Below the pieces are notes generated by a model that was not told the DNA's origin, searched no databases, and worked only from the letters and a program-made list of their open reading frames with translations. Source: Mizuhopecten yessoensis (Eukaryota). Taken from it: 64,000 bases of DNA. The stretch is taken from assembly GCF_002113885.1 (NCBI RefSeq), contig NW_018407435.1, forward strand, positions 2,147,402 to 2,211,401, given 5' to 3'. Position numbers and translations under genes: made by a program. How positions within the stretch are numbered: the first letter of the stretch is position 1; each line of letters begins with the position of its first letter. Positions 1 through 64,000 of this stretch are shown one piece after another.

Positions 1-128
1 AAACCAGAAGTAACTAATTATATAACTTATCAACTAGGGAAATAATACAAATGTACATAGAATTAGATTCAAAACCAGAAGTAACTAATTCTATAAAAAA
101 TAATTATGGCGGTGATCCCCTTCCATAG

Positions 129-502
129 ATGCATCTATGGAGCCTGATGTGCCTGACGACGCACCGGATATGGACGCGTCGTTCAACATATCCCACCGTC
201 GGGAGGATGATTCTGTAGCTCCGGCAGACATGTGAGTTTAAATCATAAAAAAGGAATACATTGAAATACACGAGTACAAAAACTGATCTAACTCGATCAA
301 ATTGTTTTTGTATAGCTTTTCGGTATCAGTTTTATATGTACATATATATATATATATATATAATATACTTGTTTTTATTTACAGTTCCCTGGATGAATGT
401 GACCTCGACGAGTCCTTTCAGGAGGCAACGCCACTTGTTTTCACCGTCGTTGTACACGTGAATGTTGGACGGGCAGAGGAGGATGAGTCTAGAGACGAGT
501 GA
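129..502 (+). CDS. Last two exons (129-231, 385-502) of a spliced gene encoding an acidic, unrecognised protein; 5' part lies outside the window
   Basis: ccatag| acceptor at 128, |gtgagt donor at 232, tttacag| acceptor at 384; phase-2 junction gives ...ASMEPDVPDDAPDMDASFNISHRREDDSVAPADISLDECDLDESFQEATPLVFTVVVHVNVGRAEEDESRDE*. Confidence 0.55.
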
Positions 503-1322
503 GATGGGGGGGGGGGGGTTCGTGTTCTGTGAGACCAATTCGAACAATGTGTTTTTGTTGTTGTATGTGCATTTAATGGTGGTTCGTAAGTAGTGTATTA
601 GTGCTTTGTGTTAAGTAAGTCAGTACGTAATACTGTGATGCAATTAGTTATTTTAGTGCTTTAATTATTTGTCAGTGAGGGAGTAAGCGGTACTAGAGTT
701 GTGTACGTATTGTGCAAGTAGTGCTAAAAGTTTGTTAGGGTAAGTGTTTTTGTATAAGTGTGTAATAATTGTATTACCTAGTGTTGTGTCTTAAATGAAT
801 ATGTGTTGCTTATATAAAAAGGGGAATGGATAAAGGAATCCAAACGAAAACAAATTAATAATCTTCCTCTTAAAAAGAAACAAAAACAAATACAAAAAAA
901 ATACAAACAAACATAAAAAAAAAATAAAAAAAAATATGGTTGGCAAAGGGTGATCTTGCATCATCAAATCCCAGTCACACCTCCTCGTGATGCCAGCTGG
1001 AAACACTTTATTGCAAATATGTTTGATATAAAGTGGCAGACGTGACAGGGTGCTTTTTAATTGTTTATATCATGTTAGAAGTTGTATAAGTATCACTATT
1101 TTACATGTTTAATGTTAAAACATGTACAGGTGCATTTTATAAAGAACAACATTACTTAATTAAGGCAACGAAATCAGAATGATAATATGCAGTATATTCC
1201 GGATATTAGTATGTCCGTTGCCGGCTTCGGTGATGAGTATACAGCTTCGTTCTTCTTCTTCCGGCATGTAATTATATCTTGATTCAAGAGAAATATAAGT
1301 TTTCAGATCACACGAGCTTTTG

Positions 1323-2033
1323 TCCTGACAAAGCGTTTTTATTTTTCGGGTCGATCAAAAATCCAATATGGCCAACACGGCCGCCATTTTGAAAAACTAT
1401 TTCAAACTTAAAGTCAAATTCTGCTGGGCCGATTGAACTGAAACTTAGTAGGAATGATCGACTCATGGTCCTGACAAAGTGTTTTTATTTTGCGGGTCAA
1501 TCAGAAATCCAATATGGCCGCCATGGCTGCCATTTTGAAAAACTATTTCAAACTTAAAGTCAAGTTCTGCTGGGCCGATTGAACTGAAACTTTGTAGGAA
1601 TGATCGACTCATGGTCCTGACAAAGTGTTGTTATTTTTCGGGTCGGTCAGAAATCCAATATGGCCGACATGACCGCCATTTTGAAAAACTATTTCAAACT
1701 TAAAGTCAAGTTCTGCTGGGCCGATTGAACTGAAACTTTGAAGGAATGATCGACTCATGGTCTTGACAAAGTGTTGTTATTTTTCGGGTCGATCAGAAAT
1801 ACAATATGGCTGCCATGGCCGCTTTTTTGAAAATAACTATTTCAAACTTAAAAACAAGTTCTAATAGGCCGATTTAACTGAAACTCGGTCTAGGAATGAT
1901 CGACTCATGGTCCTGACAAACTTAAGTTAACGTTATACTTAACTATTCTTTTACTCAAATTGGTACATATTTCAACAACAAAAATAAATACTGTAGGACT
2001 CAGGTAACCGTTAAGGCCCATGGGCCTCTTGTC
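1323..2033 (+). mobile_element. Non-autonomous Helentron/Helitron-type element with an internal ~146-bp tandem array (about 4 units)
   Basis: Unit starts (tcctgacaaag-like) at 1323, 1469, 1615, 1761, 1911; 3' end caggtaaccgttaaggcccatgggcctcttgt with a ggcccatgggcc palindrome, the usual terminus of bivalve satellite-bearing Helentron derivatives; 5' end not resolved. Confidence 0.7.
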
Positions 2034-2076
2034 TAACTTTTAACATGATTTTTATGACTTAAAGAAAAATATATTT

Positions 2077-2163
2077 TTTAGGGCGAAAAACCTACGGCGA
2101 ACGGGATTTGGGGCGAAACAATAGTTAGGGCGAACGGGATTTAGGGCGAAACAACCCGTTACC
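2077..2163. repeat. Cluster of ggcgaa(a/c) subterminal motifs, probably a DNA-transposon end
   Basis: Five ggcgaa motifs, with ggcgaacgggattt(a/g)gggcgaaacaa occurring twice, ending in cccgttacc. Confidence 0.45.
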
Positions 2164-4452
2164 GTTCTCGTCGACGCTTTGTTTCTGGCTTGTTTACTCG
2201 GTGTGTTCGGAGTTGAGTTCGGGGTCACGGGGTTCGCGTACAATTGCCAGTCAATAGATAATTTGTCTCTGACCAGAACTGTTTTTTTCCCTCCTTTTTT
2301 TGCACGTTTTTGTATCGGATAGAGATATTCAATATACATTACAAATTCGATGCAAAAGTGGTGGCGGGAATGAACCATTATGAAATCTGCGGACGCCATT
2401 TTAAGACGATCCACGCTTACACATTTGCTAAAACAACACGCCACCTGCATGGTGAAAAGCGACCGGTGTATAGACTTCAACCATGTAATGGTTAATTCCC
2501 ACCTTTATTTACAAGATTTAACTGGAATTCTACAGTCAGACGAGGACGATTTCGACGAGACAGTCACACTTCTACCCTTATGTGATACATTTCATTCATG
2601 AAACGTAAACCTTGTAATGCAATGAACTTACCATCACCCAAAACCGATATTAAGACTGCACAAAAAAATAATAACTAAATACATAAAATAAATAAATTTA
2701 TAAAATTACTTGAATTCGTTCAAGTTGACAAATTAAAAAAATCAATGAAAAATATGAATTTTTTAAAAATCTGTCTTGATAATTAATTTGACGGTCAAAG
2801 ATTATTTTTTCATACCAAACGAAACTTTTGTTCGTGCAGGCCACTTTCCAGAATTTGATTTTAGTGTATTCGAGTTATCTTTCTTTGAACACTAAATCAA
2901 AATAGACACACGTAAAGATATGACGGCTACTTCCGACGGGAGAAATTTGTTAAAAAAAAAAATTGTTCTTATTTTTTTAATAACAGTTTGTTGTTGCCAG
3001 TTTTTCATTTTCATTAGTAGATTGTGTACATGTCTATGACAGTCATCCGTAATTTCAACAGTTTTCTACCGATATGAGTATGAAATCGCGGCTGCTTCGT
3101 AAGTTCGTGGAAACCGCCGATAACACGAAGATATTTGATGAACCAATCAGCATCGAGAATTATTTTTATCGGGAATACGTTGGTCAGCTAAACTTACTGA
3201 AGTAACCGCATTCTTATTAAATGAGCATGGATTCTGTTCTTCTTTCGACCCGGGCAGGCGCTTAACACTTTTGGCCGGTTGGAATTTTTCTGACGACTTC
3301 TTCTGATACAAACAAGTTGCCCGTGCTGTACCGGAAGTGACAATTATTACTCATACAAGTAGATATTAATGCAATTTTTATTGTTTATTTTGTCGCTGTT
3401 GTTGAAGTACAAGCATATATGCGATTACAGAACTTTATGTAGTGTTCATTATTCTTACCCTGGCGGAATACAGTCAGAACGTGCACCGACCTGCCGTAAT
3501 TTTCTGACTGTGCAAGCACACCCGTTTATTTTTCAAATATTTTACGCAAAGAATCATACGCCATTGACAAGCACTACTAAAGCAGGGAAATATTTATTTC
3601 ATGTCTTGTTTGTGAGAGGTTGGAGTAAAAATACAATTTCCCTTGTCAGAGCCAGCGACACATGGTTGCATTCCCATTATGCAAGTACACTCAAAAGTTT
3701 ACCAAAATCCATCAATAGTAACGGATGTTGTATCGTTCTGGATGTGTCGACCCGTCAAACAATTAACCTGATTAAATATGCGCGAATGCTCCCATCTTTG
3801 AACTTTATTTTCCTGAGTATTGTCTTTCTCGAGGAAATTATTGTCCGAATAGAAATGCATGACAGATTCACTGATACAAGGACCGCCACCTAGATATATA
3901 GGGTTAGGCTAGGTTGAAACAAGAGCCCATCCCAGATGTTTGGTATGGATAAAAGCACGGAATCCTCTTATGATAAACAGTGACCACAGACCGTTGAAGG
4001 CCCCAAGTCTCTGTTCAATACATTTTGCATGACAGTTATCCCTATATACCATCAGGTAAGAACTCTACCCTTCACTGCCCAAAGAAACTGATTTTGTAAC
4101 CACAAACACTTTTTCTTCAGAACATCATTTGTTATCAGATACATCCAATTTTAGTTTTGAATTTTTGTTAAATTATCATGAAGCCAATCAGGCATTAATC
4201 AACAGAACTCTAAAACATACACCAGCTATTTAATAACATACACTGCTGACACAAATGAACGTCATTGCAATTATTATGTTTTTGTATGTTTCCTTGCGCT
4301 TTTTGTTAATTCATTGATTGTCACCAATGTATGCCATCATTAGCTGAGGTCAAGTATAGTTCTTGGTTAATGAGAAAATGAGCATACCTAGTCCTTAATA
4401 TGCATCTCCTCTTCGTCCGTACCGTCTACATACGGATACACATAGTGTATAT

Positions 4453-5096
4453 CTACGTTTGTGACACGCCCCTACCCCTCTCCAGGACGATGTCGAATCT
4501 GACCACTTGGATACAATTTGACTGATCATGAGGTTCACAGAGCTGTTCCACCTCGGCGATCAAATCCTGTCTGTCTGAGCTACACACATCACATGGGTCG
4601 TTGGTTCCTAGGTTCGAATCTCCGGCGAAATACAGCTGCGTTAGGAGAGTCTTATGGCGCCGTTTCCCATATACCTTGAAATGGATGTGAGCAGGCCGAT
4701 GTGCATCGTCATAGCTGAATATGTGATACTTGCCCGGGTACAGGGTGGAAAATTCGTAGTACCCCCGGGAGTCTGTCCTCAGGTAGCCACGACACTTGGC
4801 CCGAGGGAGTAGTTACCCGAGAGGTCAGCCTGCCAGACGTCCAGCCGTGTGTTGGCCATAGGGGTAGAACAGTCTTCCTTATACACATAGCCGTTGACAA
4901 ATAGTCGTTCATGCCGATGACTTTCGGGGTCTCCCGTGCAGTACTGTAAAAGTCGAGGGGGGTTGGGGACATAGTATGGACCAAGAATGTCGTGACTTGT
5001 CGGACGACATCCCCCTGACCTCACACCTTCGTCATTTCCGTCCCCAGGATGAATTCCGTACAACAAAATCAACAAATAAACGAAACGGGCAGCCAT
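4453..5096 (-). pseudogene. Secreted intradiol ring-cleavage dioxygenase (catechol/protocatechuate dioxygenase family), single exon, 1-nt frameshift near 4798-4812 (pseudogene or sequencing error)
   Basis: Frame 1: hydrophobic N-terminus MAARFVYLLILLYGIH, GPYY, LDVWQADLSGNY. Frame 2 from 4797: KCRGYLRTDSRGYYEFSTLYPGKY...RPAHIHFKV...LLTQLYF...FDIVLERGRGVSQT* (stop 4453-4455). Span is 644 nt, one short of a 214-aa ORF plus stop. Confidence 0.9.
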
Positions 5097-7499
5097 CTTA
5101 TCCGTCCTCAGTCATGTACAAAGTTCTTCCAATGCCCAAGCACTCTACCCTCTTAGGGGCTACTATATGGTGGCACAGTTCTGCCATCGACTAGCGACTA
5201 TGCAATATTGAACAAGGTTAGTTAACCAGTCGTTTTCCCCAAGACAATGTCAAGGGATCACGATTGTATTGACAGCATGACTAGATTTATAAGCTTCACG
5301 TCTATGTCACACCCGACAAGAAGCCGAGCTACCTACTAAGTAGCTGCGGTAACGTAGCTTTCTGACGACGGGAGATTTTTTTTTATGTGTTGCGTCGTCA
5401 GAAATACCCGGCCGGAGCAGATCGTGGAAGCCGGGTATTAATCTTAGTACTACCTACTAAGGATTTTTGAAAATTGATTTTCCTGTCGACATGCATTATG
5501 TAAATTTTAAGATAGGTCAATATAATCTAAGAATATGTCGACATCTTCTCAAGTTACTTTGACATATCTTAAAAAAATATTATGTCGACAAAAACTTACG
5601 TCGTAAGTCGATGGCAGAAACATTCTACCATAGAGCAGGGATGTGTAGTTGGACTACACATCCCTGCATAGAGTCACATGTGGCATTGGTTATAACAAAT
5701 AAACCGAATGTGACCGTTATCGTTATCGTATACAGAGGAATTTCCCCCTACCAGTTACAGTGCGAGACTGATGCTGACACACTTGAAGAGTTTTACTGTA
5801 ATAGTGGTGAAGCTAACACAGCTGCTGTGGTTTTATAGCTTTTCCATGTACATGTAATTACACCACCTGTTGTTCTAGTTTCAGTTATTAATGCATTGTC
5901 AGCTTAAATTTTTCTAAACACATAAACATACATTTGTAGTGGATTTTATCATTTGAAAATGTAAAGTAAAATAAAGATTATGCTGTTTTCATTTTTAATT
6001 CTGAAATTAGCTAATTTTGCTATGAAATTTTTATCATTGCTGATTTGTAATTCTTAAATTAGCTCATTTTGCTATTTTTAATGTAATATATTCTGAGGAT
6101 GTTATTTATGAGGTTTACCTGAATATGAAAATAAAATATCTTGCACATAATCGATATAATGTAAGATATCTTATAATGTAAGAGATATATATAGGTAAAT
6201 GAAACACAGAAACGGCAATTTTTGCTAAGGTATGCAACCAATACAAATATGTAATAAACTACCTTTGAATGTATATAATGTAAATTACAATTATGAAAAA
6301 TGAATTAAGTAAGTATTCTGGTAATGTTTTTTGTTGATAGATGTTAAATACAACATCAAACGGAAACTAAGACCACCAAGAGAATATCATTTCCTGGCGC
6401 AGTGTCGATTTCCCGTGAATATATACACTAGTTTCTGTATTGTTTTGTACCAAGGTCTAGGATGATACGTCAATCATCGCATGCCTTTCAATTGTTCCTA
6501 ATCCTACCACGGCTGTCCCATGTTATCCATTTTACGACAGGAGTGCTAGATACACATTATAAACCTTCTGTTACTTTGACTCGTAAACACTTGTTTATTT
6601 CAGACATTCATCCGTGATGATAAGTTGTCAGCATCACGGACACCCCTGCACAGATCTGATAAAGGTTACATAAAATCATCAGATGTAAATAATTTTCAGA
6701 GATTAACATTTCATTTTAATTATTTCCTTTAATGTGGTCAAAACATGAAATATATTGCAACTCTTAATCTATCCAGAAGACTCACAACAGTAACATTGGA
6801 GGGAAATGTTTGTGTATGATGTGGAATCAACGTAACTTAATTCGGTCATCAAAACTTTCCTTCAAACCATGCATAACATTTTGGGTACCAGAAATACGTC
6901 TGCGAAAAAGTTATTTATGCTTGTCTTGTCGAATATCGGAAAGGTTCGGAGCCAGACCCCTCATCCATTAAATAATATCCATGAAATAGAAATGGAGAAC
7001 CTTTTTAACAAAAAAAATGTTTGCAGACGTAGAAAGCAAACGGAATAAAATAATGTGTAATGCGTCATATTGTTATACGTCCATCACGGACCATTCCATG
7101 ACACTTAAGGTGAAACAAATCATGTCCTAAGGGTTTCAAAACATAAACGTAAAATACTTCAAAACTGGAAAGTTTGCTTATAAAACCCTGCACGAAATTT
7201 CAATGTTTGGATGAAGAAGATAATTTACACTAAAATTATAACCGAGTATGTCATGTAGATAATGGCCGAAGATAACGCTGTGAATGATGTAATAGATAGG
7301 AAAATATCTAAGTTCGTTGATCCCCTCTGCCTAATGTGATGTAAATATGAGTGTTGAGGAGAATTGGTCTGATTCTCTGCTCAATACAGATCGGCGCCTT
7401 CCTGCATTCATAAGAATGGGGAAACAGAAAGGAAGAAAAGTTTCAGACGAAAATATAATTGTGACTTCTGAGATTATATTTTGTTTATTTGTCTACTCT

Positions 7500-8660
7500 A
7501 TCTATTGTTCAGTTTATTTTCGTTTAACTGTAATAATCTAAAGGATGAATGTAAAGAACTGAAAATCTGCAGATGCATATCCAGATATTATACTAGAGTT
7601 ATTGCAAAAAAAAGAGGTTTTGGTGTGATACTGGATAACACAAGTGAGGAGTAAATGGAATGATAAAATAAAATATTCCGACAGTGATAATGGTCGGCAT
7701 TGAGTTGATGTTTAGTTAAAGAATCATATACAAAATGTATTTTCGAAAGCAATGAAGTTATTGATGACAATTTACTAAGGGAAGCAATGGAAATTGATGA
7801 TAAAATTACTAATATTCTCAACATGTATGCACCTAATACTAATCTATATCAGGTTATGGGAATATTATCGCAATTGGTTATTCAAAATAACCTGAGGTCA
7901 ACTAGACAGATATGACTGCATAAAGCATACTAAGAGTAGCTGTGTGTTAAAGTCCTATGGATGAAACAGAAATCGTGAATGTATTTCGAGGAACCAGATT
8001 AGTGATGAGATAATTTTTTCACAGTGTAAAATTGACCATTTTGCTATTGAGAGATATTTATTAGGCATTGTAAGTAATATTTGTTACAATTAGTCACTAT
8101 AAGACTTTAATTAAATGAGGTATAGAGAGTTTTAGACCTATGGATTTTGAATGATCAATTTATATATTAAAATGATTACACTGTAAATATAAAGGATTTG
8201 CTGATTAATTTTATATTTCAAATTTTAAGAAATTTAAAGAAAAGTATAAATATAAAAACAAAAAATCCCGACTTTTAAGGACAAGACACAGACTTTTGTA
8301 TATACGACTATGATGCTATCAAATAGGCTAGAACATGGTACATGTATATTTGATATTGCCTCCTCTCATCGAAGCTATTGAATTATAGGGAGATATATGT
8401 GCCAATGATGTGATAAATGTTCTGAAAATGGGATAACTAGAGGGTCATATAGTTAACATTGATCGACAGGCAGCTTTTCATGGAATTATTCATGTCTATC
8501 TCATTTTCCTAAAATAGCTTTTTGGAATACTTAATTTGATTATATTGTATAAAGGCATTTATGGCAATGTTAGTGTAATGTTGTTGTTTTTTAACTCAAT
8601 ATTTTATCATTTTGAATTCAATAATGCAGGGGATGCCATATCTCCGCGAAGTAATTCTTT
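7500..8660 (+). mobile_element. Highly degenerate L1/Tx1-like LINE ORF2 remnant
   Basis: EIDDKITNILNMYAPN (endonuclease NIYAPN motif, ~7790-7840), LSNRL, a D..AF-like motif (~8460) and a QGCPIS-like motif (~8630), with many disruptions; boundaries approximate. Confidence 0.55.
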
Positions 8661-8751
8661 CAACAGTGGGACATTGCACAGACAATTGACCGAATATCTA
8701 TAAAGCTCAACAGCCTCCCAAAATATGGTATAGTCACGCTAGATTTAATCC

Positions 8752-9750
8752 CCTAGATTGATACAAGAACTTTAGATGGTGTGTCATTGTATAATATTCT
8801 GTGATACCATACATGCTCTATACATGTTATAAAGAACTTTTTGATGATGTGTTATTCTATAATATTCTGTGATACCATACATGTGCTATACTTGTTATTA
8901 ACACTAACTGACCTAGATTGATACAAGAACTTTAGATGATGTGTCATTGTATAATATTCTGTGATACCATACATGTGCTATACTTGTTATTAACACTAAC
9001 TGACCTAGATTGATACAAGAACTTTTGATGATGTGTTATTCTATAATATTCTGTGATACCATACATGTGCTAAACTTGTTATTAACACTAATTGACCTAG
9101 ATTGATACAAAAACTTTAGATGATGTGTCATTGTATAATATTTTGTGATACCATACATGCGTGTTACATGCATGTTATACACACTAACTGACCTAGATTG
9201 ATACAAGAGCTTTTGATGATGTGTTATTTTATAATATTCTGTGATACCATACATGCGCTATACATGCATGTTATAAACACTAACTGAACTAGATTGATAC
9301 AAGAACTTTTGATGATGTGTTATTTTACAACATTCTGTGATACCATACATGCGCTATTAATGTTATAAACACTAACTGACCAAGATTGATACAAGAGCTT
9401 TTGATGATGTGCCATTTTTATAATATTCTGTGATACCATACATGCGCTTTATCTGTTATAAACACTAAGTGACCTAGATTGATACAAGAGCTTTTGATGA
9501 TGTGCCATTTTTATAATATTCTGTGATACCATACATGCGCTATACATGTTATAAACACTAATTGACCTAGATTGATACAAGAACTTTTTGATGATGTGTT
9601 ATTCTATAACATTCTGTGATACCATACATGCGCTATACATGTTATAAACACTAATTGACCTAGATTGATACAAGAACTTTTTGATGATGTGTCATTTTTT
9701 AACATTCTGTGATACCATGCATGCGCTATACATGTTATAAACACTAACTG
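8752..9750. repeat. ~92-bp tandem repeat, about 10-11 copies
   Basis: acactaactgacctagattgatacaagaactt...tctgtgataccatacatg unit; unit starts at 8901 and 8993. Confidence 0.95.
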
Positions 9751-10648
9751 GAAAGTGATACAGCGTTTATAGCACGTACCAACATTAAATAGCACAAAGG
9801 GGACCTTTGTAAGGCTTAATCATCAATTACGGTCACAATGGTACCAGTAAAACTAGTTACTCAGACATTTCACTATGATCCTTTATGTATCCTCATAGCC
9901 ACACTTATTAAGCTCTGCATGACTTAGGTATATTGATGTAAATTAGATAATATGTCTGTCATTTTGTAGCATTCAGTTTGAACGCAAAAGAGATTGACAT
10001 GTTATAAGTTGGGTGAACTATTTTTATGAAGACATGTGAATTAATTTCTCTTTATTGACAAAGTTATAACTTATGTACAAGTTCCTTTTATTCAAATAAC
10101 ATCTGAATTCCGTATTTTAATAGGGTTTTGTTTTAATACGACTTATCAGGGAGTTTGGATTTAGGCTGACAATAGCGTCTTTTAGGGGGCTTGTTGAACC
10201 CTAGAAACAATCACATAAGGAAGCGGGGTAATTTAGTACGCTGTTGATACAACTTTATTTCATAAAGGCCATAACAGTAGTATTAACTGTCAGAAACCTA
10301 GGCCAATAGTGTAAAAAGCTGCGGTAATGTAAAATGATACACGTATACTGACAGGACTCGTAAATATCAAACTGAAAATTAAGGAAACAATACTCGTATT
10401 TGGTGTGTATTTTGGGTTGAAAAATAAGATGTGTGAATCTCTCAATCGTGCTGCTGTTTATGTTAGGACTGGTTTTACCTCATATTGTGATGCGTTTCAT
10501 ATGTAATAATGCAATTATTGTAAGGACCTATTAGAGTACTAAATCTGATGAACTTATGTACTAAAACAATATAGTAATTTTAATTTAAGACAAAAAAAAA
10601 CAAGTTTTACAGGTAATGTAAACATCCATTGTTATCCAGTCCTTCTCT

Positions 10649-11845
10649 TATTAGCCCCCTACCGGTGAAACCGGGGGGACTATAGTTTTCCCCTCCGTCC
10701 GTCTGTGTACGTACGTATGTACGTACGTAACACCAATGTTTGTCAGCGATCTAGTGGCTTCATTCCTTGAGGGATTTGGATTAAACTTCATACAATTAGA
10801 AAGGACCGTAATATCTCGGACAAGTTCGAGTTTTAGGGTTGTCGGGTCAATGTCAAGGTCACTGTTACTATTTTTAGAAAATCATTCTCAGTGCTCTAGC
10901 GACCTTATTCCTTGAGGGATTTTATTTATCAAACTTCACACAATTACAAAGGACCCTAATATTTCGGACACGTTCGAGTTTCAGGGTTGTCGGGTCAAGG
11001 TAAATGTCACCGTTTTTTTTTTTTTAGAAAATGCTTGTCAGCGCTGTTGCGGCTTCATTCCTTGAGGGATTTTCATCAAACTTCATACAATTAGAAAGGA
11101 CTATAATATCTCGGACAATTTCGAGATTCAGAGTTGTTGAGTTAAGGTCAAGGTCACCGTTACTATTTTTAGAAAATCCTGTCAGCGCTCTAGCGGCTTC
11201 ATTCCTTGAGGGATTTTGATCAAACTTAACACAGTTATAAAGGACAATAATATCTCGGACAAGTTCGAGTTTCAGGGTTGTCGGCTCAAGGTCAAGGTCA
11301 CCGTTACTTTTTTTTTTTTTTAGAAAATCCATTGTCAGCGCTCTAGTCTCTTCATTCCTTAAGGGATTTTGATCGAACTTCACTCAATTACAAAGGACCA
11401 TAATATCTCGAACAAGTTTGAGTTTCAGGGTTGTAGAGTTGAGGTGAAGGCCACCGTTACTATTAATACAAAATCTCGGACAAGTTGAAGCCAGTGATGG
11501 ACTGATGATCGATATATAATAATGATTTGTCCTTTTCGATTCCGATTATCGATAACAAATTCCATAATCGATATAATTGGTTCATTACTGAACTTAAAGT
11601 GTCAAATGTGTATTTAATATACAGTTTGAATGGAAATTCATTTATTCTGATTTTTTTACCAATATCATTGATGGTAATGTAGAATAGAAAAATTAAATTA
11701 ATATCAGTTACAAGCTAATTGTATACTTTTCATTTCCCCAAATTAACACCAATGGGCACCATTTTTATAAATCATTACTGTGTAATAGCTAGCGGGGGCC
11801 GGTAAGGGACATGTATTGCTTTAGCAATACTCAGTATGCTTGTTT
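10649..11845 (+). mobile_element. Non-autonomous Helentron-type element (HINE/pearl-like) with a ~150-bp internal satellite
   Basis: 5' ttagccccctaccgg sub-TIR followed by ccgtccgtctgt/gtac microsatellite; 4-5 units over 10740-11490; 3' ccggtaaggg sub-TIR, gtattgctttagcaatac hairpin and cttgttt end in a T-rich site. Confidence 0.85.
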
Positions 11846-12042
11846 TTGAAACTAATATACTAGTAGTTAGGGAGATTTACGCTCCTCCACTTCTGTTTCT
11901 ACAGTAATTGATTTTCAACATTTTGGACCCCATCATCACCAACCAGAGAGTCCTAGACGGATAACACAGCTGTATTATGCAATGTAATTCATTTTTTGCA
12001 TACTGTGTACATTACCAAATTTTACAATAACAATCACATGTA

Positions 12043-12398
12043 GGAGGCACGGTAGTCTAGTGGTAGGACGACGGGCTCGTGACCGAAGGGTTGCGGGTTC
12101 GAGCCACGGCACGGCACTGTGTTGTATCTTTGAGCAAGATACTTTACTTCGCTTGTTCCAGTCTACTCAGCTGTACATTAGTACGTGGTTGGGTAGTGCT
12201 AGAATTGTTGAATGCCAGCTGTGAGCGCCGAAATGGCAGCTCCGGCTGTATGCTCTCCAGGGAGTTGAGAAAGATATTGGCTGGTTGCAATGGCCCTTTA
12301 ACCACGGATAATACTTTGGGAACCGTTTTGAGACGACCTACGAACTAGGTTGGGATAAAGCGGTATATAAGAACCTCGAATCATTTATAATTATTTAT
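12043..12398 (+). mobile_element. tRNA-derived CORE-type SINE
   Basis: tRNA-like head with A box (ggtagtctagtgg) and B box (ggttcgagcc); CORE-like tgtgttgtatctttgagcaagatactttac; LINE-like tail aagcggtatataagaac...tttataattattt. Confidence 0.8.
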
Positions 12399-13129
12399 CA
12401 TGACGTATGTTACATTAATTATCCACATGCCATGTAAATGATGAACATGTACGATACACTGAAAAGTCCCGCCTTATTTCTCCGGTTCTAGGATCTTATT
12501 ACTGTCCCTGTCATGTAAACGACTATTTCTCAAGCGTTCAACTTTTTTAGTCGAACACATGGTAACTTTAAATGCCAAAACATTCAATATCATTTAATGC
12601 TATTTGTTTTCTTCTTGTTCAGGATAAAATTTTATTTAGTGTATGGTACATTTACAGATTTTCTGTAATTGTAGCATACGGACCTTTTTAAATCTATCTG
12701 ATGCTGACCTGATCTATCAGATGAGGACCACATTCGGCGCGTATGAAGTTTACAAATCACACCTGTCCGGAGAATGTTCTAAAAAGATTTTTCCAGAAGA
12801 TTTGACAGTCATCAACATGATTTGTATGATTTCAATGTCCAAAATGTTTAAAGACTTGCATCGTTTATATGTTGTCATGGAGATATATGGCGGTGCAGGA
12901 AACGCCTATTTGTCAGAGGCATCCGGTTTCGCCTTAACGTTGTTAGTTTTATATTGGGGAGGCGTCATTGTCCGAGTCCGTCTTGTTTTGTGAGTCAGTT
13001 TTCTTGCTGATTTATTTATAGCTTTTGAGTCATGTTTTCAGATTATGTGAGCTATTGTTTAAATTGACTTCTATCTTATTTGTAAATTCCTTTCCAAATT
13101 TAATCTTTTTTGATTTGTTAGTTCTGTCA

Positions 13130-13710
13130 TGGTTTGTGAGTCATTGTCCAAACTGTTCACGTTTACTCCTCTATAGTTTTTGAGTCACTGTAAAATCTGT
13201 TCACGTTTACTCCTCTATAGTTTGTGAGTCACTGTAAAATCTGTTCACGTTAACTCCTCTATAGTTTTTGATTCACTGTAAAATCTGTTCACGTTTCCTC
13301 CTCTATAGTTTTTGAGTCACCGTAATATCTGTTCCCGTTTACCCCTCTATAGTTTTTGGGTCACTGTAAAATCTGTTCACGTTATCTCCTCTATAGTTTT
13401 TGAGTCACGGTAAAATCTGTTCACGTTTACTCCTCTATAGTTTTTGAGTCACCGTAATATCTGTTCACGTTTACCCCTCTATAGTTTTTGAGTCACTGTA
13501 AAATCTGTTCACGTTAACTCCTCTATAGTTTTTGAGTCACTGTAAAATCTGTTCACGTTTACTCCTCTATAGTTTTTGAGTCGTTGTCAAACCTGTTCGA
13601 GTTTACTCCTCTATAGTTTGTGAGTCTTACTCTTTGAGTTGACTCATTTATAGTTTTTGAGTAATTATTCAAACTGTTTGAGTGGATTCATGTATGACTT
13701 GTGAGGCATT
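13130..13710 (-). repeat. 44-bp minisatellite (about 13 units) just 3' of the stop codon of SLC16 paralogue A
   Basis: Unit tttgagtcactgtaaaatctgttcacgtttactcctctatagtt; its reverse complement matches the 40424-42995 unit at 35 of 44 positions. Confidence 0.95.
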
Positions 13711-13743
13711 GTTGAACTGACAGCTTCATGGCTCTATCATAAT

Positions 13744-16700
13744 TTATCCATTTATACTTGTTGATGTCTTCATATCTGGTCGTGCCATTATCGTATCTTG
13801 TGATATTTCCGAAGACCCTCGTCTTGTTCGGAATAATTCACTGGCCATTGCAAACAATGCTCCAACCAACATGATGAAACCTACGACAACAAAAATATAT
13901 TTATAAATGAAACTCTAACTGAACACGCTAGGTTAAACTTACTGGAATACGCTTGTTTAAACTAACTGGTACACACTTGGTTAAACTTACTGGTACACAC
14001 TTGGTTAAAACTTACTGGTACACACGTGGTTAAACTTACTGGTACACACTTGGTTAAACTTACTGGTGCACACTTGTTTAAACCTACTGGTACACACTTG
14101 GTTAAACTTATTAGTACACACTTGGTTCCACTTACTGGTACACACTTGGTTACACTTACTGGTACACACTTGGTTACACTTACTGGTACACACTTGGTTA
14201 CACTTACTGGTATACACTTGGTTACACTTACTAGTACACACTTAGTTACACTTACTGGTACACACTGGGTTACACTTACTGGTACACACTTGGTTACACT
14301 TACTGGTATACACTTGGTTACACTTACTGGTACACACTTGGTTAAACTTACTGGTGCACACTTGTTTAAACCTACTGGTACACACTTGGTTACACTTACA
14401 GGTATACACTTGGTTAAACTTACTAGTATACACTTGCTTAAACTTACTGGTATACACTTGCTTAAACTTAATGGTATGCACTTGGTTACACTTACTGGTA
14501 TACGCTTGGTTACACTTACTGGTACACACTTGGTTAAACTTACTGGTACACGCTTGGTAAAACTTACTGGTACACGCTTGGTAATACTTACTGATACACG
14601 CTTGGTTACACTTACTGGTATACACTTGGTTAAACTTACTAGTATACACTTGCTTAAACTTACTGGTACACACTTGGTTACACTTACTGGTACACACTTG
14701 GTTAAACTTACTGGTATACACTTGCTTAAACTTACTGGTACACACTTGGTTAAACTTACTGGTACACACTTGGTTACACTTACTGGTATACACTTGGTAA
14801 TACTTACTGATACACGCTTGGTTACACTTACTGGTATACACTTGGTTAAACTTACTAGTATACACTTGCTTAAACTTACTGGTATACACTTGGTTACACT
14901 TACTGGTACACACTTGGTTACACTTACTGGTATACACTTGGTTAAACTTACTGGAACACACTTGGTTACATTTACTGGTACACACTTGGTTAAACTTACT
15001 GGTACACACTTGGTTACACTTGGTTACACTTACTGGTATACACTTGGTTAAACTTACTGGTACACACTTGGTTAAACTTACTGGTACACGTTTGGTAATA
15101 CTTACTGATACACGCTTGGTCAAACTTACTGGTATCGTGACTAAGTATCTACGACAATGCGTCCTGTACATTGTAATACACGTAGGCGAACTTCCTCTCT
15201 TTTAAATAGCAGATTTGATTCCTTTAATCATAGAACGCAATGTTTGTACACGCGGCATTTGCTGATCGACTTTCCCTTTACATAATCAGGTTATTTTTAT
15301 GCATAACTCGCTAAGAAACATTCAAACACGGTAAGGATTTCATTAAAAACTATATCTTTTCGATATACACAAATCGTTAAGGTTAAATAAGGTAATTGTT
15401 GACACAACTTCTACTTAAAGCATTTTGGTACATATACACACATACGAGTATTTTGTTCACTATATATTTTTTACAGTAAAGTACAATACCTGTGATAACG
15501 AAACATTGGTCATACGTCCCACCACTGTCGATAAGCAGTCCTATCATATAGAAAACAATGAAAACATAAATTATTGAAGACATAAAAGATTATTCTTACG
15601 TTGCTAAAAATGAATTCCTCTGTTCTGGGTGAGAAAAACAATTAATTGTTCTCTCCTGCGTTTACAAATTTTCTTTTTACACTATCTGCATAATTAGCCG
15701 ATTGCGAAATTTAATGAAAAATACTTTCTGGAATATCAGAAGACATGGCGAAGATTAAATGTTTAGAAAAAGGCTAATAATGCAATCCAAAATCGCGCAA
15801 AACTCCTTTACATATAGCTTCGTTCTAAGTTTTAAATAACATTAATATAGGTGGAGATAGAGACGAAAATCATTGCTGCTATAATAGTTTCAAAACGAGA
15901 ACATTGATTTGGTGCGTACTTATGCTCTTTTAGACAAAGTTTATGGATTTTGATTAAAACTATATCTTGATCTACACTCCGTTTCGTAAACTTTAAAGTT
16001 TAACGAACGGAGCGTAAATGAAGATATGGTTTTAATCAGATTGGGAATTTGTTTATCTGCATAAATGGTCAACGTTTTATGTTAGAGATCAGCCTAACAC
16101 TGCAAAGTATGCATGAGAGGGGCAGATCGTGGCCAAGTTTCGATACTCGTGGGGTTACGCTCACTTTCGCTCTCTGTACCCCTGATATAGTTGAGACACG
16201 AGATTAGCTATTTAATTGGTTTCAGGTAAAACAACAGACTGGTCAATCGCTGGGCTGAGCCCTGTCCGTTGAAGAAAAAGGCAATACCCGTATTTAAAGC
16301 CAGTCAATTTTACCATTACGCGACCTACAGATTCTTTAGATGTTCATCCAAGGGACAATTAAGTCTTTTCGTCTCATCCACTAGGTGATGCACACTGAGC
16401 CTTCGAATTTGCTATGACATAGTCCAAGGGAGCAAAGCAAAGACAAGCGTAACCCCTGGAGTATCGAGGATGATCGTGGTCAGGACGGATAGACATAATT
16501 GTATTGTACATTCTTTTTCATTATCTTCTTAAAGTGTAGGACCAGAACCAATTCTTATCAACATGTTTTCTGCCATTTGTGACCAATTGAACAAAAACTT
16601 ATTTATAACAACACCGTGAACAAATTTGATTATGAAATTAAACATTTTAAAATGGTTGATCGCAGCTATAAACACACTGACCTGCACATGGAGGGCCAGA

Positions 16701-19079
16701 TAATATACCAAGACCTACGGAGAACATCTCGATGCTCACCGCCGTAGCCAGATGTCGCAGCCCAACCAGTCGTAAACTCAGTCCATTCAACAACGGGAAG
16801 CAACTCCCACTGTATAAACCCAAAAATAATGCATACAGGACTTGTCCCTCGTAACAGTGTCCGTAGAGGGGGAAACACATAGTTGATATACCCATCACTG
16901 AGACTGTTCCGAACAGCATCAGTGCGACGTCCACCTCGTTCCCACTTGTTGCCAGACCTGTGAGAATTCTCGCCGCCATTGAACATATACCAGAAATAGA
17001 GATAAGGAACGCGCCTTGGAGGGGCGCAGCACCTGTCAGGACTGCATAGTTCGGCAAATTCAAAAACATTATATATATTCCAAACTGAGCAAAGAAAAGA
17101 CTAAAGCATAACATGACCAATGGAGTATTTCTGAAGATATTGGTTATTGGAGTTACGGATGATTTTGATTTGCATATGCTATTTCTTGATTGATGTCCTT
17201 TATTAAAACAAGCTGGTATGTTACTTGCACTTTGTGGTGATTCTTTCGTCATAGTCCAATCAGAACAGATTGCCACGTCTTCATCGTCTACAATTGTTGT
17301 CCTTATAAGATCAGAATGTATGTCGTCATCCGTATCCAGAATTTCAGTAGCTGTTTTCATCTTCTCTATTTGTGATGGGAAGTATAATGTTCCAAATATG
17401 CAAAGGTGTGCAGAAATTCCAGCCATGATGAAGAAGAAACCCTTGTTTCCGAATATTTCCCTCATTTCCTGAATGACCGGCGAGAGTCCAAGCACTCCCA
17501 TGCCTATTCCAGACAGGGCTACTCCACTCGCCAGGTTGAGCTTCTCCTCAAAGTTGAACCCAATCACGATAATGGACGTTGTGTACGTCAAACCTGCTCC
17601 AATTCCTGCAAAGTAAACAGATATATGATTAACGTTTCTGTTTTGTATGATGATCGACATAGTTTTGTATTACCGTATGCTGTGCAACACTTCGGTCTTA
17701 TATTTATTGTTATGTGGACAAGTTTTCATACATCATTATTACATTAAATGGATCGAAGTATTACTGTGTCTTCCAGGTTAAATAATGAATAATCATAAGG
17801 TTTTTTCATGTACCCTTTTCTTGTTTTATGAAATTCAACAAGTCGTTACATGATTCCGATAAGATGCGGCCAAATCTTTAAGAACACACTCTGTTTCCAA
17901 TGAAAAATAAATCAAAAGCATCAAAACCGGATGTTCTATAGGGCCTTGTTCATATGATATTTCACTTTGACCTGGATGTTTTATTGTGATGTTATGTAAT
18001 CATAGGATACCAGTCATACCCACTATTCCTCCGTAAACCAGTATCACTAAGTCTAGAGAGTCCAGAAAGGCACAGCAAACGAACCCCGCGGTCATTACCA
18101 ATGAGCCTGCTATGGTTGCTACTCGGCAACTGTACTTCTTGAGGACAAGGCCAGCAAACACACCTGTAAACAGTCGACAAAGTCAATCAGCTGGAACCGT
18201 GTGTATTACAGTCAGGAGATGCTGATTAAATTATGCGATGTTAGCGTCATCAGTTAAGATGTCTTACATGGTACAACAAACACGCTGGTATCCCTGGTGG
18301 TCCCTACCGGTCCGTTGTTTACATAATGTCTTTCCAATTACTTTTGTGTTTCCTCAGTTCTTTTCGTATTGACTATGATTTTTATTTGTCTTTTTATTTG
18401 TGTGTTTCTCTGGTATATTTTGTTATTGTGTATTGACGCTGTGGTATGTTATGTCTTGGTTTAATGAAGCTGTGGTATATCTTTGTTCTCGTGTATTGGC
18501 ATTGTGGTATTTTTTTGTCCATGAATGTTGGCATTGTGATATTTTTTAATCTGATTTGTTGGCACGGTCGAATATTTCATCTTGGCGTGTTGCCGCTGTG
18601 GTATATTTTGCTCTGTGTTTTGATGCTGAGGTCAAATTTGTCGATGGTGTGATTTATTTTGTTCTGTGTGTTCATCCTACGCTATGTTTTATAGTTGTGT
18701 GTTGACTGTGTTGTTTGTTTGTTTCATTTAGTTGACTTATACAGGAAATTTAAATACAAAAATATGTGCAAATATTACTGTGTTGTTTTCTTGTTTATAT
18801 GATAATGCTGTACCTGGTATATTGCAGCTTTTATATCATAGTGCATACTACTTTACATTTACATATACTAGTAAACTCTCACTGACCTCCACATGACTGT
18901 GTCGCCGCAAACAAAGAGCCAGCCAGTGACGTGCGCATGTTGTCCTCATTGAAGTTCTCAAGGAGGGCGAGGTGAACGACCCCAATTCCCTGTCCTAGAC
19001 AACCATTAACAACCATAGCTCCAAACGAGGCTCCCAGCACCGCCCAAGCCCAGCCTCGATCTGGTTTCGTTAACTTCAT
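13744..19079 (-). CDS. Monocarboxylate transporter (SLC16/MCT family, MFS), paralogue A, intact, 482 aa; exons 18887-19079, 18020-18163, 16682-17605, 15490-15540, 13744-13880
   Basis: PDRGWAWAV N-terminal SLC16 motif, GLVLKKYSCRV, F..K..LASGVALSG.G, ARILTG, GPP.AG.L.D..G.Y; all introns GT-AG and phase 1; exon sum 1449 nt with no internal stop. Confidence 0.92.
13920..15135. repeat. 24-bp minisatellite (about 50 units) in intron 4 of paralogue A
   Basis: Unit tggtacacacttggtta(a/c)acttac; absent from intron 4 of B and C. Confidence 0.97.
15950..16040. repeat. ~90-bp imperfect palindrome (MITE-like hairpin)
   Basis: tgattaaaactatatcttgatctacactccgtttcgtaaac / gtttaacgaacggagcgtaaatgaagatatggttttaatca around a central tttaaa. 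Confidence 0.7.
16135..16472. mobile_element. ~330-bp MITE, copy 1 of 3
   Basis: TIR ttcgatactcgtggggttacgct ... agcgtaacccctggagtatcgag; internal sequence shared with the copies at 23655 and 35038. Confidence 0.75.
18400..18710 (-). repeat. Degenerate ~30-bp minisatellite in intron 1 of paralogue A
   Basis: Recurrent gtgt(g/a)ttga..ctgtggtatat.tt motifs matching the reverse complement of the 30-mer in intron 1 of C. Confidence 0.7.
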
Positions 19080-19939
19080 CCTACAATGTCTTCAATGTAA
19101 ACAATACATTTGATACTAATAAATCACTCAGCTTCCTATACACGCTCTCATGTTACGATTATAGCATAAATTAGTATCGTTAAAATGTTCTCTTTATATG
19201 TAAACATAAAAAGCTCAGTAATTTATCTACTACTGTCAAAGCCTGGAATTGCTTTCTGTTATGCGAACCTCAGAGAGATTTCCACGAATTTATATTTTTC
19301 ACAAAGGTCAAGTTTAGTGCAAAAACAGTCTAAAGTAAATTTGAAAGTTCAACAGGCTTCCTAAAAGATGGTTGAATTACCAAAATCACAATATACTAAT
19401 AAGTTACTTATATGGATCATTTGAAATCAGATATGCATTATGTAATTTGGATATTTAATATTTCCAATGGTACATAGCGACGTAACGTATTCTGTATTTA
19501 GGTATTCAGGCCGATTTATGCATAAAGGTAGTTTACCAGTAATATATGTTACCTGGGTATTTGGCTGTGATTTCTGTGGTTTCACATAGTCACGGCCTTA
19601 TTGGTCTGAAAGTGATATCCCTCTCCACAGATAGTAACGGAAATTAAACCCATGCATAACTTAAGTATAAATATGCACATAAGGTAACACGTCAGTTCAC
19701 AGCATTCATTTTGATATGATCTGATGTAATTTGAGTATAAACATGTAAAACCAAGTGTCTTTTGACGAGGATGATGAATAAATTAGCATTACTGAAACGA
19801 ATATGAAACGCAAGTTCTAAAATTGCTATGTATTTTTGTATCAAATTATACATAGCTGTATAACAATCGGGGTAATACAGTGCACTCTGAGCCAATAAGG
19901 AAAGTCACCGTGTTCTGATAGTAAAGACTTTATGTAACA

Positions 19940-21120
19940 CAACGCAAAATATACACATGGCACAACAAAATATGGCGTCAGGCCGGAAGAGAGAGTGCTC
20001 AGCATGGGACCGCTTATCAGTCAGTGACAAGGCCGCTTAATATAAGAGAAAGAAAATAAAGTACATGCGCTGCCTATAACCCAAACCAATGTTCAGAATC
20101 AGCCAGATATGACGTGAAACCTATGTAAACCAGTATCAATTGATCACTAGCACGAGACACTATCAGTTAATAGAGGACGTGCTATAGCGATGCTTACGTA
20201 AATACAGATTGCTCGGCACTTCAGAGTTCATAAATCGACTGTAAGTCAATGACTTTTACGTCTGAGCGCACAGAAAGGGTCAATGACGGGCCGTAATCAG
20301 GACGTCAACGCGTAACGTCGCGACATCAAGACCGAATTTAATAAGGTTGGTACACCTGCGTAACAGGAGATTAAAAACTGCTGAAACGGCAGAAAATACG
20401 ATCAGTAATAGTAACTATCAGATTAATCCCCAAACAGTTATACACAGAATTCGTGAGACTAGTTTGCTTGCACGGCGAGGGTAACTAATACTGTAACGTC
20501 GAGCATGTCGTATGCAATGGTTACCGGCACATATACCCATACGTTCTCCTATGAAACTTTGGAGGTCGATGCTCTTTACAAATGAATCTCAATACGCTTT
20601 ATTTTCAGCAGATGGCCATCAACGTGTGTACCGGCGTAGAGGAGAATGTTTTGCTGACGCATGGTTTTTTATTTTGGGTGGGGGTTGGGCTTTTGTTAGG
20701 CAGCATAATCTAACCTTGCAGCAAGATAACGCCAAATCACACGTTGCAAGAGTCTGTAGGGACTTTCTTGCGACACAGAACTTCGTTCCTATAGATAGGC
20801 CTACATACTGACAGAATAGTCTCCAATCGAGCATTTGTAGGATGAAGTAGACAGAAGAGTTTGGAATCGCCGTAAGCCCCAAATACCCCAGTTAGGCAAC
20901 GCACTCGTCCAAATATAGAATGATATTCCAATACGGAAAGTGAATGTCTTCCTGAAGTCGATGTAACCAAGAATTAGAGGTGCTATACCTGTTCGAGGAG
21001 GACACACAGGTTTCAAAACTGCTGCCATTTTAACATTTCACTTGGGGTACTACCAATCATGACCTTTTTTGTTAAAAATCACCAAAAATGTATAGTAGGT
21101 TACATCAGTATTCTGTGTTG
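19940..21120 (+). mobile_element. Degenerate, internally deleted Tc1/mariner transposon
   Basis: GRAIAML (~20175), MLFTNES, RVYRRRGE, LQQDNAKSHVAR and PIEHL remnants with stops and frameshifts; TIRs not confidently resolved. Confidence 0.8.
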
Positions 21121-21743
21121 TTTTATGTATGCATAAACATTTGTATGTATATTGACGTATGTAAGTATAGAAGACCTACAGTATACCTTACATGTAACAT
21201 GCCCTGAGGCAGGACCCAGACCAGGTGAGTATAAGCTCATGTAAATGTGAATGTATTGTAATGTGCTGTGCCGGTTCTGTCCAGTTTTTGGTCATGTGCA
21301 TGTGTTTAAAACCCGTTTGTCTATTTATATAGATACTTCTTTTGGTCAGTTTGTAGGTGTGTCTATATTATATAATTGCATTGGTCCTGGGGGCGGGGTG
21401 TCACAGCTAGAAATATAGCCAGGGTATTTGCCGCCCAAAGTCAGTAAAAAGAAAGATTTTGAGGAGAGTTGATACTATAGAAGTCACAATACGGAACAAA
21501 GAATTGATCAGCTTTAGTGCTGGAGGGAAACCGTTCAAATTATAAGTCCTAAACTCAAGTTGATAATACCTCCATTACAAAAATGGGGATATCAATGGCA
21601 GCCTGACTATCCTTTATGTTTGGTCAGTCTCTGTCAATTGGATCGGTAATAAAAAAAGAAAGAACCCTAAGACACGTTTTTGTTTTACATGAAAATTAGT
21701 CTGCTACATATAACTACCAGGTTTCAGACAAAAACGTTTCTGT

Positions 21744-22206
21744 TTGATCCCTGGTCGTATATCTCCACAGTTCCTGGTATGGACTTGATCCGTGGTCGTA
21801 TATCTCCACAGTTTCTGGTATGGACTCGATCCCTGGTCGTATATCTCCACAGTTCGTTCCTGGTATGGACTTGATCCCTGGTCGTATATCTCCACAGTTC
21901 CTGGGATTGACTTGATCCCTGATCGTATATCTCCACAGTTCCTGGTATGGACTTGATCCCTGGTCGTATATCTCCACAGTTCCTGGTATGGACTTGATCC
22001 CTGGGCGTATATCTCCACAGTTCCTGGTATGGACTTGATCCGTGGTCGTATATCTCCACAGTTTCTGGTATGGACTCGATCCCTGGTCGTATATCTCCAC
22101 AGTTCGTTCCTGGTATGGACTTGATCCCTGGTCGTATATCTCCACAGTTCCTGGTAGGGACTTGATCCCTGGTCGTATATCTCCACAGTTCCTGGTATGG
22201 ACTTGA
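21744..22206. repeat. 41-bp minisatellite, about 11 units
   Basis: Unit ttgatccctggtcgtatatctccacagttcctggtatggac; gatcc at 21746 and 21787. Confidence 0.97.
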
Positions 22207-22769
22207 ACGCTACAACCTATCCTTTTCCTTATACTTTTGAATATTATCTTCGTTCACACAATTAAAGATCTATTTGTAATAATGACTTGGTTATTTATTA
22301 TCCTTGACACGAAACGTGTGAACGTTTGATCACGGCTCGGTCACACGTTGTTGTTGGCAATGCCTAAATACGTAATGAACAATTCAGTCGGATCCAAGGG
22401 TGTGTCACCAGCGCACGTGGCACCTTCTCTCCTTGACTTAAAAAAGATAATAGTATATACATGAATATAAGTATCTGCATCTATCGTGTGACTCCCCTCA
22501 AGCTCCGTTTGTCGTGTGTACTGTAACCTTTTATGTGCCCATCAATATTCCATGTTTTAAGTTATTCCTATCGTAAAAAACTTATCTGAATTAAATACAT
22601 TTTAATTTATTGACTGGTTAATTGATAATTACACTGCCCAAGACCCCACCTCCGACAGTTTTCAACTCGATGTTCAATAGTTGACACTAATTAAAATCAC
22701 ACCCAGCATGAATTAAATGGGTCAGCGATCCATGATAGAGACGTTTGTATTATGTTTAAGTGGTATGTC

Positions 22770-24050
22770 ATTACAATGACGGAAGCAGTCTATCTTACTA
22801 GTCAAACACTCAGCTTTATTCAAACGAAAAGGATTGTTGCAACAATACAAGAAAAATATTCAGTGTAACTATGTTGTACATACTGTGTTCACGGCCATTA
22901 TATTGTTGAACTTTGTGTAAAATGCGGTTACATTACCTGAGCAACTTAGAATTAAGTTATCGTATTTTCTAGTGCGTATAGTTAAAATAAGAGCATAAAA
23001 TAGAATTACTGGTGCATGTATATGTGCTTGTAAATACACATTTAAACGTGTTTCTTTGAGGGATAGGTACATATAAAATATTCCAATAACATAAACATGT
23101 TCGATGAGAACAAGGTGATACAGCTTCACTAGCTGTATAACGTGTATGAATTGGACAAGTTTACCTACCCTATCACGATCCGCTCTTTTTCTGTGAAGCA
23201 TACATATGTTCCTTTCAGCACCCAACGTTCAAAGGACACAGACAACGACCCTTGACCTCAAATTCATGGATATATTGCTTTCGACTTTTCTCTACCCGCT
23301 GCATGTATCCAACACTGAGGTTTGTTTGAGATCGCTGCAACACAGATGTCACAAATAATAAATATCGACTGAAGCGGATAGAATAACCTTGGCCTGTACA
23401 CATTAATTTGTATACGAAACTGCGTAGATGGACGGTATTCATGCGATAAATGGGCTCGTCACGGCTGGGTAGTTATGATAAACACGTTAATATAGCGAAA
23501 CATACCGATTCACAAGTACGATATCTGACTTATCACATGGTCTAATTCACAATGGCGAAAAAAAAGAGGCGGTGTAACGGTAAAAATATACTCCTGAGTA
23601 AAATAGACATGGAGTCAGTTTTTTTAAGCTTTGAAATGAAACCGACGAGCTGAAATCTTCCGATACTCCAGAGGTTACACTCATTCACGCCCTCTACACC
23701 CCTGGAATATGTCATGACACGTGGCTAGCTATTTGTTAGGTTTAAGGTAAAACAAACTGCCAAGTCACTAGGCTGAACACGTTACGTTGCAGCATGTTTT
23801 GTTTATGTTTATGTACATCAAAAGATCAAACTTGTCTTACTGTATCATCCACAAGAGGGCGCACGCTGAGCCTTCGATTTTGTAATGACATATAGACCTG
23901 ATCGAGGTGCAACGAGCGTAATTGAGCGTATTCCCTGGAGTAATGAAGATAGGGAGCAGTGAAAAATTATCTCGTTCAAAAATTGGTCCCCGTAAGAGAT
24001 TACTTTTGCACGTGTAACCTGTCGAAATGTTTTATATGAAAACTGACCCC
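22770..24050. repeat. ~1.25-kb block duplicated in direct orientation at 34200-35430
   Basis: Collinear matches, e.g. cttactagtcaa, atccgctctttttctgtgaagcatacatatgttcctttcagca, cacaagtacgatatctgactta, tacttttgcacgtg. Confidence 0.85.
23655..23951. mobile_element. MITE, copy 2 of 3
   Basis: atcttccgatactccagaggttacact ... agcgtattccctggagtaatgaagat. Confidence 0.75.
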
Positions 24051-27000
24051 TACCAAAGTCTTCGTAATATTAGCTCGCCAGTTAGAAAACTTTTAGACAT
24101 TCGGGTTAACACAGCCCTAAAAACAACAGAAATTACATCTATTGATGGACAAATATTAACAATAAACATATATACTTTACATAATTTTTTAATAAATGAT
24201 ATGACAAGCAGGAACAAAAATCAAAAGTGAAAATGTGAGTAAATAACCGCTCAAATTAAAGAGTTATCTGTAAGCCTTAGATAACAAATACAGCCACGAT
24301 GATTTATTTCAAAGAGGTTCATACTTAAAAAGTACTTGCAGAAGTATTTCAAATCATATTATGCATCTTCCAAATTTGTTTTGGCAGAGCTGTTATGTAA
24401 GAGCTGTTTTAAGATCCTTTCTGTATTCCTCTCTCTTCCTCGTCATTTGCATCATATCATGTAGACTGAAATCTAGTTTTGTTTTCGTTCCGTTGATAAA
24501 ACAGTTTACAGATAATAACAATTCATTCATATACTAGCATTCAACGTATCAACCATAAATAAATTATCATACCTGATTGGCTCTTCAGTTTTTGTATCTT
24601 TCTTGGATCAAATCAAAGTAAAACCTTTAAGTGATAAAGATAAGAAATAAATCTTACACTTTAAATTCCTCCAGTATATCTCGATATCATCAAGAACCTG
24701 AATAATTCAAATGTTGTGATTTCTTGGTTTTCTTGTACATTTCTTCAATATTAAGACTCAGATTATCAACATACAGGTCTATTTATCTAGTCAAGTAAAT
24801 CTACAAACTGAACTACGATGTCGCATCAAATATATTCTATGAACAATTCTCTAACTACATCTCTCGAAACAAAACAAAACAAACAAAAATCTACGAACAT
24901 TTTTGGTCTTATAGCTTGACAATAATATTCTACACAATATGAATGGGAATGCATAAAAAATCATTTTTAATCAAATATCAGTTGGTCACGACTACTACTT
25001 TTGGCGCAAAATTAGCTAAACGCATACCTCGACTGTCCCGAGCTCAGCTTTTATATATCTGTCCATCGGNCCCTTGCCCCCCTGCCCCTAACCCCCATTA
25101 CCACCACCACCCACCAAGGTCATGCTTTAAATTTAGTATGTACATCCCCTCATCATAATAAGGCAATGGAGCGACACTTGGAGAATGGAACTCTAAATAA
25201 CTGATAGCAAATCAGTATTAATTTTGAATGACAGCTTTTAATTATCAGGTTTTGCACAAGAAGATATTTCTGATTGATTCATGATCTTATGTAGAAGGGG
25301 AGAGTTTTGGGTACAATACAAAAAGATTAGACGTTAAAGGATGAGTGTCTATAAGGCCCTTTTTTGGGCTCCGGTATATTCGTATTTTTACCTCCTTATT
25401 TTGTTCAAAGAAACTAAGATAAAACTTCGACCGAAAGTGGGTTTCTGTGGGTACCAAAAGGGGTAGGGTAAATCATTCATATAGTTCGCTGTTTTCAAAA
25501 TGAGCTTAAATACCAAAATAATACCATTTCTGATTTTGAAAACATGTATAAAGTAGACAAGCATATATATGTAACAAAACGAAAAATGACAGAATTGTAT
25601 TCGTCACTTAAAGATTATTTATATAAAAAGAAGGATTAAGTCACGGGGGGATTTTTGGTCATTTTCAATTGAAAACTAATTTGTTTTCTCAATTATTTCC
25701 TTTCTAATTAATATTTTGACTTGAAATTTACAATTTCACTCATTTAGTCGACTTACATAAATTGCATATTGACAACATACTTTCCTTTTGTTTTATACTG
25801 AGTTATGGTGTCTGAACACATCTCAAACTACGTTATTTCAAATATCTTTCAATTTTAAGTGAATTAAAAGGTGCATGACACCCTTTATATGCTATAAGTA
25901 TAAGATGTTTATAGTAAATATTGTATATTATATGTATCATAAGATATTTGCTCAGCACTTGTGGCTTGAGCGACTCCCAGGTCCTGTGATGTTTTTTTAA
26001 TTAGCAAAGTTAACTTACATATAAAAAATGACATTTGTCACCATAATTACAGTAAAATTATTTGTTTAATATATGAAGTTTGATTTGCTGCTAATATTTA
26101 GTCTCCTTGCCTCAAGGAAAGTATCTGATTTAATCGTTAAAGTTAATCGATTTCATTGTTTTATCAAGTGTTCTGCTTATTTCCAATGTATATCCGCTGA
26201 TTGTACATAAAAGGCATTTGGGGATAAGCATTTGCTTGGCATAGATATTAATTATATGATAATATTTAGTTTGTAAAAGTTTCATATTTATCCCACAATG
26301 CCTTTTTACTTAAAAACACCTTTTCCTTTGATTTGGAGTACAAGGAATAAAGTGTATCTCCTTGCCTAACACCAAATATTTCCTGACAATACTAGTCTAT
26401 AGTCAAAAGTCAGATAGTTTATGCTTTGAAAACGCAAAGAGAGACTAAGTTGTTCCTTAAAGTTAATGCTTGCAATTAATAGTTAATTCTTTTGTTGATT
26501 TCATACGGTTTATTTGTTACATTCAATGCTAGCTGCTACCCATATTATTACTTTTCTTCTCTTTTGTTACATTATGTTATCCATGGCATCGGTGTATGCT
26601 GTAAAAAGAGATCACCCATCTGACCTTTGTAACAAGACGAGACTTGTTTGCCTCTTCTGTATTATGTTGCTTCTGCTTTTTGCTGAGACAGTAAGGCGTT
26701 TGTATATTTAGACCAACGTTTTCTAACATATCAGTAAAGTCACAAAAACCACGGTCAACAATCAATATAGCTTTGCCATGGAAATCGAAGAGTTAAGGAT
26801 TGAACACGCAACAAGTCACAATGAGTGTAATTTACTTCAGTGGAAACGGTAACTTCGAGCTGGGATGTACATGACTCATAAAAGGGTTTTCTACATACAT
26901 TGAACAAAAGGTTAATAGTTTTTATTTAGCTCATAGGACAATTTTTTCTTTCAGATAGGTCAAAAGTTGTTCATCATATATTTTTGGAATGTTGGCAATG

Positions 27001-27309
27001 TGCCTCGTTTTACAACATACACTGATCATGATGGCATGCTTAATGTAATGTAACAAAAAGGGAAGAAAAATAATTAAGACATAATATGAGTGGCAGCTAG
27101 CATTGAATGTAACAAATATGCCGTATGAAATCAACAAAAGGATTAACTGTTAATTGCAAGCATTAACTTTAAGGAACAACTTAGTCTCTCTTTGCGTTTC
27201 CAAAGCTTAAACCATCTGACTTTTGGTCAGTGTAGCATGTCAAACGCCCCTCTTACTACTATAATACTCTTCTGAGCCTGTTTAATCCACATACATTCAT
27301 ATAGACTAG

Positions 27310-27938
27310 TGTAAAAGGAACGGGTTTCCACTTTAAAACCAACACCCAGGTTCGGTGATCTTGGGTCCATTGGGGTCTTATAAATTGATGAACATGAAGT
27401 ATGGCAAATGAACATAGACTCAAGGATATAAACTTCAATACCTTTTATTAAACACAACAAGTGTAAAGAAATATCAGTACAATACACGATAACATATCTC
27501 ACACCCTTACTCACACTATACAACACCGTTCATTTATACAAGCGGCTACAAGGCCTACTCCTATCAGCATAGACGACGGACTCTACGTTGGAATTCTATA
27601 TAGACATGTGTACAGACTACTTTCTAATTCTAACACTAAACATTATTGCTGTCCCTACATTATTACCTAACGAGTCCTAGAGAGAAGAAGCGAAAGAGTG
27701 AGTCAGGCAGTCTTACGAGGACTTTACTTCTGACTGACGAGCTATAGAAAACCACCGCTTTATATAGACAGACACACGGCACTTTGCACGTGCAATAGTC
27801 GCGCAAAAGCTACTCGGAACACTTCCGGTTACGTAACTAGGTTCCGAATGTGAAAATAACAAGATGGACGACGAAACGTGGTGAACTGTCAATCGTAAAT
27901 ATCGAATGTTAAGTATCCGAATTATCTCCACTTTTACA
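27310..27938 (-). mobile_element. 629-bp solo LTR
   Basis: tgtaaaag...cttttaca termini; flanks ctag/cgag duplicate the single ctag of the intact left arm; minus-strand TATATAAA (~27760) lies upstream of AATAAA (~27445). Confidence 0.8.
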
Positions 27939-28877
27939 CGAGTATTGTCAGGAAAATATTTCGTGTTAGGCAAGGAGATGCACTTTGGTCCTTGTACTCC
28001 AAATCAAAGGAAAAGGTGTTTTTAAGTAAAAAGGCATTGTGGGATAAGCATGAAACTTTCACAAACTAAATATCATCATATAACTAATATATATGCCAAG
28101 TTACATGCTTATCCCCAAATGCCTTTTATGTACAATCAGCGGATACACATTGGAAATAGGCAGAACATTTGATAAAACAATGAAATCGGTTAACTTTAAC
28201 GATTAAAGCAGATACTTTCCTTGAGGCAAGGAGACTAAAAATTACCAGCAAATCAAACTTCATATATTAAATCAATCATTTTACAGAAGTTGTGGTGGCA
28301 AATGCCATTTTTGATTCGTAAGTTAACATTGATAAGTAAAAAAACAAATCAGGACCTGGAACTCACTCCAGCCACAGGTGTTGAGCAAATAATATATGAT
28401 ATATATAATATACAATACTAACAATTGATATCTTATACTGAGAGTGTGTCCTGCACCTTTTAATTCACTCAATATTGAGATATATTTGAAATAGCAAAGT
28501 TTGATGTGTCCAGAAGCCATAACTCAGTATGAAACAGAAGGAATGTATGTAGTCAATATACAATTTATTTAAGTCTTTTTAAATGAGTAAAGTTATATAT
28601 TTCAAGTCAAAATATTAATTAGAAAAGAAATTATTGAGAAATCAAAACACTTTTCATTTGTAAATTACCTAAAACAACCCCCTGTCTTAATCGTTCGTTT
28701 TATATAAACAATCTTTAAGTGACGATTACATTTCTGTCATTTTTCATTTTGTTACATATGCTTGTCTAATTTATACATGTTTTCAAAAACAGAAATGGTA
28801 TTATTTTGGTTTTTAAGCTCATTTTGAAAACAGCAAACTATATTTATGATTTACCCTACCCCTTTTAGTACCCCCAG

Positions 28878-29068
28878 TGTAATGATCAGTAGAAGTCATC
28901 AATGCAAAGATCTTGGTTTTTTATTCAGGAGCACTGGAGCGTACAACATGATGGTACAAGATGGCAGCGAGCTCTCTCTCAACATGTGCTTTTTATACTA
29001 ATATTAGAACCAATAAGGTTACGTAATAATGTCGGACCAAATATCCGGAATTCACATATATCATTACA
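28878..29068 (-). repeat. 3' LTR of the Gypsy element
   Basis: Direct repeat of 33336-33526, with the polypurine tract adjacent at 29069-29078. Confidence 0.97.
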
Positions 29069-29336
29069 TCCCTTCACCAAGAATAAATGCACAATTTTTC
29101 TGATTTAACTTATAGCACTGAATATTGATTATCTTTATATGGAATTCACTGAAATCACTGTATCAATAAAGAGAATTAAAATATATAATGATGTTATTCA
29201 GTCTTTTTGATTTCTTCACTTTCACGTTTGAAGATAAAATGAACCTTTAATTAAAGTCCATACACTAAATCATATGAAATATATTGAACACAAATTTAAA
29301 CTTTCAGTTAAACAGTTCAACAGAAATTAAAACTTT

Positions 29337-32300
29337 TTAACACTGTTCAATGAGTCTTTGTGGCCTATTGATAGTTCTTCCTGATTTGGTTCTACCAGGC
29401 TGTATAACTGGTGCCGGTTTGACTTCATCTTCATGATCAGAAACATGGGTCTGATCTGGTTCACATCTTTCACTTTCCTGTACTTTGATTACATCATCAT
29501 CAGTTTTAACATCTGGTATCAACTTGAGATGTTTACGATTTCTACGAATCAAGTATGATCTTGGACCAACTTCGCTGACAACTGAAGCGCGATCTGACCA
29601 AGACTGTGGCTCTTGGATTCGAACCTGGTCCCCCGGTGTAAGTTTATCTTGAGACTTAACATGATTTCTACGATCATAGTAGTATTTCTGACGATTATTT
29701 TGTCCTTCACGCCACTTAATGACATCTGACATCCTGTCGACTCTCTTGACATCAACTCTAGCTTCTGGTAAGTTTGACTTGAGACGTCTACCCATCAACA
29801 GTTCAGCTGGTGATAAGCCATTGTCAAGGGGTGTGGTCCTATACACGAGTAATGCCATATGAATGTCTTGTTGACTTTCTTTACATTTTCTCATAATGTT
29901 CTTTACGGTCTGTACAGTTTTTTCTGCTAGTCCATTTGACTGTGGGTATCTGGGGCTACTGGTAACATGCTTGATATCCCATTCCTTCACAAAATCTTTA
30001 AATTCTTTACAGCTGTAACATGGACCGTTGTCACTGGTGAGTACTTGTGGTACACCATGGCGCGAGAATATGCTTTTTAAAGCATTGATTACAGATGTTG
30101 CAGTCTGATTAGGTAGCAACAGAACCTCCGGGTAGTTTGAGAAACTGTCACATGTCACAATGTAGTCTTTGCCTTCTAATGAGAACAAATCTGTTGACAC
30201 ATGTTCCCATGCTGATTTGGATACTGGTGTAGGGTTCAGTGGTTCTGCTTGCTGTTTCATCGCAAATTTCTGACACACATCACAGTTCTCAACCATGCTG
30301 TTTATCTCAAAGTTCATGTTGGGCCAGAACAGCAGTTCACTTGCACGTTTCTTGCACTTTTCTCTTCCAAGATGTCCATGATGTATTTTCTTCAGCATCT
30401 CACTTCGAAGTTTCAGCGGAATAACTATACGAGTTCCTTTGAATACAAGTCCATTAATCACTGTGAGTTCCTCACGGAAGTTCCAATAGGGAAACATATC
30501 AGACGTACAGTCATGTCTCTCATCAGGCCAATCATCAACTATCACTCTAGCCAATCTGTTCATAGTTCCATCTTGTTGTGTGGCTCTGCGTATTTCATCC
30601 AGTTTCGCATCCGTTACTGGTAATGATTTGTAGATGCAATCAACATACATTTCTACGTCATGGTTCATAGCTTTTGTTGAATCATCATGATCATCATTGA
30701 CTGAAGCTCTGGAGAGAGTGTCTGCAGTATACATATATCTGCCAGGAGTATGTGATAATCGAAAGTCATACTTCTGAAGCCTTAATCTCATCCTCTGTAT
30801 CCTTGGCGGACATCCATTAAACGCCTTTGCAAATATAGCGACTAGTGGCTTGTGGTCTGTTTCAACCTCAAATGTAGTACCGTAAACGTACTGATGAAAG
30901 CGCTCGCACGCAAAAGTTAAGGCTAATGCTTCGCGTTCTATTGTAGCGTATCTGCTTTCACACTCGGTGACTGTCCTTGAAGCATAAGCAACAGGTAACC
31001 ATTCACTGTCATGTTTTTGAAGTAAGACTGCCCCTAGACCTGTCTGGCTTGCATCAGCTGATACTCGGATTTCTTTTGTAGGATCATAGAATTTCAGCAC
31101 AGGCTCATTAGAGACTAAAGTTTTCAGCTCCTCAAAGGCTCTCTCCTGGGGTTGTTCCCATATCCATGCATTGTCTTTAACCAGTAATTTTCTGAGTGGT
31201 ACAGCTCTGCTGGATAGGTCTGGTACAAATCTTGCTAGATAATTAATCATACCAAGAAATCTCTGTAGTGATTTTTTGTCATCAGGCCTCTATATCTCGA
31301 CAATCGCAGTAACTTTCTTGTTGTCGGGCTTGATTCCTTCTGATGTTATAGTGTCACCCAGGAATGTTAGTTCTTGTACTCCAATCACACTCTTGTCAGG
31401 GTTGAGTTTGAGGTTCGATTCCCTCGCTACTTCAAGCACTTGTCTGACACGTGCAGCATGCTCCTCTACAGATGTTCCCCATATAATGATGTCATCCATG
31501 GAGGTGTCTACTCCTGAGAGATTTTCAAATAGTGTGTGTATATTTCTGTGATACATCTCTGGTGCGCATGAAATTCCAAAGGGTAACCTCTTGAACTGAT
31601 ATCTTCCAAAAGGCGTTATAAAGGTGCACAAATCTGAGCTGTCCTCATCTAGTTGTAATTGCCAAAAACCACTTGAGGCATCTAATTTTGAGAATACCTT
31701 GGCTCCAGCAAACTTAGACATAATTTCCTCCCTTGTGGGAAGTTTGAAATGTTCTCTCCTGATGTATTTGTTCAGGTTCCTTGGATCCAAGCAGAGTCTG
31801 AGTTTTCCATTGGGTTTGGGTACAATAACCAAAGCGCTGACCCATTCCGTAGGTTTTTCTACCTTTTCTATAACTTTCATCTCTACCATTTGATCCAGTT
31901 CCTTTTTTACTTGATCATGCTGCGCGAAAGGTAGTTTTCTACATGAATCAATTGTTGGCTCTGAATTAGGTTGAAGTTTAATCGAAACCTTTCCAGGTAG
32001 ACAACCTAATCCTTGAAATACATCTGAGTAGTCTTCTTCAATGCTCTCCTTACTGAGTTGCTCTACTTTCACTTTCGGTTTCTGTATGTGATCAGTATTC
32101 ACAATACTTTGTTTCCTTTCTACCGAGAGTACTAATTTAACCAGTCCCATAGCCTCACTGCTCTTTCTTCCAATGATGGGCTTGACATTTCCTGGACACA
32201 CAATGAATAGGACTTTATATTTCTTGTTTTTATGCTTCACTTCGCACACACATTGTCCTACAGCCTCTATCTGTCCTGCGTTGTATGCCGTTAGTTTCAC

Positions 32301-33323
32301 TTTCGTTTTGTGGATCCTTGGCTTATTTCGAAGTTTATCAAATTCTTCTTTTGGAATAATGTTGACATCGGATCCAGTGTCAATCTTCAGAGGTATCAAG
32401 TTTCCATGAACTTCTAGTGGTGCTAGCCACACATTTGATGTGACATATTCAACAGAGTCTATAAATAGCTCATGCTCATAATTCTCCACTGCATGTACTT
32501 GCTGAGTTGTCTTGTCTGTAGCTTTTTTCTGTTTAGACTTACAGGCTTTCGCAAAATGGTTTCTTTTCCCACATAATCGACACGTTTGACCTCTCGCTGG
32601 ACATAAGTTTCCTCTATGTACCATCGCACAGTAAGAACACGTGGTTGATCTTGACTTCTGTCCATCTGTATGCTCGGTATTTACCTTTCGAGACGACCCC
32701 CGACCAGAATTTCTACCGGTTCCTCTAGATCTCGATTTACCTCTCGATCTGATGTAGTCAACGTCCTGTTCTTTATTTTCAGTTAGGGCTAATGTTTTCA
32801 TGTGTTTCTCTGTCATGGATGCTGCTTTACACAAATCAATGCATTTTTGAAGACTCAGGTCACCTTCACGTAATAACCTCGCTCGAAGTCCATCATTCCG
32901 GATTCCTTCAACAATTTTGTCTCTTAAAATGCCATCTTTCAATTCACCAAATTCACAGTTCTTTTGCAAAATTCTCAAATCTGTTAGAAACTCGTCGAAT
33001 GTTTCATCACTCTTCTGCGCTCTCGAGTTAAACACGTGGCGCTCGTAAGTTACGTTTTTCTTCGGTGAACAATAATTCGTAAATTTTTCTATGAGAGACG
33101 CTATTTTGTCCTGTTCATTTGCTTCAAATGTCATCGTATTAAAAATTTCAACAGCTGTCTCACCTGCCAGGGTTAGAAACATTGCACACTGTTTCTTTTC
33201 CGTCAGCTCATCTCCCGCAGTAGCGGTCATGTACAGTCTGTACTGTTGTAGCCATCTTCTCCAGTTCTCCGATACGTTGCCATCAAATGACAGACTCTTC
33301 GGCGTTGGTAGTTTGTTGTCCAT
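29337..33323 (-). pseudogene. Single gag-pol ORF (Gag, two CCHC-type knuckles, protease, RT, RNase H, integrase) interrupted by one in-frame TAG at 31290-31292
   Basis: CRLCGKRNHFAKAC, LKIDTGS, KLDASSGFWQ, LPFG, SMDD, ADAS..GLGAVL, TDHKPL, HHCC and DDE integrase motifs; AIVEI*RPDDKKSLQRFLGMINY reads in one frame (13 codons between the stop and the ATG at 31250). Confidence 0.95.
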
Positions 33324-33335
33324 GTTCTGACACCA
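33324..33335 (-). promoter_or_regulatory. Primer binding site, probably tRNA-Leu
   Basis: TGGTGTCAGAAC directly after the 5' LTR and directly before the gag ATG. Confidence 0.75.
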
Positions 33336-33526
33336 TGTAATGATCAGTAGAAGTCAGCAATGCAAAGATCTTGGTTTTTTATTCAGGAGCACTGGAGCGT
33401 ACAACATGATGATACAAGATGGCAGCGAGCTCTCTCTCAACATGTGCTTTTTATACTAATATTAGAACCAATAAGGTTACGTAATAATGTCGGACCAAAT
33501 ATCCGGAATTCACATATATCATTACA
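33336..33526 (-). repeat. 5' LTR of the Gypsy element
   Basis: Direct repeat of 28878-29068; minus-strand TATAAAA and AATAAA present. Confidence 0.97.
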
Positions 33527-33789
33527 CCCAGAAACCCACTTTCGGTCGACGTTTTACCTTAGTTTTTCCGCATGTTATGCAATAGGACATCTTTGAAATA
33601 AATAGGGAGATGAAAATCCGAATATACCGGGGCCCAAAACGGGCCTTATAGACACTCACCCTTTATCCCGTGGCAATACACTGCCGGCCAGCTAAGTGAC
33701 GTGTATTAGACTGGGATATTCGTGTCCAGGATCTAATGCACTCACTAATTTACATACCTGAAGTTACTCTTTAGAATGTTTAGTTGAAC

Positions 33790-34098
33790 TGTGACGTTGT
33801 CATGTCATTTCTGGGTGACTGGGGTTGACCCTGTTGTGCGGTGTAGCGACTAGGTGTGCAGGCTAGGGTATAACTAATGGCTAGGGGGTTTGTAAGCTTA
33901 TTTAGGACCCAGACCCAGGTGCGGGATCGTGTGTTAATTTAGTATATAAGTCATAAGTGTGAGTCAAAGTGCTTCTCATCTGTAAATATTCCATCCTCAC
34001 GTTAATAAATATTGTTTACAGTTTATTTGGATCCTATTATCTCTTCTTTAGCCGACAGATTTCGTACGTTGTGACCTACCAAACCACGGTTGACAACA
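33790..34098 (+). mobile_element. Possible solo-LTR remnant
   Basis: tgt...aca ends, with tatataa (~33943) followed by aataaa (~34004); no TSD found. Confidence 0.35.
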
Positions 34099-34199
34099 AA
34101 GGGCGATGCGGGACTCAGGGACACACTAAATACAGATTACGTGCGTGATTTGCCCGGAGCCCCGACTCGTCCTATTACAATTATTTTCTCAAAACGTCA

Positions 34200-35430
34200 T
34201 TAACAACAATGACGGGGGCAGGCTAGCTTACTAGTCAATCACTAAGTTATCTTCAAACAAAAAGGATCAATAGAAGAATGCAAGACAGATGTTCAGAGTA
34301 ATGGTGTTGTACAGATTGTGTTTACTGCCATTATATCGTAGAACATAGCGTAAATTAGGCGGGTCAACTTAACAAATAATCGTGTTATCTGATCGATATA
34401 CTGAAAAAAGGGTATAATCAAAAGGCTACTGGTTCATGTATATGTGCTTGTAAATAAACATAAAAACGGGTTTCAATGAAGGATCTGTACATATCAAATG
34501 TTCCAATAACATAAACCTGTTCGATATGAACAGGGTGCCACAGCTGTTTCGCCGTTGGTGTAAACATACAGCACTGATTATGTAATGTGTATGAACTGGA
34601 CCGGTTTACCTACCCCGTCTTAATCCGCTCTTTTTCTGTGAAGCATACATATGTTCCTTTCAGCATCTCGACGTTCAAAGGACACAGAAAACGACCATTG
34701 AAATCAGATGAACGGGTGTATTGCTGATCGCTGCAACACAGACTGCACTTGTAATGAATATCGACCGAAGCGAATGTAATAACCTTGGCCGGTACGAATT
34801 CATGATCATTCATGTGTTTGAAGGTCTTTTAACGGTATTGTACTAGTCATTATAAATACACATGACAAAGTTGATATAGCGATACATACCAAATCACAAG
34901 TACGATATCTGACTTACCACACGGTTTAATTCACAATGGCGAAAGTACAGTAGCGCTGTAAATAGACATGCGGTCAGTTTTTAACGTGAAAATCAAACCG
35001 GGGTTTGGTGGGTGGGTGGGTGGGTGGGGGTAGTGTAATCTTCGATATTCCAGGGATTACGTTCTATTACGCCCCTTGGCACCCCTGGAATATGTCATAT
35101 CACGCGGCTAGCTATTTGTTAGGTTTCAGGTAAAATAAACTGTCTAATCGTAAGGCTGAAACCATTATGTTGATTCAGGATTCTTTGATGTAAATCAAAA
35201 AAACACACCAGGCTTGCTGTATCATCCACAAGCTGGCGCACGCCGAGTCTTCGATTTTTGCCATGACATAATATAGGTGTGCAGAGAGCGTAAGTGATGG
35301 TAAGCATTGGAGTATTTAGGATTGGGAGTTGAGAAAATCTGACTCTCTCTTTTACATTTAAAATGAACCCTGTAAGAGGTTACTTTTGCACGTGGAGACT
35401 GTCGAAAATACACTTTCAACCAAAACTGGA
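34200..35430. repeat. Second copy of the 22770-24050 block, including MITE copy 3 (~35038-35320)
   Basis: Collinear direct similarity; atcttcgatattccagggattacg TIR at 35038. Confidence 0.85.
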
Positions 35431-35849
35431 AAAAATCTTTTTTCCATTTGGTGCGTAAATCTCAAAATGGCGACGGCCTCACGGTGTGTATGTTTACACA
35501 TCACATTTTACGTTGGGAACGAGGTGGACGTCGCACTGATGCTGTTCGGAACAGTCTCAGTGTTGGGTATATCAACTATTTGTTTCCCCCTCTACGGACA
35601 CTGTTACGAGGGACAGGTCCTGTATGCTGTATTTTTGGGTTTATACAGTGGGAGTTGCTTCCCGTTGTTGAATGGACTGAGTTTACGACTGGTTGGGCTG
35701 CGACATCTGGCTACGGCGGTGAGCATCGAGATGTTTTCCGTTGGTCTAGGGATATATAGTTACGGTTAGCCATACATATCTCATTCCATATACACTGTAG
35801 TTCATTTATATATTTTGTTAAAAGTACTACAAAAGTCAAGAAGAAATAT

Positions 35850-36100
35850 AAGCAGTTTCTGGTTGGCAATATAATCCTGCAGACTGTAGGGCATACACAT
35901 GAGAACAAATAGTGACCCTGTTCTAGCCGATATTTTTGGATTTTTTTTAATAAGAAGCTGAATTTATTGATGAGCTTGTCAGCATTGGTAACACAACCCT
36001 ACCCAATCCTTCAATTTCACATACAGATATATTGACGATTTGCTGTCTTTGAGTTACAAGATATGTATCGACCACATCGATCGTATATATCCTCCAGAGG
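35850..36100 (+). mobile_element. Penelope-like element RT fossil in intron 3 of B (paralogous copy ~53480-53665 in C)
   Basis: GIHMRTNSDPVLADIF (compare GIPMGTNCAPLLADLF), EAEFI, SFNFTYRYIDDLLSL, DRIYPPE, with frameshifts. Confidence 0.75.
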
Positions 36101-36453
36101 GTATTCCCTATTCATACTAATTTAAGACGTCACGTCAACAATACATTTACCCCCGAAACCACAACAATACCGATAGAGAAGGAGAAAAAAATCAAATCTT
36201 CGGGGAAGCCTCCTGTTTTGCAACTTAATAATCTTTCCCCTCGGGAGGAAAATCCCTATCGCATCCTCAAGTAGAGGTAAGATACACGAGTATTAAAAAT
36301 GTGTAAGAGCTTTAAGAAAAAAAATGAAAATACCTGTTCTACCTACCAGAGAACTTACATTAGTTACGAGGTTAGAGGGTCTCCCCAGGCCATTTAGCTG
36401 ATACGGAGCCGTATCAGCTTCAGGTAGAAATCCTCCCTACCGTATCACCTTAA

Positions 36454-37010
36454 GGTCATTGGAGTGTATTGATAAACGGAAATAGAAAGTACATCCCTAT
36501 TTGAAAATCCGATGAAGGGAGTCAGTATCACAATTTCCGGTTATTATAAAGTTTAATATTAAACTGATGAATATTATATGTTTATTATTGACAGAACAGT
36601 GTGTTCTCTAAATATTAAAGTATTTCAAAGCAAATTCATTCAGGTGTTTTTTATCAATGAGTCACATGTGTCCATTTTTCTGTACTTAAGGAAACCGGCT
36701 ACCTATTTCACTACTGTGAAGTTTTTCAAGACAGATAACTCTTACATGCAATTACTATGTGTATATGGTTTTATTAAAAAATGTCAATTTTTAATCGTTT
36801 ATAGATAATTTATTTTACACAATTTCAGCATTTATTAAATTGATATTAATACTAATATATGACAACCTATATTTTTATTGACATTTAAAATCCTTAAAAT
36901 TCTGACAACCTATATTTTTTTTGTGGCAGAAAATTTTCTTTACTTCAAAGCAATATAACTACAAAATTTGAAGAAATTCTACTGAGAAAAGGTGACACAA
37001 TCCTATTACC
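36454..37010. mobile_element. Non-autonomous TTAA-specific DNA element (Kolobok-like) nested within a larger B-specific insertion (~36376-37925)
   Basis: ttaa|ggtcattggagtgt ... acaatcctattacc|ttaa; imperfect 14-bp TIR. Confidence 0.7.
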
Positions 37011-38021
37011 TTAAACTTCAAACCGTATCACCTTGTTATTTGTACTGAGGGGGTCTTTCACACAGGAATTTGACACTGAGTAGATACAAGGCTGCCCCAT
37101 GTCCAGCAATGACCTCACTGTCCATTGCAAGGTGGCGTGTGCCTCAGGGGGTCTGTAACTAGTGGGGGAGAGGGATCAGAAGACAAGTCCACAGGTGTCC
37201 ATCAAGCGTGCTCACACTCGAGCATAAATAAATTATCACCGGGTCCTCTTAACATGTTCAATAGGTGATTAACTTGAGGAAACAACCGTAAGACTTGAAA
37301 AACAAACACTTGATACGGCTATTATGAATTTATTTACTCACATATGATTGCATTTGACAACGCTGAAACAGCGTGTGTATTAAGTGATTGATGGTCGCCA
37401 TTTTGGATTGTGTACAAAAGTACAAAACGGAAAGCGGAATGAAAATCCGGATTAATTATTTTAATGGAAGAAGGGCCGAAAAAAATAAGCTGTTTTAATA
37501 TTTGAACAAATTTACTGACAAAAAGTGTTTAATAGTTTTAGAAGATATATTATTACTGCAAATTTACGCTGAACATTTTCTCTTACCATAATACATTAAT
37601 AGTAAATGTAAGATCACATTTCTCATGGATTTTTCACCCTTTATGTAGCATTAAAAACTTTTACATGTTTCCTTCTTTAAATACTTTTAACTGAGGATAA
37701 AAATGTAAAGAAAAAACCCATATGTCATATAAATTATTCAATGTACAAAACCCATATACCTTTCAATATTTATTTTTTTATCTTTTTATATAATTTCTAG
37801 ACAATTATATTGCTGAAATCATAAGGAACATATTGTTTGTTTCTTTTTTTGTTTGTTTTAAAATTCACCAAACTTGCTTATTTAAAGAGACAGAAACTAA
37901 ATATAGGGGCCATACATGATGACCTATCGTGTAAAATGACGTTTTTATGTTCATATATTGCATTGCTATCTTTGTTTTCAGGGCAAAGCATTATAAAAGT
38001 GTAATGTAGATTTCCAGCTTT

Positions 38022-38633
38022 AATAAGACCAAATACTAATAACCTTTTTTTTATTTATTTTTTATTTTTTAAATAAGACATACACCAGAGAATAAAGGGT
38101 AAATATCTGCATACACCATAGGGACCCCTCGGATAATCTCAAACTCCGGCCAAGTCTGACAAGGAAACAAAGTACTGCACCTAACGGAAGCAGAGACGTT
38201 TCCCTACTGTCGGGCTCAACCGGCAGTAAGAGACCCGAGGTACATAACAAATATAATATATATACCTCCCTATAAGAACAGGAATATATTCAATAAATAC
38301 ACTTTACAAATAGACAAATATTTTTCTTTTTTAAGTACATATATACATTAATATAAGCCACATTGGCCAATTTCGAGTCCCCTCAACGACACAAAAACAT
38401 TAGTAAAGATCAACAATCACAGATACAACATCCAGCAAGACACACCATTTCGGACCAAGGAGTCGTCTCCAAATTACACCACAAGATAAGGATAGGATAG
38501 AATAGACGACTCCAAACCACCCCCCGAGGGAAGGCAACTTCCCTCACGCCGACTGAACACTGACTTCCGTCAGTGAGATGAAACCCGTAAGGGCGGATTC
38601 ATGTAGGCGCGAAACCCGTCATCCATCCATCCA
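38022..38633 (+). mobile_element. 612-bp non-coding retro-insert with a (CCAT)n tail and two structured-RNA domains
   Basis: 10-bp TSD ttccagcttt at 38012-38021 and 38634-38643; empty site in paralogue C (~54172-54183); multiple complementary stems, two with GNRA loops. Confidence 0.8.
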
Positions 38634-40035
38634 TTCCAGCTTTCCTGTGATTATCTTGTGAAACGTAATTCTCTGATACACTGTATCAGATTGCCACAGG
38701 TACCATAAAGGACACTTACACGTAAAAACTCTTAAAACACTTAGTTGAATTATAAAAAGGACAAAGAGTCCTGTCATTTATAACTCTGGTTAAAAGCAAG
38801 TAATTACGTTAACGTGATACGCATGATCATATCATCTTTGTGACATTTCAATGTTTTCATTTTTTTTCTATACGATAGGACTGCTTCTCGACAACGGTGG
38901 GACGTATGACCAGTGTTTCATTGTCACAGGTATTGTACTATACTGCAAACAAAATTCTCCCATGTGTGCGTATGAACAGAATTGATTTAAGTAGAAGGTG
39001 TCAACAACAATCTCTATTGTGTACATGTTTTCTAAAAGGATGCAAGTAAAAGAGGAAGGTTAAGCTTTCAATTTGAGAAGAGGCATGCACTTTTTCGTTT
39101 GTTTAGAAGAAACCAAATATGACAGTGATTAGAAATAAATAAGATTTTTATAAAAACAAAATCAAAAATTAGTGTTATATAGGTCATTGTCGACAAGTTT
39201 TGTTTATATTAAATAAAATAAATCACGTATGTAATATTAATATTTTTCAGTTTTAAAATATCCATTAAATTTGTAATGCATGTATAACAAGTTTTAGGTA
39301 GGTCAAATGAAATTTGTAATATAAAGTCCTACCGCTTAGCTTAATATTTCGTTTTAATATCCCTCATTTTTGTTTTTAATATTTAAGATATCTAAGAAAG
39401 CGTTTCCCTTAATTTATAATAAATTTACAGTCATCATAAAAACAATTTTTTGTAGGATAAAAATGCATTGGAATCTGCTTTTATTTAACTACACTATATA
39501 TATTATGTTTACCAATGCTTATTACGAGTATCAGTTTAGTTTCAACAGTAATACAGTTTATCTTATGAACACATTTTCAGAGAGATGGAAACAATTGAGC
39601 TTAGAAATTTAACTTATCCCTGTTGTTATTTACATCAAGCACACGTTTTCAAAGATGACATTTGTGTGCACACAACTCTGCTCATTGTATGTGTATGTCT
39701 TTATCAGATTGTTGATACATGTTATTTCCTTGTTATATCATTATTATGCTGTTGTATCTAATTATATTTCAATAAATCTAGCTTTCTGCTTTTTACCTGA
39801 ACGTTTTCTAGATTATCTATCTGTTATGTTGATCCAAAGGTTTATGATATAAACCACCCGTCGTAATTATACCGTGTGTAATATATAACAATATCTGTAC
39901 AACTCGTAGTAATGGATATGTCTTTACATTGTGATCCAGGTACTCGTATCAGCAATAGACCATTTGTCACTATGACCATGTCCAGATTATGGGGCTGTTG
40001 ACCAGCAACATCGGAACATTCTATTTTTTTTAAGT

Positions 40036-40150
40036 AGGTGAGGTGGTGGAGTGGTAACAGCTGCGGATATTTCTAGACAATGTGATTGGTTTCAGTAGGT
40101 CGTGAGTTTGAGTCCCGGACGGGGCACAAGTCATAAAGTTGTCATCCTTC
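40036..40150 (+). mobile_element. Degenerate tRNA-related SINE head (paralogous copy ~55790-55905)
   Basis: A-box-like tggtggagtggt and B-box-like gtttgagtccc. Confidence 0.4.
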
Positions 40151-40423
40151 GTCATTTATGTTTCCATTAAATTTTGTTTATATATTGTATCTGTATGATA
40201 AATATATATATGTATGTATGATAATAATGTTTGTTGTCGTAGGTTTCATCATATTAGGTGGAGCTTTGTTCACTATGGCCAGTGAGTTTTTCCGAACAAA
40301 GACGAGGATCTTCTGAATTATCATGAGATACCGTATATATATATATAACTACAAGATATGAAAACATCAACAAGTATGACTGGATCCATTAGAGCCGCTG
40401 TCAACATATGAGAATGAGTCACC

Positions 40424-42995
40424 AACTATAAAGGAGTCACCACGAACAGTTGTGACAATGACTCACAAACTATAAAGGAGTCAACGCGAACAGTTGTGAC
40501 AATGACTCACAAACTATAAAGGAATCACCACGAACAGTTGTGACAATGACTCACAAACTATAAAGGAATCAACGCGAACAGTTGTGACAATGACTCACAA
40601 ACTATAAAGGAATCAACGCGAACAGTTGTGACAATGACTCACAAACTATAAAGGAATCAACGCGAACAGTTGTGACAATGACTCACAAACTATAAAGGAA
40701 TCAACGCGAACAGTTGTGACAATGACTCACAAACTATAAAGGAATCAACGCGAACAGTTGTGACAATGACTCACAAACTATAAAGGAATCAACGCGAACA
40801 GTTGTGACAATGACTCACAAACTATAAAGGAATCAACGCGAACAGTTGTGACAATGACTCACAAACTATAAAGGAATCAACGCGAACAGTTGTGACAATG
40901 ACTCACAAACTATAAAGGAATCAACGCGAACAGTTGTGACAATGACTCACAAACTATAAAGGAATCAACGCGAACAGTTGTGACAATGACTCACAAACTA
41001 TAAAGGAATCAACGCGAACAGTTGTGACAATGACTCACAAACTATAAAGGAATCAACGCGAACAGTTGTGACAATGACTCACAAACTATAAAGGAATCAA
41101 CGCGAACAGTTGTGACAATGACTCACAAACTATAAAGGAATCAACGCGAACAGTTGTGACAATGACTCACAAACTATAAAGGAATCAACGCGAACAGTTG
41201 TGACAATGACTCACAAACTATAAAGGAATCAACGCGAACAGTTGTGACAATGACTCACAAACTATAAAGGAATCAACGCGAACAGTTGTGACAATGACTC
41301 ACAAACTATAAAGGAATCAACGCGAACAGTTGTGACAATGACTCACAAACTATAAAGGAATCAACGCGAACAGTTGTGACAATGACTCACAAACTATAAA
41401 GGAATCAACGCGAACAGTTGTGACAATGACTCACAAACTATAAAGGAATCAACGCGAACAGTTGTGACAATGACTCACAAACTATAAAGGAATCAACGCG
41501 AACAGTTGTGACAATGACTCACAAACTATAAAGGAATCAACGCGAACAGTTGTGACAATGACTCACAAACTATAAAGGAATCAACGCGAACAGTTGTGAC
41601 AATGACTCACAAACTATAAAGGAATCAACGCGAACAGTTGTGACAATGACTCACAAACTATAAAGGAATCAACGCGAACAGTTGTGACAATGACTCACAA
41701 ACTATAAAGGAATCAACGCGAACAGTTGTGACAATGACTCACAAACTATAAAGGAATCAACGCGAACAGTTGTGACAATGACTCACAAACTATAAAGGAA
41801 TCAACGCGAACAGTTGTGACAATGACTCACAAACTATAAAGGAATCAACGCGAACAGTTGTGACAATGACTCACAAACTATAAAGGAATCAACGCGAACA
41901 GTTGTGACAATGACTCACAAACTATAAAGGAATCAACGCGAACAGTTGTGACAATGACTCACAAACTATAAAGGAATCAACGCGAACAGTTGTGACAATG
42001 ACTCACAAACTATAAAGGAATCAACGCGAACAGTTGTGACAATGACTCACAAACTATAAAGGAATCACCACGAACAGTTGTGACAATGACTCACAAACTG
42101 TAAAGGAGTCACCACGAATAGTCTCAACAATGACTCACAAACTGTAAAGGAATCAACGCGAACAGTTGTGACAATGACTCACAAACTATAAAGGAGTCCC
42201 CACGAACAGTTGTGACAATGACTCACAAACTATAAAGGAATCACCACTAACAGTTGTGACAATGACTCACAAACTGTAAAGGATTCAACACGAATAGTCT
42301 CAACAATGACTCACAAACTATAAAGGAGTCACCACGAACAGTTGTGACAATGACTCACAAACTATAAAGGAATCACCACTAACAGTTGTGACAATGACTC
42401 ACAAACTGTAAAGGAATCACCACGAACAGTTGTGACAATGACTCACAAACTGTAAAGGATTCAACACGAATAGTCTCAACAATGACTCACAAACTGTAAA
42501 GGAATCAACGCGAACAGTTGTGACAATGACTCACAAACTATAAAGGAGTCGACGCGAACAGTTGTGACAATGACTCACAAACTATAAAGGAGTCGACGCG
42601 AACAGTTGTGACAATGACTCACAAACTGTAAAGGATTCAACACGAATAGTCTCAACAATGACTCACAAACTATAAAGGAGTCACCACGAACAGTTGTGAC
42701 AATGACTCACAAACTATAAAGGAGTCACTGCGAACAGTTGTGACAATGACTCACAAACTATAAAGGAATCAACGCGAATAGTTGTGACAATGACTCACAA
42801 ACTATAAAAGAATCAACGCGAACAGTTGTGACAATGACTCACAAACTATAAAGGAGTCACCACGAACAGTTGTGACAATGACTCACAAACTATAAAGGAG
42901 TCACCGCGAACAGTTGTGACAATGACTCACAAACTATAAAGGAGTCACCACGAACAGTTGTGACAATGACTCACAAACTATAAAGGAGTCAACTC
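40424..42995 (+). repeat. 44-bp satellite, about 58 units, downstream of paralogue B exon 5
   Basis: Unit aactataaaggaatcaacgcgaacagttgtgacaatgactcaca; invariant core ~40555-42060, variant units distally. Confidence 0.99.
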
Positions 42996-44223
42996 CAGCA
43001 GGTTAACGATTGCCAAGTAATGTCAGTGATTTACAACACGTGAAAGTTTCTAATTTGGACAAACATTTACAAATCATTTTGTTATCAATTGAAACAATGA
43101 CTTATAATGCCCGAAAACATGACTCAAAAACTATGAATGTTTCCGCTTGAAAAATTGCTAATAAAAGATGAAGGACTCAAAAACATTAGTTAAAACTCGC
43201 CGGAGTAATTTCATTTCTCTCATAATAGCACAATAAACGTTTTCCTCGAATTAATGCCAAGTGAAGCATATTTGATTAGTTTATGAAACACTCATTGGAG
43301 AGACCACTGCGAATTAACCCTCACATTTAAAGACTGAGGTTAAACAGGGTACAATTAAAGGATAACCATTTTCTGTACAGCAGTTATGTCTCAAAGTCAA
43401 CAAATTAAATGTCTAAGACATCGTGAATAGTTCTTTAAACATGTTAGACAAATAATATAATATCTTACATGGGTGTGATCAGCAGAGAGGCAAATATCAA
43501 CCCGAGTGTATGAGTTTGAGAGTTTGTCCACGAACCACACCATACTTGTAATGCTCTACACGTGTTCATATGCTCGTATTCCATGATAGGTACGCATGAG
43601 TACAATTTTACAACAACTGTACTGTAATATGTCAGTTAATATCTCTTATAACAAGAACAAAAGATAATTCGTTTAACACAGTTACAACAAAGTTACGTCA
43701 TTTGGTGGATATTTGTCATAACTTCATAGCGCGTGTATTTCCCAACATTTCACATTGCTATATAACTTAAGGAATTATTCAAACCAAAAATGTAAAGCAA
43801 TGGTTCGAGAATGAATACAATTTTTAGATTTAAATGCCGCGAATGGGTGACAGACAATCATATTATTTTTTGACGTACAGTCAACGTTCGGATAAAAACA
43901 ACGGTTTTAAAAAAAAGCCATATTTCAAAGACAATGCTTTTTCGTTCAGTACTCAAGGTTACGTGTACTTATGTCACGAGTAGAAATGTATTGATTTCGT
44001 TGATTTTTTTGCATAATTTACGGAGTTCGCACGTGGTATCCTTCAATTGTTGATAGCTGTAGGGGGCTCATGATTAAAACCGCTGTTCTCGATAGGTTTG
44101 ACACAAGTCTTCGGATTCGCACTTGCTACAAAAAGGATTTTTTATGTAATTAGATTCAGAAATGCAGAAAATTGTATCGCTCAGTGGGTAAATTGTTCTC
44201 GGTGATTTAAAGGCGAGACACTA

Positions 44224-45124
44224 ATCATTTACACTCTTTGCTTATTAAAAGAAACAAACGTTTTCGAAAGCTTGCAAAATAGGGTTTCAATTCCTGTTTG
44301 TGTTCAAAACAAACTTAGACTTTACCAAAAAACTGTTAATGAAGAAGGTGTACGGATTTATCATCCTACCCCTTATTTAGGATTTTATTCCTATTAAATA
44401 CGTTGAATCTCCTTTCATCAAAGGTATGCTACAAAAGTAATTGTCATTTTAAGAAATGTAAGATAACAACGTGATAACGGTCTGGATCGTGAGGAGGTTA
44501 AAAAGTCAATCTCTCTATTCAAAAGCTTTCTGTAGGTAACTAGATTCGGAAATACAAAACTATTTCTCTCTCTGGGTAAGTTTTTTTCAGCGGTTTAGAA
44601 TTGGACCACCGCTCATTTAACTCTTTGCTGACAAAGGAAGCAGACGTTATCGAAAGCTCGCAAAATCATTTTTGAATTCCTGTTTGTGTTCAAAACAAAC
44701 TTAGTCTTTATCAGAAAAGTATTTATGAAGAAGATGTACGGATTTATTATCCTATCTTGAAAATCCGTACAGATATAATTGCTCTGTTAACCATCAATGA
44801 TACATTCGCAAAGACCGACTGAGGTGTCTGTTTGTGTTATCGTGCATGTAGCATGGGGGGGGGGGGGGGGGGGGGTATTAATTGTCTTTAACGTACATTT
44901 GTATTGTATGTCGTTTTATTATTTTTCTTAAACGAAACACGAAAACTAACACCCCATCCCCAATTCTCTCTTTTCTAAACCATGGTGAAGAAGACTTATA
45001 AAAGTCAGCGTTGATTGATTAAAAACACACAAGAGCTTGTATAACTGATACAATGCTGATATAATTTTTATTTAGGATTTTGTTTCTGTTCAATACCCTT
45101 GATCTCATTTCTTCAAAGGTATGC
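44224..45124. repeat. Local tandem duplication (~200 bp) whose second copy is split by a ~310-bp insert
   Basis: 44224-44370 matches 44612-44757 (aattcctgtttgtgttcaaaacaaacttag); 44373-44428 matches 45069-45124. Confidence 0.7.
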
Positions 45125-48100
45125 AATACATGATATGATCCTTAACTTGTTCTGACCATCGAGGTGGAAAAACAGATAGTAGAGTTTTGTATGGGTTATT
45201 ATTAATGACATATATGTATGCTGATAAAATACGTATTCATATCACTGTTGAAATGGCCTCTTATTTATTTATAGAAAGGAGACTGAAATACTAGTCGATG
45301 CTCATTATCGTAGTAAACATCGCTTGATATCAAAGGGATTTGCTTGCAACAGTTTAAACTATGTTGTTTAACTGTCAAATTCAATAACGATAATGAGCCT
45401 CGACACAAACAGGTATAGTTAAACTTTACATTTCAGTTGAAACACACAAAATGAAACACTGGTTTATGTTGAACAAGTAGTTCTCATACTACTTGATGAA
45501 TATAAACAGTGTTTCATTCGTGTCTTACAACTGAAATGATGGTGTTAAGTGAATACGTCAGCAGATATCATCGAAAATACAAATTCACAATAAAATTTGA
45601 AACGTTTATTTGTACATTTACAACTACAGCGAAGTTTGAAGGCAAAGAAACATACTGAAATATATACCATATTACATGAGACATGTATATCATGTTAAGA
45701 ACATTTCATAGTTTGTTATTATTTTGCTTATACTGTCAGCAAGCACACACTCTTCAGTTCAAAGACTGTTTGATAAATAAGTAAGAGTCTAGTATAAACT
45801 GCATGTTTTCAGGTTGAGGTAGTATAACACTTACTACAGGGTACCATTTATTAGTTTGAGTAATTACAGGACTTGACGCAGCTAGTGTCCTTTGCTTCCA
45901 GCACGTCGGTTGTCGACATTTCCTTGTTCGTTGCCGTTGGGTAAAGGGGTTTCGTTCAACAAATCGATCTTCTTGGACGTCAAAAGACTAACAAACAAGT
46001 ATAGAAATATGTTTAACATATGTTTTTATTTGTAACTTTTCATTACATAAAATTCGTTACATTATATATATTACTTTTGTTGCAGCGATCACTTGAAAAT
46101 GGCAGTTATGTGTTGATACATTGCGTAAAATTCTTGATGTATACAGCCGGAAGTAAAGCCTCTGTGAATTTAAGGACAAAGTTCATTTTCTGAAGTCGAG
46201 GTTATGCGAAGAACGGGTATTTCGCTTAAAAGTAAAGGAGGGATAATGACAAGGTAGGTCAACTGGTGATACTTATTTTGCTCGATCTTATCTATGTTGT
46301 TAGTTCATCATTAGATGCTTAATTGTTTATATCTAAATACATACATTTGTACAAGTAGCATTCTGCAAAGACTCTTTTTATAGAAAAGAATATACTTGAA
46401 GTTATTCGTTACGTTGCTCGGGTATGTTAGCCACACATAACATTTTATTGTTTCTCAATATAATGAACTTTTTTCAGATGGATTAAGCCGGTTCACAATA
46501 TATTGAAACTTCCTTTTGCCCTTTTCGTTTGATTAAAACGGAGTGGAATGATTAGCTTGTATAGCTAGACACCCCGTCATATGTTTTATAACACATTTAG
46601 ACATTTTGTCCAACGATGCGTGACAAATCTGTGAACAAATGTCCATATGTTCCGTATTGAGAAAAATAAACACCCGCTTTATCATCGTACATAACACTTG
46701 TGTAGATGTAGACAGCATTCAAAACAATTGGAACGTTTTGGTCGGAACTAAAGGCAAATACGTTTGTACTTGGATCTGAAGAGACACCAAAAACTACAAC
46801 AAATCAGCAGAACCTAAAAAATCATGTCAGGCGAGATCTGATAATTCTACGCTCTGGGTCATAAAAGCTAAAACTGCTAAAACAGTTGTGTGTATAGTTC
46901 AACACTCCAAGTGCCGCTCTCATTGGAGCGAACTTAGATGACAGGTTAGCGACAGGCTAATATAAATTAATGTATCTTAATTAAAGCGGAGTGAAAGACA
47001 CCCGGTTTACAAATTCATTTAGATATGATATACCTTGTTTTAAGACGAATGCATTTTATTCAAGCAATATACACACATGTGTACACATGAAACGAGATAC
47101 TCCGGGGTATTGTGTTCTCGCCAGGAGTTTTCTTTTATAGCAACCTCAAAAGTCGTACACTTACTAAATATGCATCATATAATAGGCGTTACACCCGATC
47201 CCAGGCAGAATAAGTGGGCCTCTCTTTGTTTACCATTTCTGTCATCAGTGTAAAATACGTAAATCAAACTATATAGTATTTTACAACGTGATAAAGCTCA
47301 AAAGTGTCTTGGTCTAGTTTCTTTCTTATCGTCCTCATCTGTCTGTTTAATAAATTACTTTAAGCTTTTATTACGGTTTATACGAGAACTACATCAACGA
47401 GATTAGTATCGTTGATGATTCATTGGCCATGTTTCCGTCGAATGCTTGTTGTGACTTAAAGAATCAAAATATTTGAGAAAATGGGATTTAAATTCGATAT
47501 ATTTGAGGATCACTGTCCCACTGCAGGCGAAACAATCACGAATTATTTGATTAAACATATGACTGGAATGGTCCAGCATTATGTTCCCGATCTAGCCCTG
47601 TTACAGTTTTGCTCTCAGAAAACTTTTATCGATTTATCAGTTGCTCTTAAAAATCACATGTTCGGGTTTTTGTTCAGGAATAAGATTTCAATATATTGCA
47701 ATGCCGTAAAAAAAAGTTTCGAATTATCGGTTGCATTTCTTTTACATTAGTATGGAGAGATTTCTTCTCGTCATATTTCAAAAAATTGCTGAAATGAATT
47801 TATTTAAATGTTTCCAATCGTAATAGACAAATATGGATTTTGAAAGCGTAAATATTGACACAAGTTGTCTTAGAATGCAAAAAGAGAAAGTGTCGTATTG
47901 AAACAAGAGATCACAAAGACAAGCTCGTTTTTGCTCAACGAACCTGTGAAAGGCCAACCACCTGAACGGGTGCATCACTCGATTGAAATAAATGTTACAG
48001 CGGGAGGCCATCGGAATATGACTTTTATAACAAATCGAGCAGGCCCATCGTATTGACTTTTCCAAGTAACCTTCTTGCTGCAACGTGTTTATAGTTTAAA

Positions 48101-48638
48101 CGTCTACAAAATGGTTTTCTGGTGATGGTATTTGTAACGTTAAAAAGGGTGGTATTCTGTATATGTCACGGAAAACTTGAAACATGTATTTGTCATTTTC
48201 TTGACCTTAAGAATCATTCATGAGACTTGATTTGACGAAATGGTCATATGGTGTACCAGAATGTTTATATTGTTGGTTGTTTGCAGGTACAAACACACTT
48301 TTCATGTAATTGTGTCCTTTTTCATATTTCTTACTATTGGTCTGAAATATCTTTATCAACTTATATATTTTGTAAAAAAAGTTTTTTTTTAATTTTGCTA
48401 AGTTTCCTAAATATTGGCTATATTTCCTGCGCCAATTTGTTATACAACAGATACATCTTGGATAGCTGATCTCACTTCAAGCGTCATATGCTATATTTAT
48501 CGCGGTCTGTATGTCCCAGCAACGTTGTGGCTTAAGTCATCAAAAGATATTAATTTGTGGAATTCTTGTGATACGCAAATTCAAACTATGATATGAGATT
48601 TGTAGTATTAAAAAAAAGATCATTTAAGTTATTGTAGG

Positions 48639-51600
48639 GTGACCTTAACAAAGCCAGATCGAGGCTGGGCTTGGGTGGTACTAGGAGCCTCGTTTGGAGC
48701 TATGGTTGTCAATGGTTGTCTAGGACAGGGAATTGGGGTTGTTCACCTCGCTCTACTTGAGAATTTCAACGAGAACAACATGCGCACTTCACTGGCTGGC
48801 TCCTTGTTCGCGGCGACGCAGTCATGCGGAGGTCAGTACAAATACGCTAAAAGGTGTTTTATATGAACTATTCACTCCATCACCAGAAACAGTTTTGTCA
48901 AAGTAGCTTCAACAAACATGATTATATAAGCAATAAAACAAAACACAGTTATAGTTTACACTTTAACTGAATCTTTATTTCCAGTGCAGTGCAGCACAAT
49001 ACAGTAACAACTTGTCAACCACAATATCGAGATCAATACAGAGAACAAAAACAAACCAGTTTCAAAACACAGAAAAACATATTCAAGAGCCTGGACACAT
49101 GAAGGCAAAATATACCACAGTATCAACACACCAGGGTTAAGTATTTCATAGCGCCAAAACAAAAGGGCAAACTATACCAAAGCGTCAAATAACAAGGGCA
49201 AACTATATCACAGGGTCAACTCACAAGGGCAAAACAAACCACAGCGTTAAATAATAAGGAAAATTAAACCACAGTGTCAACACACAAGGAAAAGATATAC
49301 CAGAGTGTCAACAAACACAAAAACAGAGTATCAACACACAAGCCCAAATATACCACAGTGTCAACACACAAGACCAAATATACCACACAAAAAACAGTGT
49401 ATCAACACAAAAGACCAAATATACCACAGTTTCAGCACACAAGACCAAATATACCACAGTGTCAACACACAAGCCCAAATATACCACAGTGTCAACACAC
49501 AAGCCCAAATATACCACAGTGTCAACACACAAGACCAAATATGCCACAGTGTCAACACACAAGACCAAATATACCACAGTTTCAGCCCACAAGACCAAAT
49601 ATACCACAGTGTCAACACACAAGACAAAATATACCACAGTGTCAACACACAAGACCAAATATGCCACAGTGTCAACACACAAGACCAAATATACCACGGT
49701 GTCAACACACAAGACCAAATATACCACAGTGTCAACACACAAAAAACAGAGTATCAACAAACAAAAACAAAATATACCACAGTGTCAACACACACAAAAA
49801 CAGAGTATCAACACACAAGACCAAATATACCACAGTGTCAACACACAAGACCAAATATACCACAGTGTCAACACACAAGACCAAATATACCACAGTGTCA
49901 ACACACAAGACCAAATATACCACAGTGTCAACACACAAGACCAAATATACCACAGTGTCAACACACAAGACCAAATATACCACAGTGTCAACACACAAGA
50001 CCAAATATACCACAGTGTCAACACACAAGACCAAATATACCACAGTGTCAACACACAAGACCAAATATACCACAGTGTCAACACACAAGACCAAATATAC
50101 CACAGTGTCAACACACAAGACCAAATATACCACAGTGTCAACACACAAGACCAAATATACCACAGTGTCAACACACAAGACCAAATATACCACAGTGTCA
50201 ACACACAAGACCAAATATACCACAGTGTCAACACACAAGACCAAATATACCACAGTGTCAACACACAAGACCAAATATACCACAGTGTCAACACACAAGA
50301 CCAAATATACCACAGTGTCAACACACAAGACCAAATATACCACAGTGTCAACACACAAGACCAAATATACCACAGTGTCAACACACAAGACCAAATATAC
50401 CACAGTGTCAACACACAAGACCAAATATACCACAGTGTCAACACACAAGACCAAATATACCACAGTGTCAACACACAAGACCAAATATACCACAGTGTCA
50501 ACACACAAGACCAAATATACCACAGTGTCAACACACAAGACCAAATATACCACAGTGTCAACACACAAGACCAAATATACCACAGTGTCAACACACAAGA
50601 CCAAATATACCACAGTGTCAACACACAAGACCAAATATACCACAGTGTCAACACACAAGACCAAATATACCACAATGTCAACACACAAAAAACAGAGTAT
50701 CAACAAACAAAAACAAAATGTACCACAGTGTCAACACACACAAAAACAGAGTATCAACACACAAGACCAAATATCCCACAGTGTCAACACACAAGACCAA
50801 ATATACCAAAGTGTCAACACACAAGACCAAATATACCACAGTTTCAACACACAAGACCAAATATACCACAGTGTCAAAACACAAGACCAAATATACCACA
50901 GTGTCAACACACACAAAAACAGAGTATCAACACACCAGACCAAATATACCACAGTGTCAACACACAAGACCGAATATACCACAGTGTCAACACACAAGAC
51001 CAAATATACCACAGTTTCAGCAACCAAGACCAAATATACCACAGTGTCAACACACAAAAAACAGAGTATCAACAAACAAAAACAAAATATACCACAGTGT
51101 CAACACACACAAAAACAGAGTATCAACACACAAGACCAAATATACCACAGTGTCAACACTCAAGATCAAATATACTACAGTGTCAACACACAAAAAACAG
51201 TGTATCAACACACAAAACCAAATATACCACAGTATCAACACACAAGACCAAATATACCACAGTGTCAACACACAAGACCAAATATACCACAGTGTCAACA
51301 CACAAGACCAAATATACCACAGTGTCAACACACAAAGGCAGAATATAGAATGTTTCGAAAGACAATAATAACTGATAAATAAACAATGAAAAAAACTCAT
51401 ATAGAAATATAATAACATAGGGAACACTAGATAAACTAGATAATCCAGAAAGGTATGAGCTGAGTGTAGGGTGTAGCGTATGTGCGGCATACTAAAGACA
51501 CCAAAACATTGATCCTGGTAGGCACTGATATCTTCCATTTTATTTAACATGTTCTAATTGTAACGCACACGGTTCCAGCTGAGTGACCTTGTCGACTGTT

Positions 51601-54600
51601 TACAGGTGTGTTTGCTGGCCTTGTCCTCAAGAAGTACAGTTGCCGAGTAGCAACCATAGCAGGGTCATTGGTAATGACCGCGGGGTTCGTTTGCTGTGCC
51701 TTTCTGGATTCTCTAGACTTAGTCATACTGTTTTACGGAGGAATAGCGGGTACGATTTGTGACTTTATTACAGCATATCCATTACTGTACTTTGGAGTTT
51801 TTTGCAGTCAATTGCCTGGTTTAATTTTGGCACGTCAAACTTTTACGATTTCCGTTTGTTGAATATCGGTGCATTCAGATGATAACAGTTTCGAAGAGTA
51901 AATATATTGGTTTCGGTAGGTAACATTCAAGTTTTCATATAACAAGACAGACTTGGAAGAATTAGCATCAAGTCACGTTCCGGTAAGTTAATGGTTATAT
52001 ATTTCGTCATAGTTTAAAATTGCTGTAAACTTAATGAAAAGGAACACGTCCCACAATATCTAGGTAATGCAACAATATCTTTATGGCATTGTGATATTTT
52101 GGGTCAATAAATCCAGGGCCAACAAACAAAACAAAAAATCTAAAATACTCCAAGATACAGTATACAAGTACAGATAGAGCAGACGTTCACTTACATGTTC
52201 CCAATATGGATTCATTTGGCCGTACCGTTTCTTGATTATATTATGACTTGTTGAAATCAAGAGAAAGTGCGTTGAAACCTCCTGTCTATTTATGAATTGC
52301 CGAAGACTAAATACCGTTTCGAAGAATGTGCATTCACATTGAATAACTTCTATTCTGCTTAACGTATGCTGCATTCACGATAGTATGGTATGAAGACCTG
52401 TCCACATGACAATAGGTGTAAGGCCCAAGTATCGTGCAGCCGATGATACTGACAAAAGAACAGATAGGTTGATCAGATATCTGCTTACTTTGTAGGCATC
52501 GGCGCAGGTTTGACTTATACGACGGGCATTGTCGTGATTGGGTTCAACTTTGAGGAGAAGCTCAACCTGGCGAGTGGGGTAGCTCTGTCTGGAGTAGGCA
52601 TGGGAGTGCTGGGACTCTCGCCGGTCATTCAGGAAATGAGGGAAATATTTGGAAACAAGGGTTTCTTTTTCATCCTGGCTGGAATTTCTGCCCATATTTG
52701 TATATTTGGAACATTATACTTCCCATCACAATTAGAGAAAAGCAATAAAGCTACTAGAATTCAGGATATGGATTATGTGACCAATTCGGATGAGATTTGG
52801 ACAACCAGTCGAGATAATGACGTAGCATCCAGATCTCCCCAAAGAGCAGATGGCAGAACAGCTCGTCATAATCGGGAAAATCAATCCATAACTAAAATAT
52901 CTAGTGTATTCAGAAATACTCCATTGGTCATGTTATGCTTTAGTCTTTTCTTTGCCCAGTTTGGAATGTTCATAATGTTTATCAATTTGCCGAACTATGC
53001 AGTCCTGACAGGTGCTGCGCCCCTCCAAGGCGCGTTCCTTATCTCCGTGTCTGGTATATGTTCAATGACGGCGAGAATTCTCACTGGTCTGGCAACAAGT
53101 GGGAACGAGGTGGACGTCGCACTGATGCTGTTCGGAACAGTCTCAGTGATGGGTATATCAACTATTTGTTTCCCCCTCTACGGACACTATTACGAGGGAC
53201 AAGTCCTGTATGCTGTATTTTTGGGTTTATACAGTGGGAGTTGCTTCCAGTTGTTGAATGGACTGAGTTTACGACTGGTTGGGCTGCGACATCTGGATAC
53301 GGCGGTGAGCATTGAGATGTTTGCCGTTGGTCTAGGTATATTATCTGGTCCTCCATGTGCAGGTGAGTTTGTTTATAATTACGGTTAACCATAAAAATTG
53401 TATTCTATATACACAGTAGTTGTAAATTATTTTGGAGTGTATTCTGTTAAGAGTACTACAAAAAACAAGATCAAATTTAATCAGTTCCTGTGACCCTGTT
53501 CTAGCCGATTTTTTTGCATAGGAAGCTAAATGTATTGATGAGCTTATCAGCACTAGTAACAAAACCCTGCCCAAGTCCTTCAATTTCATATTTAGACAAA
53601 TTGCCGATGTGCTGTTTTGAATAACAAGATATTTATCGACCACATTGTATATATCCTCCAGAGGGGATTCCCAATTCATACTAACTTAAGACGTCGCGTT
53701 AACAATACATTGACCCCCGAAATCTCAACATTACCGATAGAGAAAGCCCTCGGGAAAACCTTCTGTTTGGCAACTTAAGAATCCTGCCCCTCCGGAGGAA
53801 ATTCCCCATCTCAACATCAAGGGGAGGTAAGAAACACAAGTATGAAAAAAATGTAACAGCTTTAAGAAAAAAATGAAAATACCTCTTCTACCTACCAGAG
53901 AGCTTACATTAGTTACGAAGTTAAGTTCTTCCGTTAAATTCCGGATCTTTCACCAAGTGGGGGAAAATGTGAAAATCTGAAATAATGATTTTTGCATTGC
54001 AACATTGTAAGAATCGTATTGTTATTGATACTGTGTGTGATCTAACACAATACACAGTGTTGTCCTTGCAACAAATAAGTCTTAGCTTTCACATTTCGCA
54101 AATTAATGTTACTATTGTGTAAAATGACGTTTTGTGTATTTTTATTGCACTGCTCTCTTTGTTTTCAGGGTTTTTCAACTTTCCTGTGATTATCTTATGA
54201 AACGTAATGCTCTTATTAAATAGCTACAGGTAACATAAGGGACACTTACAAGTAATAGCTTTCTGAAAACACCGAGTTAAATTACAAAAAGGATAAAGAG
54301 TGACGTACCTGTCATTTATTACTCTGGTTAAACGCATGAAGGAAGTTATTACGGTAACTTGATCAGTATAAACGTATCAACATTGTGACATTTTAATGTT
54401 TTCATTATTTTTTTCTATACGATAGGACTGTTTCTCGACAATGGTGGGACGTATGACCAGTGTTTCATTGTCACAGGTATTGTACTATACTGCAAACAAA
54501 ATTCTCCCATGTGTGTGTATGAACAGAATTGATTTAAGTAGAAGGTGTCAACAACAATCTCTATTGTGTACATGTTTTCTAAAGGGATGCAAGTAAAAGA

Positions 54601-56476
54601 GGAAGGTTAAGCTTTCAATTTGAAAAGAGGCATGCACTTTTTCGTTTGTTTAGAAGAAACAAAATATGACAGTGATTTGAAATAAATAAGATCTAAATAA
54701 AAATAAAAAAAAGTGTAATAAATGTCATTGTCGCCGAGTTAAATAGGCGAATTTGTTTATATTAAATATAACAATTCACGTATGTGATATTCATATATTT
54801 TAGTTTTAAAATATCCATTAAATTTGTAATGCATTGTATAACAAGTATTAGGTAGGTCAAATGAAATGTATATTGTAAAGTCCTACCGCTTAGCTTAATA
54901 TTTCGTTTTAGTATCCCTCATTAATTTTTGAAGTATTTAACATTTCTAAGAAAGTGTTTCCCTTAATTTGTAATAAATTAATCATTAGTTTATCATTAGT
55001 TCACTTTTTGCGAATTTATAATTTGGCACAAATACAAACAAGAAGTCTTCATAACTACATTTAATTGCAAATGAAGGAAATGAATATTTCATTTCCATTT
55101 CGTATCAATATTTGAGTGTGACTTTCACCCTTTTCACCTGGTAGGGTTAACGTTGTATCTCTCAATAAAACATACCAGAAAATATCATTTACTTATTGTA
55201 TTGTAGAATAAAGATTCATTGGAATCTGCTTTTACTTAACTACACTGTATATATTGTGTTAACTTAATACTAGTGTTAGTTTAGTTTTATTAGTTTGATC
55301 TCGATGATACAGCTTATCTTATAGATACATTTGCTGAAGACATTTCATTTATCTCTTTTGTTATTTACATCAAGCGCACGTTTTCACAGATTACATTTCT
55401 TGTGCTTACAACTTTGCTTAACTTCACTAACTCATTTGCTGTGTCGTTATCAGATACTTGATATATGTTATGCCATTGTTGCTAAATCATTATATAATGC
55501 TGTTGTATCCAATAATTATTTCAATAAATCTACTTGGTTGCTGAAGTAAGATACCCTTTTTTGTTCCTGAAGGTTGTTTAGATTATCTACCTATTGTATG
55601 TTGATCCACAGGATTGTACTGTGTTTAATATGTACTAGTAACAATATTTGTACAATTCGTATCTATGTATATATATATATACATTGTGATCCAGGTACTC
55701 GTATCACCAAAAGACGATTTGTCACTATGACCATGTCCAGAGTATGGGGCTGTTGACCAGCAACATCGGAACATTCTATTTTAAAGAAGGGGAGGTGGTG
55801 GAGTGGTAACAGCTGCGTATATTTCTAGACTAGGTGATTGGTTTCAGTAGGTCGTGAGTTTGAGGCCCGGAGAGGGCACGAATCATAAAATTGTCATCCT
55901 TCGTCACTTGTTTCCATGTGATATATATATGTATCATATGAATGCCGTGTTATGCAATGTCATAAAGCCATCACATACATTAAGAGTATGTAACGTGTGT
56001 AATATAACTCCGGAAATGACGTCACAATCGAATAGGAACAATCGTTTTTGATTTTTCATATTTGCTCGCCTCAAAAATCCGAAACTTCTATAATAAATCA
56101 AATGTGAAGGAAAACTTATGACGGATTCTTTTTATCATAGAATACAACGTTAACTGTATAATTTCGACCTGAAACGAATATTTTTGACCACTTCTGAAAC
56201 GATGCAAATTGCGTCCATTTCACAATGACGTGACGTCACATTGATTGTTCCTATTCGATTGTGACGTCATTTCCGGAGTGATATTACACACGTTACTTTA
56301 ACATAATCTATGTGATGAATTTATGACACTGCATAACACGGTATTCATATGATAAATATTAATATGTATGTATGATAATAATGTTTGTTGTCGTAGGTTT
56401 CATCATATTAGGTGGAGCTTTGTTTACTATGGCCAGTGAGTTTTTCCGAACAAGACGAGGATCTTCTGAAACATAA
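48639..56476 (+). CDS. SLC16/MCT paralogue C, 444 codons; exons 48639-48831, 51606-51749, 52496-53362, 54426-54476, 56397-56476; functional status uncertain
   Basis: Same exon structure and phases as A, GT-AG introns, open frame of 1335 nt; GTG where A has ATG; TAA where A has TCA removes the C-terminal tail. Confidence 0.8.
49100..51345 (+). repeat. 30-bp satellite (about 65-70 units) in intron 1 of paralogue C
   Basis: Unit ccacagtgtcaacacacaagaccaaatata; perfect over ~49815-50670, with degenerate units from ~49100. Confidence 0.98.
55934..56352. mobile_element. 419-bp MITE with ~110-bp TIRs and TA flanks, specific to paralogue C intron 4
   Basis: ta|tcatatgaatgccgtgttatgca...ctccggaaatgacgtcacaatcgaataggaacaatc and its reverse complement ending ...attcatatga|ta; absent in B at ~40190. 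Confidence 0.9.
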
Positions 56477-56574
56477 CAGGATACCGTATATATATATATA
56501 TATAACTACAAGATATAAAGACATCACCAAGTATGAATGGATCAATTAGAGTCAACATCCGAGAATGAGTCACC

Positions 56575-56985
56575 AACTATAAAGGAGTCATCACGAACAG
56601 TTGTGACAATGACGCACCAACTATAAAGGAGTCATTACGAACAGTTGTGACAATGACTCACAAACTATAAAGGAGTCATCACGAACAGTTGTGACAATGA
56701 CTCACAAACTATAAAGGAATCAACGCGAACAGTTGTGACAATGACTCACAAACTATGAAAGAGGCAACTCCAACAGGTCAATGATTGCCAAATCATGACG
56801 GTGACTTACGACACATGGAGATTTTTTTAATTGACTCACAAACTATAAAGGAATCAACGCGAACAGTTGTGACAATGACTCACAAACTATAAAGGAATCA
56901 ACGCGAACAGTTGTGACAATGACTCACAAACTATAAAGGAATCAACGCGAACAGTTGTGACAATGACTCACAAACTATGAAAGAG
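56575..56985 (+). repeat. 44-bp minisatellite (about 8 units in two blocks) downstream of the paralogue C stop
   Basis: Same unit as 40424-42995; the unique flank gaggcaactccaacaggtcaatg is duplicated at 56761 and 56983. Confidence 0.95.
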
Positions 56986-57160
56986 GCAACTCCAACAGGT
57001 CAATGATTGCCAAATCATGACGGTGACTTACGACACATGAAGATTTTTTTAATTTGGACAAGCATTTACAAATCATCTTGTTGTCAATCCAAACCATGAC
57101 TTATAATGCCCGAAAACATGACTCAAAAACCGTGAATGTGTTAACTTGAAAAATGCCTAA

Positions 57161-60100
57161 CAGAGATTCAGAGATTTTTATTATCAATCAGGCACAGTAT
57201 TGTATGCAACAAGAGGTCATCATAAAGAACAATATTACAATGATATGGTTGAACGTAAAGCACTCATCTTACTATACAAGCGTACAATAATATAGTGGAA
57301 ACTATTACACTCCCCATACAATGATAAACACAATATTACACTGTTCATAGAACTACCATACCTTGTTATAATAGACAATATAACGCACTGCTCCTACAAT
57401 GACACTCATCATACGTGATATACAGTATTACGCTCATTTTACAATACTATTACAATGGTATGATACACAGCATATTCAGCCATACCGTACGTTCACAGTG
57501 GTATAGCAGGCGCACTGTTGCATCCATCTTACAGTACAATCCTACAATAATATTATTACAGTATCACACATATATTACTCGTACTACATGATACATGTAT
57601 TATAGATAGTATACCACACCATACAGTGCAATCATACCATGGCATAATAGTGACTATCATACTCATCATGACATATAATAGTACAAAGGTATAATAGACA
57701 GTATTACAATCCCATCATACAATACTGTAACAGACAGATACAAATAATATACAAATAACTTCAATCAGGGATATAACAAACCAACCATGATCAACAAGCT
57801 GTTAACCACACTCATTATACAATACAATTATGTTAGGTTTAACAAAATGATCAGTAATTTCTATATGTATACAAAAATTTACAGTTTGATGTGTGAAATT
57901 CACTTATTGTTTTTTAAATGTCTTTCTAGTAATTGTATGAACAGCGATAGATTTGATAATATTCTAATATTGCATATTGATATTAATCCTTGCATTTTAT
58001 GAACAGGTGGATTAGAGGTATGATAAATGGGTATGTATTTTCTACAGATTTGACTTACATAGGCATTTGAATATAAATATACTCGCTTCCAACTCGAGTA
58101 AAACAAAGCGGACAGATTCTGTCTTCACGTGATGTTCTAGACCATCGCCCAGTCTCTATTGGCGGCAGAGATATATTACTGGTTCTGAACTTACAGATAG
58201 TTATTCTATCTTTTTGTTTGAGCCTAGTTAAGTATTTTTCAAACTGAAAGAATTCAGTATACTGAATAGCAGTATACCAATGTTGTATAAATTGGTCATA
58301 CAGAATAGTTTTAAAACTAACCCTAAGGTATTTTTTATTCATAGTGCAAGTGTTTTGTTGTAACCATAATTATGTAACTTAGTCCTGTGCAATTGAATAG
58401 ATTCTTGATATATGAAATCTATTTAAAATCAGCGATATCATTTTCATGTAAATTCAGCATAAGCTTGTACATTATACTAGACAATTTACTTTCACCTGTA
58501 ATTAGTTTACACCAAAACATTAGCATTCTATATTTAATTTCAATCAATATTCAGAGGGTACCTACCCGTTTCACCATGTACCATTAAATTTCCTGTGGAA
58601 CTACGCATGTTTTTTTTTTTATTTTTTTACAAAACTGTACATGTAATTTCTCAATCATATTGGTATTTTCAAACCCCAAATTTCTGAGGAGTACTAAAAG
58701 ATTTCAATTGCATGTCAATTGGTAAAATGATATTTCTTTTTTTTATATAAGGCATACATTGCTTCTGAGTCTGTTCAACAAGTTATTTTCTTGCTTTACA
58801 GAAACTGCCATTATAATGAAACAGTAGTCCTGGAAACTAGTGACTGTCCTGTGTTTGCAACTCTTCACCAAAAAGAATAAAACGAATATTTTGTGCATTA
58901 CTTTTTCTTTTTTCAAAGATAACAACTTTAGTTTCATAAGTTTCAAAATAGTACAGTAAGTTTCAAATTCACGGAAAGCATGTAGACCTTTAGCTGTTTC
59001 TGACAAAATTGTGTCATTTGCATATAGCAGAATAAATAATTTAACAAATATACCCATGCGTTCTTGAAATAAATTATCTATATCATGGAGTTGGTCAACA
59101 TTATTTTGCATTAAAAATTCTTCTAAATCATTTAAATATATTGAGAACAAAAATGTGGAGAGATTTTCTCCTTGTTTTACCCCGACATGAAAAAATCAGT
59201 CATACCATTGCTAGCTTGTACGCAAGATTTAGTGTTTGTATACAGGTTAATTATAGCATCAAATATCTTTCCTGTAATATAATTCTTTAATAATTTCTTC
59301 CTTAAACCTACCTACCCTCCAAACAGTATCAACCTCTTTTCTGAAATCAATGAATGAACAGAATAGTTTTTTTACATTTTGAAAAGTATATAGATATTAA
59401 AGCATGAAGGACAGATATATTTTCAGTTGTAGAGTAGCCTGTCCTAAAACCAGCTTGAACCTTGGAAATTATATCAATTTCTTCTGAAAGTCTATTTAAT
59501 CTAGTGTAATATAGTAGTAAATACTTTGCCAAGACATGAGACTTATGTAATAACTCGATAGTTATCGAGATTTTTAGGGCCACCCTTTTTTGTATATGGG
59601 TTTTATTACTAAAATTGTCCATGCTTCTGGTACACAGCCAGAGTTTAATATAACATTAAAAAGTTAAACATATATAGGTAGTAGTATAGACTGTGTATTT
59701 TGGATATGCTCATTTAAGATATTATCGATACCTCTTTTCCCCCGATACCCGGCGCTTTATCATTACGAAGGTTAACTATAACCTATCTAATTTCATTTTC
59801 AGTCACATCACTATTCAGTATAATGTCATACATATTTTCATTCATATCTTGAATAATAAACTCATCCTCATCCTCATTTTCATCAGAGCTGTTAAATTTC
59901 TTGAAATATTCATATAACTCGTCCAAAGATATATCAGCATCACTGTTATCATTTTCAGATTTATTGAATGAATTTAAAATATTCCAAAAATCTTTAGGAT
60001 TTGATTTTGACGTGATTCGTATTTGATATTCAATGTAATGTCTATATGTGTTATAGCTCTTTTTAACGACCTTTTATAGTCTCTAGAGGTTTTATTCATG

Positions 60101-60835
60101 TTAACTCGGTTACTACTGGTTCTATGATTTTCATATTTATGTTTTGGATCTATAAGGGCACGCCTTTTTCTGTGACAGTCAGCTATAAACCATGGCTTAT
60201 CGTTAGCAACTTAATGTGTATTGATTGTTCTATAATTTTGTTTTAATCCGGAGGTATCGGTAGCTGAAGTTCGGAACAACTCGGAAATATAATTAACTAC
60301 ATCAATGACTTCAGATTTACTGACAGAAGTTTTGTCAGACAAAACATTAAGTGCATCATTTATATGATTTAATTTATCTACAGAACAACTTTGTACATGA
60401 TGTATTAATTCATTTTTCATTTTTCTTATCATTCTTCCATGTTATTTATCGACCTTGACCTTGGCCAACAGTCATTTGTGTTTTTCAAAATGACACTGAG
60501 AGTAACAAATAACCTACAATGCACATCGGATATTGTTGGATCAAACTCAAGAACTTCAAATTCATTTATAAAAGGGAATATCCCTGACGATACGATTAGA
60601 TAGTCAACAACACTGACGTCACCACAGTTTTTTTTACCTAAATGCTTATCTTTACCAACTCTACCATTCGCAATGTACAAATTGTTATTTGTACACAGGT
60701 CATGTAGTTTAAATCCATAGGTATTAGGTCTGAATGAGCACTGACTACATCGCTGCAGTGGAATATTAAAAACAGATAACATTTCTTAATCAAGAAAATA
60801 AGAATGTGACACATCACTATTGTCTATATCTACGA
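57161..60835 (-). mobile_element. Degenerate RTE-X-like LINE (endonuclease, RT, C-terminal Cys motif, long 3' UTR)
   Basis: SVVDYLIVS...SDVHC, QAGFRTGYST, KQGENLS, LFILLYAND, KFRTSN.SLPPIETGRW...RICPLC; 3' end aataaaatctctgaatctctg at 57161-57185, where similarity to the B flank stops. Confidence 0.85.
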
Positions 60836-60839
60836 TACC

Positions 60840-61720
60840 TGCACTTTACGGCTCGGTAATCCCAACCATACAAAATGTAAACAATCTACATCGACCCCCG
60901 CCAGACCTGATCAGTGGCAGAGTGTTCCAGCAAAGAAATCACACCGTGTAAACAACTGTTACATCATCCAATGTGTTTGATAACTTAGAGGAAAGTCATG
61001 AGGAATCTAGCCCAGCCATGACATCGACCCCAATCAAACCCCAAGCCGACGGTAAGAACGCCACTTGAAATACAAATTTTCACAAAAAAATCAGAATTCC
61101 ATACCATGCTAGACAATATAAAACCAGATATTGTCACAGGAACAGAAACACATCATCGATAGTGAGGTATTTTTTAAGTCCCTGGATATAGCCCATTTCG
61201 CCTGGACAGAAAAACGGGTGCTAGAGGTGGTGACGTTATCATTCTGGCTCGAAATGATATAATTTGTAGTACAACCATTTGTGAGTTGATTTGGGTACTG
61301 TGGTTGTAGCCTCCTTTTCCAAGCCAAATGAGCATGATAAGGTGAGTGTGGGAGAGTTTGCTAAATCATTGGACACATTAAATTAAAAAACAAACGCTGA
61401 GTGTCATACTGGGATATTGGGTGATTTAATTCCCCAAACTCACATCGAAGGATCCTATACCAAACTTGAAGGACGATTAGCCCATCACTCCCATATACCA
61501 GAGTTTATCAATATCATGGACGATCGTAACATCGTACAAATGGTAAATAAACCAACCCGCGAGGATAATATGATGGATGTTTTCATGACAAACAATCCCA
61601 CCTTGGTCTGCCGAGTGACCACACTGCCAGGGTTGTCGGATCACGATACAGTGTATGTCGGGGTAAGTCTACAAAGTAAGTCAGTCAAACAAAAACACAG
61701 GTCTATACACTTGTACAAAG
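60840..61720 (+). mobile_element. Degenerate CR1-group LINE fragment (endonuclease domain)
   Basis: TSTPIKP, LDNIKPDIVTGTET, GYSPFRLDRKTGARGG, QMVNKPTREDNMMDVFMTN, PGLSDHDTVYV. Confidence 0.85.
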
Positions 61721-63990
61721 TAAGTCAGTTAAACAAAAACCTAGGATATACACTTGTACAAAGTATGTCAGTCAAACAAAAACATAGGTTATACACTTGT
61801 ACAAAGTATGTCAGTCCAACAAAAACATAGGTATATACACTTGTACAAAGTAAGTCAGTCAAACAAAAACCTAGGTCTATACATTTGTACAAAGTAAGTC
61901 AGTCAAACAAAAACATTGGTTATACACTTGTACAAAGTAAGTCAATCAAACAAAAGCATAGGTCTATACACTTGCACAAAGTAAGTCAGTCAAACAAAAA
62001 ACATAGGTCTATACACTTGTACAAAGTAAGTCAGTCAAACAAAAACATAGGTTATACACTTGTACAAAGTAAGTCAATCAAACAGAAACCTAGGTTATAC
62101 ACTTGTACAAAGTAAGTCAGTCAAAAAAAAACATAGGTCTATACACTTGTACAAAGTAAGTCAGTCAAACAAAAACATAGGTTATACACTTGTACAAAGT
62201 AAGTCAATCAAACAGAAACCTAGGTTATACACTTGTACAAAGTAAGTCAGTCAAACAAAAACATAGGTCTATACACTTGTACAAAGTAAGTCAGTCAAAC
62301 AAAAACATAGGTTATACACTTGTACAAAGTAAGTCAATCAAACAGAAACCTAGGTTATACACTTGTACAAAGTAAGTCAGTCAAACAAAAACATAGGTCT
62401 ATACACTTGTACAAAGTAAGTCAGTCAAACAAAAACATAGGTTATACACTTGTACAAAGTAAGTCAATCAAACAAAAGCATAGGTCTATACACTTGTACA
62501 AAGTAAGTCAGTCAAAAAAAAAACATAGGTCTATACACTTGTACAAAGTAAGTCAGTCAAACAAAAACATAGGTTATACACTTGTACAGAGTATGTCAGT
62601 CCAACAAAAACATAGGTTTATACACTTGTACAAAGTAAGTCAGTCAAACAAAAACATAGGTCTATACACTTGTACAAAGTAAGTCAGTCAAACAAAAACA
62701 TAGGTTATACACTTGTACAGAGTATGTCAGTCCAACAAAAACATAGGTTTATACACTTGTACAAAGTAAGTCAGTCAAACAAAAACATAGGTCTATACAC
62801 TTGTACAAAGTAAGTCAGTCAAACAAAAACATAGGTCTATACACTTGTACAAAGTAAGTCAGTCAAACAAAAACATAGGTTATACACTTGTACAGAGTAT
62901 GTCAGTCAAACAAAAACATAGGTCTATACACTTGTACAAAGTAAGTCAGTCAAACAAAAACATAGGTTATACACTTGTACAAAGTAAGTCAATCAAACAA
63001 AAGCATAGGTCTATACACTTGTACAAAGTAAGTCAGTCAAACAAAAAACATAGGTCTATACACTTGTACAAAGTAAGTCAGTCAAACAAAAACATAAGTT
63101 ATACACTTGTACAAAGTAAGTCAATCAAACAGAAACCTAGGTTATACACTTGTACAAAGTAAGTCAGTCAAACAAAAACATAGGTCTATACACTTGTACA
63201 AAGTAAGTCAATCAAACAGAAACCTAGGTATATACACTTGTACAAAGTAAGTCAGTCAAACAAAAACATAGGTCTATACACTTGTACAAAGTAAGTCAGC
63301 CAAACAAAAACCTAGGAATATACACTTGTACAAAGTAAATTAATCAAACAAAAGCATAGGTCTATACACTTGTACAAAGTAAGTCAGTCAAACAAAAACA
63401 TAGGTCTATACACTTGTAAAAAGTAAGTCAATCAAACAGAAACCTAGGTTATACACTTGTACAAAGTAAGTCAGTCAAACAGAAACATAGATCTATACAT
63501 TTGTACAAAGTAAGTCAGTCAAACAAAAATCTAGGTCTATACACTTGTATAAAGTATGTCAGTCCAACAAAAACATAGGTATATACACTTGTACAAAGTA
63601 AGTCAGTCAAACAAAAGCATAGGTCTATACACTTGTACAAAGTAAGTCAGTCAAACAAAAATCTAGGTCTATACACTTGTATAAAGTATGTCAGTCCAAC
63701 AAAAACATAGGTATATACACTTGTACAAAGTAAGACAGTCAAACAAAAACATAGGTCTATACACTTGTACAAAGTAAGTCAGTTAAACAAAAACCTAGGT
63801 TATACACTTGTACAAAGTAAGTCAATCAAACAGAAACCTAGGTTATACACTTGTACAAAGTATGTCAGTCCAACAGAAACCTTGCCCTATACACTTGTAC
63901 AAAGTAAGTCAGTCAAACAGAAACCTAAGTTATACACTTGTACACAAGTCAGACTGGGGTAAACTTGGGGTAAGTCTGCAAAGTAAGTCA
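61670..63990 (+). repeat. 43/44-bp satellite, about 52 units, derived from the adjacent LINE ORF
   Basis: Unit acaaagtaagtcagtcaaacaaaaacatagg(tc/t)tatacacttgt; the first unit is in frame with the endonuclease ORF. Confidence 0.97.
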
Positions 63991-64000
63991 GTCAAAGAGA

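What the first reader, a model, noticed from the sequence alone, without database searches (positions are those of the whole stretch)
38022..38633. Retro-inserted non-coding element carrying two compact, heavily base-paired RNA domains (candidate novel structured RNA or ribozyme)
Seen: a 612-bp insert flanked by a 10-bp TSD (ttccagcttt), ending in catccatccatcca, and missing from the paralogous site in C. Two GC-rich islands stand out in AT-rich DNA. Domain 1 (38127-38240) has cctcgg/ccgagg and tctc/gaga closing a junction that holds ggaaac/gtttcc with inner ctgc/gcag across an aaagta/agac internal loop, and tactgtcgg-gctcaa-ccggcagta (one G-U pair). Domain 2 (38459-38609) has ggagtcgtct/agacgactcc (10 bp), gagggaag-GCAA-cttccctc, and a three-way junction of cgcc.ac/gt.ggcg, cactgac-ttcc-gtcagtg and atgaa/ttcat enclosing ccc-GTAA-ggg. 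The GNRA loops and the G-U pair favour folding of plus-strand RNA, the same polarity as the tail. Established: a TSD plus a microsatellite tail indicates target-primed reverse transcription, and non-LTR elements often carry ribozymes or RT-recognition structures. Inference: this is an uncharacterised structured 3' UTR or SINE-like RNA. I could not match it to hammerhead, HDV-like, twister or SECIS consensus by eye.
Basis: partly seen in the sequence, partly recalled or inferred. Interest (0 to 1): 0.8.

Follow-up and report, generated by a model that had tools for sequence, protein, structure and literature searches.

The report
Truncated copy of non-coding scallop retroposon
The 612-bp insert is a real but ordinary 5'-truncated copy of a repeated, about 2.2-kb non-coding retrotransposon whose folded, GC-rich 3' end most likely serves as the handle for a LINE reverse transcriptase; nothing supports a ribozyme.

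Summary
Window 38022-38633 is a 612-bp insert with a 10-bp target-site duplication and a (CATC)n tail. It is absent from the paralogous site at 54173-54182.

The insert is not a whole element. It is the 3' 612 nt of a family whose longest TSD-flanked copy is 2,229 bp. That copy has no ORF over 107 aa, no tRNA-like head and no Rfam match. Other copies are 5'-truncated at many points, which fixes the plus-strand polarity.

Both GC-rich domains fold better than shuffles (z -4.56 and -4.65). They are among the best-conserved segments of the element, together with a GC-rich segment further 5' that the window copy lacks. Copies are too alike to test covariation: one pair shows a GC/GU/AU series and the rest never vary.

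About 14 short copies begin at or within a few bases of the foot of the three-way junction. The junction plus tail (about 87 nt) therefore behaves as a separable module.

Best reading: a non-autonomous, LINE-dependent retroposon with a stringent-type 3' recognition structure. The partner LINE was not found. Hammerhead, HDV-like and other ribozyme families were not detected. Ordinary, modest interest.

The parts
38012..38021 (+). Left target-site duplication, ttccagcttt
   Evidence: Identical to 38634-38643. The paralog has one copy, tttcaacttt, at 54173-54182.
38022..38633 (+). Inserted retroposon copy. It is 5'-truncated and corresponds to about nt 1606-2226 of the 2,229-nt reference copy, at 97.3% identity.
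   Evidence: At least 474 first-look candidates in the genome.
38128..38240 (+). Domain 1: multi-helix GC-rich domain closed by cctcgg/ccgagg
   Evidence: Folding z -4.56. 29 pairs are 97% intact in 36 copies, and one pair shows GC/GU/AU. Identity is 94-97% against 81-94% for most of the element.
38459..38513 (+). Domain 2, hairpin 1: 10-bp stem ggagtcgtct/agacgactcc with a 35-nt A/G-rich loop
   Evidence: The stem has no subfamily-level variation (7 of 10 pairs never vary; 3 depart in single copies). Four of domain 2's six subfamily-level variable sites lie in the loop.
38526..38545 (+). Domain 2, hairpin 2: gagggaag-GCAA-cttccctc (8 bp, GNRA loop)
   Evidence: At least 8 short copies start 1 nt 3' of this hairpin.
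38547..38609 (+). Domain 2, three-way junction. Stem A cgccgac/gtaggcg has one G.A mismatch. Stem B is cactgac-ttcc-gtcagtg. Stem C is atgaa..ccc-GTAA-ggg..ttcat.
   Evidence: This is the most conserved part of the element (97-99% identity).
38610..38633 (+). Linker cgaaacccgt followed by the (CATC)3CA microsatellite tail
   Evidence: Tail length varies between copies. Some subfamilies carry (CAAC)n instead.
38634..38643 (+). Right target-site duplication, ttccagcttt
54173..54182 (+). Empty paralogous target site, tttcaacttt

Best explanation
Window 38022-38633 is a dead, 5'-truncated copy of a repeated non-autonomous non-LTR retroposon in what appears to be the Yesso scallop genome.

The family's longest copy is 2.23 kb. 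It is A/C-rich on the sense strand, has no coding capacity and ends in a (CATC)n or (CAAC)n microsatellite.

Inferred mechanism. The element is transcribed. A reverse transcriptase and endonuclease supplied in trans by an unidentified stringent-type LINE binds the folded 3' end, meaning the three-way junction and perhaps the two hairpins before it. The enzyme nicks a target and primes cDNA synthesis on the microsatellite tail. It often stops early, which gives 5'-truncated copies such as this one, flanked by a 10-bp duplication.

Shown: the insertion signature, the family and its truncation series, the lack of any ORF, folding better than shuffles, and the relative conservation of the GC-rich domains.

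Inferred: that domain 2 is the reverse-transcriptase recognition element. Domain 1's role is also inferred. It is a conserved internal RNA module about 400 nt from the 3' end, perhaps serving RNP assembly or RNA stability, and nothing here tests that.
For: Insertion signature:
- TSD, tail and empty paralogous site.
- Eight other copies carry their own TSDs of 10-16 bp, four with one mismatch. The 2,229-bp copy is flanked by GCAATTGGACAC.

Family:
- At least 474 first-look candidates. The 40 scored are 87-100% identical and nearly all reach the 3' end while losing the 5' end at different points.
- 5' ends fall at nt 1, 9, 138, 325, 468, 525, 773 ... 1607 ... 1759 of the 2,229-nt reference.
- No ORF over 107 aa on either strand. 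No tRNA. No Rfam match at E up to 10.

Structure:
- Folding z -4.56 and -4.65. Domain 2 is strand-specific, with z -2.46 on the minus strand.
- Pairs are intact in 97-98% of cells.
- The GC-rich domains are 94-99% identical, against 81-94% for most of the rest of the element.
- 11 of the 16 subfamily-level variable sites fall in unpaired positions. Two of the five paired ones form the GC/GU/AU pair.

Separable module:
- Of 16 junction copies with foreign upstream sequence, about 8 begin exactly at ACGCCGAC and about 6 more within a few bases. For comparison, 57 hits carry TT at the two probed upstream positions, about 53 of them with the family's own upstream sequence.

Precedent:
- Stringent-type LINEs and their non-autonomous partners are recognised through a 3' stem-loop next to tandem repeats (PMC1636434, PMC4176376).
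- Scallops are known to carry SINE-like elements without a pol III head (PMC4758252).
Against: - No partner LINE sharing the tail was found. No other family in 259 kb of held sequence matches a covariance model of the junction. A variant 5' segment holds only 68-164 aa open frames.
- There is no statistical covariation. Shuffles reach the observed score in 148 of 500 (domain 1) and 43 of 500 (domain 2) trials. The alifold covariation term is +0.47.
- Variable sites are not significantly depleted in stems (Fisher p = 0.13).
- Domain 1 folds equally well on the minus strand.
- Transcription is not shown. Only contigs from RNA libraries hold the element, and these also cover unique flanks.
Confidence: 0.75

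Rival explanations
1. The insert derives from the long 3' UTR of an autonomous LINE. The 2.2-kb copies would then be truncated LINEs, and the structured domains would be that LINE's own recognition signal.
For: The truncation series and the microsatellite tail are LINE-like. Some copies carry 455-bp tandem 5' monomers, as some LINE promoters do. In two contigs the 5' region lies 4.7 kb and more than 7 kb upstream of the 3' part.
Against: The 2,229-bp copy has its own 12-bp TSD. Independent copies end within 9 nt of the same 5' end. There is no ORF over 107 aa. The variant 5' segment has open frames of only 68-164 aa and no Pfam match.
Confidence: 0.12
2. One of the domains is a new self-cleaving or cell-processed RNA. 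Cleavage at its 5' edge would produce the discrete 5' ends seen at ACGCCGAC, and at CAGTCCGG further upstream.
For: Starts are sharp. About 8 of 16 foreign-upstream junction copies start at the same base, and 6 of 6 start at (A)CAGTCCGG. The folds are compact, with GNRA loops.
Against: No hammerhead, HDV-like, twister, pistol or hatchet match at E up to 10, even with short inputs. The junction strands A/UGAA, AG and none do not fit the hammerhead core. The topology is a plain three-way junction without the nested pseudoknot of HDV-like ribozymes. The start at ACGCCGAC lies 1 nt 3' of an 8-bp GC-rich GNRA hairpin, where a reverse transcriptase would be expected to stall. CAGTCC resembles an initiator element (my own knowledge).
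Confidence: 0.05
3. The helices carry no function. The GC-rich islands look conserved only because AT-rich low-complexity parts align poorly and the family is young.
For: No significant covariation. Fisher p = 0.13. Divergence peaks in segments with 10-30% GC and many indels. Domain 1 folds equally well on both strands.
Against: z-scores of about -4.6 for two separate domains. The domains stay nearly invariant in copies that are only 77-88% identical overall. The three-way junction recurs as a separable unit.
Confidence: 0.08

Closest known systems
3' tails of stringent-type LINEs and their non-autonomous partners, such as eel UnaL2/UnaSINE1 and zebrafish ZfL2 (PMC1636434, PMC4176376)
   Same: Folded RNA directly upstream of a short tandem repeat at the 3' end. 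Insertion with variable TSDs and 5' truncation. The 3' module behaves as a separable unit.
   Different: Here the module is a three-way junction preceded by two hairpins (about 175 nt), not a single stem-loop. The tail repeat is (CATC)n or (CAAC)n. No LINE sharing the module was found, and binding was not tested.
[quoted passage not shown]
   Same: Scallop retroposons that lack a working pol III-type head. They have variable TSDs and terminal tandem repeats and are thought to be mobilised by an unidentified LINE.
   Different: Those elements are about 520 bp and carry a tRNA remnant and the MESC domain. This family reaches 2.2 kb, has no tRNA-like part and has 455-bp 5' monomers in some copies. 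Sequence homology could not be tested because no published consensus was available to the tools.
Short internally deleted elements (SIDEs) and other ORF-less LINE derivatives (concept cited in PMC11481361)
   Same: Long, non-coding, LINE-like in strand composition, truncation pattern and tail.
   Different: A SIDE is defined by its parent LINE, and none was identified here.
Ribozymes carried by retrotransposons: hammerheads of Penelope-like elements, and HDV-like ribozymes at the 5' ends of R2, RTE and I/Nimb elements
   Same: Compact GC-rich folds inside a retroelement, and discrete RNA-like 5' ends in some copies.
   Different: No Rfam match. The conserved cores are absent and the topology differs.

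Membership tests
Non-LTR retroposon inserted by target-primed reverse transcription | Target-site duplication of variable length flanking each copy | tested here: met
   10 bp in the window. 10-16 bp at eight other copies, four of them with one mismatch. 12 bp at the 2,229-bp copy.
Non-LTR retroposon inserted by target-primed reverse transcription | Fixed 3' end with a simple-repeat tail and variable 5' truncation | tested here: met
Non-LTR retroposon inserted by target-primed reverse transcription | Empty site available for comparison | tested here: met
   Paralog at 54173-54182
Non-autonomous element (no coding capacity of its own) | No RT or endonuclease ORF in full-length copies | tested here: met
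   No ORF over 107 aa in 2,229 bp
Stringent-type LINE/SINE pair | 3' tail sequence shared with an autonomous LINE of the same genome | tested here: inconclusive
   No such LINE turned up.
Stringent-type LINE/SINE pair | 3' stem-loop needed for retrotransposition | not testable with these tools
   Needs a retrotransposition assay
Canonical SINE | Head derived from tRNA, 5S or 7SL RNA with a pol III promoter, and length of about 100-700 bp | tested here: not met
   No tRNA. No Rfam hit. Full length is 2.2 kb.
LP-SINE (PMC4758252) | First ~70 nt homologous to the 5' end of Nimb/I-clade LINE 5' UTRs | not testable with these tools
   No published consensus is held. Six copies do start at an initiator-like (A)CAGTCCGG.
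Hammerhead ribozyme | Three helices around the CUGANGA / GAAA / UH core | tested here: not met
   No Rfam hammerhead match at E up to 10. The junction strands read A/UGAA, AG and none.
HDV-like ribozyme | Nested double pseudoknot (P1-P2-P3-P1.1-P4) with cleavage at its 5' edge | tested here: not met
   No Rfam match. The 3' module is an unknotted three-way junction. In the head I could not place a P1 partner by eye.
Conserved structured RNA (general) | Compensatory base changes across diverged homologs | tested here: inconclusive
   Of 68 pairs, one shows GC/GU/AU. No measure exceeds the shuffles. The copies are too similar.

The most novel reading that the evidence does not exclude
The hairpin pair plus three-way junction (and perhaps domain 1) could be a new kind of retrotransposition signal. 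In this reading the ~87-nt junction-plus-tail is the minimal mobile unit. The sharp 5' ends at ACGCCGAC and CAGTCCGG would reflect RNA processing or internal initiation, not reverse-transcriptase stalling.
Probability: 0.12. Interest if true: 0.55.

Novelty: new member of a known kind. Interest (0 to 1): 0.3.

Why it matters
The main value is for annotation. The insert should be masked as a repeat and not chased as a gene or a ribozyme.

The family itself is a reasonable system for asking how a LINE enzyme picks its RNA in molluscs, where SINE-LINE partnerships are only partly mapped (PMC11481361). It is long and ORF-less, its tail is folded, some copies carry 5' monomers, and its 5' ends are discrete.

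If the three-way junction proves to be the recognition element, it would extend the known repertoire beyond single stem-loops.

Tried and rejected
- **Rfam scans.** Five runs at E up to 10 covered the region, the whole 2.2-kb element and each domain alone. They returned only noise, such as miRNA and snoRNA models at 10-23 bits.
- **ARAGORN.** No tRNA.
- **My early reading of a ~0.99-kb unit.** I first took this as the full element. That was wrong, because homology runs 1.24 kb further 5'.
- **Partner LINE.** Six routes failed:
  - the tail-only search returned only near-identical family copies;
  - there are no other (CATC)n tails in the held sequence;
  - a genome census of (CATC)4 was swamped by microsatellite arrays and no commoner than the control;
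  - a variant 5' segment has 9 copies and only short open frames;
  - that segment has no Pfam match;
  - the covariance model R1 found only family copies.
- **Metagenome scans for cross-species relatives.** These gave 0 hits and then 4 chance 20-mer matches in GC-rich contigs.
- **Depth in laid contigs.** The 3' 120 nt appeared 10-100 times commoner. Exact-pattern counts, 88 for a tail 22-mer, do not bear that out. I treat the depth as an artefact of collapsed identical unitigs.
- **Tail pairing.** The energy minimum pairs the tail with the GGAUAGGAUAG loop of hairpin 1. Subfamilies with (CAAC)n tails keep the same loop, so the pairing is probably spurious.
- **Limits.** Later pattern searches returned matched strings of at most 35 bases. 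No contig looked human and no N stretch was filled.

Full report
**The observation**

The left copy of ttccagcttt lies at 38012-38021, the insert runs from 38022 to 38633 (612 bp) and ends in catccatccatcca, and the right copy lies at 38634-38643.

The window holds a paralogous segment that is 86% identical over 822 bp on the right flank. There the site is empty...ttttcagggt tttcaacttt cctgtga..., with the target at 54173-54182. The insertion therefore came after the duplication. The filled site also has about 27 extra bases left of the TSD (37984-38010), which I take as an unrelated indel.

Both domains fold much better than dinucleotide shuffles:
- Domain 1: -46.9 kcal/mol, z -4.56.
- Domain 2: -56.9 kcal/mol, z -4.65.
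- On the minus strand, domain 1 does about as well (z -4.24) and domain 2 clearly worse (z -2.46).

**What the insert is**

The assembly has 987.6 Mb in 82,659 contigs. From memory this fits the Yesso scallop, and notes from other agents in this scan name that species.

A search of the assembly gave at least 474 candidates. The 40 that were scored are 87-100% identical. Nearly all reach the 3' end of the query and lose the 5' end at different points. That is the signature of target-primed reverse transcription, and it confirms that the plus strand is the RNA sense.

Most copies continue 5' of the window copy. I first took a unit of about 0.99 kb to be the whole element. That was wrong. Comparing 10-kb loci shows homology for 2,229 bp in the longest copy (L031, minus strand, 74-2302). 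That copy is flanked by a 12-bp duplication, GCAATTGGACAC. Other copies start at reference nt 9, 138, 325, 468, 525, 773, 801, 1005, 1145 and so on, up to 1759. The window copy starts at about nt 1606. One copy has an inverted 5' piece.

A search with the first 353 nt gave 90 candidates, most of which start at query nt 1, so the 5' end is real. In several places the first 160-210 nt recur at 440-460-bp spacing. One held locus shows a 455-bp tandem unit repeated 2.2 times at 91% identity.

The 2.2-kb element has no ORF longer than 107 aa on either strand. It has no tRNA-like region and no Rfam match at E up to 10.

It is thus a long, non-coding, LINE-dependent retroposon. It is neither a canonical SINE nor a LINE with an ORF.

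**The two domains**

Across 45 independent copies, three GC-rich islands stand out. They are the two domains in the window and a head-like segment at reference nt 1241-1360. These are 94-99% identical to the reference. Most other 40-nt bins are 81-94% identical, although a few outside the islands also reach 95-98%. The islands stay nearly invariant in copies that are only 77-88% identical overall.

That pattern fits constraint on the master copies. Part of the contrast may come from poor alignment of low-complexity AT-rich segments.

Comparative support for the helices is weak because so little varies:
- In domain 1, 29 pairs are intact in 97.2% of cells. Only one pair varies on both sides, in steps (GC 11, GU 12, AU 4, other 1). 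The covariation score is reached by 148 of 500 shuffles.
- An alternative pairing taken from the energy minimum does no better or worse.
- In domain 2, 39 pairs are intact in 98.1% of cells. The one double change occurs in a single copy at two CpG sites, and 43 of 500 shuffles reach the observed score.
- RNAalifold gives a covariation term of +0.47.
- Of 16 sites that vary at subfamily level, 11 are unpaired. Two of the five paired ones are the GC/GU/AU pair. The depletion in stems is not significant (Fisher p = 0.13).

The structure is therefore supported by thermodynamics and by conservation, not by covariation.

**A separable 3' module and discrete 5' ends**

Exact-pattern searches of the genome print the matched bases. 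A tail 22-mer occurs 88 times. A 16-mer of stem B preceded by non-family bases occurs 16 times. In about 8 of these the homology starts exactly at ACGCCGAC, and in about 6 more it starts within a few bases. Probing TT at the two upstream positions instead gave 57 hits, about 53 with the family's own upstream sequence.

That start point lies one base 3' of the 8-bp GCAA-capped hairpin. The simplest reading is that the reverse transcriptase often stalls at this hairpin. If so, the hairpin forms in the template, and the ~87-nt junction plus tail is enough for priming and integration. RNA processing at that point is an alternative.

In the same way, all six copies with foreign sequence before the upstream head start at (A)CAGTCCGG. 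This motif resembles an initiator (my own knowledge) and may mark an internal start.

**Ribozyme and known-family tests**

Five Rfam scans at E up to 10 found no hammerhead, HDV-like, twister, pistol, hatchet or any other credible match. Two of them used short inputs that relax the filters. The junction strands (A/UGAA, AG and none) do not fit the hammerhead core. The topology is an unknotted three-way junction, unlike HDV-like ribozymes.

**Partner LINE and relatives**

I could not find a LINE that shares the tail:
- The tail-only search returned near-identical family copies.
- The held 333 kb contains no other (CATC)n tail.
- The held 259 kb searched contains no other match to a covariance model of the junction.
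- A variant 5' segment seen in about 9 copies has open frames of only 68-164 aa and no Pfam match.
- The RT ORF at window 31290-33323 has no similar tail.
- Two metagenome scans gave nothing useful.

**Expression**

Contigs from two RNA-seq libraries and other runs hold the element. They also cover unique flanks, and contigs cannot show RNA ends, so transcription is not demonstrated. The very high depth over the last 120 nt is best explained by identical unitigs collapsing, given the exact counts. Some contigs carry (CAAC)n tails, as do three of the held copies.

**Comparison with what is known**

Stringent-type LINEs and their parasites are recognised through a folded 3' tail next to tandem repeats (PMC1636434, PMC4176376). 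Scallops are already known to hold SINE-like elements without a working pol III head, mobilised by an unidentified LINE (PMC4758252). Bivalve SINEs use Nimb, CR1-Zenon, L2 and CR1 partners (PMC11481361).

This family works like those. It differs in its length, in the 5' monomers and in having a three-way junction instead of a single stem-loop. Whether it already sits in a repeat library could not be checked.

**Verdict**

It is an ordinary truncated copy of a non-autonomous retroposon with a well-folded 3' end. A ribozyme is not supported. Interest is modest.

Noticed in passing
L026:391-1365; also genome places listed (contigs C5311, C4687, C76745, C3433, C4226): The first ~200 nt of the 2.2-kb element recur as 455-bp tandem monomers (2.2 units at 91% identity in L026). 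This recalls the monomeric promoters of some LINE 5' UTRs.
   Followed up: partly
Genome places; held copies L032:9028, L023, L060: Six of six copies with foreign upstream sequence start at (A)CAGTCCGG, about 990 nt from the 3' end. This discrete 5' end suggests internal initiation or RNA processing. The ~190 nt that follow fold with z -3.16.
   Followed up: partly
Genome places: About 8 of 16 short copies start exactly at ACGCCGAC, one base 3' of the GCAA hairpin. This is either a hot spot for reverse-transcriptase stalling or a processing site.
   Followed up: partly
L034:1521-1995 relative to L034:67-847: One copy carries its 5' 475 nt in inverted orientation, as in twin priming of L1.
   Followed up: no
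window 31290-33323, minus strand: A 677-aa ORF with an RVT_1 domain at its C-terminal end (E 1.5e-22). This is an unrelated LINE fragment 5 kb upstream, and its tail is not similar to this family's.
   Followed up: partly
window 37984-38010: About 27 bases between ttttcaggg and the left TSD are absent from the paralog at 54170. Probably an indel unrelated to the insertion.
   Followed up: no
L029, L060, L067 3' ends; contigs: Some subfamilies end in (CAAC)n instead of (CATC)n, while the folded 3' module stays the same.
   Followed up: partly
L017:2059-2100 (minus strand): A copy in which a 21-nt piece of the upstream head (cccgtgtaggagggtccaac) is joined directly to the body near reference nt 1664. 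This is an internal-deletion variant.
   Followed up: no
Run X2: A run labelled as a different organism (B) holds the element and also matches the unique flank of locus L037 without any difference. It probably contains DNA of the same species.
   Followed up: no
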